From a virus (lineage: Duplodnaviria; Heunggongvirae; Uroviricota; Caudoviricetes), in the IMG/VR virus record IMGVR_UViG_2529292912_000006, positions 1 through 37,252 of that record: a DNA stretch of 37,252 nucleotides. The stretch is one strand, 5' to 3'. A program made the position numbers and the translations under genes. Positions 1-37,252 of this stretch are shown piece after piece. Positions within the stretch are counted from its first letter, which is position 1. Each line of letters begins with the position of its first letter. The notes below the pieces were generated by a model, which worked only from the letters and a program-made list of their open reading frames with translations, had not been told where the DNA came from and searched no databases.

Positions 1-1254
1 ATGCTGGAACAAATGGGCATTGCCGCGAAGCAAGCCTCGTATAAATTAGCGCAACTCTCCAGCCGCGAAAAAAATCGCGTGCTGGAAAAAATCGCCGATG
101 AACTGGAAGCACAAAGCGAAATCATCCTCAACGCTAACGCCCAGGATGTTGCTGACGCGCGTGTCAATGGCCTTAGCGAAGCGATGCTTGACCGTCTGGC
201 ACTGACGCCCGCACGGCTGAAAGGCATTGCCGATGATGTGCGCCAGGTGTGTAACCTCGCCGATCCGGTGGGACAGGTAATTGATGGCGGCATACTGGAC
301 AGCGGCCTGCGTCTTGAGCGTCGTCGCGTACCGCTGGGGGTTATTGGCGTGATTTATGAAGCGCGTCCGAATGTGACGGTTGATGTCGCTTCGCTGTGCC
401 TGAAAACCGGTAACGCGGTGATCCTGCGTGGTGGCAAAGAAACCTGTCGCACTAACGCTGCAACGGTGGCGGTGATTCAGGACGCCCTGAAATCCTGTGG
501 CTTACCGGCGGGTGCCGTGCAGGCGATTGATAATCCTGACCGTGCGCTGGTCAGTGAAATGCTGCGTATGGATAAATACATCGACATGCTGATCCCGCGT
601 GGTGGCGCTGGTTTGCATAAACTGTGCCGTGAACAGTCGACAATCCCGGTGATCACTGGTGGTATAGGCGTATGCCATATTTACGTTGATGAAAGTGCAG
701 AGATCGCTGAAGCCCTGAAAGTAATCGTCAACGCGAAAACCCAGCGTCCGAGCACATGTAATACGGTTGAAACGTTGCTGGTAAATAAAAACATAGCAGA
801 TAGCTTCCTGCCCGCATTAAGCAAACAAATGGCGGAAAGCGGCGTGACATTACACGCAGATGCAGCTGCGCTGGCGCAGTTGCAGACAGGCCCCGCGAAG
901 GTGGTGGCGGTTAAAGCGGAAGAGTATGACGATGAGTTTCTGTCATTAGATTTGAACGTCAAAATCGTCAGCGATCTTGACGATGCCATCGCCCATATTC
1001 GTGAACACGGCACACAACACTCCGATGCGATCCTGACCCGCGATATGCGCAACGCCCAGCGTTTTGTTAACGAAGTGGATTCTTCCGCTGTTTACGTTAA
1101 CGCCTCTACGCGTTTTACCGACGGCGGCCAGTTTGGACTGGGTGCGGAAGTGGCGGTAAGCACACAAAAACTCCACGCGCGTGGCCCAATGGGGCTGGAA
1201 GCACTGACCACTTACAAGTGGATCGGCATTGGTGATTACACCATTCGTGCGTAA
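1..1254 (+). CDS. proA: gamma-glutamyl phosphate reductase, complete (417 aa)
   Basis: Full-length ORF starting at window position 1; translation recognisable as enterobacterial ProA; followed by tRNA-Thr as in the E. coli proA-thrW locus. Confidence 0.95.
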
Positions 1255-1368
1255 ATAAAACCGGGTGATGCAAAAGTAGCCATTTGATTCACAAGGCCAT
1301 TGACGCATCGCCCGGTTAGTTTTAACCTTGTCCACCGTGATTCACGTTCGTGAACATGTCCTTTCAGG

Positions 1369-1444
1369 GCCGATATAGCTCAGTTGGTAGAGCAGCGCAT
1401 TCGTAATGCGAAGGTCGTAGGTTCGACTCCTATTATCGGCACCA
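1369..1444 (+). tRNA. thrW: tRNA-Thr (anticodon CGU)
   Basis: 76-nt sequence GCCGATATAGCTCAGTTGGTAGAGCAGCGCATTCGTAATGCGAAGGTCGTAGGTTCGACTCCTATTATCGGCACCA with cloverleaf arms, CGT anticodon in a 7-nt loop, encoded CCA end; an integrase gene starts 15 bp downstream. Confidence 0.92.
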
Positions 1445-1458
1445 TTTAAATCAATAAG

Positions 1459-2622
1459 TTACACATCATTAGTACCTTCCTTATTTTTTGACTGGGACGA
1501 ATTTGGGACCGATGGGTTCAGGATCGAGTCTATTTGCCGTGCGTGTTCGGTAAGGTGATTAGGTGCAAGGTGAGCATATCGACGAACCATTTCGATAGAC
1601 TCCCAGCCTCCCATTTCCTGTAACACTGACAACGGGACTCCGGCTTGAACCAGCCAACTTGCCCAGGTGTGTCTCAAGTCGTGAAATCTGAAATCATCAA
1701 TACCAGCCCGTCTCAGCGCCGCTTTCCAGGCTGTGTTTGCGTCATACCGCATCTTCCTTACTGTTGGCGCTTTTGTTCCGTCTGGTTTGGTACAGCTTTC
1801 CTTGTACACAAATACCCAACGGTGATGATTCCCGATTTGTTTTTTCAAAACGCGACATGCAGTATCATTCAGCGCAACGCCAATTGCGCGGTTTGATTTA
1901 CTCTCTTCCGGGTTTATCCATGCCACCCGGCGCTGCATGTCTATTTGTTGCCATTCAAGGTTGATGATGTTCGAGCGTCTTAAGCCTGTTGCCAGTGCAA
2001 ATTCAACAACAGACTTTAATGGCTCCGGACATTCATCAATCAGCCTTTGTGCTTCATGGGGCTCCAGCCAGCGGATCCGTTTATTCTTTGGTTGAGGCAC
2101 TTTAATAATTGGTGCCTTATCCAGCATTTTCCATTCACGCTCTGCGGCTCTTAGTAGGGCCTTTATAAATGAAAGATGCGTAGCCTTCGTTGCAACGGAC
2201 GCTGGTTTTGGCGTGTATTCTGGAACAGGTTTCCCTTTTTTTCTGCATGCTTCTGCCCTGAGTCTCCAGTTTTCCTCATGACGCCGGTTCGTCATTTTCT
2301 GCATTGCTGAATAAATTTTTGATTCAGTAATGTCTCTTAGTTGCATTCCTGCGAAATGTTGAAGCCAGAATCCGATCCGGCTTTTGTCATCGTCCAGTGA
2401 TTTTTTATGTGCTTTCTCTTCAAGCCACCTGACACACGCTTCCTCGAACTTTATATCAGGTATTTCACCAAGTTTGCTGACCCGCCATGCTTCAGCCTTT
2501 AGCTTGTCATGGAGTTCTGTCGCCTGCCTTTTGTCCTTTGTTCCAAGAGACTGTTTAAATCTTTTACCGTTCGGCAATGTGAAACTGGCGTACCATATTT
2601 CACCTCTGCGGAAGAGTGACAT
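1459..2622 (-). CDS. int: Phage tyrosine integrase (site-specific recombinase)
   Basis: 387-aa ORF next to tRNA; C-terminal region has the tyrosine-recombinase signature (…[15 protein letters not shown]… then …RYAHL…). Confidence 0.9.
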
Positions 2623-2849
2623 TTTCTTTCCTCTGTTATGCCATCACCCGCGCTCACCTGGACAGTATGCAGCGGAGACTGAAGAGCCGCAATGCAGGCT
2701 TGTCGTGTCGTGAGGTAAGGAGATTTATTCTTAGTGGGATCTTTGCGTGTTGCCTTAAGACGCCCTGTGCGTATCCAGTTAATGGCAGTCGGTCTGGATA
2801 TCTTGAGAAAATGACAGGCCTCATCGAGTGTGAGGCTGTATGGCTCCAT
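2499..2849 (-). CDS. Excisionase-like DNA-binding protein (start at internal ATG of the 144-aa track ORF)
   Basis: Sequence [33 protein letters not shown]… resembles the Xis/AlpA-type helix; start ATG shares a base with the upstream gene stop (TAATG at 2847-2851); 3' end overlaps int by about 120 bp. Confidence 0.55.
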
Positions 2850-3154
2850 TATTTCACCTCTTGCTGTGACATTGTTGAAAAATGGATACCAGCTCGTTGC
2901 TGCCAGACGATCCAACCGAGAGTCATATCCCATGCCATGTATTCGTTATCGCCGTTTTTTGCTCTCCGACGATCTACTAAGTCACCGAAACGCTTTTCCA
3001 TGAATAATTCATAAGCTTCGCGTTCATCTGGTTCTACTTCCAGAGATAGGAGTGCGATTTCATAAGCACGGCGCTCAATATCGTCTCGCACGTCAAGGCT
3101 GCTGATACGCTCTTTAATTTCTTTAATCAGTTCTTTGTCGGTAAAAGTGGTCAT
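2849..3154 (-). CDS. Hypothetical early protein (101 aa; size and position match CPS-53 YfdT)
   Basis: ORF translationally coupled to neighbours on both sides; acidic helical protein; family assignment is memory-based. Confidence 0.5.
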   Translation of the reverse strand: MTTFTDKELIKEIKERISSLDVRDDIERRAYEIALLSLEVEPDEREAYELFMEKRFGDLVDRRRAKNGDNEYMAWDMTLGWIVWQQRAGIHFSTMSQQEVK

Positions 3155-3516
3155 TATGCTCCAGCCTCCGGTGCTTTTGGCATTACTGCCCAGTGAGTGA
3201 TATTGACGTTTTCAAGGTCCCCGACCTGAAATGTCCACTGCCATTCTCCGGTTTCTTTTTGTCCCCAGGTGTACCAGAGAGACCGCCAGCCAATTAGCCA
3301 GCCTTCTCCGTTAGCATCGAATAACAAAACACTTTCATTTGCTGGTGGCAGTTCAGTTGACACTGGTATTACTTTGTTTTCCTGTGCTGCACATTTAGCT
3401 TCAAGCGCATCGAATTTACGCACCAGGTATTCAGCATCTGTTTCATTTACTTTCAGATCTCGCGGTACACATCTCCCACGAAGAAACCCTTCCATTTCGA
3501 AAACATTCATGCGCAT
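3154..3516 (-). CDS. Hypothetical early protein (120 aa; YfdS-like)
   Basis: ORF in leftward early operon; Trp-rich C-terminal half; ATGA-type overlap with downstream gene. Confidence 0.5.
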   Translation of the reverse strand: MRMNVFEMEGFLRGRCVPRDLKVNETDAEYLVRKFDALEAKCAAQENKVIPVSTELPPANESVLLFDANGEGWLIGWRSLWYTWGQKETGEWQWTFQVGDLENVNITHWAVMPKAPEAGA

Positions 3517-4043
3517 TTGCGTAACTCCGATAACTCGTTAAAGCGTTCCATAAACATCCCGTAGGCATGGCCCGGTGCCAGTGGAATCACGTTGAACATC
3601 TCTGTTGCCGGGATACCTTCCAGTACAGGCCAGAAAGAGCCATCATCAAGCCCGAGATCGCGGCGTTCGGTTGCCAGCATGATGAGATCGGCATATTTCA
3701 CGGGCGTACTCATAACTGGGGGTAACCCGTATTTCTCACGGATTACGGCGTCTATTTTTTCTTCCATTTGTTTATAGTCAGGAAGAAGGCGTTTCAGTGG
3801 TGCGGGAATGTCCTGGCAATACGCTTCTGTTGCATCATGCATTAACGCTTCAAAAGCAAATTCCTGCGGCACCAGCTGGCTGCAAAGAACCGCATGTTGG
3901 GCGACGCTGTAGAAGTGCGAAAGATGACCGGCAAAGCGACAGATATTTGAAAGGGAAACCGCGATATCGTTAATATCGATGTCGTCTTTATTTATCCTGT
4001 CATAATAAAAATGCTTCCCGGAAAAAGTTTTAATAAATGACAT
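3507..4043 (-). CDS. HD-domain phosphohydrolase (YfdR-like, possible 5'-deoxynucleotidase)
   Basis: H…HD motif (…ALMHDATEAY…); internal ATG at 4043 chosen because it is preceded by GGAGA (the track ORF start at 4070 has no SD); gives 178 aa. Confidence 0.7.
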   Translation of the reverse strand: MSFIKTFSGKHFYYDRINKDDIDINDIAVSLSNICRFAGHLSHFYSVAQHAVLCSQLVPQEFAFEALMHDATEAYCQDIPAPLKRLLPDYKQMEEKIDAVIREKYGLPPVMSTPVKYADLIMLATERRDLGLDDGSFWPVLEGIPATEMFNVIPLAPGHAYGMFMERFNELSELRKCA

Positions 4044-4170
4044 TTTGTTCTCCACGTATATGCGCTGCACCGCGCTGAATTCTGGTAAAAAGAATCCCTC
4101 ACCATCCGGCGATTATTGAGTAAATTACGTTTCCATAAATGCCCCCGCAGGGGCATTTGCAGTAATGAAA

Positions 4171-4995
4171 TCAGGCGGTGAAAGTACCAATAAAGGTTTC
4201 TACTTTGCTGTCCTTGAATTTCTCAACAAGCAGATCACGAAATTCGTTAGCCATTTCTTCCTGCACCGCCTCCAGCTGAATAATGCGCAGAACCAGTACC
4301 GGACGATCGCCAGTGATAATGCTGAGGCGTAATTTAAACGGACGTTCTTTCAGACCTTCAAACGGAATGCATTTAAATTCAAATGCCACTGGCATAATGT
4401 CTTTGGTCTTCGCTTCGACAGACTCCATCAGGGAGCGTTTGCCGCTGAAGTCATTATCTTCAAAATCAGCGGTCTGATTTGCTTCAATCGTGATTTTACG
4501 GACCGCCGCAGCCGCTTTTGTTGCCTGAATGGTGTCACCATTAGCATCAAAGCCCACAAGGTAGTCGGCCCAGTCTTCAATCCATTCTGCCAGTGATTTC
4601 TGGGAGTTACGCTCGCCATTAACAGACAACAGAGCAGAGAACGGTGCTGTCTTTTTCAGTTTGAGAGTGGCGGTGTTATCTGCGTGACCTGGTTCATCAA
4701 TAGTACCCAGGTTAAGCACACTGACGGCACGCATATTATCAGCATCGATAAAGCAGCGGGTGCCTTCATCTGCAAGATCTTTAGAATAACGGGTAAAGTC
4801 ATCGATGCTGGCAGTGGAAAGCGCACCACGGAAACGGAAGCGATTTAAATTAAATTTTTCCAGATCATGAATGCGGAAATTCTCAGGCAATGCCACAGCA
4901 TCGGCACCAATCTTACTGATAATTTCATTAACACCCTGAGCAGAAATAAGGGCATGGATTTGATTAATTGCGGTTGCGTCTAAGTTCTGAGACAT
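4171..4995 (-). CDS. DUF2303-family phage protein (YfdQ-like), 274 aa
   Basis: Long clean ORF in the leftward early operon; length and position match the yfdQ-type protein of CPS-53-like prophages (memory-based). Confidence 0.6.
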
Positions 4996-5060
4996 AATAA
5001 GTCCTCACTATATAAAGATATTCAGTGATGAGATAAATAATCAGTTAATTAAGAACGATA

Positions 5061-5423
5061 TTAATGACCTGCTGCGCGGAGTTTTCCGTCAGGTTCACCG
5101 GCAAGAGTCAGTAATTGTCCCTGGTCTTCCTGCAGAATAGTCAGGCGACCACCGCGATTGACATACATCGGCGTTTCGGTGGTGTCTTCTTCGGAAATTT
5201 TCCCGCGGTTAGTCGGGCGAACATATGAGAGTTTGTGTTTGATTTTCACACGGTTCTCATCAAATGGTTCGATTTCTAGGTTGAGTGAGACCTTACCTTT
5301 GGTTTTCGTGTTCATCACACCGGAAGCGACTTCACTGAGAACTGCGCCGATTTTGGTTTCAAATACGCCGCCGTCCAGCTCCCCGATAAATGCCTGCACA
5401 TCAGTACTGCGTTCGCTAGCCAT
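5061..5423 (-). CDS. Hypothetical early protein (YfdP-like), 120 aa from the internal start
   Basis: Internal ATG at 5423 is preceded by GAGGAG with a 6-nt spacer; the track ORF extends to 5453. Confidence 0.5.
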   Translation of the reverse strand: MASERSTDVQAFIGELDGGVFETKIGAVLSEVASGVMNTKTKGKVSLNLEIEPFDENRVKIKHKLSYVRPTNRGKISEEDTTETPMYVNRGGRLTILQEDQGQLLTLAGEPDGKLRAAGH

Positions 5424-5453
5424 TTGCTGCTCCTCATCATATCGACCCTGCAA

Positions 5454-5859
5454 GGCCGATTAGTTTCTCCACAAAACAGAGAAGAACACCTGCGGTGGCA
5501 GCCGCCCGGATGGATTGGGTTATGAGCCCGTCGTCCGGTGATGCTCTTCTCTGTTTTGTAAAAAGGACGGTACCAGCCGGAAGCAAGGGTACAAACTGGT
5601 ACCGCCAGGACTACACACAGCATAAAGTTGTGGTGCCGGGTGCCTCCCGGTGCCTGGCGAAGGTTGCACACCAGACGGGTGGGTATCCACAGAAGGTCGA
5701 CTGTCAGCCTCAACCTTAACCCGCGTGCGCTGAGCCGCATTCACCACAACGCTAAGGATTCTCTTTGGTTGAAAATACTTAGCTGTTATGTGCCTGTCTT
5801 TTCACCACTTCAGGCTCGGTGGTATCCTTTTAAGCCCGTATACATAAAAGGAAAATCAA
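5454..5859. other. GC-rich structured non-coding region (candidate ncRNA or cis-regulatory RNA element)
   Basis: About 400 bp with no protein-like ORF in any frame; 14-bp perfect inverted repeat (5471-5484 with 5546-5559) plus further local hairpins. Confidence 0.3.
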
Positions 5860-6105
5860 ATGACTTTTGATGAAAAAGAACTTGATAATGCAATTAATAA
5901 AATCATCGTAACGTCGCTCTTTTCCTGTCTCAGCGACACTCAGCAGAAACAGTTCTACGAATCGGCTTTCAACATGATCGAGCGTTGTTGTTTCTGCGAT
6001 GCCGACGAGTTACCTGAAAAAATCAGGAAACAGTTGGCTGATGCTCTTCGAGTGCGACTTTCTGACCAATTTTCTGAAATGTGCTCTCCGAATTTGGACA
6101 AATAG
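5860..6105 (+). CDS. Hypothetical small protein (81 aa)
   Basis: Strong SD (AAAGGAAAATCAA-ATG); only plus-strand gene in a minus-strand region; contains a CCFCD motif. Confidence 0.4.
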   Translation: MTFDEKELDNAINKIIVTSLFSCLSDTQQKQFYESAFNMIERCCFCDADELPEKIRKQLADALRVRLSDQFSEMCSPNLDK

Positions 6106-6319
6106 AAAAAGGCCATTTCCATTCAGGGTCTGATGGAAATACTTCAGCCTGTTCCAAAGCACGGCGTAAAGAGAACACAACTCCAGCCATAATCTGATGT
6201 TTCCCATTGGTCCAGCTATCGCCGCTCTGATCTACAGGGGCGGCTATGTCGTATGACCAAACGACTTCACAGTTATTGTTTAAAATCTGGACTTTCATTT
6301 CATACACCTGCTTTAACAT
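6023..6319 (-). CDS. Hypothetical protein (91-98 aa), first gene downstream of putative OL/pL
   Basis: ORF with a possible AGGTG SD before the internal ATG at 6298; its 3' end overlaps the plus-strand 81-aa ORF; coding status uncertain. Confidence 0.3.
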   Translation of the reverse strand: MLKQVYEMKVQILNNNCEVVWSYDIAAPVDQSGDSWTNGKHQIMAGVVFSLRRALEQAEVFPSDPEWKWPFSICPNSESTFQKIGQKVALEEHQPTVS

Positions 6320-6427
6320 GAGTGCCTAGTGGCACAACATGACTCAACGAATCATCCTGGACTTCATATGCCCCAGGCGGCTACTTCGTGGGCGTCCTGC
6401 CTGTTCGTTGTCGTTAAAATAATTCTG

Positions 6428-6463
6428 CTACCAAAAGTAGCAAAAATCAACAACTAAAAGTAG
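6428..6463. promoter_or_regulatory. Putative OL operator pair
   Basis: CTACCAAAAGTAG (6428-6440) and CTAAAAGTAG (6454-6463), 23 bp apart, same motif and spacing as the OR pair at 8367-8402. Confidence 0.4.
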
Positions 6464-6564
6464 ATAATTTGTTTGGTATGCGTTGATGCGTTTAATGCTT
6501 TGAATTTAATATGTTTTTTAAATGTGTTGTGATGTGATTCAAGACAAAGGGGGGGCGTTTGTAT

Positions 6565-6590
6565 AGAAAAAAACCGGCATAAAGCCGGTT
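6565..6590 (-). terminator. Intrinsic terminator ending the cI-downstream operon
   Basis: On the minus strand the stop codon is followed by a GC hairpin (CCGGC-loop-GCCGG) and a run of 7 T. Confidence 0.65.
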
Positions 6591-7222
6591 TAGTTTGCTT
6601 TTCCCTGCGGAGGTAATACTTGTGGAGTAATTGGTTCTTGGTTGAGATGTTTAACACTTGATTGTTGTGTAACTGGTTGAACTACTGGCGAAGTATCTTT
6701 AAAAGCAGAAATTATGCTAGGTAATGCAACTATGACCGCAATGATAACTCCAAAAATAGCAAGTCTGGTAGAAATTCCAGATTGAATACCACTAATGGCT
6801 GTATTTATTCCAGTAATTTGGCCTTGTATACCTTCGAATCTACCATTGATGGCCTTCACATCCCCGTCAACACTGTCCATTTTGCCTTCGATTTTCGAAG
6901 AGATAGAATTGATGGCTGAATTTAGAGATGCTAGCTGAACGTTTGTGTTCTCGCGAGATAAAGCCATTTCAACTCTAATAGAGGATGCAATGGACTCCAT
7001 TTCTGCTTTATTGGCAGCTAAAAGTGCTTGAATTTCTTCTCGACTAACTGATGACATTTTATTTCCCCCATCAGTTTTGTAAGTTTCATCTGCGGATTCG
7101 ATAAAATCAGTATACATTTCTTCTATACCGACGCGCAGCCTGTTCTTAACATTGGGGTAAAGGTCACACTTATCAATACCAGATCCACAGTTTGGTACTG
7201 CTCTGAGATAAGGTCGCGTCAT
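6590..7222 (-). CDS. Coiled-coil membrane protein (210 aa), rexB-position gene
   Basis: SD GAGGA before ATG at 7222; heptad-like repeats (…INSISSKIEGKMDSVDGDVKAINGRFEGIQGQITGINTAISGIQSGI…) then hydrophobic helix (LAIFGVIIAVIVALPSIISAF) and Pro/Gln-rich tail; AT-rich. Confidence 0.6.
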   Translation of the reverse strand: MTRPYLRAVPNCGSGIDKCDLYPNVKNRLRVGIEEMYTDFIESADETYKTDGGNKMSSVSREEIQALLAANKAEMESIASSIRVEMALSRENTNVQLASLNSAINSISSKIEGKMDSVDGDVKAINGRFEGIQGQITGINTAISGIQSGISTRLAIFGVIIAVIVALPSIISAFKDTSPVVQPVTQQSSVKHLNQEPITPQVLPPQGKAN

Positions 7223-7240
7223 TTCCCATCCTCTTCTTTT

Positions 7241-7579
7241 TCATTTTTCTTTTTGGATCAATGATCTAGCTTTTTTATAAGAAAAAAGAAGTACATGTGC
7301 ACAGTGATCACAGGTGATTCGAAACAGCGGCATACCACCAGGATAATTTATAGCGCTATCAGTTTCAGGTTTGTATTGGGCATAGCTGAGAACTTCGATT
7401 ACGTGATGTTTTGGCTGATTGTCTTCAACTTCAAGTTCTAGAGTACCGACTACACTCCATGATTGATTTCCGCAAATTTGGCAAATTAAAGGCTTTTTGA
7501 AAGAGTTTATGAAATCAATAAACTCATCTGCAGTGATAATTTCTGAATTTGCTTCGCTATGAAATAGTTCAGATTTCAT
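7241..7579 (-). CDS. Small zinc-ribbon-like protein (112 aa), rexA-position gene
   Basis: AAGGA SD; two Cys pairs (CQIC … CDHC); immediately downstream of the repressor gene on the same strand; AT-rich. Confidence 0.55.
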   Translation of the reverse strand: MKSELFHSEANSEIITADEFIDFINSFKKPLICQICGNQSWSVVGTLELEVEDNQPKHHVIEVLSYAQYKPETDSAINYPGGMPLFRITCDHCAHVLLFSYKKARSLIQKEK

Positions 7580-7623
7580 TATTATTATCCTTTTAGATCT
7601 TTTAATCCTGAAAGGATTGAGTT

Positions 7624-8328
7624 TTACAATCGGTTGTATTTTATAGATTCGTGAATCAACGCCTTGCCCATTACATAAAGCTGATCCTGCGATTTTTCAT
7701 CGATGTACCATTTCTCATAGGCGGGGTTATCCGAAAGAACGGCTAGCTTGTCACCTTGCATTTGAAGACGTTTGACATGAAAAGTCTTACCGTAAACGAA
7801 AGAGTAAACTCCATCAGTCTGGAAGTGACGAACAGAAATGTCGACAAACAGTCGGTCTCCGGAAACGAGTGTAGGGGACATACTATCGCCATTTACAGTC
7901 ATAACCTTAATATCATTCTGAGAACGGTTGCCGAAAAGAGAACGGGCATGTTCTGTTGTGAACTCAATGGCGTAGAGCACATCAACATAGTCTGAAAGCA
8001 TATAGGTCCCAGGTCCTGCGCTAACGCTAAGATCCAAAACTTCTATCCTGTATACATCGGGTTTCGTTGGATTGGGGATGCTTGCCATTTCCTTACATCC
8101 TTCTCTCTCGCCAACACCATATTCTAAATATGAAGCTGATACCCCCAGAGCCAATGCAAGTTTATTCATGACAGAGGCACGAGGCTTCGCAGCGCCGATT
8201 GTGTATCGCCGCGCCATTTCATATGTAACGCCCACAAGACTTTTGAGTTGGGTGACAGAAATTCCCTTGTTTGTCATTAGCTCGTTTAGTCTCTTGGCGA
8301 AATCTGGATACTTCTGTTCTTCTACCAT
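7624..8328 (-). CDS. CI-type prophage repressor (HTH plus S24 LexA-like peptidase domain)
   Basis: HTH (…NELMTNKGISVTQLKSLVGVT…), Ala-Gly cleavage site, GDSM serine motif and VKRL lysine motif. Start set at ATG 8328 because the track start (8385) lies between the two operator repeats; 8364 is also possible. Confidence 0.85.
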   Translation of the reverse strand: MVEEQKYPDFAKRLNELMTNKGISVTQLKSLVGVTYEMARRYTIGAAKPRASVMNKLALALGVSASYLEYGVGEREGCKEMASIPNPTKPDVYRIEVLDLSVSAGPGTYMLSDYVDVLYAIEFTTEHARSLFGNRSQNDIKVMTVNGDSMSPTLVSGDRLFVDISVRHFQTDGVYSFVYGKTFHVKRLQMQGDKLAVLSDNPAYEKWYIDEKSQDQLYVMGKALIHESIKYNRL

Positions 8329-8366
8329 AGGTAGAAGATTACTCACATCACATACACTAGTCATTT

Positions 8367-8426
8367 CTATTTTAAGTAGTTGCATTTTGCTATTTTAAGT
8401 AGCATCATCCCTCTGAATTTCAGAGG
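8367..8426. promoter_or_regulatory. Putative OR operator pair plus palindrome over the cro SD
   Basis: Two identical 13-bp imperfect palindromes CTATTTTAAGTAG at 8367-8379 and 8390-8402 (23 bp apart); 17-bp perfect palindrome CCTCTGAA-T-TTCAGAGG at 8410-8426. Confidence 0.5.
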
Positions 8427-8434
8427 AGAAAGGT

Positions 8435-8698
8435 ATGTCATCTCAAAACTACACAGAGAAAGCAGTAAAGGCTGCGGGAAAATCTTTATCTGAAGTAGCC
8501 CGTCGCTTTGGTTTTAAGTCCACTCAATCCGTCGCTAATTGGGTAATTAACAATCAAGTCCCGTCAGAACGGGTTTTACAACTTTGTGAGTTGGGAAACT
8601 GGTCCGTGACCCCTCATGAACTGCGTCCTGATATTTACCCCAATCCAAATGATGGATTACCTGAGTGCTATTCAAAAGTTAGCGGTTCAGCTGCGTAA
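8435..8698 (+). CDS. Cro-like HTH regulator (YdaS family)
   Basis: Divergent from the repressor; SD GAGGAG; HTH (…LSEVARRFGFKSTQSVANWV…) followed by an …HELRPD… motif typical of YdaS-type Cro analogues. Confidence 0.7.
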   Translation: MSSQNYTEKAVKAAGKSLSEVARRFGFKSTQSVANWVINNQVPSERVLQLCELGNWSVTPHELRPDIYPNPNDGLPECYSKVSGSAA

Positions 8699-8726
8699 AC
8701 GTAACCACAGAAATGAGGAATTAACC

Positions 8727-9311
8727 GTGGGTAAAGAACCTGAATGGAAAGTTGATAAACAACCAGCATGGCTGGTGGCAGCAATACGAAGAACGATTGC
8801 TGATTTACCTCATGGCTATGAGGAAGCAGCAGAAATTCTTGGTTTGTATAAATCTGATGATATCACCCCAGCAAAAGATCAATTGCATAACAGACTGCGT
8901 AGCGGTGGGGATCAAATTTTTCCACTTGAGTGGGCCATGGTTTTACAGGATGCCAGTGGTACCAGGCATGTAACAGATGCAATAGCCCGTCGTAGTAATG
9001 GGGTGTTTGTGCCGCTGGTGGTCATTGATGACATTGACAATGGTGACATTAATCAGCGGCTGATGGAGTCAATAGAATGGATTGGCAAGCATTCCCAGTA
9101 CTTACGCAAGGCAACTGCTGATGGAGTTATTGACCAGGCTGAGCGTGAGCAAATCGAAGAGAACAGCTACCAAGTAATGGCGAAGTGGCAGGAGCATTTA
9201 ACACTGTTATTTCGTGTTTTTTGTGCACCGGAAAAGAGTAACGCCCGCGAGTGTGCAGCTCCGGGCGTCGTGGCGTCGATTGCTTCTGGTTGTGGAGAAA
9301 CTAACGCATGA
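8727..9311 (+). CDS. CII-analogue regulatory protein (YdaT-like), GTG start
   Basis: In-frame GTG at 8727 preceded by GAGGA; position directly after Cro; family assignment is memory-based. Confidence 0.45.
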   Translation: MGKEPEWKVDKQPAWLVAAIRRTIADLPHGYEEAAEILGLYKSDDITPAKDQLHNRLRSGGDQIFPLEWAMVLQDASGTRHVTDAIARRSNGVFVPLVVIDDIDNGDINQRLMESIEWIGKHSQYLRKATADGVIDQAEREQIEENSYQVMAKWQEHLTLLFRVFCAPEKSNARECAAPGVVASIASGCGETNA

Positions 9312-9913
9312 ACAGTTTAACGGCAAATAACCGTTTGTCGCAACAGCTGGTGGTCAGCGTCGCTGAACACCTGTTGTTACGGCATGAATGCAGATTACCA
9401 AATCACCTGGCTGTAAGTAACCACAGAGAACTTTACCTGACTGTGGGGGGCGAGTTGTGCAGGAACTTAACCGCTGGTTTCGTGACGGAAGAGGGCTTTA
9501 TGTCCATGTTATTCGTTGGGAGCCAGAAACACAGCGCGTTATCTATCTTCGCAAAGACTACCCGCATGAGTGCTTTAGTCCTTTGTGGAAATTCAGGCGT
9601 GATTTTGTTGAGTGTGAAGGACCACCAGCACATTGATTCTGCCATTCCGGGACGTTACACTGTTCAGGCACCTTATAAAGCGGGTGCCGGGATTGGCGTC
9701 CTGAAATTGATTACTGAGCATAACCGCGCTCATGCGGTTTTTTCGTGTCATGAGCATTGCTACGCCCAAATTATGGTGGGGCGTACAGGGCCGACTTCGG
9801 TCGGGCCGGGTTCGGTAGTCTCCGGTAACGCCAACCCTGTACGTCTCACCACCTCTGTGATTGGCGTCCCATGTGGTGAGTTTTCTGAAAAACTGACTAC
9901 CGGGGCTGTCACC
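9308..9913 (+). other. Open frame upstream of the Rha domain with uncertain coding status (possible frameshifted or overlapping gene)
   Basis: ATGA-coupled start at 9308; translation is low-complexity and atypical; an alternative frame (9457-9636, GTG start) encodes a more protein-like 59-aa peptide; G6 run at 9445-9450 sits at the frame junction. Confidence 0.3.
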
Positions 9914-10471
9914 ATGACTACTCTCCCAACCCTCTCTCAACCTGAAATTGCCATCGTTGATGGTCAGGCTGTTACATCTTCTTTGGCTGTTGCTGACTTC
10001 TTCTCTAAACGTCATGACGATGTTCTGAAAAAGATCCGCATTTTGGATTGTTCTCCAGAGTTTTGTGCCCGCAATTTTGCGGAGACATCAATTTTGGTAC
10101 ACCAGCCCAACGGCGGTACTCGCAAACTTCCTTGCTACCACATCACCCGCGACGGCTTCGCGTTCCTGGCAATGGGCTTCACTGGCAAACGTGCTGCCCA
10201 GTTCAAAGAGGCATACATCAATGCCTTTAACCAGATGGAGAAACAGCTTTCAAAGCCCTCTGTACCGAGCGACGTTGCACATAACGCCAGCGTTCTCTAT
10301 TCCTACATTTCATCAATTCATCAGGTCTGGTTGCAGCAGCTTTATCCCATGCTGGAAAAAGCTGAATCACCGCTGGCTGTAAGTCTGTATGACCGAATTA
10401 ACGATGCGGCATTTCTTGCCCGTCTTATTCATTCGTCGCTGAACTCTTCAGAGGTAAGGGGGCGCAAATGA
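9914..10471 (+). CDS. Rha-family phage regulatory protein / antirepressor
   Basis: From ATG 9914 the protein begins directly with the Rha-type N-terminal domain (…EIAIVDGQAVTSSLAVADFFSKRHDDVLKKIR…YHITRDGFAFLAMGFTGKRAAQFKEAYINAFNQME…). Confidence 0.7.
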   Translation: MTTLPTLSQPEIAIVDGQAVTSSLAVADFFSKRHDDVLKKIRILDCSPEFCARNFAETSILVHQPNGGTRKLPCYHITRDGFAFLAMGFTGKRAAQFKEAYINAFNQMEKQLSKPSVPSDVAHNASVLYSYISSIHQVWLQQLYPMLEKAESPLAVSLYDRINDAAFLARLIHSSLNSSEVRGRK

Positions 10472-10692
10472 TCCGGAATATTTTCAAACGATTTACCAAT
10501 CAGACTTTCCGTTGTCCTCGCCCCGGTCAGTGGTACACCACGCCTGCAGGGCATGTTCTACGTGTTAGCCTGGTTGACCGTGAATGTCAGAAGGTGATTT
10601 GTGAACCGCTGGGCCGTAATTACCGCGTCAGTATGCCGCTTATAGCCTTTCGCTCCGGAAAAAACATGAAGCATCTCGGAGGTGCGGCATGA
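10468..10692 (+). CDS. Hypothetical small protein (74 aa)
   Basis: ATGA overlap with Rha stop and ATGA overlap into the replication gene. Confidence 0.4.
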   Translation: MIRNIFKRFTNQTFRCPRPGQWYTTPAGHVLRVSLVDRECQKVICEPLGRNYRVSMPLIAFRSGKNMKHLGGAA

Positions 10693-11681
10693 GCCTGTTA
10701 ATGACATCCCAGCCCATTGTGATAAATCGTGATCTTGCATGCCGTATTGGTCTGAATGAGGCAATTGTGTTGCAGCAGCTTCATTACTGGCTGAATGAAA
10801 CGAATTCAGGCACTGAGCATGGCGGAATTCGCTGGGTTTATAACACGACAGAACAGTGGCTGGAGCAGTTTCCGTTCTGGTCAGAGTCCACTCTGAAACG
10901 CACATTTGCAAGCCTGAAATCACTTGGGGTTTTGCGTCGCGAGCAACTCAATAAATCGAAGCGTGACATGACCAACTTCTACACGATCAACTATGAAAGT
11001 GAGCTTTTAGAAGAGGTCAAAGTGAACGAATCAATCAGGTCAAAATGCACTTCTCCATCGGGTCAAAGTGACCTGATGGATGGGCGCAAAATGACACGAT
11101 CCATTGGTTCAAAACGACACGCTGTCATCGGGTCAAAATGGCCCAATGATCTTACAGAGAATACAACAGAGATTACTACAGAGAATAAAACCTCTTCTCG
11201 TCCGGACGCTTCGCAACCGGACACGCAAACGGCTGAACAGGAGTTTTTAACTCGCCATCCTGATGCGGTTGTATTCAGCCCTAAAAAGCGCCAGTGGGGA
11301 ACGCAGGATGATTTGACCTGCGCACAGTGGCTCTGGAAAAAAATCATCGCCCTGTACGAGCAGGCCGCCGAATGTGACGGCGAGGTGGTTCGTCCCAAAG
11401 AACCGAACTGGACAGCCTGGGCAAACGAAATTCGCCTGATGTGTGTGCAGGATGGTCGTACCCACAAACAAATCTGCGAGATGTACAGCCGCGTCAGCCG
11501 CGATCCGTTCTGGTGCCGTAACGTGCTCAGCCCGTCGAAGTTGCGGGAAAAATGGGATGAGCTTTCCCTGCGCTTATCGCCGTCCGTCAGCACGCACACA
11601 GAAAAACGTGAAGACCCGTACTTCAAAGCCAGTTACGACAACGTGGACTACAGCCAGATCCCGGCAGGATTCAGGGGGTGA
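10689..11681 (+). CDS. Phage replication initiator (lambda O-like replisome organiser)
   Basis: N-terminal region typical of phage O-like replication proteins (…LACRIGLNEAIVLQQLHYWLNE…); iteron array lies inside the gene. Confidence 0.7.
   Translation: MSLLMTSQPIVINRDLACRIGLNEAIVLQQLHYWLNETNSGTEHGGIRWVYNTTEQWLEQFPFWSESTLKRTFASLKSLGVLRREQLNKSKRDMTNFYTINYESELLEEVKVNESIRSKCTSPSGQSDLMDGRKMTRSIGSKRHAVIGSKWPNDLTENTTEITTENKTSSRPDASQPDTQTAEQEFLTRHPDAVVFSPKKRQWGTQDDLTCAQWLWKKIIALYEQAAECDGEVVRPKEPNWTAWANEIRLMCVQDGRTHKQICEMYSRVSRDPFWCRNVLSPSKLREKWDELSLRLSPSVSTHTEKREDPYFKASYDNVDYSQIPAGFRG
11015..11140. repeat. Origin-like iteron array inside the replication gene
   Basis: Five to six copies of GGTCAAA(A/G)TG-type repeat at 11015, 11038, 11061, 11084 (degenerate), 11106 (degenerate) and 11131, about 23 bp apart. 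Confidence 0.55.
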
Positions 11682-11683
11682 TC

Positions 11684-11776
11684 ATGAGTCTGTTAAATGA
11701 CGTTCAGAAATTCATTGAAGCCCATCCGGGCTGTACTTCCGGAGACATTGCGGATGCTTTTTACGTGGGGGCTTAA
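11684..11776 (+). CDS. Small coupled ORF (30 aa)
   Basis: Begins 3 nt after the replication gene stop and ends in a TAATG overlap with the methyltransferase start. Confidence 0.3.
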   Translation: MSLLNDVQKFIEAHPGCTSGDIADAFYVGA

Positions 11777-12429
11777 TGAATAATAAATATTGCCAGGCGC
11801 TGGTAGAACTGCGGAACAAACCAGCCCATGAACTGAAGGAAGTGGGCGATCAGTGGCGCACGCCGGACAACATTTTCTGGGGAATTAACACCCTGTTTGG
11901 CCCGTTTGTTCTGGATCTGTTTACTGACGGTGATAACGCCAAATGTGCCGCGTATTACACGGCGGAAGATAACGCGCTGGCGCATGACTGGTCAGAACGT
12001 CTTGCGGAGCTTAAAGGTGCTGCCTTTGGTAATCCCCCATACAGCCGCGCCAGTCAGCATGAGGGGCAATACATCACCGGCATGCGTTACATCATGAAGC
12101 ATGCCAGTGCCATGCGTGATAAAGGCGGGCGCTATGTTTTCCTGATCAAAGCTGCCACCAGCGAAGTGTGGTGGCCGGAAGATGCAGATCATATTGCTTT
12201 TATTCGCGGGCGTATTGGTTTTGAACTGCCTGTCTGGTTTATCCCGAAAGACGAGAAGCAGGTGCCGACAGGCGCTTTCTTCGCTGGTGCTATTGCTGTT
12301 TTCGACAAGACCTGGAAGGGACCGGCAATCAGCTACATCGGGCGCGATGAACTTGAGGCATGTGGTGAGGCGTTTCTGGCGCAGGTTCGCCAGCAGGCGG
12401 AAAAACTGGTCAGGGAGATGGCGGCATGA
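11776..12429 (+). CDS. Phage N6-adenine DNA methyltransferase (Dam-like)
   Basis: Catalytic NPPY motif (…FGNPPYSR…) in a 217-aa protein in the nin-like region. Confidence 0.8.
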   Translation: MNNKYCQALVELRNKPAHELKEVGDQWRTPDNIFWGINTLFGPFVLDLFTDGDNAKCAAYYTAEDNALAHDWSERLAELKGAAFGNPPYSRASQHEGQYITGMRYIMKHASAMRDKGGRYVFLIKAATSEVWWPEDADHIAFIRGRIGFELPVWFIPKDEKQVPTGAFFAGAIAVFDKTWKGPAISYIGRDELEACGEAFLAQVRQQAEKLVREMAA

Positions 12430-12752
12430 CGACGTTAACTCAATGCCAGCAGCAGGTGCTGGATATGCTGATTTCTTATCAGAAAGAGCGTGGCTTTCCG
12501 CCAACCAATCAGGAGGTGGCAACCATGCTGGGATACCGTTCAGTGAATGCAGCGGTAGAGCATCTTCGCGCACTGGAGAAAAAAGGCGTCATCACGATAA
12601 AGCGTGGCGTGGCCCGGGGGATAACGCTTCATACCGCGGTGAAGGACGACGACAGCGAGGCGGTCGGGATTATCCGCTCACTGCTTGCCGGTGAGGAAAA
12701 CGCCAGGCTGCGTGCAGCCCACTGGTTACATGAGAGGGGCCTGAAAGTATGA
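12426..12752 (+). CDS. LexA N-terminal DNA-binding-domain protein lacking the S24 peptidase domain
   Basis: Residues 3-70 align by eye with the LexA winged-helix domain (LTxxQQxVxDxI…GxPPTxxExAxxLGxRSxNAAxEHLxALxKKGVIxI…RGIxL); protein ends at 108 aa with no Ser/Lys dyad region. Confidence 0.75.
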   Translation: MTTLTQCQQQVLDMLISYQKERGFPPTNQEVATMLGYRSVNAAVEHLRALEKKGVITIKRGVARGITLHTAVKDDDSEAVGIIRSLLAGEENARLRAAHWLHERGLKV

Positions 12753-13138
12753 AGCTGATTCTGCCTTTTCCGCCCAGCGTGAACACGTACTGGCGACACC
12801 CCAACAAAGGGGCGTTTGCTGGTAAGAGCCTGATAAGCGCGGCGGGGCGAAAATTCCAGAGCGCGGCGTGCGCAGCAATAGTTGAGCAGTTACGTCGTCT
12901 GCCGAAACCAACGTCGGCACCTGCTGCAGTGGAGATCGTGTTGTTTCCACCGGATAACCGGATCCGCGATCTGGACAACTATAACAAGGCGCTGTTTGAC
13001 GCCCTGACCCACGCGGGGGTGTGGGAAGACGACAGTCAGGTGAAAAGAATGCTGGTGGAGTGGGGACCGGTTATCCCGGAAGGGAAGGTCGAGATCACTA
13101 TCAGTAAGTACGAGAAAACGGCGGGTGCAGCCGCCTGA
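12749..13138 (+). CDS. rusA: RusA-family Holliday junction resolvase
   Basis: 129 aa; characteristic …FPPSVNTYWRH… N-terminus and …DLDNYNKALFDALT… acidic catalytic region. Confidence 0.85.
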   Translation: MKLILPFPPSVNTYWRHPNKGAFAGKSLISAAGRKFQSAACAAIVEQLRRLPKPTSAPAAVEIVLFPPDNRIRDLDNYNKALFDALTHAGVWEDDSQVKRMLVEWGPVIPEGKVEITISKYEKTAGAAA

Positions 13139-13157
13139 TCAAGAGGAGAAACGAAGT

Positions 13158-13955
13158 ATGAATAATCTGATGGTCATTGATGGTATTGAAGTTCGTCGTG
13201 ATGCTTATGGTCGTTACAGCCTGAACGATCTTCACAGGGCTGCCGGTTCTCTGGATAAGCATAAGCCTGCATTCTGGCTCCGCAATGAGCAAACTGAACG
13301 TTTAATAAGCGAGTTGCAGATTTGCAACTCGGTCAATATAGAGCCAGTTAACGTTATTCGTGGCGGAAATAACCAGGGGACGTATGTCTGCAAAGAACTG
13401 GTGTATGCCTATGCAATGTGGATCAGCCCGTCATTCCATCTGAAGGTGATCCGTACTTTCGATATGGTAACCAGCGCACCGGAAAAATTATCCGGGCAGG
13501 CTGCTGACAAGATGCAGGCTGGCGTGATTCTGCTGGACTTTATGCGCCGGGAGTTAAACCTGTCTAACTCATCTGTGCTTGGGGCCTGTCAGAAACTCCA
13601 GGAGGCTGTTGGCTTACCGAATCTGGCACCGCGCTATGCCATTGATGCTCCTGCTGACGCGCCTGATGGCTCAAGTCGCCCGACACTGTCACTGAGTGCA
13701 CTGCTGAAACAGTATGGTATCTGCCTGACGGCTAATCAGGCATATCACCAGATGGCGAAGCTGGGGATCGTTGAACAACGCGAACGATACAGCCGTACCG
13801 CGATTAACAACATCAAAAAATTCTGGTCGCTGACGGCGAAAGGCTGCATGTTCGGCAAGAACATCACCAGTCCTGCAAATCCGCGCGAGACGCAACCGCA
13901 TTTCTTCGAATCCCGATTCCCTGAACTGTTAAAGCTGCTCGATACCGTTCATTGA
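13158..13955 (+). CDS. KilA-N domain protein (antirepressor-like)
   Basis: SD GAGGAG before ATG 13158; N-terminal KilA-N-like region (…YSLNDLHRAAG…KPAFWLRNEQTERLISEL…). Confidence 0.65.
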   Translation: MNNLMVIDGIEVRRDAYGRYSLNDLHRAAGSLDKHKPAFWLRNEQTERLISELQICNSVNIEPVNVIRGGNNQGTYVCKELVYAYAMWISPSFHLKVIRTFDMVTSAPEKLSGQAADKMQAGVILLDFMRRELNLSNSSVLGACQKLQEAVGLPNLAPRYAIDAPADAPDGSSRPTLSLSALLKQYGICLTANQAYHQMAKLGIVEQRERYSRTAINNIKKFWSLTAKGCMFGKNITSPANPRETQPHFFESRFPELLKLLDTVH

Positions 13956-13956
13956 G

Positions 13957-14952
13957 GTGACCGTGAGAGCACTACTGACCCCTGAAATTGCCCCGCGTAT
14001 GGGGATCGTATTGTTCAGGCCCGGTTCAGAGCTGATGCCCCTGTTTATGCAGGGGCGTGTCCTGCTGGAGCCTGAGCCGGAACGTTATTCATCTTTCGCC
14101 AGTGGTGCCGTTCCGGCGGCATCACAACCGCTGGCGGATGATCCTGTCGTTCGGGCCGTGTTTCGCAATGAGGCAGTGATCCGTCGTGCTGGTGGCGTGG
14201 AATGCCTTGAAAGCTGGTTACTTCGTGAAAAGGGCTGTCAGTGGCCTCATTCCGACTGGCACAGCGAGAACATGACCACTATGCGACACGCGCCGGGCGC
14301 AATCCGTCTGTGCTGGCACTGCGATAACCAGCTGCGTGATCAGTTCACGGAACGGCTGGAGTCAATGGCAACGGATAACTGTGCCCGCTGGGTGTTGTCT
14401 GTCGTGCGTCGGGATCTCGGTTTTGATGACAGTCACGTTGTGACAATGCCGGAACTGTGCTGGTGGCTGGTTCGTAATGACCTGGCTGATGCCTTACCGG
14501 AAAGTGCAGCCCGTAAGGCACTGAGATTACCGAAGCCTGTTGTGCCGTCTGTTACCCGGGAAAGTGACCTTGTGCCTTCGGTTCCTGCCACCAGCATCAT
14601 CCAGGATAAAGCGAAAAAAGTGCTGGCGCTGGAAGTGGATCCGGAGTCGCCGGAGTCTTTTATGTTACGCCCAAAACGTCGCCGCTGGGTTAATGAAAAG
14701 TACACGCGCTGGGTTAAGACGCAGCCGTGTGCATGTTGTGGAAAGCCTGCTGATGATCCCCACCACCTGATAGGCCACGGTCAGGGTGGAATGGCTACAA
14801 AAGCGCATGATCTCTTTGTGTTGCCTTTGTGCAGAAAGCATCACGACGAGCTGCATGCGGATACCGTGGCATTTGAAGAGAAGTATGGCTCCCAGCTGGA
14901 GCTGATATTTCGTTTTATCGATCGTGCGCTGGCAATTGGCGTGCTGGCCTGA
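13957..14952 (+). CDS. DUF968-family phage protein (YdfU-like)
   Basis: C-terminal Cys/His cluster (…CACCGKPADDPHHLIGHGQGGMATKAHDLFVLPLCRKHHDELH…); start codon uncertain (GTG 13957, GTG 13963 or ATG 13999). Confidence 0.65.
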   Translation: MTVRALLTPEIAPRMGIVLFRPGSELMPLFMQGRVLLEPEPERYSSFASGAVPAASQPLADDPVVRAVFRNEAVIRRAGGVECLESWLLREKGCQWPHSDWHSENMTTMRHAPGAIRLCWHCDNQLRDQFTERLESMATDNCARWVLSVVRRDLGFDDSHVVTMPELCWWLVRNDLADALPESAARKALRLPKPVVPSVTRESDLVPSVPATSIIQDKAKKVLALEVDPESPESFMLRPKRRRWVNEKYTRWVKTQPCACCGKPADDPHHLIGHGQGGMATKAHDLFVLPLCRKHHDELHADTVAFEEKYGSQLELIFRFIDRALAIGVLA

Positions 14953-14970
14953 TTTTTGTGGGGTAAGTTG

Positions 14971-15315
14971 ATGCGTGATATGTATGAAGTATTGGACCGC
15001 TGGGGAGCATGGGCTGCAGCAGACAACAGTGGTGTGGACTGGCAGCCGGTAGCAGCAGGCTTCAAGGGGCTTTTACCTCATGGCAAAAAGTCACGGATTC
15101 AGTGTGATGATGACGAAGGCATTATGATAGACAGTTGTGTGGCTCGGTTGAGAAAGTATAAACCAGAGGAATATGAGCTCATCATAGCCCACTTTGTTAT
15201 TGGTATCTCATTACGCACTATTGCCAAAAGGAGAAGGTGCTCTGATGGCACTATTAGGAAGGAGTTGCAAACCGCAATCGGTTTTATAGAGGGGGTTGTA
15301 AGTATACTTGTGTAA
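14971..15315 (+). CDS. Late-gene antiterminator Q (QuuD-like)
   Basis: Small protein beginning MRDMYEVLDRWGAWAA… with a Cys-rich motif, at the expected place (end of nin region); ATG 14971 preferred over the TTG start of the track ORF. Confidence 0.75.
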   Translation: MRDMYEVLDRWGAWAAADNSGVDWQPVAAGFKGLLPHGKKSRIQCDDDEGIMIDSCVARLRKYKPEEYELIIAHFVIGISLRTIAKRRRCSDGTIRKELQTAIGFIEGVVSILV

Positions 15316-15322
15316 AATAATA

Positions 15323-15342
15323 AAAGGCGGTAGTACCGCCTT
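15323..15342 (-). terminator. Hairpin terminator ending the reverse-strand cassette (also just after Q)
   Basis: GGCGG…CCGCC hairpin at 15326-15340, followed on the minus strand by TTTTATTATTTT. Confidence 0.5.
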
Positions 15343-15955
15343 AATGATCGAATCGTTGTATGTTTTCATGGAATCTACAAAAGTGAATAGATATTTTGAA
15401 TAGTAAAATGTAGAAACCAACTTGACTTAAAGTTATGGCTTTGCATTTATCATTCAAGAGTTTTTGTAATTCTTCCGTTGGTAATTGGTATACATCATCA
15501 AGAAAAACGATGCATTCTTCTAAGTTGTCTGATTCAGGAAGATAAAAAATATTAGTAATTAACTGCTTCCTTATAGCATCAATTTTGCTATCTATTGAAG
15601 TCTTAGAAACTCCGTTGGAGAGAAGAATAGCTTCGAACTTAGATAAACTTACTAACGGAGCAAAGACTGCACGCATTGGCACATCACGATTATTACTTGT
15701 ATCTATATCGCAACTGTTGCTTAATATAATGCCTCGTGTTTTTTTAGTCCCTTTAATTGAATATACTGTAAGCTCCTTAAATATATCTCCCTGAAGTGCA
15801 GCATTTTTCAGATCATCATGATAATTGCTAAGGTAGTAGTTAGTGTTTTCAGGGAAATCTCTAAGTGCATTTATTAGCCCTTCTTTTTGATGAGCTGTTA
15901 AATAATATGGAATTTGATCTTTGAATTTCTCGATATCAAAAATGTTATTACTCAT
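15341..15955 (-). CDS. Cassette protein C (about 204 aa), unknown function
   Basis: AT-rich ORF; probable ATG at 15955 one codon after the track GTG start; immediately follows the stop of protein B; no motif I can assign. Confidence 0.6.
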   Translation of the reverse strand: MSNNIFDIEKFKDQIPYYLTAHQKEGLINALRDFPENTNYYLSNYHDDLKNAALQGDIFKELTVYSIKGTKKTRGIILSNSCDIDTSNNRDVPMRAVFAPLVSLSKFEAILLSNGVSKTSIDSKIDAIRKQLITNIFYLPESDNLEECIVFLDDVYQLPTEELQKLLNDKCKAITLSQVGFYILLFKISIHFCRFHENIQRFDH

Positions 15956-15958
15956 CAC

Positions 15959-16303
15959 TTAATCCAAGTATAAATCCCACAGTGAAGCATGAACGACTTT
16001 ATTTATTTCACTGCCTAAAGACACCTGGTTTGTCGATAATTTTTCATAAAAGTTTGTCATCGAGACTGCAAGTCTTTGATCAACTGAGATTGTGCTCCCT
16101 GCTTTATATGTTTGTGTGATGGAATGAACTGAATCGGTAGTTGAAGACTTATACTCCAAAGCGTGATTTTTGACGATTAAACTTTGTTGAGGACCATGCT
16201 GTTGATTTTGGGCAATGTCTGTTAATGCAGTTATATGCAGACCATATAAAACCAAAGTTAATACTTGAAGTTGAGCTCGATAAACATGATGAGACGGATA
16301 CAT
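15959..16303 (-). CDS. Cassette protein B (114 aa), unknown function, N-terminal hydrophobic segment
   Basis: GGTGG SD 6 nt before ATG; stop codon abuts the start of protein C; hydrophobic stretch LQVLTLVLYGLHITAL. Confidence 0.45.
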   Translation of the reverse strand: MYPSHHVYRAQLQVLTLVLYGLHITALTDIAQNQQHGPQQSLIVKNHALEYKSSTTDSVHSITQTYKAGSTISVDQRLAVSMTNFYEKLSTNQVSLGSEINKVVHASLWDLYLD

Positions 16304-16318
16304 ATCATACCACCATTT

Positions 16319-17068
16319 CTATTTGTAGGATGGTTCTAGTTCTTGAATTGTTGACTCTTTAAGGCAACTAAAGAAAGCTAATTTATTACAGGAGTGAAGA
16401 TCATCAAGAATTTTTTTTGGTTCGTTTTTAAACTTATCTATTTCATCAGTATTAGTGATTTGCCTAATGCTGTCTATGTCTAGGATTAGTCCTTTTTTAT
16501 TAAATTCTCCATTATCTGACATGACTAAAGCATGAGATAATATTTGAATTATATTTAGAAATGCGCCTTCATTTTTATCGATTCTGATATTGATCGGATA
16601 ATTAGACATAGACTCGCCAGCCATATTTAAGCTGACGTTTAGCTTATCAAATAAATTAGAATCGTCTTCTTTTGGGAAAAAATCTACATACTTTAATGAG
16701 TAGCGGATGATGTTGTCATTTAAATTTAATTTGTTAAGCTCATTTAATACATGAATGATTTTTTCTCTAAAATGACTCCACCCTTGATATTTGGTGCTGG
16801 TGGATACAACAACACCATGGTCACTTAGTCCAATATAGTACCCTTCGATTTCGAGGCGACTGACAACTGCGTAATGTAATTGTTCATCTCCCTCACGAAC
16901 ATTTTTAGGTATTTGACTGGGTGGTAAACTAATTACTGGTTTTGTACAACCTAGAGCGTGAAAAAGAAACCCTGGAACTATTTCCGATATTTGTGTTTCT
17001 TTAGAAAAACGCATTTCGAAAGCAGCTTCGATTACTGGTTGTTTTGATAGAGATGTTGGAATGAGCAT
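16319..17068 (-). CDS. Cassette protein A (249 aa), unknown function
   Basis: First gene of the AT-rich reverse cassette; N-terminus …PVIEAAFEMRF… reminiscent of an uncharacterised TIGR04255-type protein (memory-based, unverified); no catalytic motif recognised. Confidence 0.6.
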   Translation of the reverse strand: MLIPTSLSKQPVIEAAFEMRFSKETQISEIVPGFLFHALGCTKPVISLPPSQIPKNVREGDEQLHYAVVSRLEIEGYYIGLSDHGVVVSTSTKYQGWSHFREKIIHVLNELNKLNLNDNIIRYSLKYVDFFPKEDDSNLFDKLNVSLNMAGESMSNYPINIRIDKNEGAFLNIIQILSHALVMSDNGEFNKKGLILDIDSIRQITNTDEIDKFKNEPKKILDDLHSCNKLAFFSCLKESTIQELEPSYK

Positions 17069-17295
17069 TTAAAACCCATAGTATGTTTTATGAGCTGATT
17101 GGATTTTGAGCATAGCTACCGCACGAATCTTCGAGGAAGATCCAAACATGTGCCTAATGTCGCATCATGCTCAAGGCGGCATAAATTTTGTTTACTGAGT
17201 ATAAGATTAACAACCATTAACTTCCATCAAAAATGCTAACGCGTACGCAAAAACTATTGTATCGTGTTAAGAGTGGTCACTTCGCCACACAGCTT

Positions 17296-17326
17296 AAACC
17301 CGCCGTCGAGCGGGTTTGTCGTTTCT
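17296..17326 (+). terminator. Rightward intrinsic terminator upstream of the lysis genes (possible tR' analogue)
   Basis: 8-bp stem AAACCCGC / GCGGGTTT with 6-nt loop followed by GTCGTTTCT on the plus strand. Confidence 0.4.
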
Positions 17327-17468
17327 GGCCCCGGCTATTTGTTGAGCCTGGTCTATACCGCAGTTATCCATTGGCTCGGCCTCTTTTACGTTTCCGCTTC
17401 TGATTTGCGGTACATGATGTTCCCTCAATTTGCACCTCCTGTATTGGCGAGGTGAGAGATAACTACAA

Positions 17469-17795
17469 ATGCCTCATAACCCAAATACCTGGCTGGAGTT
17501 GGTCCAGAGCTGGTGGCGTGGAGACACACCGCTGGGCGCAGTGATTATGTCGATTGTTATGGCTGGTTTACGTATTGCCTATTTTGGCGGTGGTGGCGGC
17601 TGGAAGCGAAAAACACTCGAAATTCTACTCTGTGGCGCTCTGACGCTGACTTTTGCATCCGCTCTTGAGTATGTCGGATGGCCTAAATCACTATCTGTTG
17701 CCATTGGTGGTGGGGTGGGGCTGATCGGTGTCGATGCTATTCGTGGGGCTGCAATGCGAGTAATCGGTAACAAATTTGGTGGCTCTAAGGAGTAA
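17469..17795 (+). CDS. Holin
   Basis: 108-aa protein with hydrophobic helices and charged C-terminus, directly upstream of the endolysin; SD GAGGTGAGAG. Confidence 0.7.
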   Translation: MPHNPNTWLELVQSWWRGDTPLGAVIMSIVMAGLRIAYFGGGGGWKRKTLEILLCGALTLTFASALEYVGWPKSLSVAIGGGVGLIGVDAIRGAAMRVIGNKFGGSKE

Positions 17796-17798
17796 TTT

Positions 17799-18275
17799 AT
17801 GCAGGTACTAAATTCCCAGCGTAAAGCTTTCCTCGATATGGTGGCTTGGTCAGAAGGAACGGATAACGGACGACAACCGACACGTAACCACGGTTATGAC
17901 GTTATTGTTGGTGGTGAACTCTTCACTGATTACTCCGATCACCCTCGCAAACTTGTCACGCTAAACCCGAAACTCAAGTCAACAGCCGCCGGACGTTACC
18001 AGCTTCTTTCACGCTGGTGGGATGCTTACCGTAAACAGCTTGGCCTGAAAGATTTTTCTCCAGAAAGCCAGGACGTTGTAGCTCTGCAGCAGATTAAAGA
18101 GTGTGGCGCTTTACCGATGATTGACCGCGGCAATATTCGTCAGGCAATCGACCGTTGCAGCAATATCTGGGCGTCATTACCTGGTGCAGGTTACGGTCAG
18201 TATGAACATAAAATCGGTGACCTGATTGCACGGTTTGAAGAGGCTGGTGGGGTGATAAATGAAGTTGAGCTATAA
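17799..18275 (+). CDS. Endolysin, lambda R-type lytic transglycosylase
   Basis: Near-identical by eye to lambda R over most of its length (…NSQRKAFLDMVAWSEGTDNGRQPTRNHGYDVIVGGELFTDYSDHPRKLVTLNPKLKST…). Confidence 0.9.
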   Translation: MQVLNSQRKAFLDMVAWSEGTDNGRQPTRNHGYDVIVGGELFTDYSDHPRKLVTLNPKLKSTAAGRYQLLSRWWDAYRKQLGLKDFSPESQDVVALQQIKECGALPMIDRGNIRQAIDRCSNIWASLPGAGYGQYEHKIGDLIARFEEAGGVINEVEL

Positions 18276-18651
18276 GCTGGTTATCGCTGCTTTCTTCGTT
18301 ACTGTCATTGGTTCTTTCATCTGGTCAGCCAACCACTACTACAGCAAATATCAGTACGAAAAGAAACGTGCTGATGAGTCTGTACGAAATGCTGGATCAG
18401 CAATGGCCATTACCAATAACGTCCTGCAATCACTGCAAATCGTCAATACAGTTCTGGAGGCTAACCAGCATGCAAAACAGCAGATCGCACTGGAGTCACA
18501 GAGAGCCCAGGAAGATATCAAAATGGCCGTTGCGGATGATGATTGTGCTTCACGTCTTGTGCCTGCTGCCGCTGCTGAGCGGTTGCGGAAGTACGCGGAC
18601 AGTTTACGTGAACACTCCGACGGCACCACTGCCAGCCAGCCTGACGGTTGA
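18259..18651 (+). CDS. Rz-like inner-membrane spanin
   Basis: N-terminal TM helix then coiled-coil periplasmic region; overlaps endolysin end; an overlapping +1-frame lipoprotein is present. Confidence 0.6.
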   Translation: MKLSYKLVIAAFFVTVIGSFIWSANHYYSKYQYEKKRADESVRNAGSAMAITNNVLQSLQIVNTVLEANQHAKQQIALESQRAQEDIKMAVADDDCASRLVPAAAAERLRKYADSLREHSDGTTASQPDG

Positions 18652-18805
18652 AACCCCTCAGCCTGATTTACCTGATCATTTTACGTGGGGCTCGAGCTTA
18701 GATCTGAATGCCGCCTTGTTGTCTGCATTGGCGCAGTGTAATACCGATAAAGCTGACATCAGAAGGATTGAAGTTGAGCGTGGTCACATCATGCAAAAAA
18801 AATGA
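18536..18805 (+). CDS. Rz1-like outer-membrane lipoprotein spanin (overlapped arrangement)
   Basis: Signal peptide with lipobox (MMIVLHVLCLLPLLSGC) and proline-rich mature part, in the +1 frame relative to Rz. Confidence 0.55.
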   Translation: MMIVLHVLCLLPLLSGCGSTRTVYVNTPTAPLPASLTVETPQPDLPDHFTWGSSLDLNAALLSALAQCNTDKADIRRIEVERGHIMQKK

Positions 18806-18897
18806 TGTTCACTTTATTTTGTTCCTTGATTTGATATGTGATGACCCAATAGATACAAAGCACCTGATTTGGGTGATTTTTTTGAAGGACTATACAC

Positions 18898-19218
18898 ATG
18901 AAAGACGGCATTTATTTTGTTGTGTTCAGAAGCGGTCATAATGATGTTGGCAATGGCACGGTCGTTGTGAAGGATAATGCGGTTAATGGTGGTGATTTTG
19001 GGTTTACCTATCAGGGGCGTGTACAAGATGGGGTATTGAAACTTCATGTATCCCGCCACAACCCTTCAGCACAAAACGTTATTGCAGGCCTTAACGATTA
19101 TGTGATGGATCTCTCAGTGAGAGATATTGGGGATGGTTATTACCTTGAAGGTGGAATTGCTGGTGTTCCTGGTGCGACTCTGTCTGTACAGGCGAAATTT
19201 ATCGGCAATTTGATTTAA
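18898..19218 (+). CDS. Hypothetical protein after lysis genes (106 aa), possibly GrlR-like
   Basis: Clean ORF followed by a strong terminator; beginning MKDGIYFVVF… recalls GrlR-family proteins (memory-based, low certainty). Confidence 0.45.
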   Translation: MKDGIYFVVFRSGHNDVGNGTVVVKDNAVNGGDFGFTYQGRVQDGVLKLHVSRHNPSAQNVIAGLNDYVMDLSVRDIGDGYYLEGGIAGVPGATLSVQAKFIGNLI

Positions 19219-19232
19219 ATCGATTCTCTCCT

Positions 19233-19264
19233 AAACCGCCCACTTTCCACGGGCGGTTTTTTGT
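19233..19264 (+). terminator. Intrinsic terminator
   Basis: AAACCGCCC … GGGCGGTTT stem followed by TTTTTT, 15 nt after the stop of the preceding gene. Confidence 0.75.
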
Positions 19265-19313
19265 TGCCATTACGATGGGTAGACCAGTAGTAATGATTGA
19301 AGGAGAAATTTAA

Positions 19314-19664
19314 ATGCCCCCACGAACCCCAAAAGCCTGCCGTGTTCGCGGCTGCCGCCATACCACCACTGACCCGTCAGGCTATTGCGAAAGCCACAAA
19401 AGCGAAGGCTGGAAGCAATACAAACCTGGACAATCCCGTCATCAGCGCGGCTACGGTTCGAAGTGGGACAGTATCCGCGCGCGTGTCCTGAAGCGTGACA
19501 AAGGCCTGTGTCAGTTATGTCTGCGTGCTGGTGTGGTGCGTGAGGCGAAAACTGTTGACCACATCATCCCTAAAGCGCATGGCGGCACTGATGCTGACAG
19601 TAATCTGCAGAGTCTGTGCTGGCCGTGTCATAAGGCGAAGACGGCCCGTGAACGGTTAAAGTGA
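19314..19664 (+). CDS. HNH endonuclease (terminase-associated)
   Basis: Cys pairs and HNH core (…CQLCLRAG…VDHIIPKAHGGTDADSNLQSLCWPCHKAKT…); directly upstream of the terminase genes. Confidence 0.85.
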   Translation: MPPRTPKACRVRGCRHTTTDPSGYCESHKSEGWKQYKPGQSRHQRGYGSKWDSIRARVLKRDKGLCQLCLRAGVVREAKTVDHIIPKAHGGTDADSNLQSLCWPCHKAKTARERLK

Positions 19665-19789
19665 TAATAATTCTCAACTGTCTGAGGGGAGGGGCGGGTC
19701 AAATCCCTGTGACCTGACGTCTTCCGGACTGCCCGCCCCATCGTTTTTTTATACCCGCGAAAAATGAAATTTAACCAGGAGTGCCGCAT

Positions 19790-20284
19790 ATGGCTGGAAC
19801 GGCGGGGCGTTCCGGGCGTCGCCCCAAGCCAACGGCGCGCAAGGCGCTGGCCGGAAACCCCGGCAAGCGAGCCCTGAATAAAGATGAACCTGTTTTTACG
19901 CCCATCAAAGGTGTTGAGCCACCGGAGTGGTTCGCTGAAGAAGATCTCCCTCTCGCCACGATCATGTGGCAACTGACAACCAAAGAACTCTGCGGTCAGG
20001 GCCTGCTGTGCGTGACTGACCTCGCGGTGCTTGAGCGGTGGTGCGTGGCCTACGAGTTCTGGCGACGTGCCGTGAAAAATATTGCCAGACAGGGCAACAC
20101 CATCACCGGTGCAATGGGCGGTATGGTCAAAAATCCGGAGCTGACCGCCAAAAAAGAACAGGAGTCCGAGATGAGCAGTACGGGGGCAATGCTCGGACTC
20201 GACCCCAGCAGCCGCCAGCGTCTGATTGGCCTGGCGGGGAAGAAGAAAGCCACTAACCCGTTTCTGAAAATTATCGAATCATGA
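19790..20284 (+). CDS. Terminase small subunit (P27-type)
   Basis: ATG 19790 preceded by AGGAG (8-nt spacer); basic N-terminus; ATGA overlap into the large subunit. Confidence 0.7.
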
Positions 20285-22014
20285 GCCGGAAATCTTACCC
20301 CAACGTAAATGCTGCAAATCAGTATGCCCGGGATGTCGTGCGCGGAAAGATTATTGCCTGCCAGTTTGTGATTCAGGCCTGCCAGCGCCATCTTGATGAC
20401 CTGATGGCGGAAAAAAGTAAGTCGTTTCGTTACCGCTTCGACAAGGACCTGGCTGAACGGGCCGCCAAATTTATTCAGCTGTTGCCGCACACCAAGGGTG
20501 AGTGGGCATTTAAACGGATGCCCATCACGCTGGAGCCGTGGCAGCTATTTGTGATCTGCTGTGCGTTTGGCTGGGTCAATAAAGGCACCCGGTTGCGCCG
20601 CTTCCGGGAGGTGTATACCGAAATTCCCCGTAAGAACGGCAAATCGGCAATCTCTGCCGGTGTTGCCCTGTATTGTTTTGCCTGTGATAACGAGTTCGGC
20701 GCGGAAGTGTATTCCGGTGCCACGACGGAGAAACAGGCGTGGGAAGTCTTTCGTCCGGCACGACTGATGTGTAAACGCACACCCATGCTGACGGAAGCGT
20801 TCGGGATTGAGGTTAACGCCTCAAACATGAACCGTCCGGAGGATGGTGCGCGGTTTGAACCGCTGATCGGTAACCCCGGTGATGGTTCATCACCCCACTG
20901 TGCCGTGGTGGATGAATATCACGAGCACGCCACAGATGCGCTTTACACCACGATGCTTACCGGGATGGGGGCGCGACGCCAGCCACTGATGTGGGCCATT
21001 ACCACCGCCGGGTACAACATTGAGGGGCCGTGCTACGACAAACGGCGGGAAGTCATCGAGATGCTCAACGGCTCGGTGCCAAACGATGAACTGTTCGGGA
21101 TCATCTATACCGTTGATGAAGGTGACGACTGGACCGACCCGCAGGTGCTGGAAAAAGCCAATCCAAATATTGGCGTGTCGGTTTATCGCGAATTTTTGTT
21201 AAGTCAGCAGCAGCGTGCGAAAAATAACGCCCGTCTGGCAAACGTCTTTAAAACAAAACACCTCAATATCTGGGTGTCGGCGCGTTCGGCGTATTTCAAC
21301 CTGGTGAGCTGGCAGAGCTGCGAGGATAAATCACTGACCCTTGAGCAGTTCGAGGGGCAGCCGTGCATTCTGGCCTTTGACCTGGCGCGTAAGCTGGATA
21401 TGAACAGCATGGCGCGACTTTATACCCGCGAGATTGACGGTAAAACGCATTACTACAGTGTGGCCCCGCGTTTCTGGGTACCGTATGACACGGTGTACAG
21501 CGTCGAGAAAAATGAAGATCGCCGGACAGCCGAACGCTTTCAGAAATGGGTGGAAATGGGCGTTCTGACCGTTACCGATGGTGCGGAGGTGGATTATCGC
21601 TACATCCTCGAAGAGGCCAAAGCGGCGAACAAAATCAGCCCGGTCAGTGAGTCACCCATCGACCCCTTCGGGGCGACCGGGCTGTCACATGACCTTGCTG
21701 ATGAAGACCTGAACCCCGTCACCATCATTCAGAACTACACCAACATGTCCGATCCGATGAAAGAGCTGGAAGCGGCGATTGAATCGGGGCGCTTTCATCA
21801 TGACGGCAATCCCATCATGACCTGGTGTATCGGCAACGTGGTCGGCAAAACCATTCCGGGTAACGATGATGTGGTGAAGCCCGTCAAGGAGCAGGCGGAA
21901 AACAAAATCGATGGTGCAGTTGCGCTGATTATGGCGGTTGGCAGAGCCATGCTGTACGAGAAAGAAGACACGCTGTCTGATCACATTGAGTCCTACGGGA
22001 TCCGCTCGCTTTAA
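20281..22014 (+). CDS. Terminase large subunit
   Basis: 577-aa ORF following the small subunit, with ATPase then nuclease halves. Confidence 0.9.
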
Positions 22015-22025
22015 CTGAGGTAATT

Positions 22026-22208
22026 ATGATCATGCTGATTCTCGCGCCTCTGGTGGGCGTGCTGGGTGCGCTTTTGCTGGCGTATGGTGCCTGGCTGATT
22101 TATCCCCCGGCGGGTTTTGTTGTTGCCGGGGCGCTGTGCCTGTTCTGGTCGTGGCTGGTGGCGCGATATCTCGACCGTACACAGTCGTCTGTCGGCGGAG
22201 GTAAATAG
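22026..22208 (+). CDS. Small hydrophobic protein (60 aa)
   Basis: Two predicted TM helices; sits between terminase and portal. Confidence 0.35.
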
Positions 22209-23449
22209 TGTTCTTTTCGGGATTATTTCAACGAAAAAGTGACGCACCGGTGACCACGCCAGCAGAGCTGGCGGATGCCATCGGGCTGTCGTATGACACC
22301 TATACCGGAAAGCAGATCAGCAGTCAGCGGGCTATGCGACTGACGGCGGTTTTTTCCTGCGTCAGAGTGCTGGCAGAGTCGGTCGGGATGTTGCCCTGCA
22401 ATCTGTATCACCTGAACGGCAGCCTGAAGCAGAGAGCCACCGGCGAACGTCTGCATAAACTGATCTCCACGCATCCCAATGGCTATATGACGCCGCAGGA
22501 GTTCTGGGAGCTGGTGGTCACCTGTCTGTGCCTGAGGGGAAACTTTTACGCCTACAAAGTGAAAGCATTTGGCGAAGTGGCTGAACTGCTGCCCGTCGAT
22601 CCCGGCTGTGTGGTACCGAAGCTTAACAGTAGCTGGGAACCGGTCTATCAGGTCACATTCCCGGATGGCTCCACGGATGTACTGAGCCAGGAGGATATCT
22701 GGCATGTGCGTACGCTGACGCTGGACGGACTGGTGGGGCTGAATCCCATCGCCTATGCCCGCGAGGCAATATCGCTGGCGGCAGCGACCGAAGAGCACGG
22801 GGCCAGACTGTTCAGCAATGGCGCGGTGACGTCGGGTGTTTTGCGTACAGAGCAGACGCTGTCGGATCAGGCTTATGAGCGCCTGAAGAAAGATTTTGAG
22901 GAGCGTCACACCGGGCTTGGCAATGCTCACCGCCCGATGATCCTTGAGATGGGGCTGGACTGGAAGTCGATGGCGTTGAACGCAGAGGACAGCCAGTTCC
23001 TGGAAACCCGCAAGTTTCAGCTTGAAGAAATTTGTCGTCTGTTCCGTGTGCCATTGCACATGGTGCAGAACACCGATCGCGCCACCTTCAACAATATCGA
23101 AGAGCTGGGGCTCGGATTTATCAACTATTCACTGGTGCCGTATCTGACCCGCATTGAGCAGCGGATCAACACCGGACTGGTACGAAAAAGTAAGCAGGGC
23201 GTTTATTACGCCAAATTTAACGCCGGGGCGTTACTGCGCGGGGATATGAAGTCCCGTTTTGAAGCCTACGCCACCGGGATTAACTGGGGAATTTACTCTC
23301 CCAATGACTGCCGCGACCTGGAAGATATGAATCCGCGTCCCGGTGGGGATGTCTATCTCACACCGATGAACATGACCACGAAACCCTCCGATGGCAGTAA
23401 AGCCGGTAAGCAGAAGGATAACGCCAATGCAGACGAAACAACGTCTTGA
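22208..23449 (+). CDS. Portal protein (HK97-type)
   Basis: GTG start preceded by GGAGG; 413 aa; canonical position. Confidence 0.9.
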   Translation: MFFSGLFQRKSDAPVTTPAELADAIGLSYDTYTGKQISSQRAMRLTAVFSCVRVLAESVGMLPCNLYHLNGSLKQRATGERLHKLISTHPNGYMTPQEFWELVVTCLCLRGNFYAYKVKAFGEVAELLPVDPGCVVPKLNSSWEPVYQVTFPDGSTDVLSQEDIWHVRTLTLDGLVGLNPIAYAREAISLAAATEEHGARLFSNGAVTSGVLRTEQTLSDQAYERLKKDFEERHTGLGNAHRPMILEMGLDWKSMALNAEDSQFLETRKFQLEEICRLFRVPLHMVQNTDRATFNNIEELGLGFINYSLVPYLTRIEQRINTGLVRKSKQGVYYAKFNAGALLRGDMKSRFEAYATGINWGIYSPNDCRDLEDMNPRPGGDVYLTPMNMTTKPSDGSKAGKQKDNANADETTS

Positions 23450-24077
23450 TGTACCGCTGAGTCTGAAATCTGTCAGTGACTCCGGTGAGTTTGAAGGGTA
23501 TGGCTCCGTCTTTGGTGTAAAGGACAGCCACGATGATGTGGTGATGTCCGGGGCATTTGCTGCTTCCCTGCGGGCGTGGAGTGACAGAAAAGCGTTACCT
23601 GCGCTGCTCTGGCAGCACCGCATGGATGAACCCATCGGTGTTTACACCGAAATGAAGGAAGACGATGTCGGGCTTTACGTCAGGGGACGGTTGCTTATTG
23701 ATGATGATCCCCTCGCAAAACGCGCACATGCACACATGAAGGCCGGTTCGTTAACCGGCCTTTCTATTGGGTACGTCCTGAAAGACTGGGAATACGACCG
23801 GAGCAAAGAAGCCTTTCTGTTGAAAGAAATCGACCTCTGGGAAGTCAGTCTGGTGACGTTTCCGTCTAACGACGAGGCGCGGATCAGCGACGTCAAGAAC
23901 GCGCTGGCCCGCGGGGAAATCCCCGAACAGAAAAAAATCGAAAGAGTCCTGCGTGATGTCGGACTCTCCCGTACCCAGGCCAAAGCATTCATGGCCGGGG
24001 GCTATGGCGCACTGTCCCTGCGCGACGCTGAGGATGTGGGCTCTGCACTGAATGCACTGAAAAATCTGAACTTCTAA
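23427..24077 (+). CDS. Prohead protease (HK97-type)
   Basis: ATG 23427 preceded by AAGGA; position between portal and capsid. Confidence 0.8.
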   Translation: MQTKQRLDVPLSLKSVSDSGEFEGYGSVFGVKDSHDDVVMSGAFAASLRAWSDRKALPALLWQHRMDEPIGVYTEMKEDDVGLYVRGRLLIDDDPLAKRAHAHMKAGSLTGLSIGYVLKDWEYDRSKEAFLLKEIDLWEVSLVTFPSNDEARISDVKNALARGEIPEQKKIERVLRDVGLSRTQAKAFMAGGYGALSLRDAEDVGSALNALKNLNF

Positions 24078-24091
24078 TCAGGAGAAATACG

Positions 24092-25297
24092 ATGGCGGTT
24101 GATATTAAAGATGTCGAACAGGTCGCGCAGGAGCTGCAGCAGAAGTTTGACGACTTCAAAGCAAAGAACGACAAGCGCGTGGATGCGATTGAGCAGGAAA
24201 AAGGCAAGCTTGCCGGGCAGGTGGAAACCCTGAACGGGAAACTCAGCGAGCTGGAAAATCTCAAAAGCGACCTTGAAAAAGAGCTGCTTGAGCTGAAACG
24301 TCCGGCAGGTGGAGCGCAAAATAAACTGGCCACCGAGCATAAAGAGGCGTTTGTGGGCTTTCTACGTAAAGGCCGTGAAGACGGTCTGCGCGATCTGGAG
24401 CGTAAGGCATTGCAGGTGGGTACCGATGAAGACGGTGGCTACGCCGTGCCGGAAGAACTGGATCGCAACATTCTTAACCTGCTGAAAGATGAAGTGGTGA
24501 TGCGTCAGGAAGCCACGGTGATCACCGTTGGCGGTTCCGACTACAAAAAACTGGTGAATCTGGGCGGTACGGCTTCCGGGTGGGTGGGGGAAACGGATAC
24601 GCGATCCCAGACTGCCACCTCCAGACTGGAGCTGATTGAACCTCTCATGGGGGAAATCTACGGCAACCCGCAGGCTACCCAGAAAATGCTGGACGATGCC
24701 TTCTTCAACGTGGAGGCCTGGATCAACAGCGAGCTGGCAACCGAATTTGCCGAACAGGAAGAAATTGCCTTTACCTCAGGCGATGGCACCAAGAAGCCGA
24801 AAGGGTTCCTGGCGTATGAATCCACTGATGAAACCGACAAGGTCCGGGCGTTCGGCAAACTTCAGCATATTGTATCCGGCGAAGCGACCGCGGTGACCGC
24901 AGACGCCATTATCAAACTGATTTACACGCTGCGTAAGGCACACCGCACTGGCGCGAAGTTCATGATGAACAACAACAGCCTGTTTGCCATCCGTCTGCTG
25001 AAAGACACCGAGGGTAACTATCTGTGGCGTCCGGGGCTGGAACTGGGGCAGCCGTCCTCTCTGGCGGGTTACGGTATCGCTGAAAACGAACAGATGCCGG
25101 ATATCGCCGCTGATGCGAAAGCCATTGCATTTGGTAACTTCAAACGGGGTTACACCATCGTTGACCGTATCGGCACCCGCATTCTGCGTGACCCGTACAC
25201 CAATAAACCGTTTGTCGGTTTTTATACCACCAAGCGCACCGGCGGGATGCTGGTCGATTCGCAGGCCATCAAACTGCTGAAGATTGCAGCGGCGTAA
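24092..25297 (+). CDS. Major capsid protein (HK97 fold)
   Basis: 401 aa after the protease; N-terminal coiled-coil delta-domain-like region then capsid domain; SD AGGAGA. Confidence 0.9.
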   Translation: MAVDIKDVEQVAQELQQKFDDFKAKNDKRVDAIEQEKGKLAGQVETLNGKLSELENLKSDLEKELLELKRPAGGAQNKLATEHKEAFVGFLRKGREDGLRDLERKALQVGTDEDGGYAVPEELDRNILNLLKDEVVMRQEATVITVGGSDYKKLVNLGGTASGWVGETDTRSQTATSRLELIEPLMGEIYGNPQATQKMLDDAFFNVEAWINSELATEFAEQEEIAFTSGDGTKKPKGFLAYESTDETDKVRAFGKLQHIVSGEATAVTADAIIKLIYTLRKAHRTGAKFMMNNNSLFAIRLLKDTEGNYLWRPGLELGQPSSLAGYGIAENEQMPDIAADAKAIAFGNFKRGYTIVDRIGTRILRDPYTNKPFVGFYTTKRTGGMLVDSQAIKLLKIAAA

Positions 25298-25346
25298 TCA
25301 CTCAGGGGCGCGGAACCGCGCCCCCTGTTCTGACGGGTGAAGAATC

Positions 25347-25547
25347 ATGATCCTGAAACAAGATCTGAAATGGTCACCGGACGGTATGCGTGTTGAGGTC
25401 ATTCGGGCCGGTGAGTATGACGACGGGGCGCTTCCTGCCCGGGTGCAGGAGATTGCACTTCAGGCCGGGTTAGCAGAGCGCGGAACCAGTGCAAAAAGCA
25501 GTAAAGCGGCAAAAGAGAAAAAAGCCACGACCAGTAAAGAGGGCTGA
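25347..25547 (+). CDS. Hypothetical small head-module protein (66 aa)
   Basis: ORF between capsid and connector genes; Lys/Ala-rich C-terminus. Confidence 0.4.
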   Translation: MILKQDLKWSPDGMRVEVIRAGEYDDGALPARVQEIALQAGLAERGTSAKSSKAAKEKKATTSKEG

Positions 25548-25549
25548 GT

Positions 25550-25873
25550 ATGCTTCTGACAATGGAAGAGATTAAAGCCCAACTCCGGCTGGATGAGGAT
25601 TTCGATGCTGATGACCGCCATCTGCAACTGCTGGCCTGTGCGGCGCAAAAGCGGACGGAAACGTATCTGAACCGGAAGCTCTATGCACCGGATGAAACCA
25701 TTCCGGAGAGCGATCCGGACGGGCTGCACCTGCCGGATGATATTCGTCTGGGGATGCTGATGCTTATCAGCCATTTTTACGAAAACCGCTCGTCGGTTAC
25801 GGAAGTGGAGAAACTCGACATGCCGCAGAGTTTTGGCTGGCTTGTCGGCCCGTACAGGTACTTTCCGCAATGA
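25550..25873 (+). CDS. Head-tail connector protein (gp6-like)
   Basis: 107-aa protein beginning MLLTMEEIKAQLRLDEDFDADD…, in canonical position. Confidence 0.7.
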   Translation: MLLTMEEIKAQLRLDEDFDADDRHLQLLACAAQKRTETYLNRKLYAPDETIPESDPDGLHLPDDIRLGMLMLISHFYENRSSVTEVEKLDMPQSFGWLVGPYRYFPQ

Positions 25874-26280
25874 AAATTCGTCAGGCGCAGACCAGCGCAA
25901 CCTACATTCTGCCGGACCCCGGTGAACTGAATAAACGCGTCCTGATCCGCCTGCGGGTGGATATGCCCGCGGATAACTTTGGCGTGGAGCCTCAATACCC
26001 GGTTACGTTCCGGACATGGGCGAAGGTTATCCAGACCAGTGCCACCACCTGGCAGGAAACCGCGCAGACCGGGGACGCCATCACCCATTACATCACCATT
26101 CGTTACCGCCGGGGGATCACCGCTGATTATGAGGTGGTCTGCGGTGACAGTGTGTACCGGGTGAAACGTCAGCGCGATCTGAACGGGGCGCGGCGCTTTC
26201 TGCTGCTGGAGTGTACGGAGCTGGGCGAATGTAGGCAGAGTCACGGAGGCAGCAATGGCGACTCCCTTTTTTCACGTTGA
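25870..26280 (+). CDS. Head-tail adaptor / head closure protein
   Basis: Position and size in an HK97-like head module; ATGA coupling. Confidence 0.6.
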   Translation: MKIRQAQTSATYILPDPGELNKRVLIRLRVDMPADNFGVEPQYPVTFRTWAKVIQTSATTWQETAQTGDAITHYITIRYRRGITADYEVVCGDSVYRVKRQRDLNGARRFLLLECTELGECRQSHGGSNGDSLFSR

Positions 26281-26761
26281 TGTTCAGCAGCCCGCCGAGA
26301 TGCGCTTTAACCGCGCCCGTGTCCGGCGGGCGTTTGTCACGATTGGGCAGCGTCATATGCGTGATGCCCGTCGGCTGGTGATGCGCCGTGCGCGGTCGGC
26401 ACCGGGTGAAAACCCCGGTTATCAGACCGGACGCCTGGCTCGTTCGATTGGTTATATGGTGCCGAGAGCCAGTAAAAAGCGAGCCGGTTTTATGACACGC
26501 ATTGCCCCTAACCAGCGCAACGGGAAGGGGAACCGGATGATCTCTGGTGACTTCTATCCGGCGTTTCTGTTTTTTGGTGTCCGGGGAGGAGCAAAACGTC
26601 GTCGTAGTCATCATCGTGGTGCATCCGGTGGCAGCGGCTGGCGACTGGCTCCACGTAATAACTTCATGGTGGAAGCGCTTGAAAAGAACCGCAGCTGGAC
26701 ACGCTATTTTCTGGCGCGGGAATTGCGTAAATCACTGAAGCCGGAGCGACGACACAGATGA
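26255..26761 (+). CDS. HK97 gp10-like neck protein
   Basis: Strong SD GGAGG; basic protein in the neck module. Confidence 0.65.
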   Translation: MATPFFHVDVQQPAEMRFNRARVRRAFVTIGQRHMRDARRLVMRRARSAPGENPGYQTGRLARSIGYMVPRASKKRAGFMTRIAPNQRNGKGNRMISGDFYPAFLFFGVRGGAKRRRSHHRGASGGSGWRLAPRNNFMVEALEKNRSWTRYFLARELRKSLKPERRHR

Positions 26762-27318
26762 AACTGACGCCTGTTATTGCTGCGCTGCGTGCCCGCTGCC
26801 CGTATTTTGAAAACCGGGTGGCAGGCGCGGCACAGTTCAAAAATCTGCCGGAGGTCGGAAAGCTGAGACTCCCGGCGGCGTATGTGGTACCGGGTGATGA
26901 CTCTCCGGGAGAAAACAAAAGCCAGACCGACTACTGGCAGGAGCTGAAAGAGGGCTTCTCCGTGGTTGTCATACTGAGTAACGGGCGTGATGAGCGCGGT
27001 CAGTTTGCCTCGTATGATGTGGTGGACGATGTCCGGCAGATGCTCTTTAAGGCCCTGCTGGGCTGGAACCCGGAAGCGTGCGGTAACCCGATTACCTATG
27101 ACGGCGGCACGCTGCTGGATCTGAATCGTCATGAGCTGATTTATCAGTTCGATTTTTCGGTCATCAGCGAGCTGACTGAAGACGATACCCGCCAGCAGGA
27201 TGATCTGAACAGTCTGGATGAACTGCAAACGCTGGCGATTGATGTTGATTATCTCGAGCCCGGTAACGGGCCTGACGGCGATATCGAACATCACACCGAA
27301 ATAACCCTTCCTTCCTGA
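26758..27318 (+). CDS. Tail completion / tail terminator-like protein
   Basis: ORF between neck genes and tail sheath; ATGA coupling. Confidence 0.55.
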   Translation: MKLTPVIAALRARCPYFENRVAGAAQFKNLPEVGKLRLPAAYVVPGDDSPGENKSQTDYWQELKEGFSVVVILSNGRDERGQFASYDVVDDVRQMLFKALLGWNPEACGNPITYDGGTLLDLNRHELIYQFDFSVISELTEDDTRQQDDLNSLDELQTLAIDVDYLEPGNGPDGDIEHHTEITLPS

Positions 27319-27326
27319 GGATCCTC

Positions 27327-27497
27327 ATGTTTGTCAAACCTGTTAAAGGGCGGTCAGTGCCTGACCCTGCCCGCGGCGACCTTTTGCCCGCCGAAGGGCG
27401 AAATGTTGACGAGAACAACTACTGGCTGCGCCGTGAAGCAGCGGGTGATATCCGGCGCGTGAATAAAAAGGTGAATACCGATGACGATAAGCTTTAA
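27327..27497 (+). CDS. Small ORF (56 aa) preceding the tail sheath
   Basis: ATG 27327 to TAA 27495-27497, overlapping the sheath start by 17 nt; not in the ORF track (under 60 aa). Confidence 0.3.
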   Translation: MFVKPVKGRSVPDPARGDLLPAEGRNVDENNYWLRREAAGDIRRVNKKVNTDDDKL

Positions 27498-28977
27498 CAC
27501 CATTCCGTCGAATACGCTGGTTCCGTTGTTTTATGCGGAAATGGATAACCAGGCGGCGAATACTGCACAGGACAGCGGAGCATCGCTGCTGATTGGTCAT
27601 GCCAATAACGGTGCAGAGATTGTTGCCAACAGTCTGGTACTGATGCCGTCGGCAGACTATGCACGCCAGATTTGTGGTGCGGGAAGTCAGCTGGCGCGTA
27701 TGGTCGAGGCTTATCGCCAGACCGATCCGTTTGGCGAGCTGTATGTGATTGCCGTTCCTGAATCCACAGGCGCGGCGGCAACAGTTACGCTGACGGTGAC
27801 CGGGGCAGCAACCGAAACCGGCACGGTGAATGTTTATGTGGGACGTACCCGCGTGCAGGCACCGGTGACCAACGGCGATAACGTCGCGACGATTGCCAGC
27901 AGTATCAAAGATGCCATCAATGCCGTTCCGGCCCTGCCGTTTACGGCCTCATCTTCGGCTGGTGTGGTTACATTGACCGCTCGCCATAAGGGGCTTTGCG
28001 GGAATGAAATTCCTGTCAGCCTCAATTACTACGGCTTCGGTGGGGGCGAAGTGCTGCCAGCGGGCGTACAGATTGCCGTGGCGACGGGGACCGCCGGAAC
28101 GGGCGCTCCGGTTCTCACCGGCGCGGTGGCTGCAATGGCGGATGAGCCGTTTGATTATATCGGTCTGCCGTTCAACGACACGGCCTCTGTTAACACGCTG
28201 GTGACCGAGATGAACGATACCAGCGGTCGCTGGAGCTATGCGCGTCAGCTGTATGGTCATGTGTATACGGCAAAGGCCGGCACACTGTCAGAACTGGTGA
28301 ACGCAGGTGACCAGTTTAACCAGCAGCACATCACCCTGGCGGGGTACGAAAAAGAGACCCAGACGCCTGCCGACGAGCTGGCAGCCAGCCGTACCGCCCG
28401 CGCAGCGGTGTTTATCCGCAACGATCCGGCACGTCCCACGCAGACCGGTGAGATGGTGGGTATGCTGCCTGCGCCGAAGGGGAAACGGTTCACGATGACC
28501 GAACAACAGACCCTGCTGTCTCATGGCGTGGCAACGGCGTATGTCGAAAGCGGGGTACTGCGCATTCAGCGTGATGTCACCACGTACAGGAAAAACGCTT
28601 ACGGGGTTGCGGATAACAGCTACCTCGACAGTGAGACACTGCATACCAGCGCGTATGTACTGCGCAAACTGAAATCCGTCATTACCAGTAAGTACGGGCG
28701 TCACAAGCTTGCCAGTGACGGTACCCGCTTTGGTCCCGGTCAGGCGATTGTCACCCCGGCGGTGATCAAAGGGGAACTGCTGGCAACCTACCGTCAGCTT
28801 GAGCGTGCGGGGATCGTGGAAAACTACGAACTGTTTAAGCAGTACCTGGTTGTGGAGCGTGATGCCAGCGATCCGAACCGCCTGAACACGCTGTTCCCGC
28901 CTGACTATGTTAACCAGTTGCGTGTCTTTGCCGTGGTTAACCAGTTCCGTCTTCAGTATTCAGAGGAGTCTGCATAA
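27481..28977 (+). CDS. Contractile tail sheath protein (Mu gpL-like)
   Basis: 498-aa protein followed by a tube protein and chaperone, as in Mu-like tail modules. Confidence 0.85.
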   Translation: MTISFNTIPSNTLVPLFYAEMDNQAANTAQDSGASLLIGHANNGAEIVANSLVLMPSADYARQICGAGSQLARMVEAYRQTDPFGELYVIAVPESTGAAATVTLTVTGAATETGTVNVYVGRTRVQAPVTNGDNVATIASSIKDAINAVPALPFTASSSAGVVTLTARHKGLCGNEIPVSLNYYGFGGGEVLPAGVQIAVATGTAGTGAPVLTGAVAAMADEPFDYIGLPFNDTASVNTLVTEMNDTSGRWSYARQLYGHVYTAKAGTLSELVNAGDQFNQQHITLAGYEKETQTPADELAASRTARAAVFIRNDPARPTQTGEMVGMLPAPKGKRFTMTEQQTLLSHGVATAYVESGVLRIQRDVTTYRKNAYGVADNSYLDSETLHTSAYVLRKLKSVITSKYGRHKLASDGTRFGPGQAIVTPAVIKGELLATYRQLERAGIVENYELFKQYLVVERDASDPNRLNTLFPPDYVNQLRVFAVVNQFRLQYSEESA

Positions 28978-29333
28978 TGGCCCGTATCGGGGGAACCTGT
29001 TATTTCAAAATTGACGGTCAGCAGCTATCGCTGACCGGCGGCATTGAGGTGCCCATGAACAGGACGGTCAATGATGACATCATCGGCCTGGACGGTTCAG
29101 TGGACCGCAAGGAAACTCACCGTGCGCCCTATGTCAAAGGGACCTTCAAGGTGCCGAAGAATTTTCCGGTGAGCAAAATCACCTCGTCTGATGAGATGAC
29201 CATCACTGCCGAGCTGGCGAACGGTCAGGTCTATGTACTGTCGTCTGCCTGGCTGCACGGCGAAGCGAACCATAATGCCGAAGAAGGCACGGTTGATCTT
29301 GAGTTCCACGGTGAAGAAGGGGATTACCAGTGA
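28977..29333 (+). CDS. Tail tube protein
   Basis: 118-aa protein directly after the sheath; SD GAGGAG. Confidence 0.8.
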   Translation: MARIGGTCYFKIDGQQLSLTGGIEVPMNRTVNDDIIGLDGSVDRKETHRAPYVKGTFKVPKNFPVSKITSSDEMTITAELANGQVYVLSSAWLHGEANHNAEEGTVDLEFHGEEGDYQ

Positions 29334-29653
29334 TTGAGCTTGTACTTAAAAAACCGATCATCGCCCACAAAGAAACACTGCATGTGCTGGAAATACGTGA
29401 GCCTACGTATGACGAGATTGAGGCGCTGGGGTTCCCTTTCTCTGTTTCACCTGATGGTGGTATGAAAATGGACAGTCAGGTAGCGCTGAAATATATCCCG
29501 CTTCTGGCCGGGATCCCGCGCTCGTCTGCAGCGCAGATGACGAAGCTGGATATTTTCAAGGCAGGCATGATTGTAATGCGTTTTTTTACCGGCTTGGAGA
29601 CGGAAGAGACCTCCGGAAGCGATTCTACAATGTCGCGTGGTTCTGGAAATTAA
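29330..29653 (+). CDS. Tail assembly chaperone
   Basis: Small acidic protein between tube and tape-measure genes. Confidence 0.6.
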   Translation: MIELVLKKPIIAHKETLHVLEIREPTYDEIEALGFPFSVSPDGGMKMDSQVALKYIPLLAGIPRSSAAQMTKLDIFKAGMIVMRFFTGLETEETSGSDSTMSRGSGN

Positions 29654-29737
29654 ACCCCCTTGAACTTCGCCGGACGGCTATTTCCCACTTTGCTGATCTG
29701 GAGGCAGAGGCCGTCCGTATAAATGAGGAGATGAAGC

Positions 29738-31645
29738 ATGGCTGATAATTTTCAGCTGAAAGCCATCATCACCGCCGTTGACAGGCTGTCCGGCCCGCTT
29801 AAAGGTATGCAGCGTCAGCTTAAGGGGTTTCAGAAAGAAGTCTCCAGCCTTGCTCTGGGCGCTGCCGGGGCGGGTACTGCAATAATGGGGGCACTGGCAC
29901 TCCCTGTAAAATCAGCCATCACCCTTGAATCGAAGATGGCTGATGTCCGCAAAGTGGTAGACGGTCTGGATACGCCGGATGCGTTTAAGGCCATGACGGA
30001 GCAGGTACGCGCTTTGTCTACTGAGCTTCCCATGTCTGCAGACGGGATCGCGGAAATTGTGGCGGCTGGCGGTCAGGCCGGGATTGCACGTGATGAACTG
30101 ATGCAGTTTGCCACTGATGCGGTGAAGATGGGCGTGGCCTTTGATACCACGGCTGAAGAGTCCGGGCAGATGATGGCCCAGTGGCGTACTGCGTTTAATA
30201 TGACGCAGGATGAAGTGGCCGGGCTGGCTGACAAAATCAACTACCTTGGTAATACCGGCCCGGCGAATGCGAAGAAAATCTCCGATATTGTTACGCGTAT
30301 TGGTCCTTTAGGTGGTGTTGCAGGTGTGGCTTCCGGCGAAATCGCGGCAATGGGGGCAACCATTGCCGGGATGGGCGTGGAGTCAGAAATTGCCGCCACA
30401 GGGATCAAGAACTTCATGCTTTCCCTGACCGCGGGAAATTCCGCGACAAAATCGCAGAAACAGGCATTACGTTTTCTGCGGATCAATCCGAAGAAATTAG
30501 CTGCTGATATGCAGAAAGATGCCCGGGGAACCATGCTGTCTGTACTGGATGCGATGGCTAAAGTGCCCAAAGAAAAACAGGCAGCTGTGCTGAATGCCCT
30601 GTTCGGGAAAGAGTCTCTGGGCGCGATAGCACCTCTGCTGACTAACCTTGATTTGTTGCGTACCAACTTCAGGCGGGTTGCGGATTCCCAGCAGTATGGC
30701 AGTTCGATGCAGAAGGAATATGCTTCGAGGGCAGCGACGACGGAAAACCAGCTTTTACTTCTGCAAAATCAACTTGATGCCATTTCTTCCACGCTGGGGG
30801 AAACGTTTCTTCCTGAGGTTAATGATGGTCTTGAAGCGGTAAAACCGCTCCTTGAGGAAGTGAGAACGTTTGTCCGTGAAAACCCGGAGCTCGTTAAGAC
30901 CATTGCTAAAATCGGTCTGGCCTTACTGACGGTGGGAGCCGCTGCAGGCTCTTTGTCCAGAATTATGAAAGTTCTCGGCGGTGTGATGAATATGACGCCT
31001 GCTAAGGGGCTGATTGCTCTTCTGGTTGGTGGCGCTTACCTCATTATTGATAACTGGGAAACCGTAGGTCCTGTCATAAAAAAAGTCTGGCACGTGGTGG
31101 ATGAAACGGCGCAGGCGATGGGGGGATGGGAAACTGTTCTGAAAGCGATTGCCCTGTTTATGGCAACCAAATGGGTTGCTGACGTTACCAAATCCATTAC
31201 CGCAGTGACCAGAGAGATGCGTACGCTGGGGAAGGTATCGGCAGAAACGGGATTGATGGGGAAAGGCCGCGGCTTTATCGGGAAGGCCGGGGTATATGGT
31301 TTTCTGGGAACCCTGATGTATGAGCCGGTTAAAGATACTCTGGAAAGTGTTGTTCCTGAAGATACGGTTAACTGGCTGGATAATAAAGGGCTGTTTCTGG
31401 CTTCAGACTGGACGCCTTTTTTTGATCGTAAAGAGTACGAGCAGTATCAGGCCAGCCTGAGTCAGTACAAACCCAATGTTCCGCTGTTGAATCCATCTTC
31501 TTCCATGACACAGCACAGCGAGCTGAAAGTCACGTTCGAGAATGCTCCGCCAGGTATGAAGATAATTGATGTACCGGGCAAAGCCGATCCCCTGATGAAA
31601 ATCACGCACGATGTGGGGTATTCCCCTTTTCGTTTTCCACGATAA
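29738..31645 (+). CDS. Tail tape measure protein
   Basis: 635-aa Ala/Gly-rich helical protein with hydrophobic central segments; SD GAGGAG. Confidence 0.85.
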   Translation: MADNFQLKAIITAVDRLSGPLKGMQRQLKGFQKEVSSLALGAAGAGTAIMGALALPVKSAITLESKMADVRKVVDGLDTPDAFKAMTEQVRALSTELPMSADGIAEIVAAGGQAGIARDELMQFATDAVKMGVAFDTTAEESGQMMAQWRTAFNMTQDEVAGLADKINYLGNTGPANAKKISDIVTRIGPLGGVAGVASGEIAAMGATIAGMGVESEIAATGIKNFMLSLTAGNSATKSQKQALRFLRINPKKLAADMQKDARGTMLSVLDAMAKVPKEKQAAVLNALFGKESLGAIAPLLTNLDLLRTNFRRVADSQQYGSSMQKEYASRAATTENQLLLLQNQLDAISSTLGETFLPEVNDGLEAVKPLLEEVRTFVRENPELVKTIAKIGLALLTVGAAAGSLSRIMKVLGGVMNMTPAKGLIALLVGGAYLIIDNWETVGPVIKKVWHVVDETAQAMGGWETVLKAIALFMATKWVADVTKSITAVTREMRTLGKVSAETGLMGKGRGFIGKAGVYGFLGTLMYEPVKDTLESVVPEDTVNWLDNKGLFLASDWTPFFDRKEYEQYQASLSQYKPNVPLLNPSSSMTQHSELKVTFENAPPGMKIIDVPGKADPLMKITHDVGYSPFRFPR

Positions 31646-31669
31646 CGCAGTCCTTTTTGAGGTCAGTCT

Positions 31670-33046
31670 ATGGATTTATCCTCATTTCCCACCCGACCTT
31701 CATTACTTTCGTCGTCTTCAGGCTGGCGTGACAGACTTCAGGACGCGTCATTTCGCGGCGTGCCGTTTAAGGTTGAAGAAGAAAGTGCGGGAACCGGTCG
31801 CCGTGTGGAAACACATGAATACCCGAACCGCGACAAGCCCTATACCGAAGATCTGGGAAAAGTCACTTTCCGCCCGTCCATCACAGCTTATGTGGTGGGA
31901 GATGACTGCTTTGACCAGCGCGATCGCCTGATTGAAGCGCTGAATAAACCCGGTCCCGGCACGCTTGTCCACCCGACATATGGTGAGCTGAAAGTCTGTG
32001 TTGACGGGGAAGTTCGGGTCAGCACATCGAAAAGTGAAGGGCGTATTGTCCGCTTTGACCTGAAGTTTGTCGAAGCAGGAGAACTCTCTTACCCCACATC
32101 AGGTGCGGCGACGGCGCAGACGCTGATGTCATCCTGTTCTGCACTGGATGACTGCATCAGTGACAGCTTCAGCGGTTTCAGTATCGATGGTGTGGCGGAT
32201 TTCGTGCAGAACGACGTTATCGGTAATGCCAGCATAATGCTGGGGTATGTTTCTGATGCGATGAAAGTGGTGGATTCTGCCGTATCGGATGCCGCCAGGC
32301 TGTTGCAGGGGGATATCTCGGTACTTCTGCCGCCGCCATCGTCAGGCAAAAATTTCGTTGAGCAGGTGCAGAAAATGTGGCGTACCGGGAAACGCCTTTA
32401 TGGTAACGCCAGCGACCTGGTCACCATGATCAAAACGCTTTCCGGTGTCAGCCTCGGCAGCGATCTGCAACCGCGCGGCGTCTGGAAAACGGACAGTAAA
32501 ACCACCGCCACGGCGACGCAGCAGCGTAACGTGGTTGCCAGCACCCTTCGTACGACCGCAATCAGCGAAGCGGCGTATGCCGTCACCCGATTGCCTGCGC
32601 CAACAACTTCCGCGGTGATGCAGAATTCCGCAGTGGGGCAGGCAACAACACCTGCGCAGAGCACTGGCTGGCCTTCCGTCACGCATCCGGCACTGAACAA
32701 TGCACCGGCGGTGAAAAACACGGTTGACCTGCCGACGTGGGAAGAACTGACTGACATTCGCGACACACTGAATACGGCAATTGATAAGGAGTTGTCCCGT
32801 ACAACCAGTGATGCGCTGTTTCTGGCGCTGCGCCGGGTGAAAGCAGATCTGAATGCGGATATCAACACGCGCCTTGAACAGTCTGCACGGATCATTCAGC
32901 GCACACCGGATGAGGTTTTACCCGCGCTGGTGCTGGCGGCGACCTGGTTTGATAACGCGGCGCGTGACGCGGACATTATCCGGCGTAATGCCATTACGCA
33001 TCCCGGCTTTGTGCCGGTGATCCCTCTGAAGGTGCCAGTGCAATGA
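31670..33046 (+). CDS. DNA circulation protein (Mu gpN-like)
   Basis: 458-aa protein in canonical position after the tape measure. Confidence 0.75.
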   Translation: MDLSSFPTRPSLLSSSSGWRDRLQDASFRGVPFKVEEESAGTGRRVETHEYPNRDKPYTEDLGKVTFRPSITAYVVGDDCFDQRDRLIEALNKPGPGTLVHPTYGELKVCVDGEVRVSTSKSEGRIVRFDLKFVEAGELSYPTSGAATAQTLMSSCSALDDCISDSFSGFSIDGVADFVQNDVIGNASIMLGYVSDAMKVVDSAVSDAARLLQGDISVLLPPPSSGKNFVEQVQKMWRTGKRLYGNASDLVTMIKTLSGVSLGSDLQPRGVWKTDSKTTATATQQRNVVASTLRTTAISEAAYAVTRLPAPTTSAVMQNSAVGQATTPAQSTGWPSVTHPALNNAPAVKNTVDLPTWEELTDIRDTLNTAIDKELSRTTSDALFLALRRVKADLNADINTRLEQSARIIQRTPDEVLPALVLAATWFDNAARDADIIRRNAITHPGFVPVIPLKVPVQ

Positions 33047-34122
33047 ACGACAATGTCACGCTACGGGTAAATGGCCGGGAGTGGAATGGCTGGACATCGG
33101 TGCGCATCGGTGCCGGTATTGAACGGCTGGCGCGGGATTTCAGTGTGGAGATCACTCGCCAGTGGCCGGGAGATGAGGGTATCACCACGCTTCAGCCGCG
33201 CATTAAAAACGGTTCAAAAGTGGAAGTGCTGATTGGTGATGAGCTGGTGATCACCGGCTGGGTGGAGGCGACTCCCGTTCGTTACGATGCCCGTTCGGTC
33301 AGCACCGGTATTGCCGGACGTAGTCTGACGGCTGACCTGATTGACTGTGCAGCCGAACCGACACAGTTTAACGGACGCTCGCTGGTGCAGATTGCGCAGG
33401 CGCTTGCTGCGCCTTTCGGCATTGAGGTGGTGAACAGCGGTGCGCCGTCGGGTGTTATTCCTGATGTTCAGCCTGATCACGGTGAAACGGTGATTGAGGT
33501 AATCAACAAAATACTCGGTCAGCAGCAGGCACTGGCTTACGACGACCCGCACGGCAGGCTGGTGATTGGCGGTATTGGCTCAACGCGGGCACATACTGCG
33601 CTGGTACTCGGGGAAAACATCCTTTCCTGCGATACGGAGAAGAGTATCCGGGAGCGATTTTCTGTTTACCAGGTGGCGGGGCAGCGTGCCGGGAACGACG
33701 ATGATTTCGGTGAGGCCACCACCACCGCGCTGCGGGCCCGCACAGAGGACGCATTTATTGCCCGTTACCGTCCGATGTATATCAGGCAGACAGGGCAGGC
33801 CACGGGGGCAGGCTGTATTGCGCGTGCTGACTTTGAAGCCCGACAACGGGCGGCGCGGACGGATGAAACCACCTATTTGGTGCAGGGCTGGCGACAGGGT
33901 AACGGTACGCTGTGGCAGCCCAACCAGCGGGTGATTGTCTTCGATCCGGTCTGTGGTTTCGACAATACCGAACTGCTTGTCTCGGAAGTCACGTTCACTC
34001 AGGACCAGAACGGCACCATGACGGAAATCCGTGTCGGCCCACCTGATGCTTATCTGCCTGAACCCGAAGCCCCCGGCGCGCGGAAAAAGAAAAAAGCCAG
34101 AGTACAGGAGGACCCGTTCTGA
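33043..34122 (+). CDS. Baseplate hub protein (Mu gpP / P2 gpD-like)
   Basis: 359 aa; position in a Mu-like baseplate cluster. Confidence 0.8.
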   Translation: MNDNVTLRVNGREWNGWTSVRIGAGIERLARDFSVEITRQWPGDEGITTLQPRIKNGSKVEVLIGDELVITGWVEATPVRYDARSVSTGIAGRSLTADLIDCAAEPTQFNGRSLVQIAQALAAPFGIEVVNSGAPSGVIPDVQPDHGETVIEVINKILGQQQALAYDDPHGRLVIGGIGSTRAHTALVLGENILSCDTEKSIRERFSVYQVAGQRAGNDDDFGEATTTALRARTEDAFIARYRPMYIRQTGQATGAGCIARADFEARQRAARTDETTYLVQGWRQGNGTLWQPNQRVIVFDPVCGFDNTELLVSEVTFTQDQNGTMTEIRVGPPDAYLPEPEAPGARKKKKARVQEDPF

Positions 34123-34670
34123 TGAGGACGATTGAAGCCATGCAGCGACAACTCCTCGGCCTGATTGGGCGGGCAGTGGTGAAAAGCATCAGTGCCGCCA
34201 CGAAATGTCAGACCGTGGATGTGTCCCTGATTGCCGGTGAACCCAAAGCCGGGGTTGAACATCTTGAACCCTACGGTTTTACCGCAAGGGCAAACAGCGG
34301 TGCGGAAGCGGTGGTGTTGTTTCCGGATGGTGACCGTTCTCATGCGGTGGTTGTTACGGTGTCGGACCGGCGCTACCGCCTGAAAGGGCTGCAGACGGGT
34401 GAGGTGGCTGTCTATGACGATCAGGGGCAGTCCGTGACGCTGGCCCGGGAGGGGATCGTGGTGGACGGTGCAGGTAAAACGATCACGTTTCGCAATGCGC
34501 CTAAGGCACGTTTTGAAATGGACCTGGAAGTGACCGGACAGGTGAAAGACCTGTGCGACTCCACCGGCACCACCATGTCAGCGATGCGGCTTGCCTATAA
34601 CGGGCATCGTCACAGAGAGAACGGTCAGGGCAGTAACACCGACAAACCGGATAAAGCGATGGAGGCATGA
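34122..34670 (+). CDS. Baseplate assembly protein V / spike (Mu gp45-like)
   Basis: 182 aa with central OB-fold-like region; canonical position. Confidence 0.75.
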   Translation: MRTIEAMQRQLLGLIGRAVVKSISAATKCQTVDVSLIAGEPKAGVEHLEPYGFTARANSGAEAVVLFPDGDRSHAVVVTVSDRRYRLKGLQTGEVAVYDDQGQSVTLAREGIVVDGAGKTITFRNAPKARFEMDLEVTGQVKDLCDSTGTTMSAMRLAYNGHRHRENGQGSNTDKPDKAMEA

Positions 34671-35095
34671 TGGAACTGTGGCTGACGGTGAACGGTAAAC
34701 GCACCTGCGCCAGCGCACCGCTGGATCCGCTGACCCGCGCCGTGGTGATTTCCCTGTTTACCTGGCGGCGGGCGGAGCCTGATGACAACGCCGACGTCCC
34801 GATGGGATGGTGGGGGGATACCTGGCCTGCGGTACAGAATGACCGTTACGGCTCCCGACTGTGGCTGCTTCAGCGCAGCAAACTGACCAATCAGCTGGTG
34901 CAGACGGTAAGGGGGTATATCCGCGAATGTCTGCAATGGATGATTGATGACGGCGTGGTGTCCCGTATTGATCTGGATATCCGCCGCACCGGGATTAATG
35001 AACTGGGTAACAGTATCACTCTCTGGCGTCGTGACGGACCGGTAATGATTTCTTTTGATGATCTGTGGAGTGCGATAACGCATGGCGGACAGTGA
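34667..35095 (+). CDS. Baseplate protein (Mu gp46-like)
   Basis: 142 aa; position between V-like and J-like genes. Confidence 0.7.
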   Translation: MMELWLTVNGKRTCASAPLDPLTRAVVISLFTWRRAEPDDNADVPMGWWGDTWPAVQNDRYGSRLWLLQRSKLTNQLVQTVRGYIRECLQWMIDDGVVSRIDLDIRRTGINELGNSITLWRRDGPVMISFDDLWSAITHGGQ

Positions 35096-36140
35096 ATTTC
35101 AGCGCCCGACGCTGGCAGAAAATATCAGTATGCTCCGTAACGATTTATTCGCCAGGCTGGACGTCAGCGACACGCTCCGACGCATGGATGAAGACGTGCG
35201 GGCAAAGGTGTATGCGGCGGCGCTGCATACGGTTTACGGTTACATCGATTATCTGGCAATGAACATGCTGCCTGACCTGTGCGATGAGTCCTGGCTGACG
35301 CGACATGCTGCGATGAAACGGTGTCCGCGCAAGGGGGCCACGGCTGCCAGCGGGTATATGCGCTGGGAAGGTGTCAGCGATGGCCTGAAGGTGACTGCCG
35401 GGAGTGTTATTCAGCGCGATGACCTGGTTCAGTACACGGCAACTGCCGATGCAACCAGCTCCGGTGGTGTCCTGCGCGTGCCGATCGCCTGCTCAACTGC
35501 AGGCGCGGTCGGTAACGCTGACGATGGTACGGCATTAATCCTGGTCACGCCGGTGAATGGTCTGCCGTCTTCCGGTGTGACTGACACCCTGACAGGCGGA
35601 TTTGATACAGAAGATCTGGAAACGTGGCGCGCCCGCGTCATTGAGCGGTATTACTGGACGCCGCAGGGCGGGGCTGACGGGGACTATGTCGTCTGGGCTA
35701 AAGAAGTGCCCGGCATTACCCGCGCATGGACATACCGTCACTGGATGGGAACGGGAACTGTCGGTGTGATGATTGCCGGCAGTGACCTGATTAATCCCAT
35801 TCCGGAAGAATCAACGGAAACGGCGGCAAGACAACACATTGAGCCACTGGCCCCGGTGGCAGGCTCTGATTTGTATGTGTTCAGGCCGGTGGCGCATACG
35901 GTGGATTTTCATATCCGCGTGACGCCGGACACACCGGAAATACGGGCTGCCATCACCGCCGAGTTGCGTTCGTTCCTGCTGCGTGATGGTTATCCGCAGG
36001 GAGAACTGAAGGTGTCACGTATCAGTGAAGCGATTTCCGGTGCGAACGGGGAATATAGCCATCAGTTGCTTGCACCGGCGGACAATATCTCCATTGCAAA
36101 AAATGAGCTGGCAGTTCTGGGGACGATTTCATGGACGTGA
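35082..36140 (+). CDS. Baseplate J-like protein (Mu gp47-like)
   Basis: 352 aa; follows the gp46-like gene. Confidence 0.8.
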
Positions 36141-36715
36141 CAAACGATGATTATATCCGTCTGTTGTCGGCACTGTTGCCGCCCGGTCCGGCGTGGTCAG
36201 TCAGCGATCCGGCGATTGCCGGTACAGCACCGTCATTAACCCGTGTTCATCAGCGTGCGGATGCCCTGATGAGGGAGCTGGATCCGCGCACCACCACCGA
36301 ACTGATAAACCGCTGGGAGCGTCTGTGCGGCCTGCCGGATGAATGTATTCCCGCAGGGACACAGACCCTTCGCCAGCGTCAGCAACGGCTGGATGCGAAG
36401 GTTAACCTGGCGGGCGGCATCAACGAGGATTTTTATCTTGCACAGCTTGCTGCCCTGGGCAGACCAGATGCCACCATCACGCGATACGACAAAAGCACCT
36501 TCACCTGCTCATCGGCCTGTTCTGACGCGGTGAATGCGCCGGAATGGCGGTATTACTGGCAGGTCAACATGCCAGCTGCCACCAACACCACCTGGATGAC
36601 ATGTGGTGATCCCTGTGATTCCGCACTGCGTATCTGGGGCGACACCGTTGTCGAGTGTGTGCTTAACAAACTCTGCCCTTCGCATACCTACGTAATTTTT
36701 AAATATCCGGAGTAA
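36131..36715 (+). CDS. DUF2313 tail protein (Mu gp48 / YmfQ-like)
   Basis: 194 aa, the same size and position as ymfQ-type proteins upstream of tail-fibre genes in e14-like and Mu-like tails. Confidence 0.7.
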
Positions 36716-36718
36716 TCC

Positions 36719-37252
36719 ATGCATCGTATAGACACGAAAACCGCGCAGAAGGATAAGTTCGGCGCGGGTAAGAACGGTTTTACCCGTGGTAACCCCCAGA
36801 CCGGCACACCTGCCACCGATCTGGATGATGACTACTTTGACATGTTGCAGGAAGAACTCTGCAGCGTGGTGGAGGCATCCGGTGCCAGCCTGGAGAAGGG
36901 GCGGCATGACCAGCTGCTTACTGCGCTTCGTGCGCTGCTGTTAAGCCGCAAGAATCCGTTTGGCGATATCAAATCTGATGGCACGGTGAAAACGGCTCTC
37001 GAAAACCTTGGTTTGGGAGAAGCGGCGAAACGGGGGGTTGGAACAGGGGAAAATCAGATACCGGACATGGCCTCTTTTGCCAGTGGTGATGGATGGATGA
37101 AATTACCCAACGGGAAAATCCTGCAATATGGTCGTGGTGCGGTTACGCCGACATTATCGACGCAAACAATGAGAATTACATTCAGCATCCCTTTCCCCAA
37201 AAAGCGGACTGCGCCATGCTTACTCATTCTGGTGATGGCGGTGCGCCTTTAG
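36719..37252 (+). CDS. Tail fibre protein, N-terminal conserved domain; ORF only 177 aa
   Basis: N-terminus [22 protein letters not shown]…[23 protein letters not shown]… typical of side-tail-fibre N-domains; ORF ends at TAG 37250-37252 after an atypical hydrophobic tail. Confidence 0.65.

Follow-up and report, generated by a model that had tools for sequence, protein, structure and literature searches.

A probable, unannotated prophage small-RNA gene with an STnc100-type scaffold and an RprA-like seed in a leftward early operon

We find that the GC-rich, ORF-free stretch at positions 5454-5859 of the window (the entire 37,252-nucleotide phage sequence analysed here, IMG/VR record IMGVR_UViG_2529292912_000006) is a genuine non-coding unit on the minus strand. 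It is most likely an unannotated prophage small-RNA gene, and the whole region is read as RNA in the sense of the leftward early operon. The explanation that we favour overall, and hold with moderate confidence, is an sRNA gene of about 190 nt (5751 to 5562, minus strand) followed by a separate hairpin in the yfdP leader. This gene consists of a conserved and pseudoknotted 5' scaffold, a short unpaired seed that copies the 5' end of processed RprA, and an intrinsic terminator. Most likely, this unit acts in trans, probably with Hfq, and doubles as the tL terminator of the operon.

Coding status, strand, and prevalence of the region

The original prediction described a GC-rich stretch with no convincing reading frame, and both observations hold. 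GC content is 0.53-0.58 over positions 5400-5800, compared with 0.38-0.48 in the flanks. Among homologues, variable sites in each of the three ORFs of the region are spread evenly over the codon positions (31:36:35, 15:19:17, and 37:36:36). Two of these ORFs contain 21-29 indel sites and the third contains 2. For comparison, the neighbouring yfdP gene has a ratio of 3:5:31 and no indels. Neither the third-position excess nor the freedom from frame-breaking indels seen for yfdP was found among homologues of the region, and a Pfam search of the region's ORFs returned nothing.

Note that the record inspected carries only a PGAP label, 'frameshifted hypothetical protein', over positions 5437-5747, and that ORFs on both strands match PHROG families (phrog_3651, E 8e-50, and phrog_33599, E 1e-15). 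These calls would suit a decayed or unconventional protein-coding gene, either the PGAP pseudogene or a plus-strand ORF at 5495-5719, with the palindromes being incidental. We consider this extremely improbable. The PHROG matches lie on opposite strands of the same DNA, as expected of conserved non-coding DNA called as ORFs. Furthermore, the translations are rich in Arg, Cys, Trp, and Pro, and the helices described below covary at the RNA level. Given the flat variation, the indels, and the absence of Pfam matches, we interpret the PGAP and PHROG calls as marking conserved DNA and no gene. A further plus-strand ORF (5860-6105), which starts beside a conserved upstream module described below, also lacks third-position bias (3:7:6), with few variable sites, and was set aside.

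A structured RNA, rather than a spacer, had also been proposed, and the Rfam, folding, and covariation checks all agree with this. The 296-nt minus-strand RNA from 5850 to 5555 folds more stably than its shuffled versions (z = -3.71). For the sRNA alone, the z-score is -1.77 and the plus strand gives a similar value of -1.64; hence, stability of the sRNA alone is uninformative and cannot tell the strands apart. The original prediction named no strand, and three other observations assign the minus strand. First, covariance-model matches are confined to it. Second, G.U pairs are present in P4, P0, and the long hairpin. Third, only on this strand is the terminator hairpin followed by a U-tract. 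Matching DNA is found in 2785 of 5426 complete E. coli genomes, and at least 80% of the region is present in 1814.

Scaffold, seed, and terminator

At gathering thresholds, an Rfam search of the whole window identified only tRNA, C4, and isrK, and left the region empty. Below threshold, STnc100 matched the minus strand from 5772 to 5557 (39.5 bits, E 4.6e-7, against a gathering threshold of 47 bits). Of six phages scanned, four (ST64B, 118970_sal3, phiES15, and a Klebsiella phage) also have a sub-threshold STnc100 match in this slot. A custom covariance model, R1, has a single match in the window (80.9 bits, 5753 to 5625), the window sequence being part of its training set. The Klebsiella-phage homologue, on which R1 was not trained, scores 65.8 bits.

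The STnc100-type scaffold has five helices and occupies 5627-5750 of the minus strand. Closing helix P1 pairs 5742-5750 with 5627-5635, P2 lies at 5723-5738, and a pseudoknot joins 5711-5717 to 5660-5666. P4 pairs 5669-5676 with 5652-5659. The palindrome CCGGGTGCCTCCCGG at 5636-5650, already noticed in the original prediction, is real and corresponds to the invariant P5 hairpin. Across 33 sequences, 80.3% of scaffold cells pair, compared with 71.2% after shuffling and 40-47% with slid partners. The covariation score is 0.269, against 0.128, and none of 500 shuffles scored as high. At three P2 pairs, both sides have changed in 8-10 sequences, and P1 covaries, GUUGCGGUG with CACCGCAAC. For the pseudoknot, 35 distinct duplexes were seen. 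The mean complementary run is 5.48 nt with the own partner, compared with 3.66 (sd 0.14) when partners are permuted, and 0 of 20000 permutations reach the observed value. The covariation supports the scaffold, including a pseudoknot that the Rfam STnc100 structure lacks.

The scaffold is modular. About 60 different 3' tails are found behind a single scaffold, and a terminator follows most of them. In some relatives, the scaffold is followed directly by a Shine-Dalgarno sequence and ATG, with no terminator between.

In the window, the tail between P1 and the terminator contains the sequence UGCUGUGUGUAGUC (5609-5622, minus strand), predicted by folding to be largely unpaired. Alignment with K-12 rprA shows that these 14 nt are identical, as is ACAAC just upstream. 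The processed, active form of RprA consists of its last 47 nt (PMC9262595). Counted on the K-12 sequence, it begins with AAUUGCUGUGUGUAGUC, and the seed is identical to its start. The same motif, with one substitution in ST64B, recurs before three different terminators, of the SfV, ST64B, and phiES15 types. Matches to the Rfam RprA model were absent from the window at E of 10 or below, and the phiES15 homologue scored 41 bits against that model (RF00034), where the threshold is 70. With the 3' half of the phiES15 homologue as query, blastn against E. coli genomes did not retrieve rprA, which was compared directly instead. Within the phage, 6 potential seed targets with three or fewer mismatches were found, compared with 2.7 expected, which is not significant. 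One candidate seed site in the phage covers codons 5-9 of cro (8447-8460).

Immediately downstream is an intrinsic terminator (5560-5604, minus strand). It has a hairpin with perfect 9-bp arms at 5568-5604, extending to as many as 13 bp in the fold, followed by five U residues at 5560-5564. The arms, CGGTACCAG (5568-5576) and CTGGTACCG (5596-5604), form the GGTACC-centred palindrome that had been pointed out without a role; we conclude that it is the sRNA terminator. The element closes the sRNA at its 3' end and also serves as a tL-type terminator of the operon. Two features expected of an Hfq-dependent, trans-acting sRNA are present: a Rho-independent terminator that ends in a U-tail and, next to it, a seed predicted to be largely unpaired. 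A tract of five U residues is short for a typical Hfq-dependent sRNA.

We suggest that the RNA base-pairs in trans, probably with the help of Hfq, with transcripts recognised by the 3' half of RprA. With its processed-RprA seed, the common SfV-type allele may let a prophage feed into the host Rcs/RprA regulon. In cis, the same terminator is the first strong stop of the leftward early operon, insulating yfdP, yfdQ, yfdR, xis, and int. Expression of this allele, its dependence on Hfq, and its targets are our inferences.

Operon context, upstream elements, and the yfdP leader

A probable pL promoter (TTGATT-17-CAGAAT), recognised from its sequence, lies at 6419-6447 on the minus strand with an operator palindrome, GCTACCAAAAGTAGC (6427-6441). 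The same palindrome, with one mismatch, is at 8389-8403, between a cI-like gene (7624-8385, minus strand) and a cro-like gene (8435-8698, plus strand). The structured region lies 570-850 nt downstream of the pL promoter and operator. Ahead of P1, no convincing sigma-70 promoter was found; there is a weak -10-like GAGAAT, 5-6 nt before the likely sRNA start, with no consensus promoter. The RNA could arise in two ways: transcription may start weakly inside the operon, at the first scaffold helix, or pL transcripts ending at the terminator may be processed.

Conserved RNA elements lie upstream of the scaffold. Module C (5783-5837) also adjoins the scaffold in Salmonella and Klebsiella phages, where it is 94-96% identical, and 82% identical in Cronobacter phiES15. 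It includes a hairpin, GCCUG...CAGGC (5792-5815, minus strand), whose stem covaries to GCCGG/CCGGC in other contigs. Acceptable sigma-70 hexamers are absent from module C on either strand, and we rejected it as a promoter. Element X, CAUAAC (5785-5790), is able to pair with GUUGUG, the 5' strand of P1 (element Y). Where Y changes to GUUGCG, X becomes CGUAAC or CGCAAC and the 3' strand of P1 becomes CACCGCAAC; these changes were read by eye from the listed sequences. The P0 hairpin, GCUAAGUAUU/GAAUCCUUAGC, occupies 5751-5783 of the minus strand and was recovered as an inverted repeat. In other phages, its strands enclose much longer inserts and still pair, via G.U pairs. Elements between 5815 and 5751 can compete with the closing helix by pairing with the first strand of the scaffold. 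Conservation of X, P0, and module C, together with the X/Y/Z competition, hints at a role in cis or a longer RNA. A long-range pairing between X and the seed, seen in the minimum free energy fold, is lost where the seed differs, for instance in the L058 type, and is not relied on.

These elements bear on an alternative, in which the scaffold and upstream sequences are a cis-acting pL leader, working as a conformational switch or as a processive antiterminator of the put kind. Such a leader would govern read-through at 5604 to 5560 into yfdP...int, with the discrete sRNA being a by-product, like the short 6S and StxS transcripts at tR'. We judge this unlikely, though it has several points in its favour. 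The element is within the pL transcript, just before the first strong terminator, and the scaffold, with its pseudoknot, is far more structured and conserved than the usual sRNA 5' domain. The X, Y, and Z helices are mutually exclusive and covary. In other contigs, the leader starts about 100 nt past a promoter with an operator palindrome, and some copies sit directly before a gene with the terminator absent. We found no N-like protein; Pfam gives no match for orf33, and the SfIV paper, in its passages on antitermination, names only Q. Resemblances to lambda-type nut sites in the region are only loose (GGGCUUAAAAG; GCCUGAAG...CAGGC). We did not adopt boxA as the main explanation of GUGCUCU(Y)U, which precedes P1 in relatives; this stretch is the 3' strand of P0 and complementary to AGAGCA(Y) upstream.

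Conversely, the R1 search found no second copy in the window's pR operon. The immunity region of HK022 (putL, putR), scanned with both the Rfam STnc100 model and R1, gave no match, and we rejected a put-like identity. The scaffold and terminator stem lack the overlap that a classical attenuator would need, and the conserved RprA-like seed would have no role. Finally, each canonical family member has a promoter and terminator to itself and builds up as a separate, Hfq-bound sRNA (PasD), and a prophage homologue, sRNA-17, ends at the terminator.

A combined scheme is doubtful, in our estimation. Here, the scaffold and X/P0 would form a bistable leader that decides, in lambdoid phages without N (SfV, ST64B, and mEp460 types), whether transcription passes the first pL terminator, and the RNA ending there would mimic processed RprA. 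If so, one RNA would couple early-gene antitermination to hijack of a host envelope-stress sRNA regulon and, as a corollary, the RprA 3' module and the phage modules would share ancestry. Either way, the terminator raises the question of how N-less lambdoid phages pass a stop ahead of yfdP...xis-int. We continue to favour a trans-acting sRNA with a terminator that also serves the operon.

Past that terminator is the most prominent inverted repeat of the region. The original prediction was correct in the perfect 14-nt arms (5471-5484 and 5546-5559), and in reading them as structured RNA, though not in the 46-nt loop; 61 nt separate the perfect arms. Nor is the repeat part of the sRNA, as it forms a separate hairpin. 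The arms extend to 25 nt with 84% complementarity (5471-5495 and 5535-5559), leaving 39 nt between them. The structure (5462-5559, minus strand) is a Y-shaped hairpin with a 25-bp stem and two small side hairpins, and the terminator U-tract can lengthen its base (to 5564-5462). The segment from 5566 to 5424 folds with -61.6 kcal/mol (z = -5.75), and none of 200 shuffles folds as well. The hairpin persists in six sequence variants, through replacement of G-C by A-U, substitutions involving G.U, and covariation in a side hairpin. The remaining leader (5424-5461) has a small hairpin (5442-5459) and a Shine-Dalgarno sequence, GAGGAG (5430-5435), with the yfdP ATG at 5423, as placed by the PGAP and SfV annotations. 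The Y-shaped hairpin would form only in read-through transcripts. We propose that it most likely serves RNA processing or stability, for instance as an RNase III site.

Could the palindromes work as DNA, in the form of regulator or recombinase binding sites or a cruciform, rather than as RNA? Perfect 14-bp arms would suit a protein site. In addition, P0 and X are just upstream of the mapped sRNA-17 5' end, and ArcA is reported on the sRNA-17 promoter fragment (PMC7719688). However, stems change in sequence while pairing stays. Helices in P4, P0 variants, and the long hairpin are kept via G.U pairs, which are A-C mismatches on the other strand, and the P0 strands stay complementary across inserts of very different length. 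We regard a DNA-level role as quite improbable.

Relation to known systems

The closest described RNA by position is sRNA-17, from an mEp460-type prophage of E. coli K1 RS218. This is a 193-nt RNA defined by 5'/3' RACE and Northern blot (Front Microbiol 2020, PMC7719688). We located it via mEp460 and the paper's primer table; the 1152-nt RS218 interval equals mEp460 interval 1072-2222. The primers start at CGTTGTGGTGAATGCG, also the start of the 'full length' primer, and stop at the U-tract that follows the GGTACC hairpin (PMC7719688). Hence, the ends of sRNA-17 coincide exactly with the scaffold start and terminator U-tract of the mEp460 homologue, the 5' end having its counterpart at position 5751, and a discrete RNA is made from the mEp460-type homologue. 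Published RNA-seq has only 4 reads for sRNA-17 in LB (PMC7719688). The two loci share the slot and strand, directly upstream of yfdP and between yfdP and the repressor. The RNAs are similar in length (193 and about 190 nt) and identical over the first 17 nt (CGUUGUGGUGAAUGCG...). Their terminators and downstream hairpins are nearly the same (97% identity over 5300-5607). Identity does not extend over all 193 nt of sRNA-17; conservation covers the first ~17 and last ~50 nt only. The core has diverged (28 bits against R1), P2 and P5 are different, and the seed, AGCCACUGCUUUGG, is not RprA-like. Since seed and core differ, and RACE and Northern ends are known for the RS218 allele only, expression of the SfV-type allele is an extrapolation. 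The authors reported no Rfam relative of sRNA-17 (PMC7719688); the link to STnc100 and PasD is therefore made in the present analysis.

With STnc100 (RF02076), PasD1, and PasD2, the region shares a UGGUG/CACCA closing helix, an AAU junction, P2 with a bulged A, P4, and the invariant hairpin CCGGGAGGCACCCGG, then CACCA. A variable unpaired tail, an intrinsic terminator, and a prophage location are also in common. P5 and most of P1 have the same sequence as in canonical STnc100 copies, and P2 and P4 pair through compensatory changes. Indeed, P2 is fully swapped, from CCCCC/GG(A)GGG to GCGGC/GC(A)CGC. Canonical copies with the invariant P5 motif score 69-132 bits, while the region is below the 47-bit threshold. 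They occur, according to the literature, in the late region near Q, stx, and an esterase gene, and adjoin tRNA genes in several contigs; here, the location is the leftward early operon past pL. Their promoter, TTGACA-17-TAAATT, ends about 7 nt before P1, where none abuts P1 in the window, which has X, P0, and module C upstream in addition. Within the family, Hfq binding and target regulation are known for PasD only (RIL-seq and Northern blot).

The resemblance to RprA is local. Both RNAs have ACAAC, 5 nt, and then UGCUGUGUGUAGUC, directly before the terminator, and RprA has 19 nt in common with the phiES15 homologue, plus a GCCC...GGGC terminator. RprA has no scaffold, and R1 finds nothing in the rprA locus. 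It also differs from the sRNA unit in genomic context, promoter, and 5' half.

As with HK022 put and lambda nutL/tL1, the pL transcript contains a structured RNA before a terminator, and the phage has no recognisable N. The put RNAs differ in architecture, being about 70 nt, with two stem-loops, and lying in both early operons, downstream of pL and pR (PMC9378689). The boxA/boxB pair and N homologue that go with lambda nutL were not found.

DicF, from the dicB operon of the Qin prophage, is an sRNA inside a repressor-controlled immediate-early operon, upstream of a kil/dicB-type gene, and is released from the operon transcript. The region is alike in operon position, and the 5' arm of its terminator resembles DicF (GGCGGUACCAGUUU against GGCGGUAUCAGUUU, 15.7 bits), though the match is not significant (E 1.3) and size and structure differ.

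We place the region in a prophage RNA superfamily, as a relative of all three of its named members. STnc100 (Salmonella, Rfam), PasD (EPEC, RIL-seq), and sRNA-17 (meningitis E. coli) appear to form this one superfamily, in which the pseudoknotted scaffold is conserved and the seeds can be swapped.

Prophage setting and coding potential

The window is a lambdoid, SfV-like prophage. At its left end is a tRNA-Thr gene (anticodon CGU; 1369-1444, plus strand), which is probably the attachment-site tRNA; the integrase region is close by. The segment 5424-5859 matches Shigella phage SfV at 100% identity, and its identity with several E. coli and Shigella phages is 96-98%. Its neighbours are yfdP (minus strand; start codon ATG at 5423) and orf33 (6023-6319, minus strand; phrog_3195). 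The window also encodes a cI-like repressor (7624-8385, minus strand), whose operon ends at a strong terminator (6588 to 6565, minus strand), and a cro-like gene (8435-8698, plus strand). A promoter-like sequence, TTGATT-17-CAGAAT (about 6447 to 6419, minus strand), contains the perfect palindrome GCTACCAAAAGTAGC (6427-6441). Since this recurs, with one mismatch, between cI and cro (8389-8403), the sequence at 6419-6447 is a putative pL/OL. If so, pL would be 570-850 nt upstream of the region of interest, which would be read in the same sense as the leftward early operon.

Two further loci are noted here. Between the repressor gene and the 6588-6565 terminator, in the position of lambda rexAB, are two minus-strand ORFs (6590-7579). 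One encodes a Cys/His-rich protein of 112 aa (phrog_4293) and the other a 210 aa coiled-coil protein with a C-terminal hydrophobic segment (phrog_5820). These could be lysogen-expressed exclusion or defence genes. At 9668-9856 (plus strand), an isrK Hfq-binding RNA (59 bits) immediately precedes a C4 antisense RNA (82 bits). The 5' portion of a long ORF (9308-10471) with an antirepressor-like end overlaps the two RNAs. The arrangement resembles a module of the P1/P7 immunity-I type, or of the Gifsy isrK-anrP type, within an SfV-like prophage.

The original prediction described 5454-5859 as GC-rich and without a convincing protein-coding frame. Both statements hold. GC content is 0.53-0.58, compared to 0.38-0.48 in the flanks. 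In three ORFs of the region, no codon position is favoured among the variable sites (31:36:35, 15:19:17, and 37:36:36; 42-71 distinct homologous sequences), and there are 21-29 indel sites in two of these ORFs and 2 in the third. For yfdP, the equivalent figures are 3:5:31 and no indels. A Pfam search of the region gave no match. Given the flat codon positions, the indels, and the Pfam result, a protein-coding role is barely credible. Note that PGAP annotates a 'frameshifted hypothetical protein' here, and that PHROG families match both strands of the same DNA. Both are expected from conserved non-coding DNA that some records have called as ORFs.

An STnc100-type scaffold on the minus strand

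A permissive Rfam scan returned one meaningful match: STnc100 (RF02076), on the minus strand from 5772 to 5557, at 39.5 bits (E 4.6e-7), which is below the Rfam threshold of 47 bits. In Salmonella ST64B and 118970_sal3, in Cronobacter phiES15, and in one Klebsiella phage, the corresponding slot also has an STnc100 match below threshold. From IMG/VR, scans with two exact motifs recovered 153 distinct copies, reduced to 47 representatives at no more than 90% identity. Some copies, which we call canonical, are genuine Rfam STnc100 (69-132 bits), often in tandem arrays adjoining phage tRNA genes. Their promoter, TTGACA-17-TAAATT, ends about 7 nt before the first helix. The arrays hold 2-4 copies with differing 3' tails (L131 2265-3380; L135 342-1038; L130, L137, L158, and L181). 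Each array copy examined has its own sigma-70 promoter, and phage tRNA genes adjoin in several of the contigs.

The scaffold comprises helices P1, P2, P4, and P5, plus a pseudoknot (5750 to 5627, minus strand). In a 33-sequence alignment, 80.3% of cells were pairing, compared to 71.2% after shuffling and 40-47% with partners slid. The covariation score was 0.269 versus 0.128, and 0 of 500 shuffles scored as high. P2 was 97.6% paired, with three pairs changed on both sides in 8-10 sequences; CCCCC/GG(A)GGG becomes GCGGC/GC(A)CGC in the window type. Because the P5 motif served as a search query, P5 invariance in the alignment is partly by construction. Among copies retrieved with the P2 motif, the P5 stem also shows no variation, its loop is variable, and P1 covaries (GUUGCGGUG/CACCGCAAC). 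Window-type scaffolds with this P1, in the L043, L050, L052, and L079 group (IMG/VR), are directly followed by a Shine-Dalgarno sequence and ATG, with no terminator. Hence, in some phages, the scaffold seems to serve as the leader of an mRNA.

A covariance model built from the scaffold alignment found one copy in the window (5753 to 5625), a sequence in the training set, and scored 65.8 bits on a Klebsiella phage outside that set. It found no match in the pR operon of the window, in HK022, or at the rprA locus.

The P4 loop is complementary to the segment that follows P2, giving a pseudoknot missing from the Rfam structure line. In the window, AAGGUUG (5717 to 5711) pairs with CAACCUU (5666 to 5660) on the minus strand. 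Relatives have AAGGCUG/CAGCCUU, UGGUUAA/UUAACCA, UGGUUAG/CUAACCA, AGACUGACAAA/UUUGUCAGUCU, CCAGUC/GACUGG, CCAGCCA/UGGCUGG, and more; there are 35 distinct duplexes in total. The mean Watson-Crick run is 5.48 nt with the true partner and 3.66 (sd 0.14) with permuted partners, and 0 of 20000 permutations reached the observed sum. This pseudoknot appears to be a new observation.

A structured RNA, perhaps a prophage sRNA, had been predicted here. The covarying helices, pseudoknot, family match, and a RACE-mapped homologue described below all support this. We conclude that the sRNA unit is a non-coding, minus-strand, unannotated allele of a prophage sRNA superfamily. About one in three complete E. 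coli genomes carries the allele.

Structures flanking the sRNA unit

Upstream of the scaffold, a block at 5783-5837 (module C) is conserved at 82-96%, adjacent to the scaffold, in phages of four genera. Within it, on the minus strand, is a hairpin, GCCUG...CAGGC (5815 to 5792), with a stem that covaries to GCCGG/CCGGC in relatives. Immediately 5' of P1 is a second hairpin, P0 (GCUAAGUAUU/GAAUCCUUAGC; 5783 to 5751, minus strand). The two strands of P0 flank far longer inserts in relatives, with pairing kept, partly by G.U. Element X, CAUAAC (5790 to 5785, minus strand), can pair with Y, the P1 5' strand. Sequences with GUUGCG in place of GUUGUG as Y have CGUAAC or CGCAAC as X and CACCGCAAC as the P1 3' strand. 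Therefore, as read from these sequences, two mutually exclusive helices (X:Y and P1) seem to be maintained. The competing upstream helix also appears to be new.

X, P0, and the upstream hairpin would be outside any RNA starting at 5751, and are relevant solely as promoter DNA or in transcripts that read through from pL. They are our chief grounds for retaining a cis-acting model, a put-like or switch-type antitermination leader, though we consider it unlikely. Module C also adjoins a plus-strand ORF (5860-6105; 81 aa, phrog_3311) with a good Shine-Dalgarno sequence and a convergent 83-nt overlap with orf33. Variable sites are 6:5:14 in orf33, a third-position bias, and 3:7:6, without bias, in the plus-strand ORF. 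In L013 and L004 contig types, unrelated plus-strand ORF starts with Shine-Dalgarno sequences adjoin module C too. The site may be a slot for antisense cargo genes.

The palindromes originally listed are all present. The inverted repeat among them, downstream of the sRNA terminator, is the 25-bp stem of a Y-shaped hairpin (5564 to 5462, minus strand; -61.6 kcal/mol, z = -5.75) with two small side hairpins. Its loop, given as 46 nt, is actually 61 nt (14-nt perfect arms) or 39 nt (extended 25-nt arms). Six sequence variants keep the hairpin, with a G-C to A-U exchange and several interchanges of G.U with G-C or U.G that on the plus strand would give A-C mismatches. One side hairpin changes from GCGG/CCGC to GCUG/CAGC to CUGUGG/CCACAG. 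Since helices are kept through G.U pairs, a purely DNA-level role for the palindromes is very improbable. Among phages examined, the hairpin accompanies yfdP-type genes (SfV, mEp460, ST64B, and phiNP types); no match was found in phiES15 or the Klebsiella phage, in both of which the scaffold is followed by kil. Without a U-tract of its own, it is ruled out as a terminator. It may act in the yfdP leader as an element for processing or stability, such as an RNase III site, and this is the least supported step of our reading.

Terminator, seed and known sRNAs

An intrinsic terminator, consisting of CGGUACCAG...CUGGUACCG (5604 to 5568, minus strand) and then UCCUUUUU, lies about 22 nt beyond P1. 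Its 5' arm, GGCGGUACCAGUUU, resembles the DicF terminator arm, GGCGGUAUCAGUUU. As the Rfam DicF score is only 15.7 bits (5565-5619, minus strand), the likeness is probably coincidental.

A homologue, sRNA-17, has been mapped in the mEp460-type prophage of E. coli K1 RS218. This 193-nt RNA was mapped by 5'/3' RACE, was also visible on a Northern blot, and is more abundant in stationary phase (PMC7719688). Note that RACE does not show the 5' end to be a primary start. The 1152-nt 'intergenic region' of RS218 (PMC7719688) equals the mEp460 interval from the yfdQ-like gene to the repressor. The 'full length' primers, CGTTGTGGTGAATGCGCAGGC... and the complement of ...CCGGCTGGTACCGCTCTTTT (PMC7719688), correspond exactly to the P1 start and terminator U-tract of the mEp460 homologue. 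By homology, the window sRNA unit would run from 5751 to 5562 (about 190 nt), and the window allele is presumably expressed. In LB, sRNA-17 had only 4 mapped RNA-seq reads (PMC7719688). Deleting it raised yfdP 95-fold (PMC7719688), but transcription running out of the inserted cassette may account for this, and the result carries no weight in our reading.

Between P1 and the terminator is the seed, UGCUGUGUGUAGUC (5622 to 5609, minus strand), predicted to be largely unpaired. K-12 RprA has the identical sequence at the equivalent place, directly before its terminator, and in both RNAs ACAAC is 5 nt upstream. By simple calculation, about 6e-5 shared 14-mers are expected between a 190-nt RNA and one 105-nt sRNA. 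The phiES15 homologue has AUUGCUGUGUGUAGUCUUU and a GCCC...GGGC terminator in common with RprA, and reaches 41 bits with the Rfam RprA model, for which the threshold is 70 bits. ST64B has UUGCUGUGUGAAGUCUU before a third, unrelated terminator. The biologically active RprA is a processed form that consists of the last 47 nt (PMC9262595); by our count on the K-12 sequence, this starts with AAUUGCUGUGUGUAGUC. Judged on sequence, the window allele may mimic processed RprA. Hfq dependence and targets of the sRNA unit we likewise infer. The RprA-type seed appears to be a new observation.

In the cro-like gene, 8 nt (ACUACACA) within codons 5-9 (8447-8460, plus strand) are perfectly complementary to the seed. 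Including this site, 11-of-14 matches in the phage numbered 6, compared to 2.7 expected, which is not significant.

The sRNA-17 of RS218 differs from the window allele: its core has diverged (28 bits with our covariance model) and its seed is different. Its authors found no Rfam relative (PMC7719688), and the link to STnc100 and PasD is drawn here. PasD and STnc100 were previously remarked to share structure and differ in their seeds. This agrees with the variety that we see across the family, where one scaffold comes with about 60 different tails and a terminator follows most of these.

Follow-up and report, generated by a model that had tools for sequence, protein, structure and literature searches.

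What is the role of the two small genes that follow the CI-like repressor gene, on its own strand, in this lambdoid prophage? Between cI and N lies a mosaic hotspot in which lambda carries rexAB and phage BTP1 carries the abortive-infection gene bstA, and this defence slot is highly transcribed in lysogens (PMC8585504). A sequence-only reading of the window (the whole stretch of DNA that was analysed, 37,252 nt) had suggested that the pair, here named ORF1 and ORF2, forms a membrane-acting exclusion or abortive-infection system. From position and architecture, we infer that the pair may be a lysogen-expressed, two-component phage-exclusion system that acts on the membrane, with a Rex-like division into sensor and membrane effector, and we give this reading a probability of roughly 40%.

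On the minus strand, the order of elements is the CI-like repressor, ORF1 (a zinc-ribbon protein), ORF2 (a coiled-coil protein with a TM helix) and a terminator (Table 1). The repressor was recognized by Pfam (Peptidase_S24, E = 1.9e-16; HTH_3, E = 2e-5) and by PHROGs (phrog_4, transcriptional repressor). RefSeq homologues of the repressor are 234 aa long, while the mechanical ORF reaches an ATG at 8385, which would give 253 aa. A 13-bp operator-like motif, CWAYYWWAAGTAG, was found only at 6428–6463 and 8322–8402 (7 matches, with 0.74 expected), and therefore ORF1 and ORF2 lie between cI and OL. The terminator scan found nothing from cI to ORF1, and the terminator that closes the unit overlaps the ORF2 stop codon. 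Promoter-like matches at 7605–7578 and 7083–7056 were dismissed, as shuffled sequence yields such matches at least as often and the transcription start would fall downstream of the relevant ATG. An Rfam scan of 5400–8800 returned no RNA family. Based on this layout, we infer that transcription from the repressor promoters covers both genes, which would hence be expressed in lysogens.

Most of what the sequence-only reading had said about this layout was borne out. It had placed two AT-rich ORFs on the cI strand, directly after a CI repressor and just before a putative OL; both ORFs were found on the minus strand where it had put them, the operator-like motifs and the repressor call confirm the cI-to-OL position, and the G+C content of the cassette is 37.3% compared with 51.1% for the window. 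The good Shine-Dalgarno sequences that it described are also present (AAGGA, 8–12 nt 5′ of the ORF1 ATG, and GAGGA 5′ of the ORF2 ATG). The strong intrinsic terminator exists as well, but our scan puts it at 6571–6591 and not at 6565–6590.

Table 1 Features of the immunity region and of the ORF1–ORF2 cassette (window coordinates).
Feature	Coordinates	Strand	Basis
OL, two operator-like 13-mers with 23 bp spacing	6428..6463	.	Motif scan
Exchangeable mosaic module: both genes, terminator and ~100 nt beyond	6465..7624	-	Homology break against same-repressor E. coli prophages
Intrinsic terminator closing the cI-ORF1-ORF2 unit	6571..6591	-	Terminator scan: 8-bp stem, 5 G-C pairs, T-run
ORF2, tail-anchored coiled-coil membrane protein, 210 aa; phrog_5820	6590..7222	-	ORF list, PHROGs profile E=3.6e-68
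ORF2 residues 176-210, Pro/Gln-rich tail, presumed periplasmic	6593..6697	-	Family alignment columns 301-354
ORF2 residues 154-175, single TM helix	6698..6763	-	Hydropathy peak 150-173; L154, F157, A162, A166 conserved
ORF2 residues 57-153, conserved coiled coil	6764..7054	-	Heptad and charge map, AF2, invariant columns
Putative internal RBS GGGGG (7065-7069) and in-frame ATG, Met56 (7055-7057)	7055..7069	-	Junction-sequence comparison
ORF2 residues 1-55, variable N-terminal extension	7058..7222	-	Hypervariable in family alignment
ORF1, soluble zinc-ribbon partner (predicted), 112 aa; phrog_4293	7241..7579	-	ORF list, PHROGs profile E=1.3e-31
A5-G-A5 tract at ORF1 3' end; window 2 nt shorter than near-identical copies	7244..7254	-	Alignment with NZ_AP045768
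CI-like prophage repressor (HTH_3 and Peptidase_S24)	7624..8328	-	Pfam, PHROGs phrog_4, RefSeq annotation of 99.8% identical copy
OR, three operator-like 13-mers, cI/cro-like intergenic	8322..8402	.	Motif scan
Divergent cro-like gene (YdaS family HTH)	8435..8698	+	Pfam YdaS_toxin E=4.6e-11; phrog_35

The cassette is exchanged as a unit. Prophages with the same repressor in other E. coli are homologous to the window over 4000–6464 (98.3%) and 7625–8764 (94.7%), with no homology in between, and OL and the cI stop codon exactly delimit the swapped segment. In about 200 E. coli genomes, a nearly identical repressor is accompanied by another pair of the same architecture, and a phrog_4293 zinc ribbon together with a non-homologous tail-anchored coiled coil (phrog_3556) occupies the same slot in same-repressor prophages. 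A copy of the ORF2 family was found in 65 of 5426 complete E. coli genomes (~1%), and the sister cassette in a further ~4%; all annotated copies examined bear the label “hypothetical protein”. The best explanation of these data is that this lambdoid prophage carries the pair in its cI-to-OL slot as an accessory (moron) cassette, presumably expressed in lysogens.

The first protein of the pair, ORF1, has the two Cys pairs that had been pointed out from the sequence, CQIC (C33/C36) and CDHC (C90/C93). Every relative down to 55% identity retains all four cysteines, and distant phrog_4293 members also possess both C××C pairs. In the AF2 model, whose pLDDT is 60, ribbon strands were formed. ORF1 is thus predicted to be a zinc ribbon with two conserved C××C pairs on β-hairpin knuckles. 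The gene is under purifying selection (pN 0.295 vs pS 0.835).

The window copy of ORF1 differs from its relatives at the 3′ end, an observation absent from the sequence-only reading. Other full-length copies examined encode ~118–127 aa, compared with 112 aa in the window, and an annotated near-identical copy has an ORF1 of 120 aa with an ATGA overlap with ORF2. A 2-nt deletion in the A-tract at 7244–7254 leads to an earlier ORF1 stop in the window, by which the ATGA overlap is lost and an 18-nt spacer to ORF2 arises. At the same tract, the near-identical IMG/VR locus L023 shows a third frame and length variant. Because its ORF1 3′ end is altered, the window copy of the cassette could be impaired. 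Programmed frameshifting at the A-tract was considered and set aside, for no canonical X XXY YYZ slippery site was seen by eye in the ORF1 frame.

For ORF2, the coiled coil, the single TM helix (~154–175) and the Pro/Gln-rich tail described earlier were all recovered. The coiled coil carries Ile, Val or Phe at the a and d positions, flanked by Gly, Ser or Ala, and AF2 models a helix over residues 61–114 at a pLDDT of ~85. The stretch 131–152 is without charge and amphipathic, and the TM helix continues the a/d heptad register of the coiled coil. Weak matches to trimeric coiled coils (HA2, reovirus sigma-1 and a YadA-like protein) were obtained. The core is under purifying selection, with pN of 0.10–0.21 compared with pS of 0.80–0.91. 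Most ORF2 relatives possess a tail motif, QPIIIQVP, in place of which the window copy has SSVKHLN; this motif, degenerate in the window copy, hints at a periplasmic role outside the abortive model.

Neither ORF1 nor ORF2 could be placed by Pfam, NCBIfam, PADLOC, a PDB sequence search or a fold search, and PHROGs lists both families under “unknown function”. Matches of the pair in Pfam, NCBIfam and PADLOC stayed below threshold and amounted to coiled-coil or zinc-ribbon noise. Against PADLOC-DB v2 at E<=1, ORF1 had no match and ORF2 had coiled-coil noise only (PbeC, E = 0.0013; PDC-S06, E = 0.019). At the same cut-off, Pfam and PADLOC showed no match to a Rex family, nor was SieB matched, which agrees with the earlier remark that neither protein resembles RexA/RexB or SieB. 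Structure prediction, which had been proposed as a check, gave the ribbon strands of ORF1 and the ORF2 helix, but both monomer models are of low confidence overall (pLDDT ~60) and no fold match was obtained. No near-identical match to the whole region turned up among the phage genomes searched, nor did tblastn with ORF1 against phages find one, and in the literature we found no paper that describes the ORF2 family. YmfJ, encoded downstream of the e14 repressor in K-12, was rejected as a relative, since its sequence has neither the C××C pairs nor a hydrophobic C-terminal helix.

PDB sequence and profile searches returned only weak coiled-coil or pore-former matches. Pore formers of the ClyA family recurred across the searches, with AhlB (E = 0.005), SmhB (E = 0.02) and, in NCBIfam, MakE (E = 3e-4), all sub-threshold, in which the helix and the hydrophobic head were aligned. 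In the PDB, the pore-former matches have E values of 0.005–0.18 and span only ~90–130 residues, and the NCBIfam MakE model scored 19.9 bits compared with a cut-off of 360. A Foldseek search of the PDB found nothing. We therefore rejected ORF2 as a ClyA-family toxin: there is no full-length above-threshold match and no helical-bundle fold of ~350 aa. The resemblance, below every curated threshold, may arise simply from the succession of a coiled coil and a hydrophobic stretch.

ORF2 belongs to a large modular family, a point outside the earlier reading; clustering the family at 50% identity gives at least 357 clusters. A CI-like repressor gene on the same strand ends <=1.5 kb upstream in 55 of 66 distinct loci, and exactly one small gene usually separates the two. 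Among 60 upstream ORFs, Pfam detected HTH_3 in 43 and Peptidase_S24 in 33. The small partner gene overlaps the ORF2-family gene by 1–17 nt in relatives, often as ATGA. The partners are interchangeable, come from at least four unrelated families and measure 84–165 aa. Which partner is present tracks the N-terminus of ORF2 (adjusted Rand index between the two clusterings 0.875, n = 64), and in the Xenorhabdus form, where the small partner gene is missing, the N-terminal extension is absent too. From these alignments, residues 1–55 are proposed as the docking segment for the partner. The co-variation could partly be linked inheritance because both segments are adjacent in the DNA.

A further observation, absent from the sequence-only reading, concerns a putative internal start in ORF2. 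At the boundary between the N-terminal extension and the core, an in-frame ATG or GTG is present in all 46 distinct junction sequences, and an SD-like motif precedes the boundary start in 34 of the 45 junctions that have an extension, compared with 1.8% of background windows. Wherever Val stands at the boundary position, its codon is GTG every time (background 22%). The same feature is present in the non-homologous alternative effector. As judged from the sequence comparison, the conserved internal start implies that ORF2 would be made as two isoforms, the predicted 210-aa protein and a predicted 155-aa core-only form from Met56.

We propose that exclusion would proceed as follows. The repressor promoters would read through ORF1 and ORF2, so that both proteins are present in the lysogen. 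ORF2 would adopt an N-in/C-out topology as a parallel, probably trimeric, coiled-coil rod of ~14 nm that stays in register with a transmembrane bundle, and would occur both as the 210-aa form with the variable extension and as the core-only form. The small soluble partner (a zinc ribbon here) would dock on the N-terminal extension and serve as the specificity or sensor module. An incoming phage would perturb the partner, upon which the conserved ORF2 core may switch its state; the uncharged amphipathic stretch 131–152 and the TM helix would then compromise the inner membrane and the infection would be aborted. The ratio of long to short isoform may set the threshold, comparable to holin/antiholin pairs or to the RexA:RexB ratio. 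It is doubtful whether the idea extends to a widespread, unrecognised class of repressor-linked immunity, with swappable sensors (zinc-ribbon, β-rich and others), a co-varying adaptor and a trimeric tail-anchored effector gated by isoform ratio, on which at least two unrelated effector families would have converged.

Envelope exclusion of the Sie type, in which an inner-membrane ORF2 would constitutively block phage DNA entry through its TM helix and periplasmic tail and the partner would be an assembly factor or chaperone, is a reading we regard as rather unlikely. Prophage exclusion proteins of this kind, such as T4 Imm, HK97 gp15 and P22 SieA, are small inner-membrane proteins; ORF2 is likewise a single-pass membrane protein, its genomic location predicts expression in lysogens, and the periplasmic QPIIIQVP is conserved in most homologues. 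However, that motif is lost in the E. coli lineage of the window, and conservation is seen in the membrane and periplasmic parts, whereas the cytoplasmic partner and the N-terminus vary, the opposite of what matching diverse injection machines would require of the envelope part. The cytoplasmic coiled coil of ~95 residues and the two predicted isoforms would also be left without explanation. An addiction or maintenance function, with ORF2 as toxin and the coupled partner as its neutraliser, would stabilise the prophage or tune its induction without acting on other phages. Small membrane toxins are common, the two small genes are tightly coupled in relatives, and the partner pairing is specific to the effector N-terminus. 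Nevertheless this strikes us as quite improbable: a sensor would account equally well for the gene order and for a variable “antitoxin” whose match is confined to the N-terminal extension, the form without partner and extension is carried without an obvious neutraliser, and searches of Pfam, NCBIfam and PADLOC linked the pair to no toxin or antitoxin family. It also overlaps our main explanation, because many toxin–antitoxin pairs act as abortive-infection systems too.

The cassette is AT-rich and moron-like, and host-fitness factors of many kinds are known from morons; BstA itself was first tied to virulence phenotypes (PMC8585504). Lysogenic conversion unrelated to phages, by an envelope, stress or host-interaction role or by modulating a host membrane protease or regulator with input into the lysis–lysogeny decision, has only a small chance of being correct, though, as tight recurrent linkage to repressors and a modular, sensor-like partner would be expected rather of defence cassettes and no domain indicates a host target. 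For a lysis function in the phage's own cycle, as a dual-start coiled-coil membrane protein resembling holin/antiholin proteins or XhlA, the chance is very small. ORF2 does have one TM helix and a conserved putative dual start, and we take its architecture to be similar to that of tail-anchored coiled-coil lysis accessory proteins. But the gene sits between cI and OL in the orientation of cI, before a terminator, where transcription from PR and PL cannot read it in the sense direction; the window has a separate lysis cassette, in a homologous copy annotated as holin, endolysin and spanin; and neither ORF1 nor ORF2 has a holin or XhlA match in Pfam at E<=1.

Returning to the proposed exclusion system, the pair occupies the same terminator-ended slot as lambda rex, from cI to OL and on the strand of cI, and has the same order of a soluble and then a membrane protein; a stoichiometry-sensitive logic is plausible for it through the two predicted isoforms. 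It differs in that RexA/RexB have no sequence similarity to ORF1/ORF2, RexB has four TM segments whereas ORF2 is a single-pass tail-anchored coiled coil (residues 154–175), and RexA has 279 aa whereas the partners of ORF2 are shorter and come from several unrelated families. BstA of BTP1 likewise lies directly downstream of a prophage repressor, with promoter sharing presumed, and for BstA (PMC8585504) as for the family of the window pair, the association with repressors is kept across genera; BstA is, however, a single large cytoplasmic DNA-binding protein without homology to the window pair, which has a membrane component.

The closest counterparts are the HK542 gp35 pair and HK244 orf04-05, hypothetical proteins encoded in the immunity region of phages with lambda immunity, which include a true ORF2 homologue in the same slot with the same ATGA coupling. 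In both phages the family member lies between a lambda-like cI and PL, and the HK542 record annotates CI as lambda-repressor-like, with PRM and PL on either side. The HK542 homologue is 77% identical to ORF2 over residues 55–175, whereas its N-terminal extension and its partner (144 aa, β-rich, phrog_5893) are unrelated to those of the window.

With the B components of the ClyA family (AhlB, SmhB, MakE, NheB; E = 3e-4 to 0.02), ORF2 shares a long helix leading into a Gly/Ala-rich hydrophobic head (GINxAIxG...), but those proteins are ~360 aa long with a helical-bundle tail and a two-helix head, whereas the ORF2 core has ~115 aa and one hydrophobic helix and ORF2 is not secreted. Lambda S105/S107 offers a parallel for the putative two in-frame starts of ORF2, which would yield a long and a short membrane protein whose ratio could gate permeabilisation. 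The S starts are 2 codons apart and those predicted for ORF2 are 55 apart, and the extension of ORF2 is the proposed partner-docking segment; unlike a holin gene, that of ORF2 lies in the immunity region and not in a lysis cassette, and there is no sequence similarity.

We regard the cassette, which is found repeatedly at this site in enterobacterial prophages, as a good candidate for a new anti-phage system. It would be a compact and modular addition that acts on the membrane. To our knowledge, how the sensing of a phage is coupled to membrane damage has stayed unresolved for Rex after more than 60 years. The modular layout, with a swappable partner and adaptor, a conserved effector and two predicted isoforms, would provide a handle on this coupling.

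On the minus strand of the window, a cI-like repressor gene is followed in the same orientation by ORF1, encoding a small zinc-ribbon protein, and ORF2, encoding a coiled-coil protein with one transmembrane helix, which together form the cassette analysed here. Both genes predicted in the sequence-only reading were thus recovered. The cro-like and cII/YmfL-like genes diverge from cI, and a terminator scan found no terminator-like sites between cI and ORF1. A 13-bp operator-like motif, CWAYYWWAAGTAG, occurs in two clusters only (6428–6463 and 8322–8402; 7 matches versus 0.74 expected), which places the pair between cI and OL, where lambda carries rexA-rexB. The proposed slot is therefore borne out by ORF order, the terminator and the operator-like clusters. 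The start of cI is ambiguous: the mechanical ORF begins at 8385 (253 aa), within the operator/promoter region, while RefSeq homologues start at the ATG at 8328 (234 aa), which overlaps the third operator-like site (8322–8334).

Immunity-region features of the window
Feature	Position	Strand	Remarks
cI-like repressor	7624–8328	minus	HTH_3 and Peptidase_S24 domains
ORF1	7241–7579	minus	112 aa
ORF2	6590–7222	minus	210 aa
Intrinsic terminator, strong	6571–6591	minus	overlaps ORF2 stop codon
cro-like gene	8435–8698	divergent from cI	
Predicted internal start of ORF2	GGGGG 7065–7069; ATG (Met56) 7055–7057	minus	a core-only form of 155 aa would result

The window is an E. coli prophage of the lambdoid type; over the cassette region it shares 99.8% identity with a prophage of strain 23CRST010 that adjoins a truncated tRNA-dihydrouridine synthase gene. 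The G+C content of the cassette is 37.3%, compared with 51.1% for the window. To the left of the early-left genes, 5315–5750 is G+C-rich (up to 54%) and contains only overlapping low-quality ORFs; in the 99.8% identical RefSeq copy, the stretch a little further left (about 5430–5750 of the window) is annotated as "frameshifted hypothetical protein".

Both ORFs are real genes. Against relatives with saturated synonymous sites (pS 0.80–0.91), the conserved core of ORF2 has a pN of 0.10–0.21, while ORF1 shows pN 0.295 versus pS 0.835 and its four Cys are invariant among relatives down to 55% identity. The 112-aa length given earlier for ORF1 holds in the window but not in the other full-length copies examined, which encode about 118–127 aa. 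Within an A5-G-A5 tract (7244–7254, minus strand) the window lacks 2 nt, so that ORF1 ends early and an 18-nt spacer replaces any overlap with ORF2. A near-identical IMG/VR contig (L023) carries a third length variant, in another frame, and the remaining near-identical copies encode a 120-aa ORF1, with an ATGA overlap with ORF2 in the annotated one. Given three length variants among near-identical copies, the tract is indel-prone or error-prone; the variants could stem from errors in sequencing, from natural slippage, or from translational coupling being switched on and off.

A word-indexed search returned 40 ORF2 relatives, from Enterobacterales in every case with a named organism, and an exhaustive HMMER search of 1.84 billion cluster representatives gave 357 clusters at E ≤ 1e-3 and 114 at E ≤ 1e-10, mostly of 140–270 aa. 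The family rows among the matches listed are all annotated as hypothetical, and by DNA search the family is present in 65 of 5426 complete E. coli genomes. Loci were pooled from contigs encoding relatives, GTDB species genomes and IMG/VR, with ORFs called uniformly. A CI-like HTH repressor ends at most 1.5 kb upstream, on the strand of the membrane-protein gene, in 55 of 66 distinct loci, and as a rule a single small gene separates the two; by Pfam, upstream ORFs carry HTH_3 (43/60) and Peptidase_S24 (33/60). Phages HK542 and HK244 encode an ORF2 homologue, 77% identical over residues 55–175, between PL and a CI annotated as lambda-like. If their CI is nearly identical in sequence to that of lambda, as we take it to be, these phages hold this cassette where lambda has rexAB. 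The cI-to-N region is a mosaic hotspot that also houses the abortive-infection gene bstA (PMC8585504).

A 146-aa core-only member, with neither the variable N-terminal segment (N-extension, residues 1–55 of ORF2) nor a small partner gene, occurs in Xenorhabdus bovienii (L009, 4001–4441) and at locus L061. The Xenorhabdus gene follows an ORF6N-domain protein and Arc-type repressors beside tail/baseplate genes, a setting that differs from the cI slot.

About 200 complete E. coli genomes carry a repressor and cro 94–99% identical to those of the window and lack the cassette. Two of these were inspected (L013, E. coli GB089, 3285–3984; and L014), in which homology to the window extends over 4000–6464 and 7625–8764; the exchanged segment is therefore exactly that from the cI stop codon to OL (window 6465–7624). 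What replaces it codes for a zinc-ribbon protein of 115 aa, from the same PHROG as ORF1 (phrog_4293, E = 5e-31), and for a 135-aa protein (phrog_3556) that has a variable N-terminal part, a coiled coil and a transmembrane helix at the C-terminus, and for which no homology to ORF2 was detectable. Two unrelated effectors thus share one design: they have the same architecture, pair with the same partner family and occupy the same slot. The phrog_3556 profile has 276 positions and the sister protein matches through its second half only, so longer or fused versions may exist.

Across the ORF2 family, the partner gene lies directly upstream of the membrane-protein gene and is tightly coupled to it (the two overlap by 1–17 nt or lie a few nt apart), and the partners fall into several unrelated families: a beta-rich one (phrog_5893, about 144 aa) with 21 distinct members and some more distant relatives, two of proteins about 100 aa long, with 14 and 10 members, and the zinc ribbon of the window, tied to a second CxxC...CxxC cluster by hhalign (92% probability) and PHROGs. 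In the family alignment, the membrane protein is hypervariable over its first 20–110 residues; its core is marked by SREEL..NKAE..WRE, Gly-rich heptads and GINTAISGIQSGIST as well as by the transmembrane helix, and most members, 80% identical ones included, also have the tail motif QPIIIQVP. That motif gives way to SSVKHLN in the E. coli lineage of the window (window 6630–6665, residues ~186–198). Clustering by N-terminus agreed with clustering by partner (adjusted Rand index 0.875, n = 64), an agreement to which linked inheritance of these adjacent DNA segments contributes. Given this covariation, and since the partner-less Xenorhabdus form begins exactly at the core, we take it that partner and N-extension probably work together as a unit, in the simplest case by docking to each other.

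The junction between N-extension and core has the features of a translation start. An in-frame ATG or GTG lies 12–17 codons before NKAE in 46 of 46 distinct junction sequences; where Val occupies this position, its codon is GTG in 11/11 junction types versus 22% of all Val codons in the same genes. An SD-like motif stands at the right distance in 34 of the 45 junctions that have an N-extension; the rate in background windows is 1.8% (nominal binomial p 1e-49, inflated by relatedness). The partner-less Xenorhabdus gene has its start codon at the equivalent position, and the sister effector carries an internal GGAGG-N7-ATG where its coiled coil begins. On these grounds two ORF2 isoforms are probably made. 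A sigma-70-like CTTACA-16-TAAAAT within ORF2 at 7056–7083 (minus strand), which runs up to the internal ATG and overlaps it, recalls the internal rexB promoter of lambda; the scan count was not above chance and a transcript would begin after the ATG, so this match is probably noise.

Residues ~99–175 of ORF2 keep a single heptad register, unbroken through the transmembrane helix, with Ile/Val/Phe at a and d flanked by Gly/Ser/Ala; residues 131–152 carry no charge and are strongly amphipathic. Beta-branched a and d residues promote trimer formation, and weak matches were found to the trimeric coiled coils of HA2, reovirus sigma-1 and a YadA-like protein; the coiled coil is probably trimeric. 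In distant HMM hits, the Gly-rich heptads also match many repeats of very long proteins (P0084, P0116 and P0133; source names YadA-like adhesin, zinc-ribbon protein and CwlO-like hydrolase), which suggests a widely used trimeric-stalk repeat type, not functional homology. Since there is no signal peptide and the N-terminal ~150 residues are hydrophilic, the topology is likely N-in/C-out, which would make ORF2 a tail-anchored rod lying in the cytoplasm, its short Pro/Gln tail reaching into the periplasm. The GINTAISG...TM segment repeatedly aligned with the helix and hydrophobic head of ClyA-family pore formers (AhlB, E = 0.005; SmhB, E = 0.02; MakE, E = 3e-4), a possible likeness that we treat as a lead only, as these toxins are mutually homologous, their matches not independent and the scores far below cut-offs.

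ORF1 and ORF2 each matched a single PHROG, phrog_4293 and phrog_5820, both of unknown function; Pfam, NCBIfam and PADLOC gave no above-threshold match, fold searches with the models gave no matches, and a literature search brought up no account of the family. AF2 models of the monomers are of low confidence (pLDDT ~60), with a helix, zinc-ribbon strands and a C-terminal helix for ORF1, and for ORF2 a long helix (61–114), a Gly-rich helical stretch and the transmembrane helix between a disordered N-terminus and tail. Membership in the Rex, Sie, BstA, holin, ClyA or any PADLOC family was rejected, and the cassette is an uncharacterised, modular, repressor-linked pair. Of the exclusion or abortive-infection pair proposed earlier, position and architecture stand, while the function was not confirmed.

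Because PR points away and PL starts past the terminator, the pair would be transcribed only from the repressor promoters, and its position predicts expression during lysogeny. Of the prophage promoters, that of the repressor is one of the most active in lysogens (PMC8585504). The same position argues against a role in the phage's own lysis, which we regard as highly improbable. We tentatively favour a Rex-like exclusion system (probability about 0.4), in which the partner would sense an infection cue and release or reorganise the coiled-coil effector, whose amphipathic juxtamembrane segment and transmembrane helix would then compromise the inner membrane; the long:short isoform ratio would set the threshold. 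A Sie-type block of entry at the envelope would account for a conserved periplasmic motif, but that motif is degenerate in the window copy and a conserved membrane part with a variable cytoplasmic partner is the reverse of what such a block needs; we consider it unlikely. Somewhat less likely still is a toxin-antitoxin or prophage-maintenance module, and a non-phage role in lysogenic conversion is more doubtful again.

The combination seen here, a conserved membrane effector with a variable cytoplasmic partner plus matching adaptor, is typical of sensor-plus-effector immune systems. We classify the cassette within a known kind, the prophage exclusion cassette downstream of cI, as a variant not described before.

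Follow-up and report, generated by a model that had tools for sequence, protein, structure and literature searches.

Does a LexA DNA-binding domain that stands alone in the early operon of a phage, separated from its protease, still read the SOS boxes of the host, and if not, where would it bind? This question is raised by a 108-residue protein, here called the LexA-NTD protein, that is encoded in 37,252 nucleotides of caudoviricete DNA (IMG/VR record IMGVR_UViG_2529292912_000006). This whole stretch, referred to as the window, is a lambdoid prophage of the SfV/SfII/mEp460 type. The reading that we favour, with a probability of roughly 0.4, is that of a LexA-derived protein, insensitive to RecA, dimerised by its C-terminal tail and made after induction, that would act outside its own gene block, on operators which resemble those of LexA but may depart from the canonical sequence. 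The gene itself is already known: it is very common in E. coli prophages, it is annotated, and it is of a published kind. New here are the hairpin tail, the observation that the family has lost Glu44 and has diversified at the contact positions, the finding that the block shared between carriers is all coding, and the absence of SOS boxes from the window. The features under discussion are collected in Table 1.

Table 1. Positions in the window of the LexA-NTD gene, its parts and the genes around it
Feature	Position	Strand	Basis
CI-type immunity repressor, HTH_3 + Peptidase_S24	7624..8385	-	Pfam
Replication gene, 5' of the LexA-NTD region	10689-11681		
Dam-type N6-adenine methyltransferase, upstream neighbour	11776..12429	+	Pfam PF05869, E=9.6e-46
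LexA-NTD gene, 108 aa	12426..12752	+	ORF list; PF01726; PHROG 362
LexA-type winged helix-turn-helix, residues 1-68	12426..12629	+	AF2, 3jso_B superposition, LexA alignment
Recognition helix, residues 38-50, RSVNAAVEHLRAL (E. coli LexA: RSPNAAEEHLKAL)	12537..12575	+	Alignments
Two-helix hairpin tail, residues 75-103; putative dimerisation or partner-binding module	12648..12734	+	AF2, conservation
RusA Holliday-junction resolvase, downstream neighbour	12749..13138	+	Pfam PF05866, E=6.2e-15
KilA-N domain protein, co-inherited block	13125..13955	+	Pfam PF04383, E=2.4e-26
DUF968 / HNHc_6 putative HNH nuclease, 3' limit of the block	13957..14952	+	Pfam PF06147, E=4.5e-81
Antiterminator Q, distal end of the early operon	14956..15315	+	Pfam PF06530, E=1.4e-44

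The assignment of the protein to the N-terminal winged helix of LexA, which the original prediction had made by eye, was borne out by all comparisons. Residues 1-65 match the LexA DNA-binding domain over its entire profile (PF01726 LexA_DNA_bind, positions 1-65 of 65, E=2.9e-19, 69 bits, cutoff 23.7 bits), and the full chain, residues 1-108, matches positions 1-106 of the 106 in PHROG 362 ('transcriptional repressor', E=1.4e-59). When the PDB was searched with phmmer, the DNA-binding domain of E. coli LexA (1lea, E=7e-16) aligned without gaps over residues 2-69; the identity to the N-terminal domain of E. coli LexA is about 50%. The AF2 model, built on a family alignment of 35 sequences, has a mean pLDDT of 83. 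In its winged helix, helices at residues 6-22, 28-35 and 40-52 are followed by strands at 56-58 and 66-68. Superposition of the model on DNA-bound LexA (3jso_B) gave an rmsd of 0.9 Å over 68 columns that are 50% identical. The match of the LexA-NTD protein to the DNA-binding domain of LexA is far above chance.

The prediction that the chain stops short of an S24 domain was likewise correct. In the 108-residue protein no Pfam match to Peptidase_S24 (PF00717) was obtained; residue 108 is the last of the chain, and RusA follows as the next gene. The catalytic Ser119 and Lys156 that reside in the S24/dimerisation domain of LexA are missing. The equivalog model of lexA (TIGR00498) was matched in positions 1-91 of its 203 only, with a score of 70.8 bits that remains below the curated cutoff of 110.95 bits. 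As it has no S24 autoprotease, the LexA-NTD protein is incapable of the self-cleavage that is triggered by RecA. The cleavage site of LexA, Ala84-Gly85, aligns with Ala88-Gly89. In the AF2 model Ala88 closes the helix formed by residues 75-88 and Gly89 lies in the turn that follows, with no catalytic domain present in cis. In the 35-sequence alignment this Ala-Gly pair is not kept in the distant family members.

The gene is situated in a nin-like region, and from the replication gene to Q the order is Dam, LexA-NTD, RusA, KilA-N, DUF968, Q. Inspection of the sequence revealed that the ATG of LexA-NTD overlaps the stop codon of Dam (GGCGGCATGACG), which is the ATGA coupling that had been noticed, and that its TGA in turn overlaps the ATG of RusA (GTATGAAG). 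Between the pR region and Q neither a promoter-like site on the + strand nor a strong terminator was found. Together with the location before Q this indicates that LexA-NTD is an early-operon gene, as had been supposed in the original prediction. It is not the immunity repressor, since a separate repressor of the CI type, with HTH_3 and Peptidase_S24 domains, is encoded on the - strand. The immunity region of the window phage differs from that of SfII, and in the window the PerC-family gene upstream of LexA-NTD is deleted. The PADLOC defence models gave no meaningful match on this DNA.

Intact copies with at least 95% identity were found in 2233 of 5426 complete E. coli genomes (41%). Fifty phage records carry the gene, including Stx2a- and Stx2c-converting phages, cdtI, SfII, SfIV, SfV, mEp460 and Ayreon. 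Its PGAP/NCBI name is 'LexA family transcriptional regulator', and depositors have called it 'LexA DNA binding domain protein', 'LexA-like protein' or 'repressor, lexA family'; the depositor names 'SOS-response repressor and protease LexA' and 'RecA-mediated autopeptidases' are wrong. In a paper on the genomics of Stx phages the gene appears as pham 237 (pfam01726), without comment, and the literature searched yielded catalogue entries only and no functional or experimental study of the enterobacterial family. Profile searches extended this family beyond Escherichia to Cronobacter, Klebsiella, Enterobacter, Salmonella, Atlantibacter, Kosakonia and Citrobacter. By structure search, standalone LexA DNA-binding domains were also found in tectiviruses, in one mycobacteriophage and in uncultured Caudovirales.

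Whether such a protein would read SOS boxes depends on the residues that contact the bases, which in LexA are Ser39, Asn41, Ala42, Glu44 and Glu45 of helix III (PMC3091678). Four of these five (Ser39, Asn41, Ala42 and Glu45) are kept in the LexA-NTD protein, and Glu44 is replaced by Val. The conservation of the DNA-contacting residues for which the original prediction asked as a check thus holds at four positions and fails at position 44. Besides, Pro40 of LexA is exchanged for Val, and Arg64-Gly65-Ile66 of the wing are retained. At position 44 a Glu is present in none of the aligned short, tail-bearing members of the family. Throughout the 35-sequence alignment, which reaches down to about 40% identity, Q8, S39, N41, K53, R64, G65 and I66 are invariant; one distant member (P0220) has a Tyr in place of N41. 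The stretch that covers positions 42-45 differs from subfamily to subfamily: it reads NAAVE in E. coli, NTIAG in Citrobacter, NAATD in Cronobacter, NAVLL in Klebsiella and either NAAAE or NTVFI in Salmonella. The hosts of these subfamilies (E. coli, Citrobacter, Cronobacter, Klebsiella and Salmonella) have one SOS box in common. Variation of the contact positions among hosts that share a single box looks like diversification of specificity. A statistical comparison of helix III between full-length and short homologues was set aside, as fragments and wrongly called Dam-LexA fusions had confounded it. The idea that the LexA-NTD protein may bind SOS boxes is only partly supported.

In the window no credible SOS box was found, either by pattern or by PWM. 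Throughout its length CTGT-N8-ACAG occurs 18 times with at most one mismatch where 12.7 occurrences are expected, which is no enrichment. The sole exact copy (9411-9426) is located within the Rha/Ash gene and reaches only 7.9 bits in the PWM, an approximate matrix built from E. coli boxes. With this matrix the best site in the whole window scored 8.4 bits, compared with at least 13.7 bits for real boxes, and 94% of the shuffled windows contained an equal or higher score. For this window, the suggestion that the protein regulates phage genes with LexA-like boxes found no support in these searches.

Links to the SOS system were encountered in relatives of the window phage. In Klebsiella prophages the homologue lies 3' of dinI in a tightly packed string of genes on the same strand, and dinI itself is preceded, at a distance of about 20 bp, by an SOS box close to the consensus (TACTGTTTATTTATACAGTA). 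In cI of the SfII type a box of 27 bits (TACTGTATATAAAAACAGTA) is situated in the inter-domain linker; it is identical in SfII and Stx2a_1447, whereas the flanking codons differ. A cI of this type with its box was accompanied by the LexA-NTD gene in 13 of 13 complete phage records. Plain linkage suffices to account for this association, since about 4 kb separates the two loci and only two lineages are involved. A second strong box begins 8-9 nt inside an N6_N4 methylase gene; this box is not associated with the LexA-NTD gene, which is carried by only 4 of the 22 records that have the methylase element. The associations of the gene with dinI and with the cI box are circumstantial.

One explanation for these data would be that the protein is a non-cleavable mimic of LexA, which binds canonical CTGT-N8-ACAG boxes throughout the regulon of the host and shuts off the SOS response in lytic growth. 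The free N-terminal domain of LexA keeps a residual repressing activity (PMC11442139), which argues for this possibility. It is also favoured by the identity of about 50% and the rmsd of 0.9 Å to LexA, by the four contacts that are kept, by the lack of a protease and by the box near dinI in Klebsiella and the one in SfII-type cI. Nevertheless, we regard it as unlikely, because Glu44 is lost family-wide, because the contacts vary in hosts that have one SOS box, and because the N8 spacing of LexA sites is set by the dimer of the C-terminal domain, which the LexA-NTD protein does not have. The window without an SOS box argues against it too, and so does the altered specificity of gp6 from Bacillus phage GIL01, a truncated homologue of LexA.

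The precedent of gp6 leads to a second explanation, in which the LexA-NTD protein has a non-SOS operator of its own and switches a phage promoter, be it of late, moron or conversion genes. GIL01 gp6 is precisely such a protein (PMC6182141), the diversification of the recognition helix among subfamilies resembles that of phage regulators, and the label of PHROG 362 agrees with it. However, an operator of this kind was not evident. An unbiased search of the window for recurrent spaced palindromes returned none, and no recurrent or conserved operator-type palindrome was found in the 6-kb flanks of the gene in five subfamilies. The interval between Q and the holin gene contained no candidate palindrome. 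The one palindrome that did recur, TCCGCT-N10-AGCGGA in the Klebsiella loci, was rejected as an operator because it is part of longer repeats that flank moron cassettes. In addition, the recognition helix of the LexA-NTD protein is far nearer to that of LexA than the helix of gp6 is.

The comparison of carriers bears on the same point. The window was compared with the genomes of SfII, Stx2a_1447, Ayreon and cdtI. In these comparisons the LexA-NTD gene was combined with three or more immunity types and with differing Q and late regions, and the only DNA common to all the phages was window 12426-14948. Homology to Ayreon begins exactly at the start codon of LexA-NTD and stops at the stop codon of DUF968. 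The block measures about 2.5 kb and is all coding (LexA-NTD, RusA, KilA-N and DUF968), and its genes are separated by at most about 20 bp. This implies that no private intergenic operator travels with the gene. As no recurrent palindrome was detected either, the target is rather to be sought in the host, in co-resident elements or among sites that only some carriers possess, and it probably lies outside the 12426-14948 block. The association with unrelated immunity and late modules, and the inheritance in a block without intergenic space, make a dedicated phage promoter of the gp6 type doubtful.

The composition of the block could also mean that the protein is a DNA-binding accessory of RusA, KilA-N, DUF968 or the methyltransferase, which it would target or control on replicating phage DNA. 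In line with this are the translational coupling to and the invariant linkage with RusA, and the presence of a DUF968 gene downstream in every subfamily locus examined. DUF968 is kept even in the Klebsiella loci, in which RusA and the methyltransferase are both missing. Besides, the slot directly 5' of LexA-NTD holds methyltransferases of three unrelated Pfam families. On the other hand, this arrangement is ordinary synteny of the nin region, and the partners are not obligatory. Dam is dispensable in Ayreon, where a PerC-like gene directly abuts LexA-NTD, and RusA is dispensable in Klebsiella. The residues that are conserved are those with which LexA reads bases, and a LexA domain is not known to us as a subunit of any enzyme. 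An accessory role is therefore improbable in our view.

What distinguishes the protein from a severed N-terminal domain is its tail. In the AF2 model two helices, residues 75-88 and 93-103, form a hairpin with a pLDDT of about 86. Within the close family no variation is seen at L86, L87, A93, A97, L101, E103 and R104; as far down as about 40% identity A97 remains invariant, and A93 and L101 are at least 90% conserved. The conservation of the tail equals that of the DNA-binding domain. An exhaustive HMMER search brought up full-length relatives at 41-52% identity. In all full-length relatives, distant genera included, the tail follows roughly the pattern EAxxLLRALxxxxxxARxRAxxxLxxxG. Profile searches of Pfam and the PDB detected no homologues of the tail. 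A presumed likeness to a HEAT/PBS-type repeat was dropped: Pfam returned sub-threshold matches to the NIL domain only, and the profile search of the PDB was empty. The C-terminal 35 residues are a conserved, structured module and amount to more than a stop before the protease.

The first helix of the tail aligns with the hinge and the cleavage-site region of LexA (SLLAGEE versus RVAAGEP). This suggests that the family resembles a lexA gene cut just 3' of the cleavage region, which has itself been remodelled. The truncated appearance and the homology through the hinge might be taken for a functionless, decaying remnant of a captured lexA, but this is effectively refuted by the conservation of the full length including the tail (about 40% to 98% identity in eight genera), the more so as 41% of E. 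coli genomes have an intact copy and the gene is coupled in translation to its operon neighbours.

In LexA, dimerisation takes place via the C-terminal domain (PMC3091678), and the affinity for DNA of the free N-terminal domain is reduced 10-1000-fold (PMC11442139). Because the LexA-NTD protein lacks the dimerisation domain and a free N-terminal domain is a weak binder, the hairpin may be read as a substitute dimerisation module; the AF2 model and the conservation of the tail suggest that it probably fulfils this role. In other standalone LexA-type families two domains have been joined by tandem duplication, which is consistent with a need for paired domains.

The sequence of events that we favour would then be as follows. 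The LexA-NTD protein would be made only upon transcription of the rightward early operon, that is, after infection or after induction of the prophage. With the hairpin as dimerisation module, two winged helices would read a palindromic operator, the half-sites of which would be LexA-like (CTGT-related) and changed where residue 44 reads. As activated RecA could not inactivate the protein, its sites would stay bound while the LexA of the host is being destroyed. The targets would lie outside its own block, most likely in promoters of the SOS type, in the host or in a co-resident element, or else in boxes that some carrier phages possess, and the likely effect of binding would be repression. Counting against this RecA-insensitive, tail-dimerised regulator are the loss of Glu44, the contacts that vary between subfamilies, the gp6 precedent and a window without an SOS box or a palindrome.

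A more specific version can be formulated, which we put forward as a tentative and, at present, unlikely possibility. The protein would be a damage-proof, hairpin-dimerised surrogate of LexA that re-occupies, after prophage induction, the SOS-type operators vacated by the host repressor. If this were true, SOS functions of the host would be silenced, together with LexA-controlled rivals, among them dinI-type genes, colicins and the antirepressors of other prophages. Binding to the strong SOS box inside cI of the SfII-type phages would moreover block the synthesis of new repressor and commit the cell to lysis. Since 41% of E. coli genomes have the gene and Stx2-converting phages carry it too, phage control of this kind, on top of that by the SOS system, would be widespread. 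Binding of SOS-type operators would imply that induced prophages reshape the very SOS response that induced them, with a bearing on the induction of Shiga-toxin phages, on competition between prophages and on SOS-dependent mutagenesis. If the protein had an operator of its own instead, it would belong to a type of phage regulator that is already known.

Among known systems, the nearest are the members of PHROG 362. SfII_44, SfV orf42, mEp460, Stx2a_1447_18 and cdtI orf48 represent the same gene at 96-99% nucleotide identity, and they are positioned between Dam or PerC and RusA as in the window. The closest precedent with a function is gp6 of Bacillus phage GIL01, described as a 'truncated LexA homologue' that stems from the repressor of its host, which binds GaCACAnnTGTGaC instead of the SOS box of its host and activates the late promoter P3 (PMC6182141). 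Although gp6 is 44% identical to the LexA of its host, it recognises a quite different site (PMC6182141). Like the LexA-NTD protein it is phage-encoded among early genes and consists of a LexA DNA-binding domain without a protease. In contrast, gp6 has 66 residues and ends with the winged helix, and thus lacks a tail, and with BLASTP no pairwise alignment between gp6 and the window protein was obtained at E up to 100. In helix III of gp6 (SHKTAHRY) only Ser39 is kept; its critical Lys38 occupies the position of Asn41 in LexA, where the window protein has Asn. Moreover, gp6 stems from a tectivirus of Gram-positive hosts and its role as an activator is established by experiment, whereas that of the window protein is predicted.

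With E. coli LexA the LexA-NTD protein shares the winged helix, four of the contact residues, the wing and homology through the hinge and the cleavage-site region. The two differ after the hinge, where a two-helix hairpin takes the place of the beta-rich C-terminal domain, and in their genes, LexA-NTD being an early-operon gene of a phage and lexA an autoregulated gene of the chromosome. Its domain content is the same as that of LexA fragment 1-84. This cleaved fragment ends in VAA, a ClpX signal. [quoted passage not shown] Whereas the fragment exposes a new C-terminus, the LexA-NTD protein carries a structured tail, which suggests that its stability and its oligomeric state are likely to be unlike those of the LexA 1-84 fragment.

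In the SfII-type cI an SOS box was found within the coding sequence, in the linker that connects the HTH domain to the S24 domain. Its sequence on the coding strand of cI, TACTGTATATAAAAACAGTA, is the same as the operator of E. coli umuDC, and it is kept in SfII and Stx2a_1447 while the codons on either side vary. The LexA-NTD gene, which encodes the LexA winged helix without the S24 protease, was present in 13 of the 13 complete phage records having this type of cI, the two loci being only ~4 kb apart. The cI of the window itself is of another type and is without an SOS box. A second SOS-box-like site, TACTGTAAAAATA[TA][CA]CAGT[TG], begins 8-9 nt inside an N6_N4-type DNA methylase gene. This element was found in 22 phage records, the majority of which do not have the LexA-NTD gene. 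In Stx2, cdtI and Ayreon phages the methylase gene has Q on one side and the lysis or stx genes on the other.

Positions of sites, slots and proteins in the window, in compared loci (L001, SfII; L002-L005, Klebsiella prophages; L012, Stx2a_1447; other L numbers, further loci) and among LexA_DNA_bind homologues from the HMMER search (P numbers); bits are scores from an approximate SOS matrix
Feature	Location	Detail
Near-perfect SOS box in cI	L001:3566-3585; L012:4546-4565	27 bits
Strong SOS-box-like site, N6_N4-type methylase gene	L012:14072-14091; L013:13597-13616; L014:13972-13991	22-24 bits
Weaker SOS-box-like site, N6_N4-type methylase gene	L007:11136; L009:10317	
Canonical SOS box TACTGTTTATTTATACAGTA	L002-L005:5385-5404	~20 bp upstream of dinI
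22-bp palindrome TCCGCT-N10-AGCGGA, four copies	L002: 2010, 3271, 3313, 5190; same positions in L003-L005	
Exact CTGT-N8-ACAG	window 9411-9426; L012:5776; L013:6733; L014:6109	pattern match
Slot directly 5' of LexA-NTD gene	window 11776-12429; L006-L011, L013	methyltransferase or none
Two tandem LexA_DNA_bind domains	P0132, P0152, P0156, P0160, P0164	161-222 aa; Pfam, two matched stretches each

In the Klebsiella prophages the LexA-NTD homologue is 130 aa long and belongs to a tightly packed, same-strand gene string (dinI, 96-aa ORF, LexA-NTD, 67-aa ORF, DUF968, 200-aa ORF). Because a canonical SOS box lies upstream of dinI, the homologue is probably itself under SOS control. The palindrome TCCGCT-N10-AGCGGA of the same loci was also considered as an operator. 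Its copies are embedded in longer repeats with common flanking sequence, which bracket reverse-strand moron cassettes and adjoin a truncated integrase-like ORF and an AAA_15/DUF4435 gene pair. An operator is therefore not favoured and the copies look like cassette-boundary repeats.

The exact CTGT-N8-ACAG of the window, CTGTAAGTAACCACAG, is situated ~100 nt inside an Ash/Rha antirepressor-like gene and is kept in three other carriers of the LexA-NTD gene. A LexA site is improbable here, since the match scored only 7.9 bits and the surrounding gene is itself 85-88% identical among these phages.

The slot 5' of the LexA-NTD gene is occupied by methyltransferases of three unrelated Pfam families (PF05869 Dam, PF02086 D12 and a PF00145+PF02086 fusion), and in Ayreon it is without one. 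This position looks like a hot-spot for swapping, with the conserved PerC and LexA-NTD genes as its borders. In SfII and most relatives the PerC-family (YfdN-like) gene separates the replication gene from dam. In the window most of it has been taken out by a deletion of ~395 bp at 11684-11776 (compared with L001:6063-6456), leaving a 30-codon ORF whose stop overlaps the dam ATG. Wrong names have been propagated between public records for the LexA-NTD gene ('SOS-response repressor and protease LexA', 'RecA-mediated autopeptidases', 'Rrf2 family'), and also for the adjacent dam gene ('phosphoadenosine phosphosulfate reductase').

The proteins with tandem LexA_DNA_bind domains seem to be pseudo-dimers in which a single chain supplies both LexA winged helices. 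This solution differs from that of the LexA-NTD protein of the window, which has a helical tail.

Follow-up and report, generated by a model that had tools for sequence, protein, structure and literature searches.

A three-gene cassette with a TIGR04255 protein and a MazF/CcdB-fold protein as a candidate toxin-based conflict module of temperate phages

Introduction

MazF and Doc are both classical toxins of toxin–antitoxin (TA) systems. CmdTAC is a tripartite toxin–antitoxin–chaperone defence system, in which abortive infection is set off by a capsid protein (PMC11618068). In type II Gabija, the MazF-like GajC is an effector which is required experimentally for abortive-infection defence in E. 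coli (PMC13069673). Here we describe a cassette of three genes (A, B and C) found in a window of 37,252 nucleotides, which is the whole stretch of DNA that was analysed (IMG/VR record IMGVR_UViG_2529292912_000006, a virus of the Caudoviricetes). An earlier note, made from the letters alone, had suggested a lysogen-expressed defence module of an undescribed type, with a TA-like module or a host-fitness gene as alternatives. Our preferred reading, with a probability of about 0.6, is that the cassette is a toxin-based tripartite conflict module.

Gene organisation and sequence composition

In this E. coli lambdoid prophage, the cassette is composed of three tightly packed minus-strand ORFs located between the gene of the antiterminator Q (PF06530, 151 bits) and that of a holin of lambda type (PF05106); the coordinates and lengths previously given for the ORFs were confirmed. 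The features are as follows:

15316-17228, no strand: AT-rich insert, which runs from the Q stop up to where the pR'/holin-region homology with other lambdoid phages sets in
15324-15342, minus strand: intrinsic-terminator-like hairpin (consensus scan and sequence), putative end of the cassette transcript
15341-15958, minus strand: gene C, 205 aa from GTG or 204 aa from the adjacent ATG at 15955
15959-16303, minus strand: gene B, ORF of 114 aa, small acidic protein, phrog_5728
16319-17068, minus strand: gene A, ORF of 249 aa, TIGR04255 family, first gene in the trio
17127-17141, minus strand: leader palindrome ahead of A (ATCTTC-CTC-GAAGAT), a possible operator or RNA hairpin
17198-17227, minus strand: putative sigma-70 promoter for the cassette (ATGGAA and TATACT, separated by 18 nt), as read from the sequence

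The stop of A and the start of B are 15 nt apart, with GGTGG inside the gap, and the TAA stop of B runs straight into the GTG-ATG of C (gap 0 nt), just as the earlier note had it. In RefSeq, gene C starts at the ATG (204 aa). Based on these gaps and on a small acidic protein encoded directly upstream of a toxin-fold protein, the anatomy of the operon is TA-like. Chance ORFs are ruled out, since A, B and C match PHROG families at E-values of 1e-59 to 1e-132 and conservation of the trio extends to more than 130 loci.

A terminator-like hairpin is indeed present on the minus strand, where Q and C converge; because it overlaps the stop codon of C, its position is shifted by about 2 nt relative to the 15326-15340 given before. 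The hairpin is followed by TTATTATTTT, with a T-run at about 15314-15323. The AT-richness of the cassette was also borne out: the GC content is 0.30-0.36 over 15200-17000 against 0.49-0.59 in the flanks. Concerning the borders of the block, the homology with other alleles of the same Q type ends about 30 nt ahead of the Q stop, the SfII homology begins at window position 17228, and the homology with lambda-like phages begins at 17242.

The promoter candidate is weak against the consensus, and it overlaps back to back with a pR'-like promoter site found by scan on the plus strand (17207-17234). TATACT and its neighbouring bases are kept in two relatives, L103 and L104 (cassettes 65% identical), in which the arms of the leader palindrome co-vary (GAGTCT...AGACTC). 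A search of 14800-17800 against Rfam gave no matches. Separate acquisition, in agreement with the horizontal origin proposed earlier, is supported by the GC trough and by a terminator and upstream regulatory DNA that belong to the cassette itself. The best explanation is an independent operon of horizontal origin, equipped with a candidate promoter region and a terminator. With a size of 1.9 kb, the cassette is self-contained and native to E. coli.

Conservation and distribution of the trio

The trio is conserved as a unit, the point on which the earlier note had asked for comparative genomics. A is present in all 136 loci anchored on C, a B-like ORF is found in about 135 of them, and the A-B-C order is also held in about 135. 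The spacing of B and C ranges from -52 to +27 nt over more than 120 loci, the larger negative gaps being partly over-extended start calls of C; in relatives, the starts overlap or abut. A small antitoxin-candidate gene adjoins, and would be co-transcribed with, a toxin-fold gene, which is the arrangement of type II TA systems.

The trio spans at least nine named bacterial phyla, including Pseudomonadota, Desulfobacterota, Bacteroidota, Cyanobacteria, Nitrospirota and Acidobacteriota. TIGR04255 is an uncharacterised family which, clustered at 50% identity, comprises about 1,500 clusters. More than 1,000 E. coli contigs carry the two PHROG/no-Pfam families of the cassette. In three loci (L155, L085 and L108) C is frameshifted and B intact, a pattern of decay in keeping with a toxic C; the first two of these have a complete A, whereas that of L108 is cut to 229 aa. 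One locus from a MAG (L016) has an apparently truncated A and an intact C. On plasmids, C is found in 2 of 72,556 records, which is evidence against a plasmid-addiction role, and a plasmid addiction module was rejected.

PADLOC-DB v2.0.0 holds no family for A, B or C at E-values up to 1, and the searchable literature contains nothing on TIGR04255, IPR026349, or the WP accessions and PHROG families of the cassette. This agrees with the suggestion of an undescribed type; the trio is a widespread family without earlier description in these sources.

Genomic locations

In phages, the trio is located beside cI-like repressors, Q/holin, integrase/RDF and tail genes, and in the P2 gpQ portal hotspot. 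The trio and the CI-like repressor share a strand in VW-6S, and in Pseudomonas phage Dobby the A-B-C trio occupies the P2 gpA-gpQ hotspot. Across 80 genome loci with two neighbours scanned each, the commonest immediate neighbour is a phage integrase (7/141). The neighbourhoods in bacterial chromosomes contain integrases, a few scattered defence genes and mostly housekeeping genes, with no clear defence-island signal; this census is based on the commonest families reported, with no formal enrichment statistic. Of the recurrence for which the earlier note had proposed a test, the part concerning accessory slots of temperate phages thus holds. Some chromosomal loci have no obvious phage genes nearby, and in Allochromatium the trio is next to recC and MazEF.

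The slot after Q is variable in related prophages and also contains other reverse-oriented cassettes. The alternative Q-S slot cassettes of O104:H4 and O26 have no match in PADLOC, so they give no independent proof of the slot as a defence hotspot, as which the earlier note had seen the Q-holin junction. If the conflict-module reading is right, this junction in the present lambdoid lineage, filled by several reverse-oriented cassettes that are uncharacterised, would merit screening.

Proteins A and C

Protein A had been said to recall TIGR04255 only loosely; instead, it is a full-length member, which matches the NCBIfam HMM over residues 7-244 of 249 with 96.2 bits (E 2.6e-27; cutoff 30 bits). 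The A proteins of distant loci, both those with C and those with a Fic protein, score 52-143 bits. PDB sequence searches with profiles of enterobacterial A and of cross-phylum A gave noise only. Since A does not resemble SecB and no structural relative was found with confidence, the term ‘chaperone/sensor’ is an analogy, and it is by this analogy that we propose A as a sensor or chaperone-like partner of B.

Protein C has a fold of the MazF/CcdB superfamily, preceded at the N-terminus by about 50 aa of helical extension; it is double the size of MazF and contains inserted helices. With this fold in C and the family membership of A, the proteins can no longer be called unrecognisable. C has no Pfam match at E-values up to 1, including the MazF/PemK family PF02452, and neither a profile match to the CcdB family PF01845 nor CcdB as its closest structural neighbours was found. 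It also has no match in PADLOC or NCBIfam, and a PDB sequence search with the C profile gave noise only. When the C alignment was compared by hhalign with MazF, Kid, EndoA, ChpBK and PemK, the probability was 2.9%, the references being MazF reference sequences and one PemK from L004.

C does not conserve the Arg and Thr on which MazF catalysis depends. Among 111 sequences, the residue ahead of strand 2 that is equivalent to R29 of E. coli MazF is K or R in just 75, and the residue equivalent to T52 (P-x-T) is always I, V, L, F or M; the equivalence was set by sequence motifs and secondary structure, not by residue-level superposition. Membership of the classical MazEF or CcdAB systems was rejected. 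Given the absence of the catalytic pair and of a sequence-level relation to MazF, PemK or CcdB, the fold may serve a non-toxic function. We propose that C, with its MazF/CcdB-fold core, a family-specific invariant polar site and the N-terminal extension, is the effector or toxin.

Loci with a Fic/Doc protein and the adaptor B

In a second group of loci (L141/142, L146, L147 and L148), a TIGR04255 protein (52-94 bits) is followed by a B-like adaptor and then by a Fic/Doc protein in place of C. The third gene matches Pfam Fic with 26.6 bits (cutoff 24) and contains the motif HPYxNGNGH. The adaptors of these loci have an N-terminal motif in common with B, whereas the C-terminal motif differs by effector type; this co-variation of the adaptor tail with the effector (C or Fic) suggests direct contact. 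As judged from the sequences, the effector of the TIGR04255 and adaptor loci is swappable, being either C or a Fic/Doc protein.

B ends in a conserved acidic and aromatic C-terminal tail (...LWDLY..); its other parts are a polar N-terminus, a hydrophobic element that is conserved, and a linker rich in Ser and Thr. The median pI of the family is 4.64 and the C-terminal 42 aa have a net charge of -6. The homologs of B were chosen by locus position because a k-mer-based homology search recovers B alone, and they align chiefly over the last ~40 residues. No domain match was found for B in Pfam, PADLOC or NCBIfam; in particular, Pfam gives no recognisable DNA-binding domain as in the usual type II antitoxins, whether of AbrB or RHH type, and the evidence ties the co-varying palindrome upstream of A to neither B nor A.

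The hydrophobic N-terminal segment that had been noticed in B is real (KD15 = 1.78 at residue 14). The element common to both adaptor types reads (S/T)-(F/L/V)-x-x-PhiPhiPhi-A-G. In several homologs, such as that of L155 (...SSAAQA/E), the segment has the look of a membrane anchor or of a signal peptide for Sec export, and an exported or anchored B would have its C-terminus outside the cytoplasm, in conflict with the role of a cytoplasmic antitoxin. K/R residues in the flanks (1.07 before the element, 1.33 after) show no clear positive-inside bias. We propose B as a small, acidic, partly disordered adaptor or antitoxin.

Proposed function and alternative explanations

As the best explanation, to which we give about even odds, the cassette is a three-component TA-like conflict module of temperate phages with a CmdTAC-like way of working. 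We infer the toxicity of C, its neutralisation by B, the contact of A with B, the trigger and the anti-phage outcome. B would be made just before C and be translationally coupled to it, and its C-terminal tail would keep the effector inactive, while its conserved hydrophobic N-terminal element would engage A. A would be the constant partner which stabilises or controls B, and probably the infection sensor, in parallel with CmdC; there, removal of the chaperone by a phage protein leads to loss of the antitoxin and so to a free toxin. Within a lysogen, A, B and C would form an inert complex; a superinfecting phage would disturb the contact of A and B and free C, so that the cell is arrested and the infection aborted. 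That phage exclusion is the function for which the cassette was selected is a tentative view, somewhat short of an even chance. Defence and a TA-like module had been presented as alternatives; the evidence points to an overlap of both, because C has the fold of a TA toxin, a sister architecture with Fic/Doc exists and B is antitoxin- or adaptor-like.

The same tripartite TA system could instead have been selected for post-segregational killing or retention of the prophage or accessory slot, which we consider rather unlikely. Phd-Doc of P1 is the classical precedent of prophage addiction (cited in PMC10440598), and the TA-like anatomy, the toxin folds and the chromosomal trios away from obvious phage genes (Allochromatium) all suit such a stabilisation module. 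However, the trio is nearly absent from plasmids, although addiction modules do well there. Lambdoid and P2-like prophages, being integrated, segregate unlike plasmids, and the favoured positions are ones at which genes for phage defence and morons gather. Somewhat less likely still is an envelope-acting superinfection exclusion or host-fitness moron, with B exported or anchored, A and C as cytoplasmic helpers or regulators, and the barrel of C as a binding module. In its favour, the hydrophobic stretch of B and of the B-like adaptors often ends in an AxA-like motif, the MazF catalytic residues are absent from C, and the module, AT-rich as many morons are, has the orientation for expression in the lysogen; yet the hydrophobic element is conserved in sequence over both adaptor types, unlike generic signal peptides, and its flanks show no clear charge bias. 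The adaptor tail, moreover, co-varies with a cytoplasmic effector, and unless the effector is encoded by the third gene, it is hard to see why C would be exchanged for a Fic/Doc enzyme. The least probable of the explanations, which we regard as improbable, is an enzyme-centred system: A would belong to an ATP-using, glutamine-synthetase/guanidino-kinase fold class and would covalently modify B, C or a phage target, giving a modification switch and not a sequestration-type TA system.

Returning to the tripartite conflict module, it is possible, with odds of roughly one in three, that TIGR04255 marks an unrecognised broad class of such systems in temperate phages, in which a constant sensor or chaperone would bind a bipartite adaptor, with a common N-terminal handle and a tail specific to the effector, and the adaptor would restrain interchangeable toxins until infection frees them and is thereby aborted. 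As the toxin, a Fic/Doc enzyme would alternate with a new enzymatic branch of the MazF/CcdB fold whose site, of Cys/His/Asp type, is invariant. If the conflict-module reading is true, a function would be given to TIGR04255 and to two PHROG/no-Pfam families, and the guarded-antitoxin tripartite logic of SecB-type TAC and CmdTAC would have arisen independently with a different, non-SecB guard protein. C would then be a MazF-fold protein whose conserved residues fit neither RNase nor gyrase-poison chemistry, and on the broader reading of TIGR04255 as a class, the MazF scaffold would carry a new biochemical activity.

Comparison with known systems

The published hotspot systems Tai, 3HP, type II Gabija and NetFlax are different from the cassette. 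The ‘hp+hp+hp’ (3HP) system of Rousset et al. 2022 is also a trio without recognisable domains in the P2 gpA-gpQ prophage hotspot; identity with it was rejected, as its proteins (~335, 355 and 227 aa) are visibly unrelated by inspection and size. Type II Gabija (GajB and GajC) shares with the cassette a divergent MazF-fold protein without Pfam-level similarity (PMC13069673). In contrast, GajC is a split MazF domain with a UvrD-type helicase partner, whereas in the cassette C is partnered with TIGR04255 and the adaptor, and neither a helicase nor an ATPase is present.

Compared with MazEF, Kis-Kid, PemIK and CcdAB, the cassette has no PemK/CcdB Pfam match and an hhalign probability of about 3%; C is twice as large, has the ~50-aa N-terminal extension and inserted helices, and does not conserve the MazF Arg and Thr. 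B has no AbrB/RHH domain, and the cassette has an obligate third gene. Phd-Doc/Fic systems resemble the sister loci (L141, L146, L147 and L148) in their Fic/Doc-family third gene with its Fic-like motif; the partners here are TIGR04255 and a B-like adaptor, not Phd/YefM or the HTH ‘mobile mystery protein A’, and the present cassette carries the MazF-fold version and not the Fic/Doc version.

TAC and CmdTAC consist of three small co-transcribed genes, one for a toxin, one for an antitoxin that is labile and one for a protein controlling this antitoxin (PMC11618068, PMC10440598); the cassette shares this layout, with a putative common transcript and with proposed roles. A differs from their third protein in that it is not a SecB-like chaperone. 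As in TAC, where one third-protein family is found with different toxin–antitoxin families (PMC10440598, PMC11618068), TIGR04255 proteins appear on comparison with putative effectors of either MazF-fold or Fic type, and the adaptors share the N-terminal element and differ in their tails.

Cassette anatomy and regulatory DNA

The cassette consists of three minus-strand genes (A, B and C), with the gene of the Q antiterminator (PF06530, 151 bits) on one side and that of a lambda-type holin (PF05106) on the other.

Features of the cassette and its leader in the window
15342-15324, minus: hairpin followed by a T-run, which closes the unit and overlaps the stop codon of C (sequence)
15341-15958, minus: ORF of C, 205 aa from GTG or 204 aa from the next ATG
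15959-16303, minus: ORF of B, 114 aa
16319-17068, minus: ORF of A, 249 aa
17141-17127, minus: palindrome ATCTTC-CTC-GAAGAT in the leader upstream of A (sequence)
17203-17198, minus: TATACT, candidate -10-like element; a weak -35 precedes it by 18 nt (by consensus)
17207-17234, plus: putative pR'-like promoter site before a 6S/tR'-like segment (by consensus)

The spacer between A and B is 15 nt long and contains a GGTGG Shine-Dalgarno sequence; the GTG-ATG of C directly follows the TAA of B. The GC content of the block is 0.30–0.36, compared with 0.49–0.59 outside. From 17228-17242 onward the sequence is homologous to SfII and lambda-like phages in their pR'/6S/tR' and holin region, which places the foreign block at approximately 15316-17228. 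The factual statements of the earlier note (ORFs, spacing, hairpin, GC trough and Q/holin flanks) were all confirmed.

The approximately 160 nt that separate A from the pR' homology also occur in L103 and L104, cassettes of 65% identity, where the arms of the palindrome co-vary (GAGTCT...AGACTC); the palindrome is a candidate operator or RNA hairpin. The cassette regulatory region has no Rfam match. The candidate cassette promoter and the plus-strand pR'-like site overlap back to back (17198-17234), so that cassette transcription and Q-dependent late transcription could interfere mutually.

Conservation of the trio

Our C-anchored sample comprised 80 loci from GTDB species genomes and 48 viral contigs, to which annotated phages and metagenome contigs were added. 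The genes form an obligate trio: wherever enough upstream sequence was available (136/136 loci), a same-strand A homologue is found upstream of C with a B-sized slot between them, which bears out the suggestion that the triplet is a conserved unit. The small B profile missed 15 loci, but none of their slots lacks an ORF: 14 have one of 93–118 aa with a WDL(Y/I) tail, and that of the remaining locus (L070) is out of frame. Anchoring on divergent A-family members gave five more A-B-C loci (L143, L145, L155, L156 and L157). Trio hosts include Alpha-, Beta- and Gammaproteobacteria, Desulfobacterota, Myxococcota, Bacteroidota, Cyanobacteria, Nitrospirota, Acidobacteriota, Gemmatimonadota and Ignavibacteriota, among others.

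Degraded trios are also found, in numbers too small for statistics. C is frameshifted or truncated in L155 (4030-4640), L085 (6327-6966), L108 (7998-8614), L040 and L087; B is intact in the first four of these, and L155 and L085 also have an intact A, which is truncated in the other three. The MAG locus L016 shows the reverse pattern, with a short A and an intact C.

Features of the three proteins

Protein A had been said to recall the TIGR04255 family only loosely; the family was right but the strength understated, as A is a full-length member (96 bits, cutoff 30). An exhaustive search gave approximately 1,527 A-family clusters at 50% identity, essentially all of about 250 aa and single-domain. 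Few residues are kept across phyla (E18, R20, R58, Y94, W97, R122, Y127, G193 and D199); these are mostly charged or aromatic and lie on or beside strands. Profile searches found no match to A in PDB sequences.

Protein B evolves fast, with an overall plan that is still recognisable: a polar N-terminus, a hydrophobic element, a Ser/Thr-rich linker and an acidic/aromatic tail. The tail is conserved (...F/LWDLY..) and has a net charge of about -6; the family median pI is 4.6. The hydrophobic element is moderate, with the recurring pattern (S/T)-(F/L/V)-x-x-PhiPhiPhi-A-G. It may serve as signal peptide or as membrane anchor, and in several homologues AxA-like motifs end the hydrophobic stretch; however, the element is conserved in sequence and its flanking charges have no clear positive-inside bias.

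Protein C has no match in Pfam, NCBIfam or PADLOC, and belongs to a strongly conserved family of more than 466 clusters. Its similarity to MazF-type profiles is undetectable by sequence (hhalign probability 3%); membership of Pfam PemK/MazF or CcdB was rejected, as only the fold is common and the MazF catalytic dyad is absent. The MazF catalytic Arg/Thr positions, equated by motif, are not conserved, and the family has an invariant set of its own (204-aa numbering): Q55-G56-D57, N80, C82, D83, N88, R194 and R201, with R90, K187, S189 and H191 near-invariant. The scaffold is thus that of a classical toxin, with chemistry that probably differs.

Exchange of the effector gene

In two loci (L141/142 and L146) the third gene encodes a Fic/Doc-family protein unrelated to C (26.6 bits on Pfam Fic, cutoff 24; motif SIHPYxNGNGHxSRL). 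With Fic as the anchor, a scan turned up the same arrangement in two further loci, the viral contigs L147 and L148; beside more distant Fic homologues A is absent.

Positions of the Fic-type trios
L141: 3001-4803
L146: 3001-4755
L147: 2739-4672
L148: 1-1792

All A proteins of both C-type and Fic-type loci are formal TIGR04255 members. The Fic-linked adaptors (120–132 aa) retain the N-terminal hydrophobic element and share a C-terminal motif of their own, unlike the WDLY tail of B. The simplest reading of these sequences is a bipartite adaptor, whose N-terminal part would be a handle for the constant partner A and whose C-terminal tail would be effector-specific. MazF/CcdB and Doc (of P1 phd-doc) are folds of classical toxin–antitoxin toxins, and each effector type has one of these.

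A 107-aa adaptor in L140 (889-1212), following a TIGR04255-family gene, has a C-terminus that is basic and differs from the tails of both the WDLY and the Fic type. This adaptor may mark a third effector class, the third gene lying beyond the end of the contig.

Genomic context

Phage genomes carry the trio in accessory slots. In Pseudomonas phage VW-6S it follows cI immediately and shares its strand; in phage Dobby it is in the P2 gpA-gpQ hotspot, adjoining the portal gene; and Klebsiella lambdoid prophages have it in the nin region, where it runs antisense to the early operon. The Q–holin slot holds it here and in other enterobacterial phages (e.g. L103, and presumably L104-L107), and the Fic-type trios of L141 and L146 are inside tail-gene regions. 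In a PHROG census of non-E. coli viral contigs the commonest neighbours were CI-like repressors, Q-like proteins, integrases/RDFs, tail assembly and portal/terminase proteins.

For bacterial genomes, the two immediate neighbours per locus were considered. They are heterogeneous, phage integrase being the top family (7/141); a few are RM subunits, AbiTii, AriA and HipA and the rest housekeeping. Across these neighbours no clean defence-island signal was seen, and they are compatible with a sporadically inserted mobile cassette. On plasmids C is nearly missing (2/72,556 records). The E. coli 'plasmid' record CP085522.1 (41.5 kb) has fragmentary C-like sequence at approximately 31207-31604 (56% identity, in three places; hit H105), perhaps the remains of a copy carried by a phage-plasmid. 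In Allochromatium palmeri (L004, 2300-2847) a canonical MazE-like/PemK pair and recC directly adjoin the trio.

The cassette is found at ≥99% identity in 92 of 5,426 complete E. coli genomes, always within one conserved block (window ~11761-18211) that recombines into different lambdoid backbones; among the 675 genomes with this Q type it is linked to Q alleles of ≥95% identity. Other two-gene cassettes, also reverse-oriented, are found right after Q in related prophages. They may represent further accessory systems of prophages, so far uncharacterised; no PADLOC match was obtained for the two pairs scanned, those of O104:H4 and O26.

Two-gene cassettes in the Q slot of related prophages
O104:H4 (L137, 4852-7244): 404-aa protein and NA37-like (nucleoid-associated-like) 391-aa protein
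O26 (L138, 4870-6331): 182 and 308 aa
SfII (L139, 1343-2957): 194 and 340 aa

Elsewhere in the window, the DUF968 protein upstream of Q (13957-14952, plus) matches the putative HNHc nuclease model PF16784 (27.5 bits, cutoff 26.6). A second low-GC patch (0.42–0.44), downstream of the lysis genes and approximately 240 nt beyond the last lysis-region ORF, contains a 106-aa ORF (18898-19218, plus) whose GrlR-like match is below threshold (24.1 bits, cutoff 26.8); this is probably another moron.

Proposed mechanism and comparison with known systems

The best-supported model is that the trio is a tripartite toxin–antitoxin-like module. C would be the effector, its presumed toxicity neutralised by the C-terminal tail of B. 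By analogy, A would hold or control B, through contacts with its N-terminal element, and would be the likely point where a triggering infection signal enters, with defence as the expected outcome. The main hypothesis of the earlier note, a lysogen-expressed anti-phage defence, abortive-infection or exclusion module, is plausible and is sharpened by the toxin folds and the modularity.

The claim of a so far undescribed type agrees with PADLOC v2, which gave zero matches to the trio; newer DefenseFinder models might hold one. TIGR04255, the trio accessions and the PHROGs are unmentioned in the searchable literature, a description in subscription-only papers being possible. The trio is not the 'hp+hp+hp' system (3HP) of Rousset 2022, as the sequences differ. 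The finding is real and non-trivial, and the cassette hypothesis is directly testable. What would be new is a guard-protein family and a divergent MazF-fold effector, in a module of a known kind (tripartite toxin–antitoxin/abortive infection).

Type II Gabija depends on a MazF-like protein as its effector (PMC13069673). Toxin–antitoxin–chaperone (TAC) systems have a SecB-like chaperone, whereas the A-B-C trio has none and is not a strict member. [quoted passage not shown]
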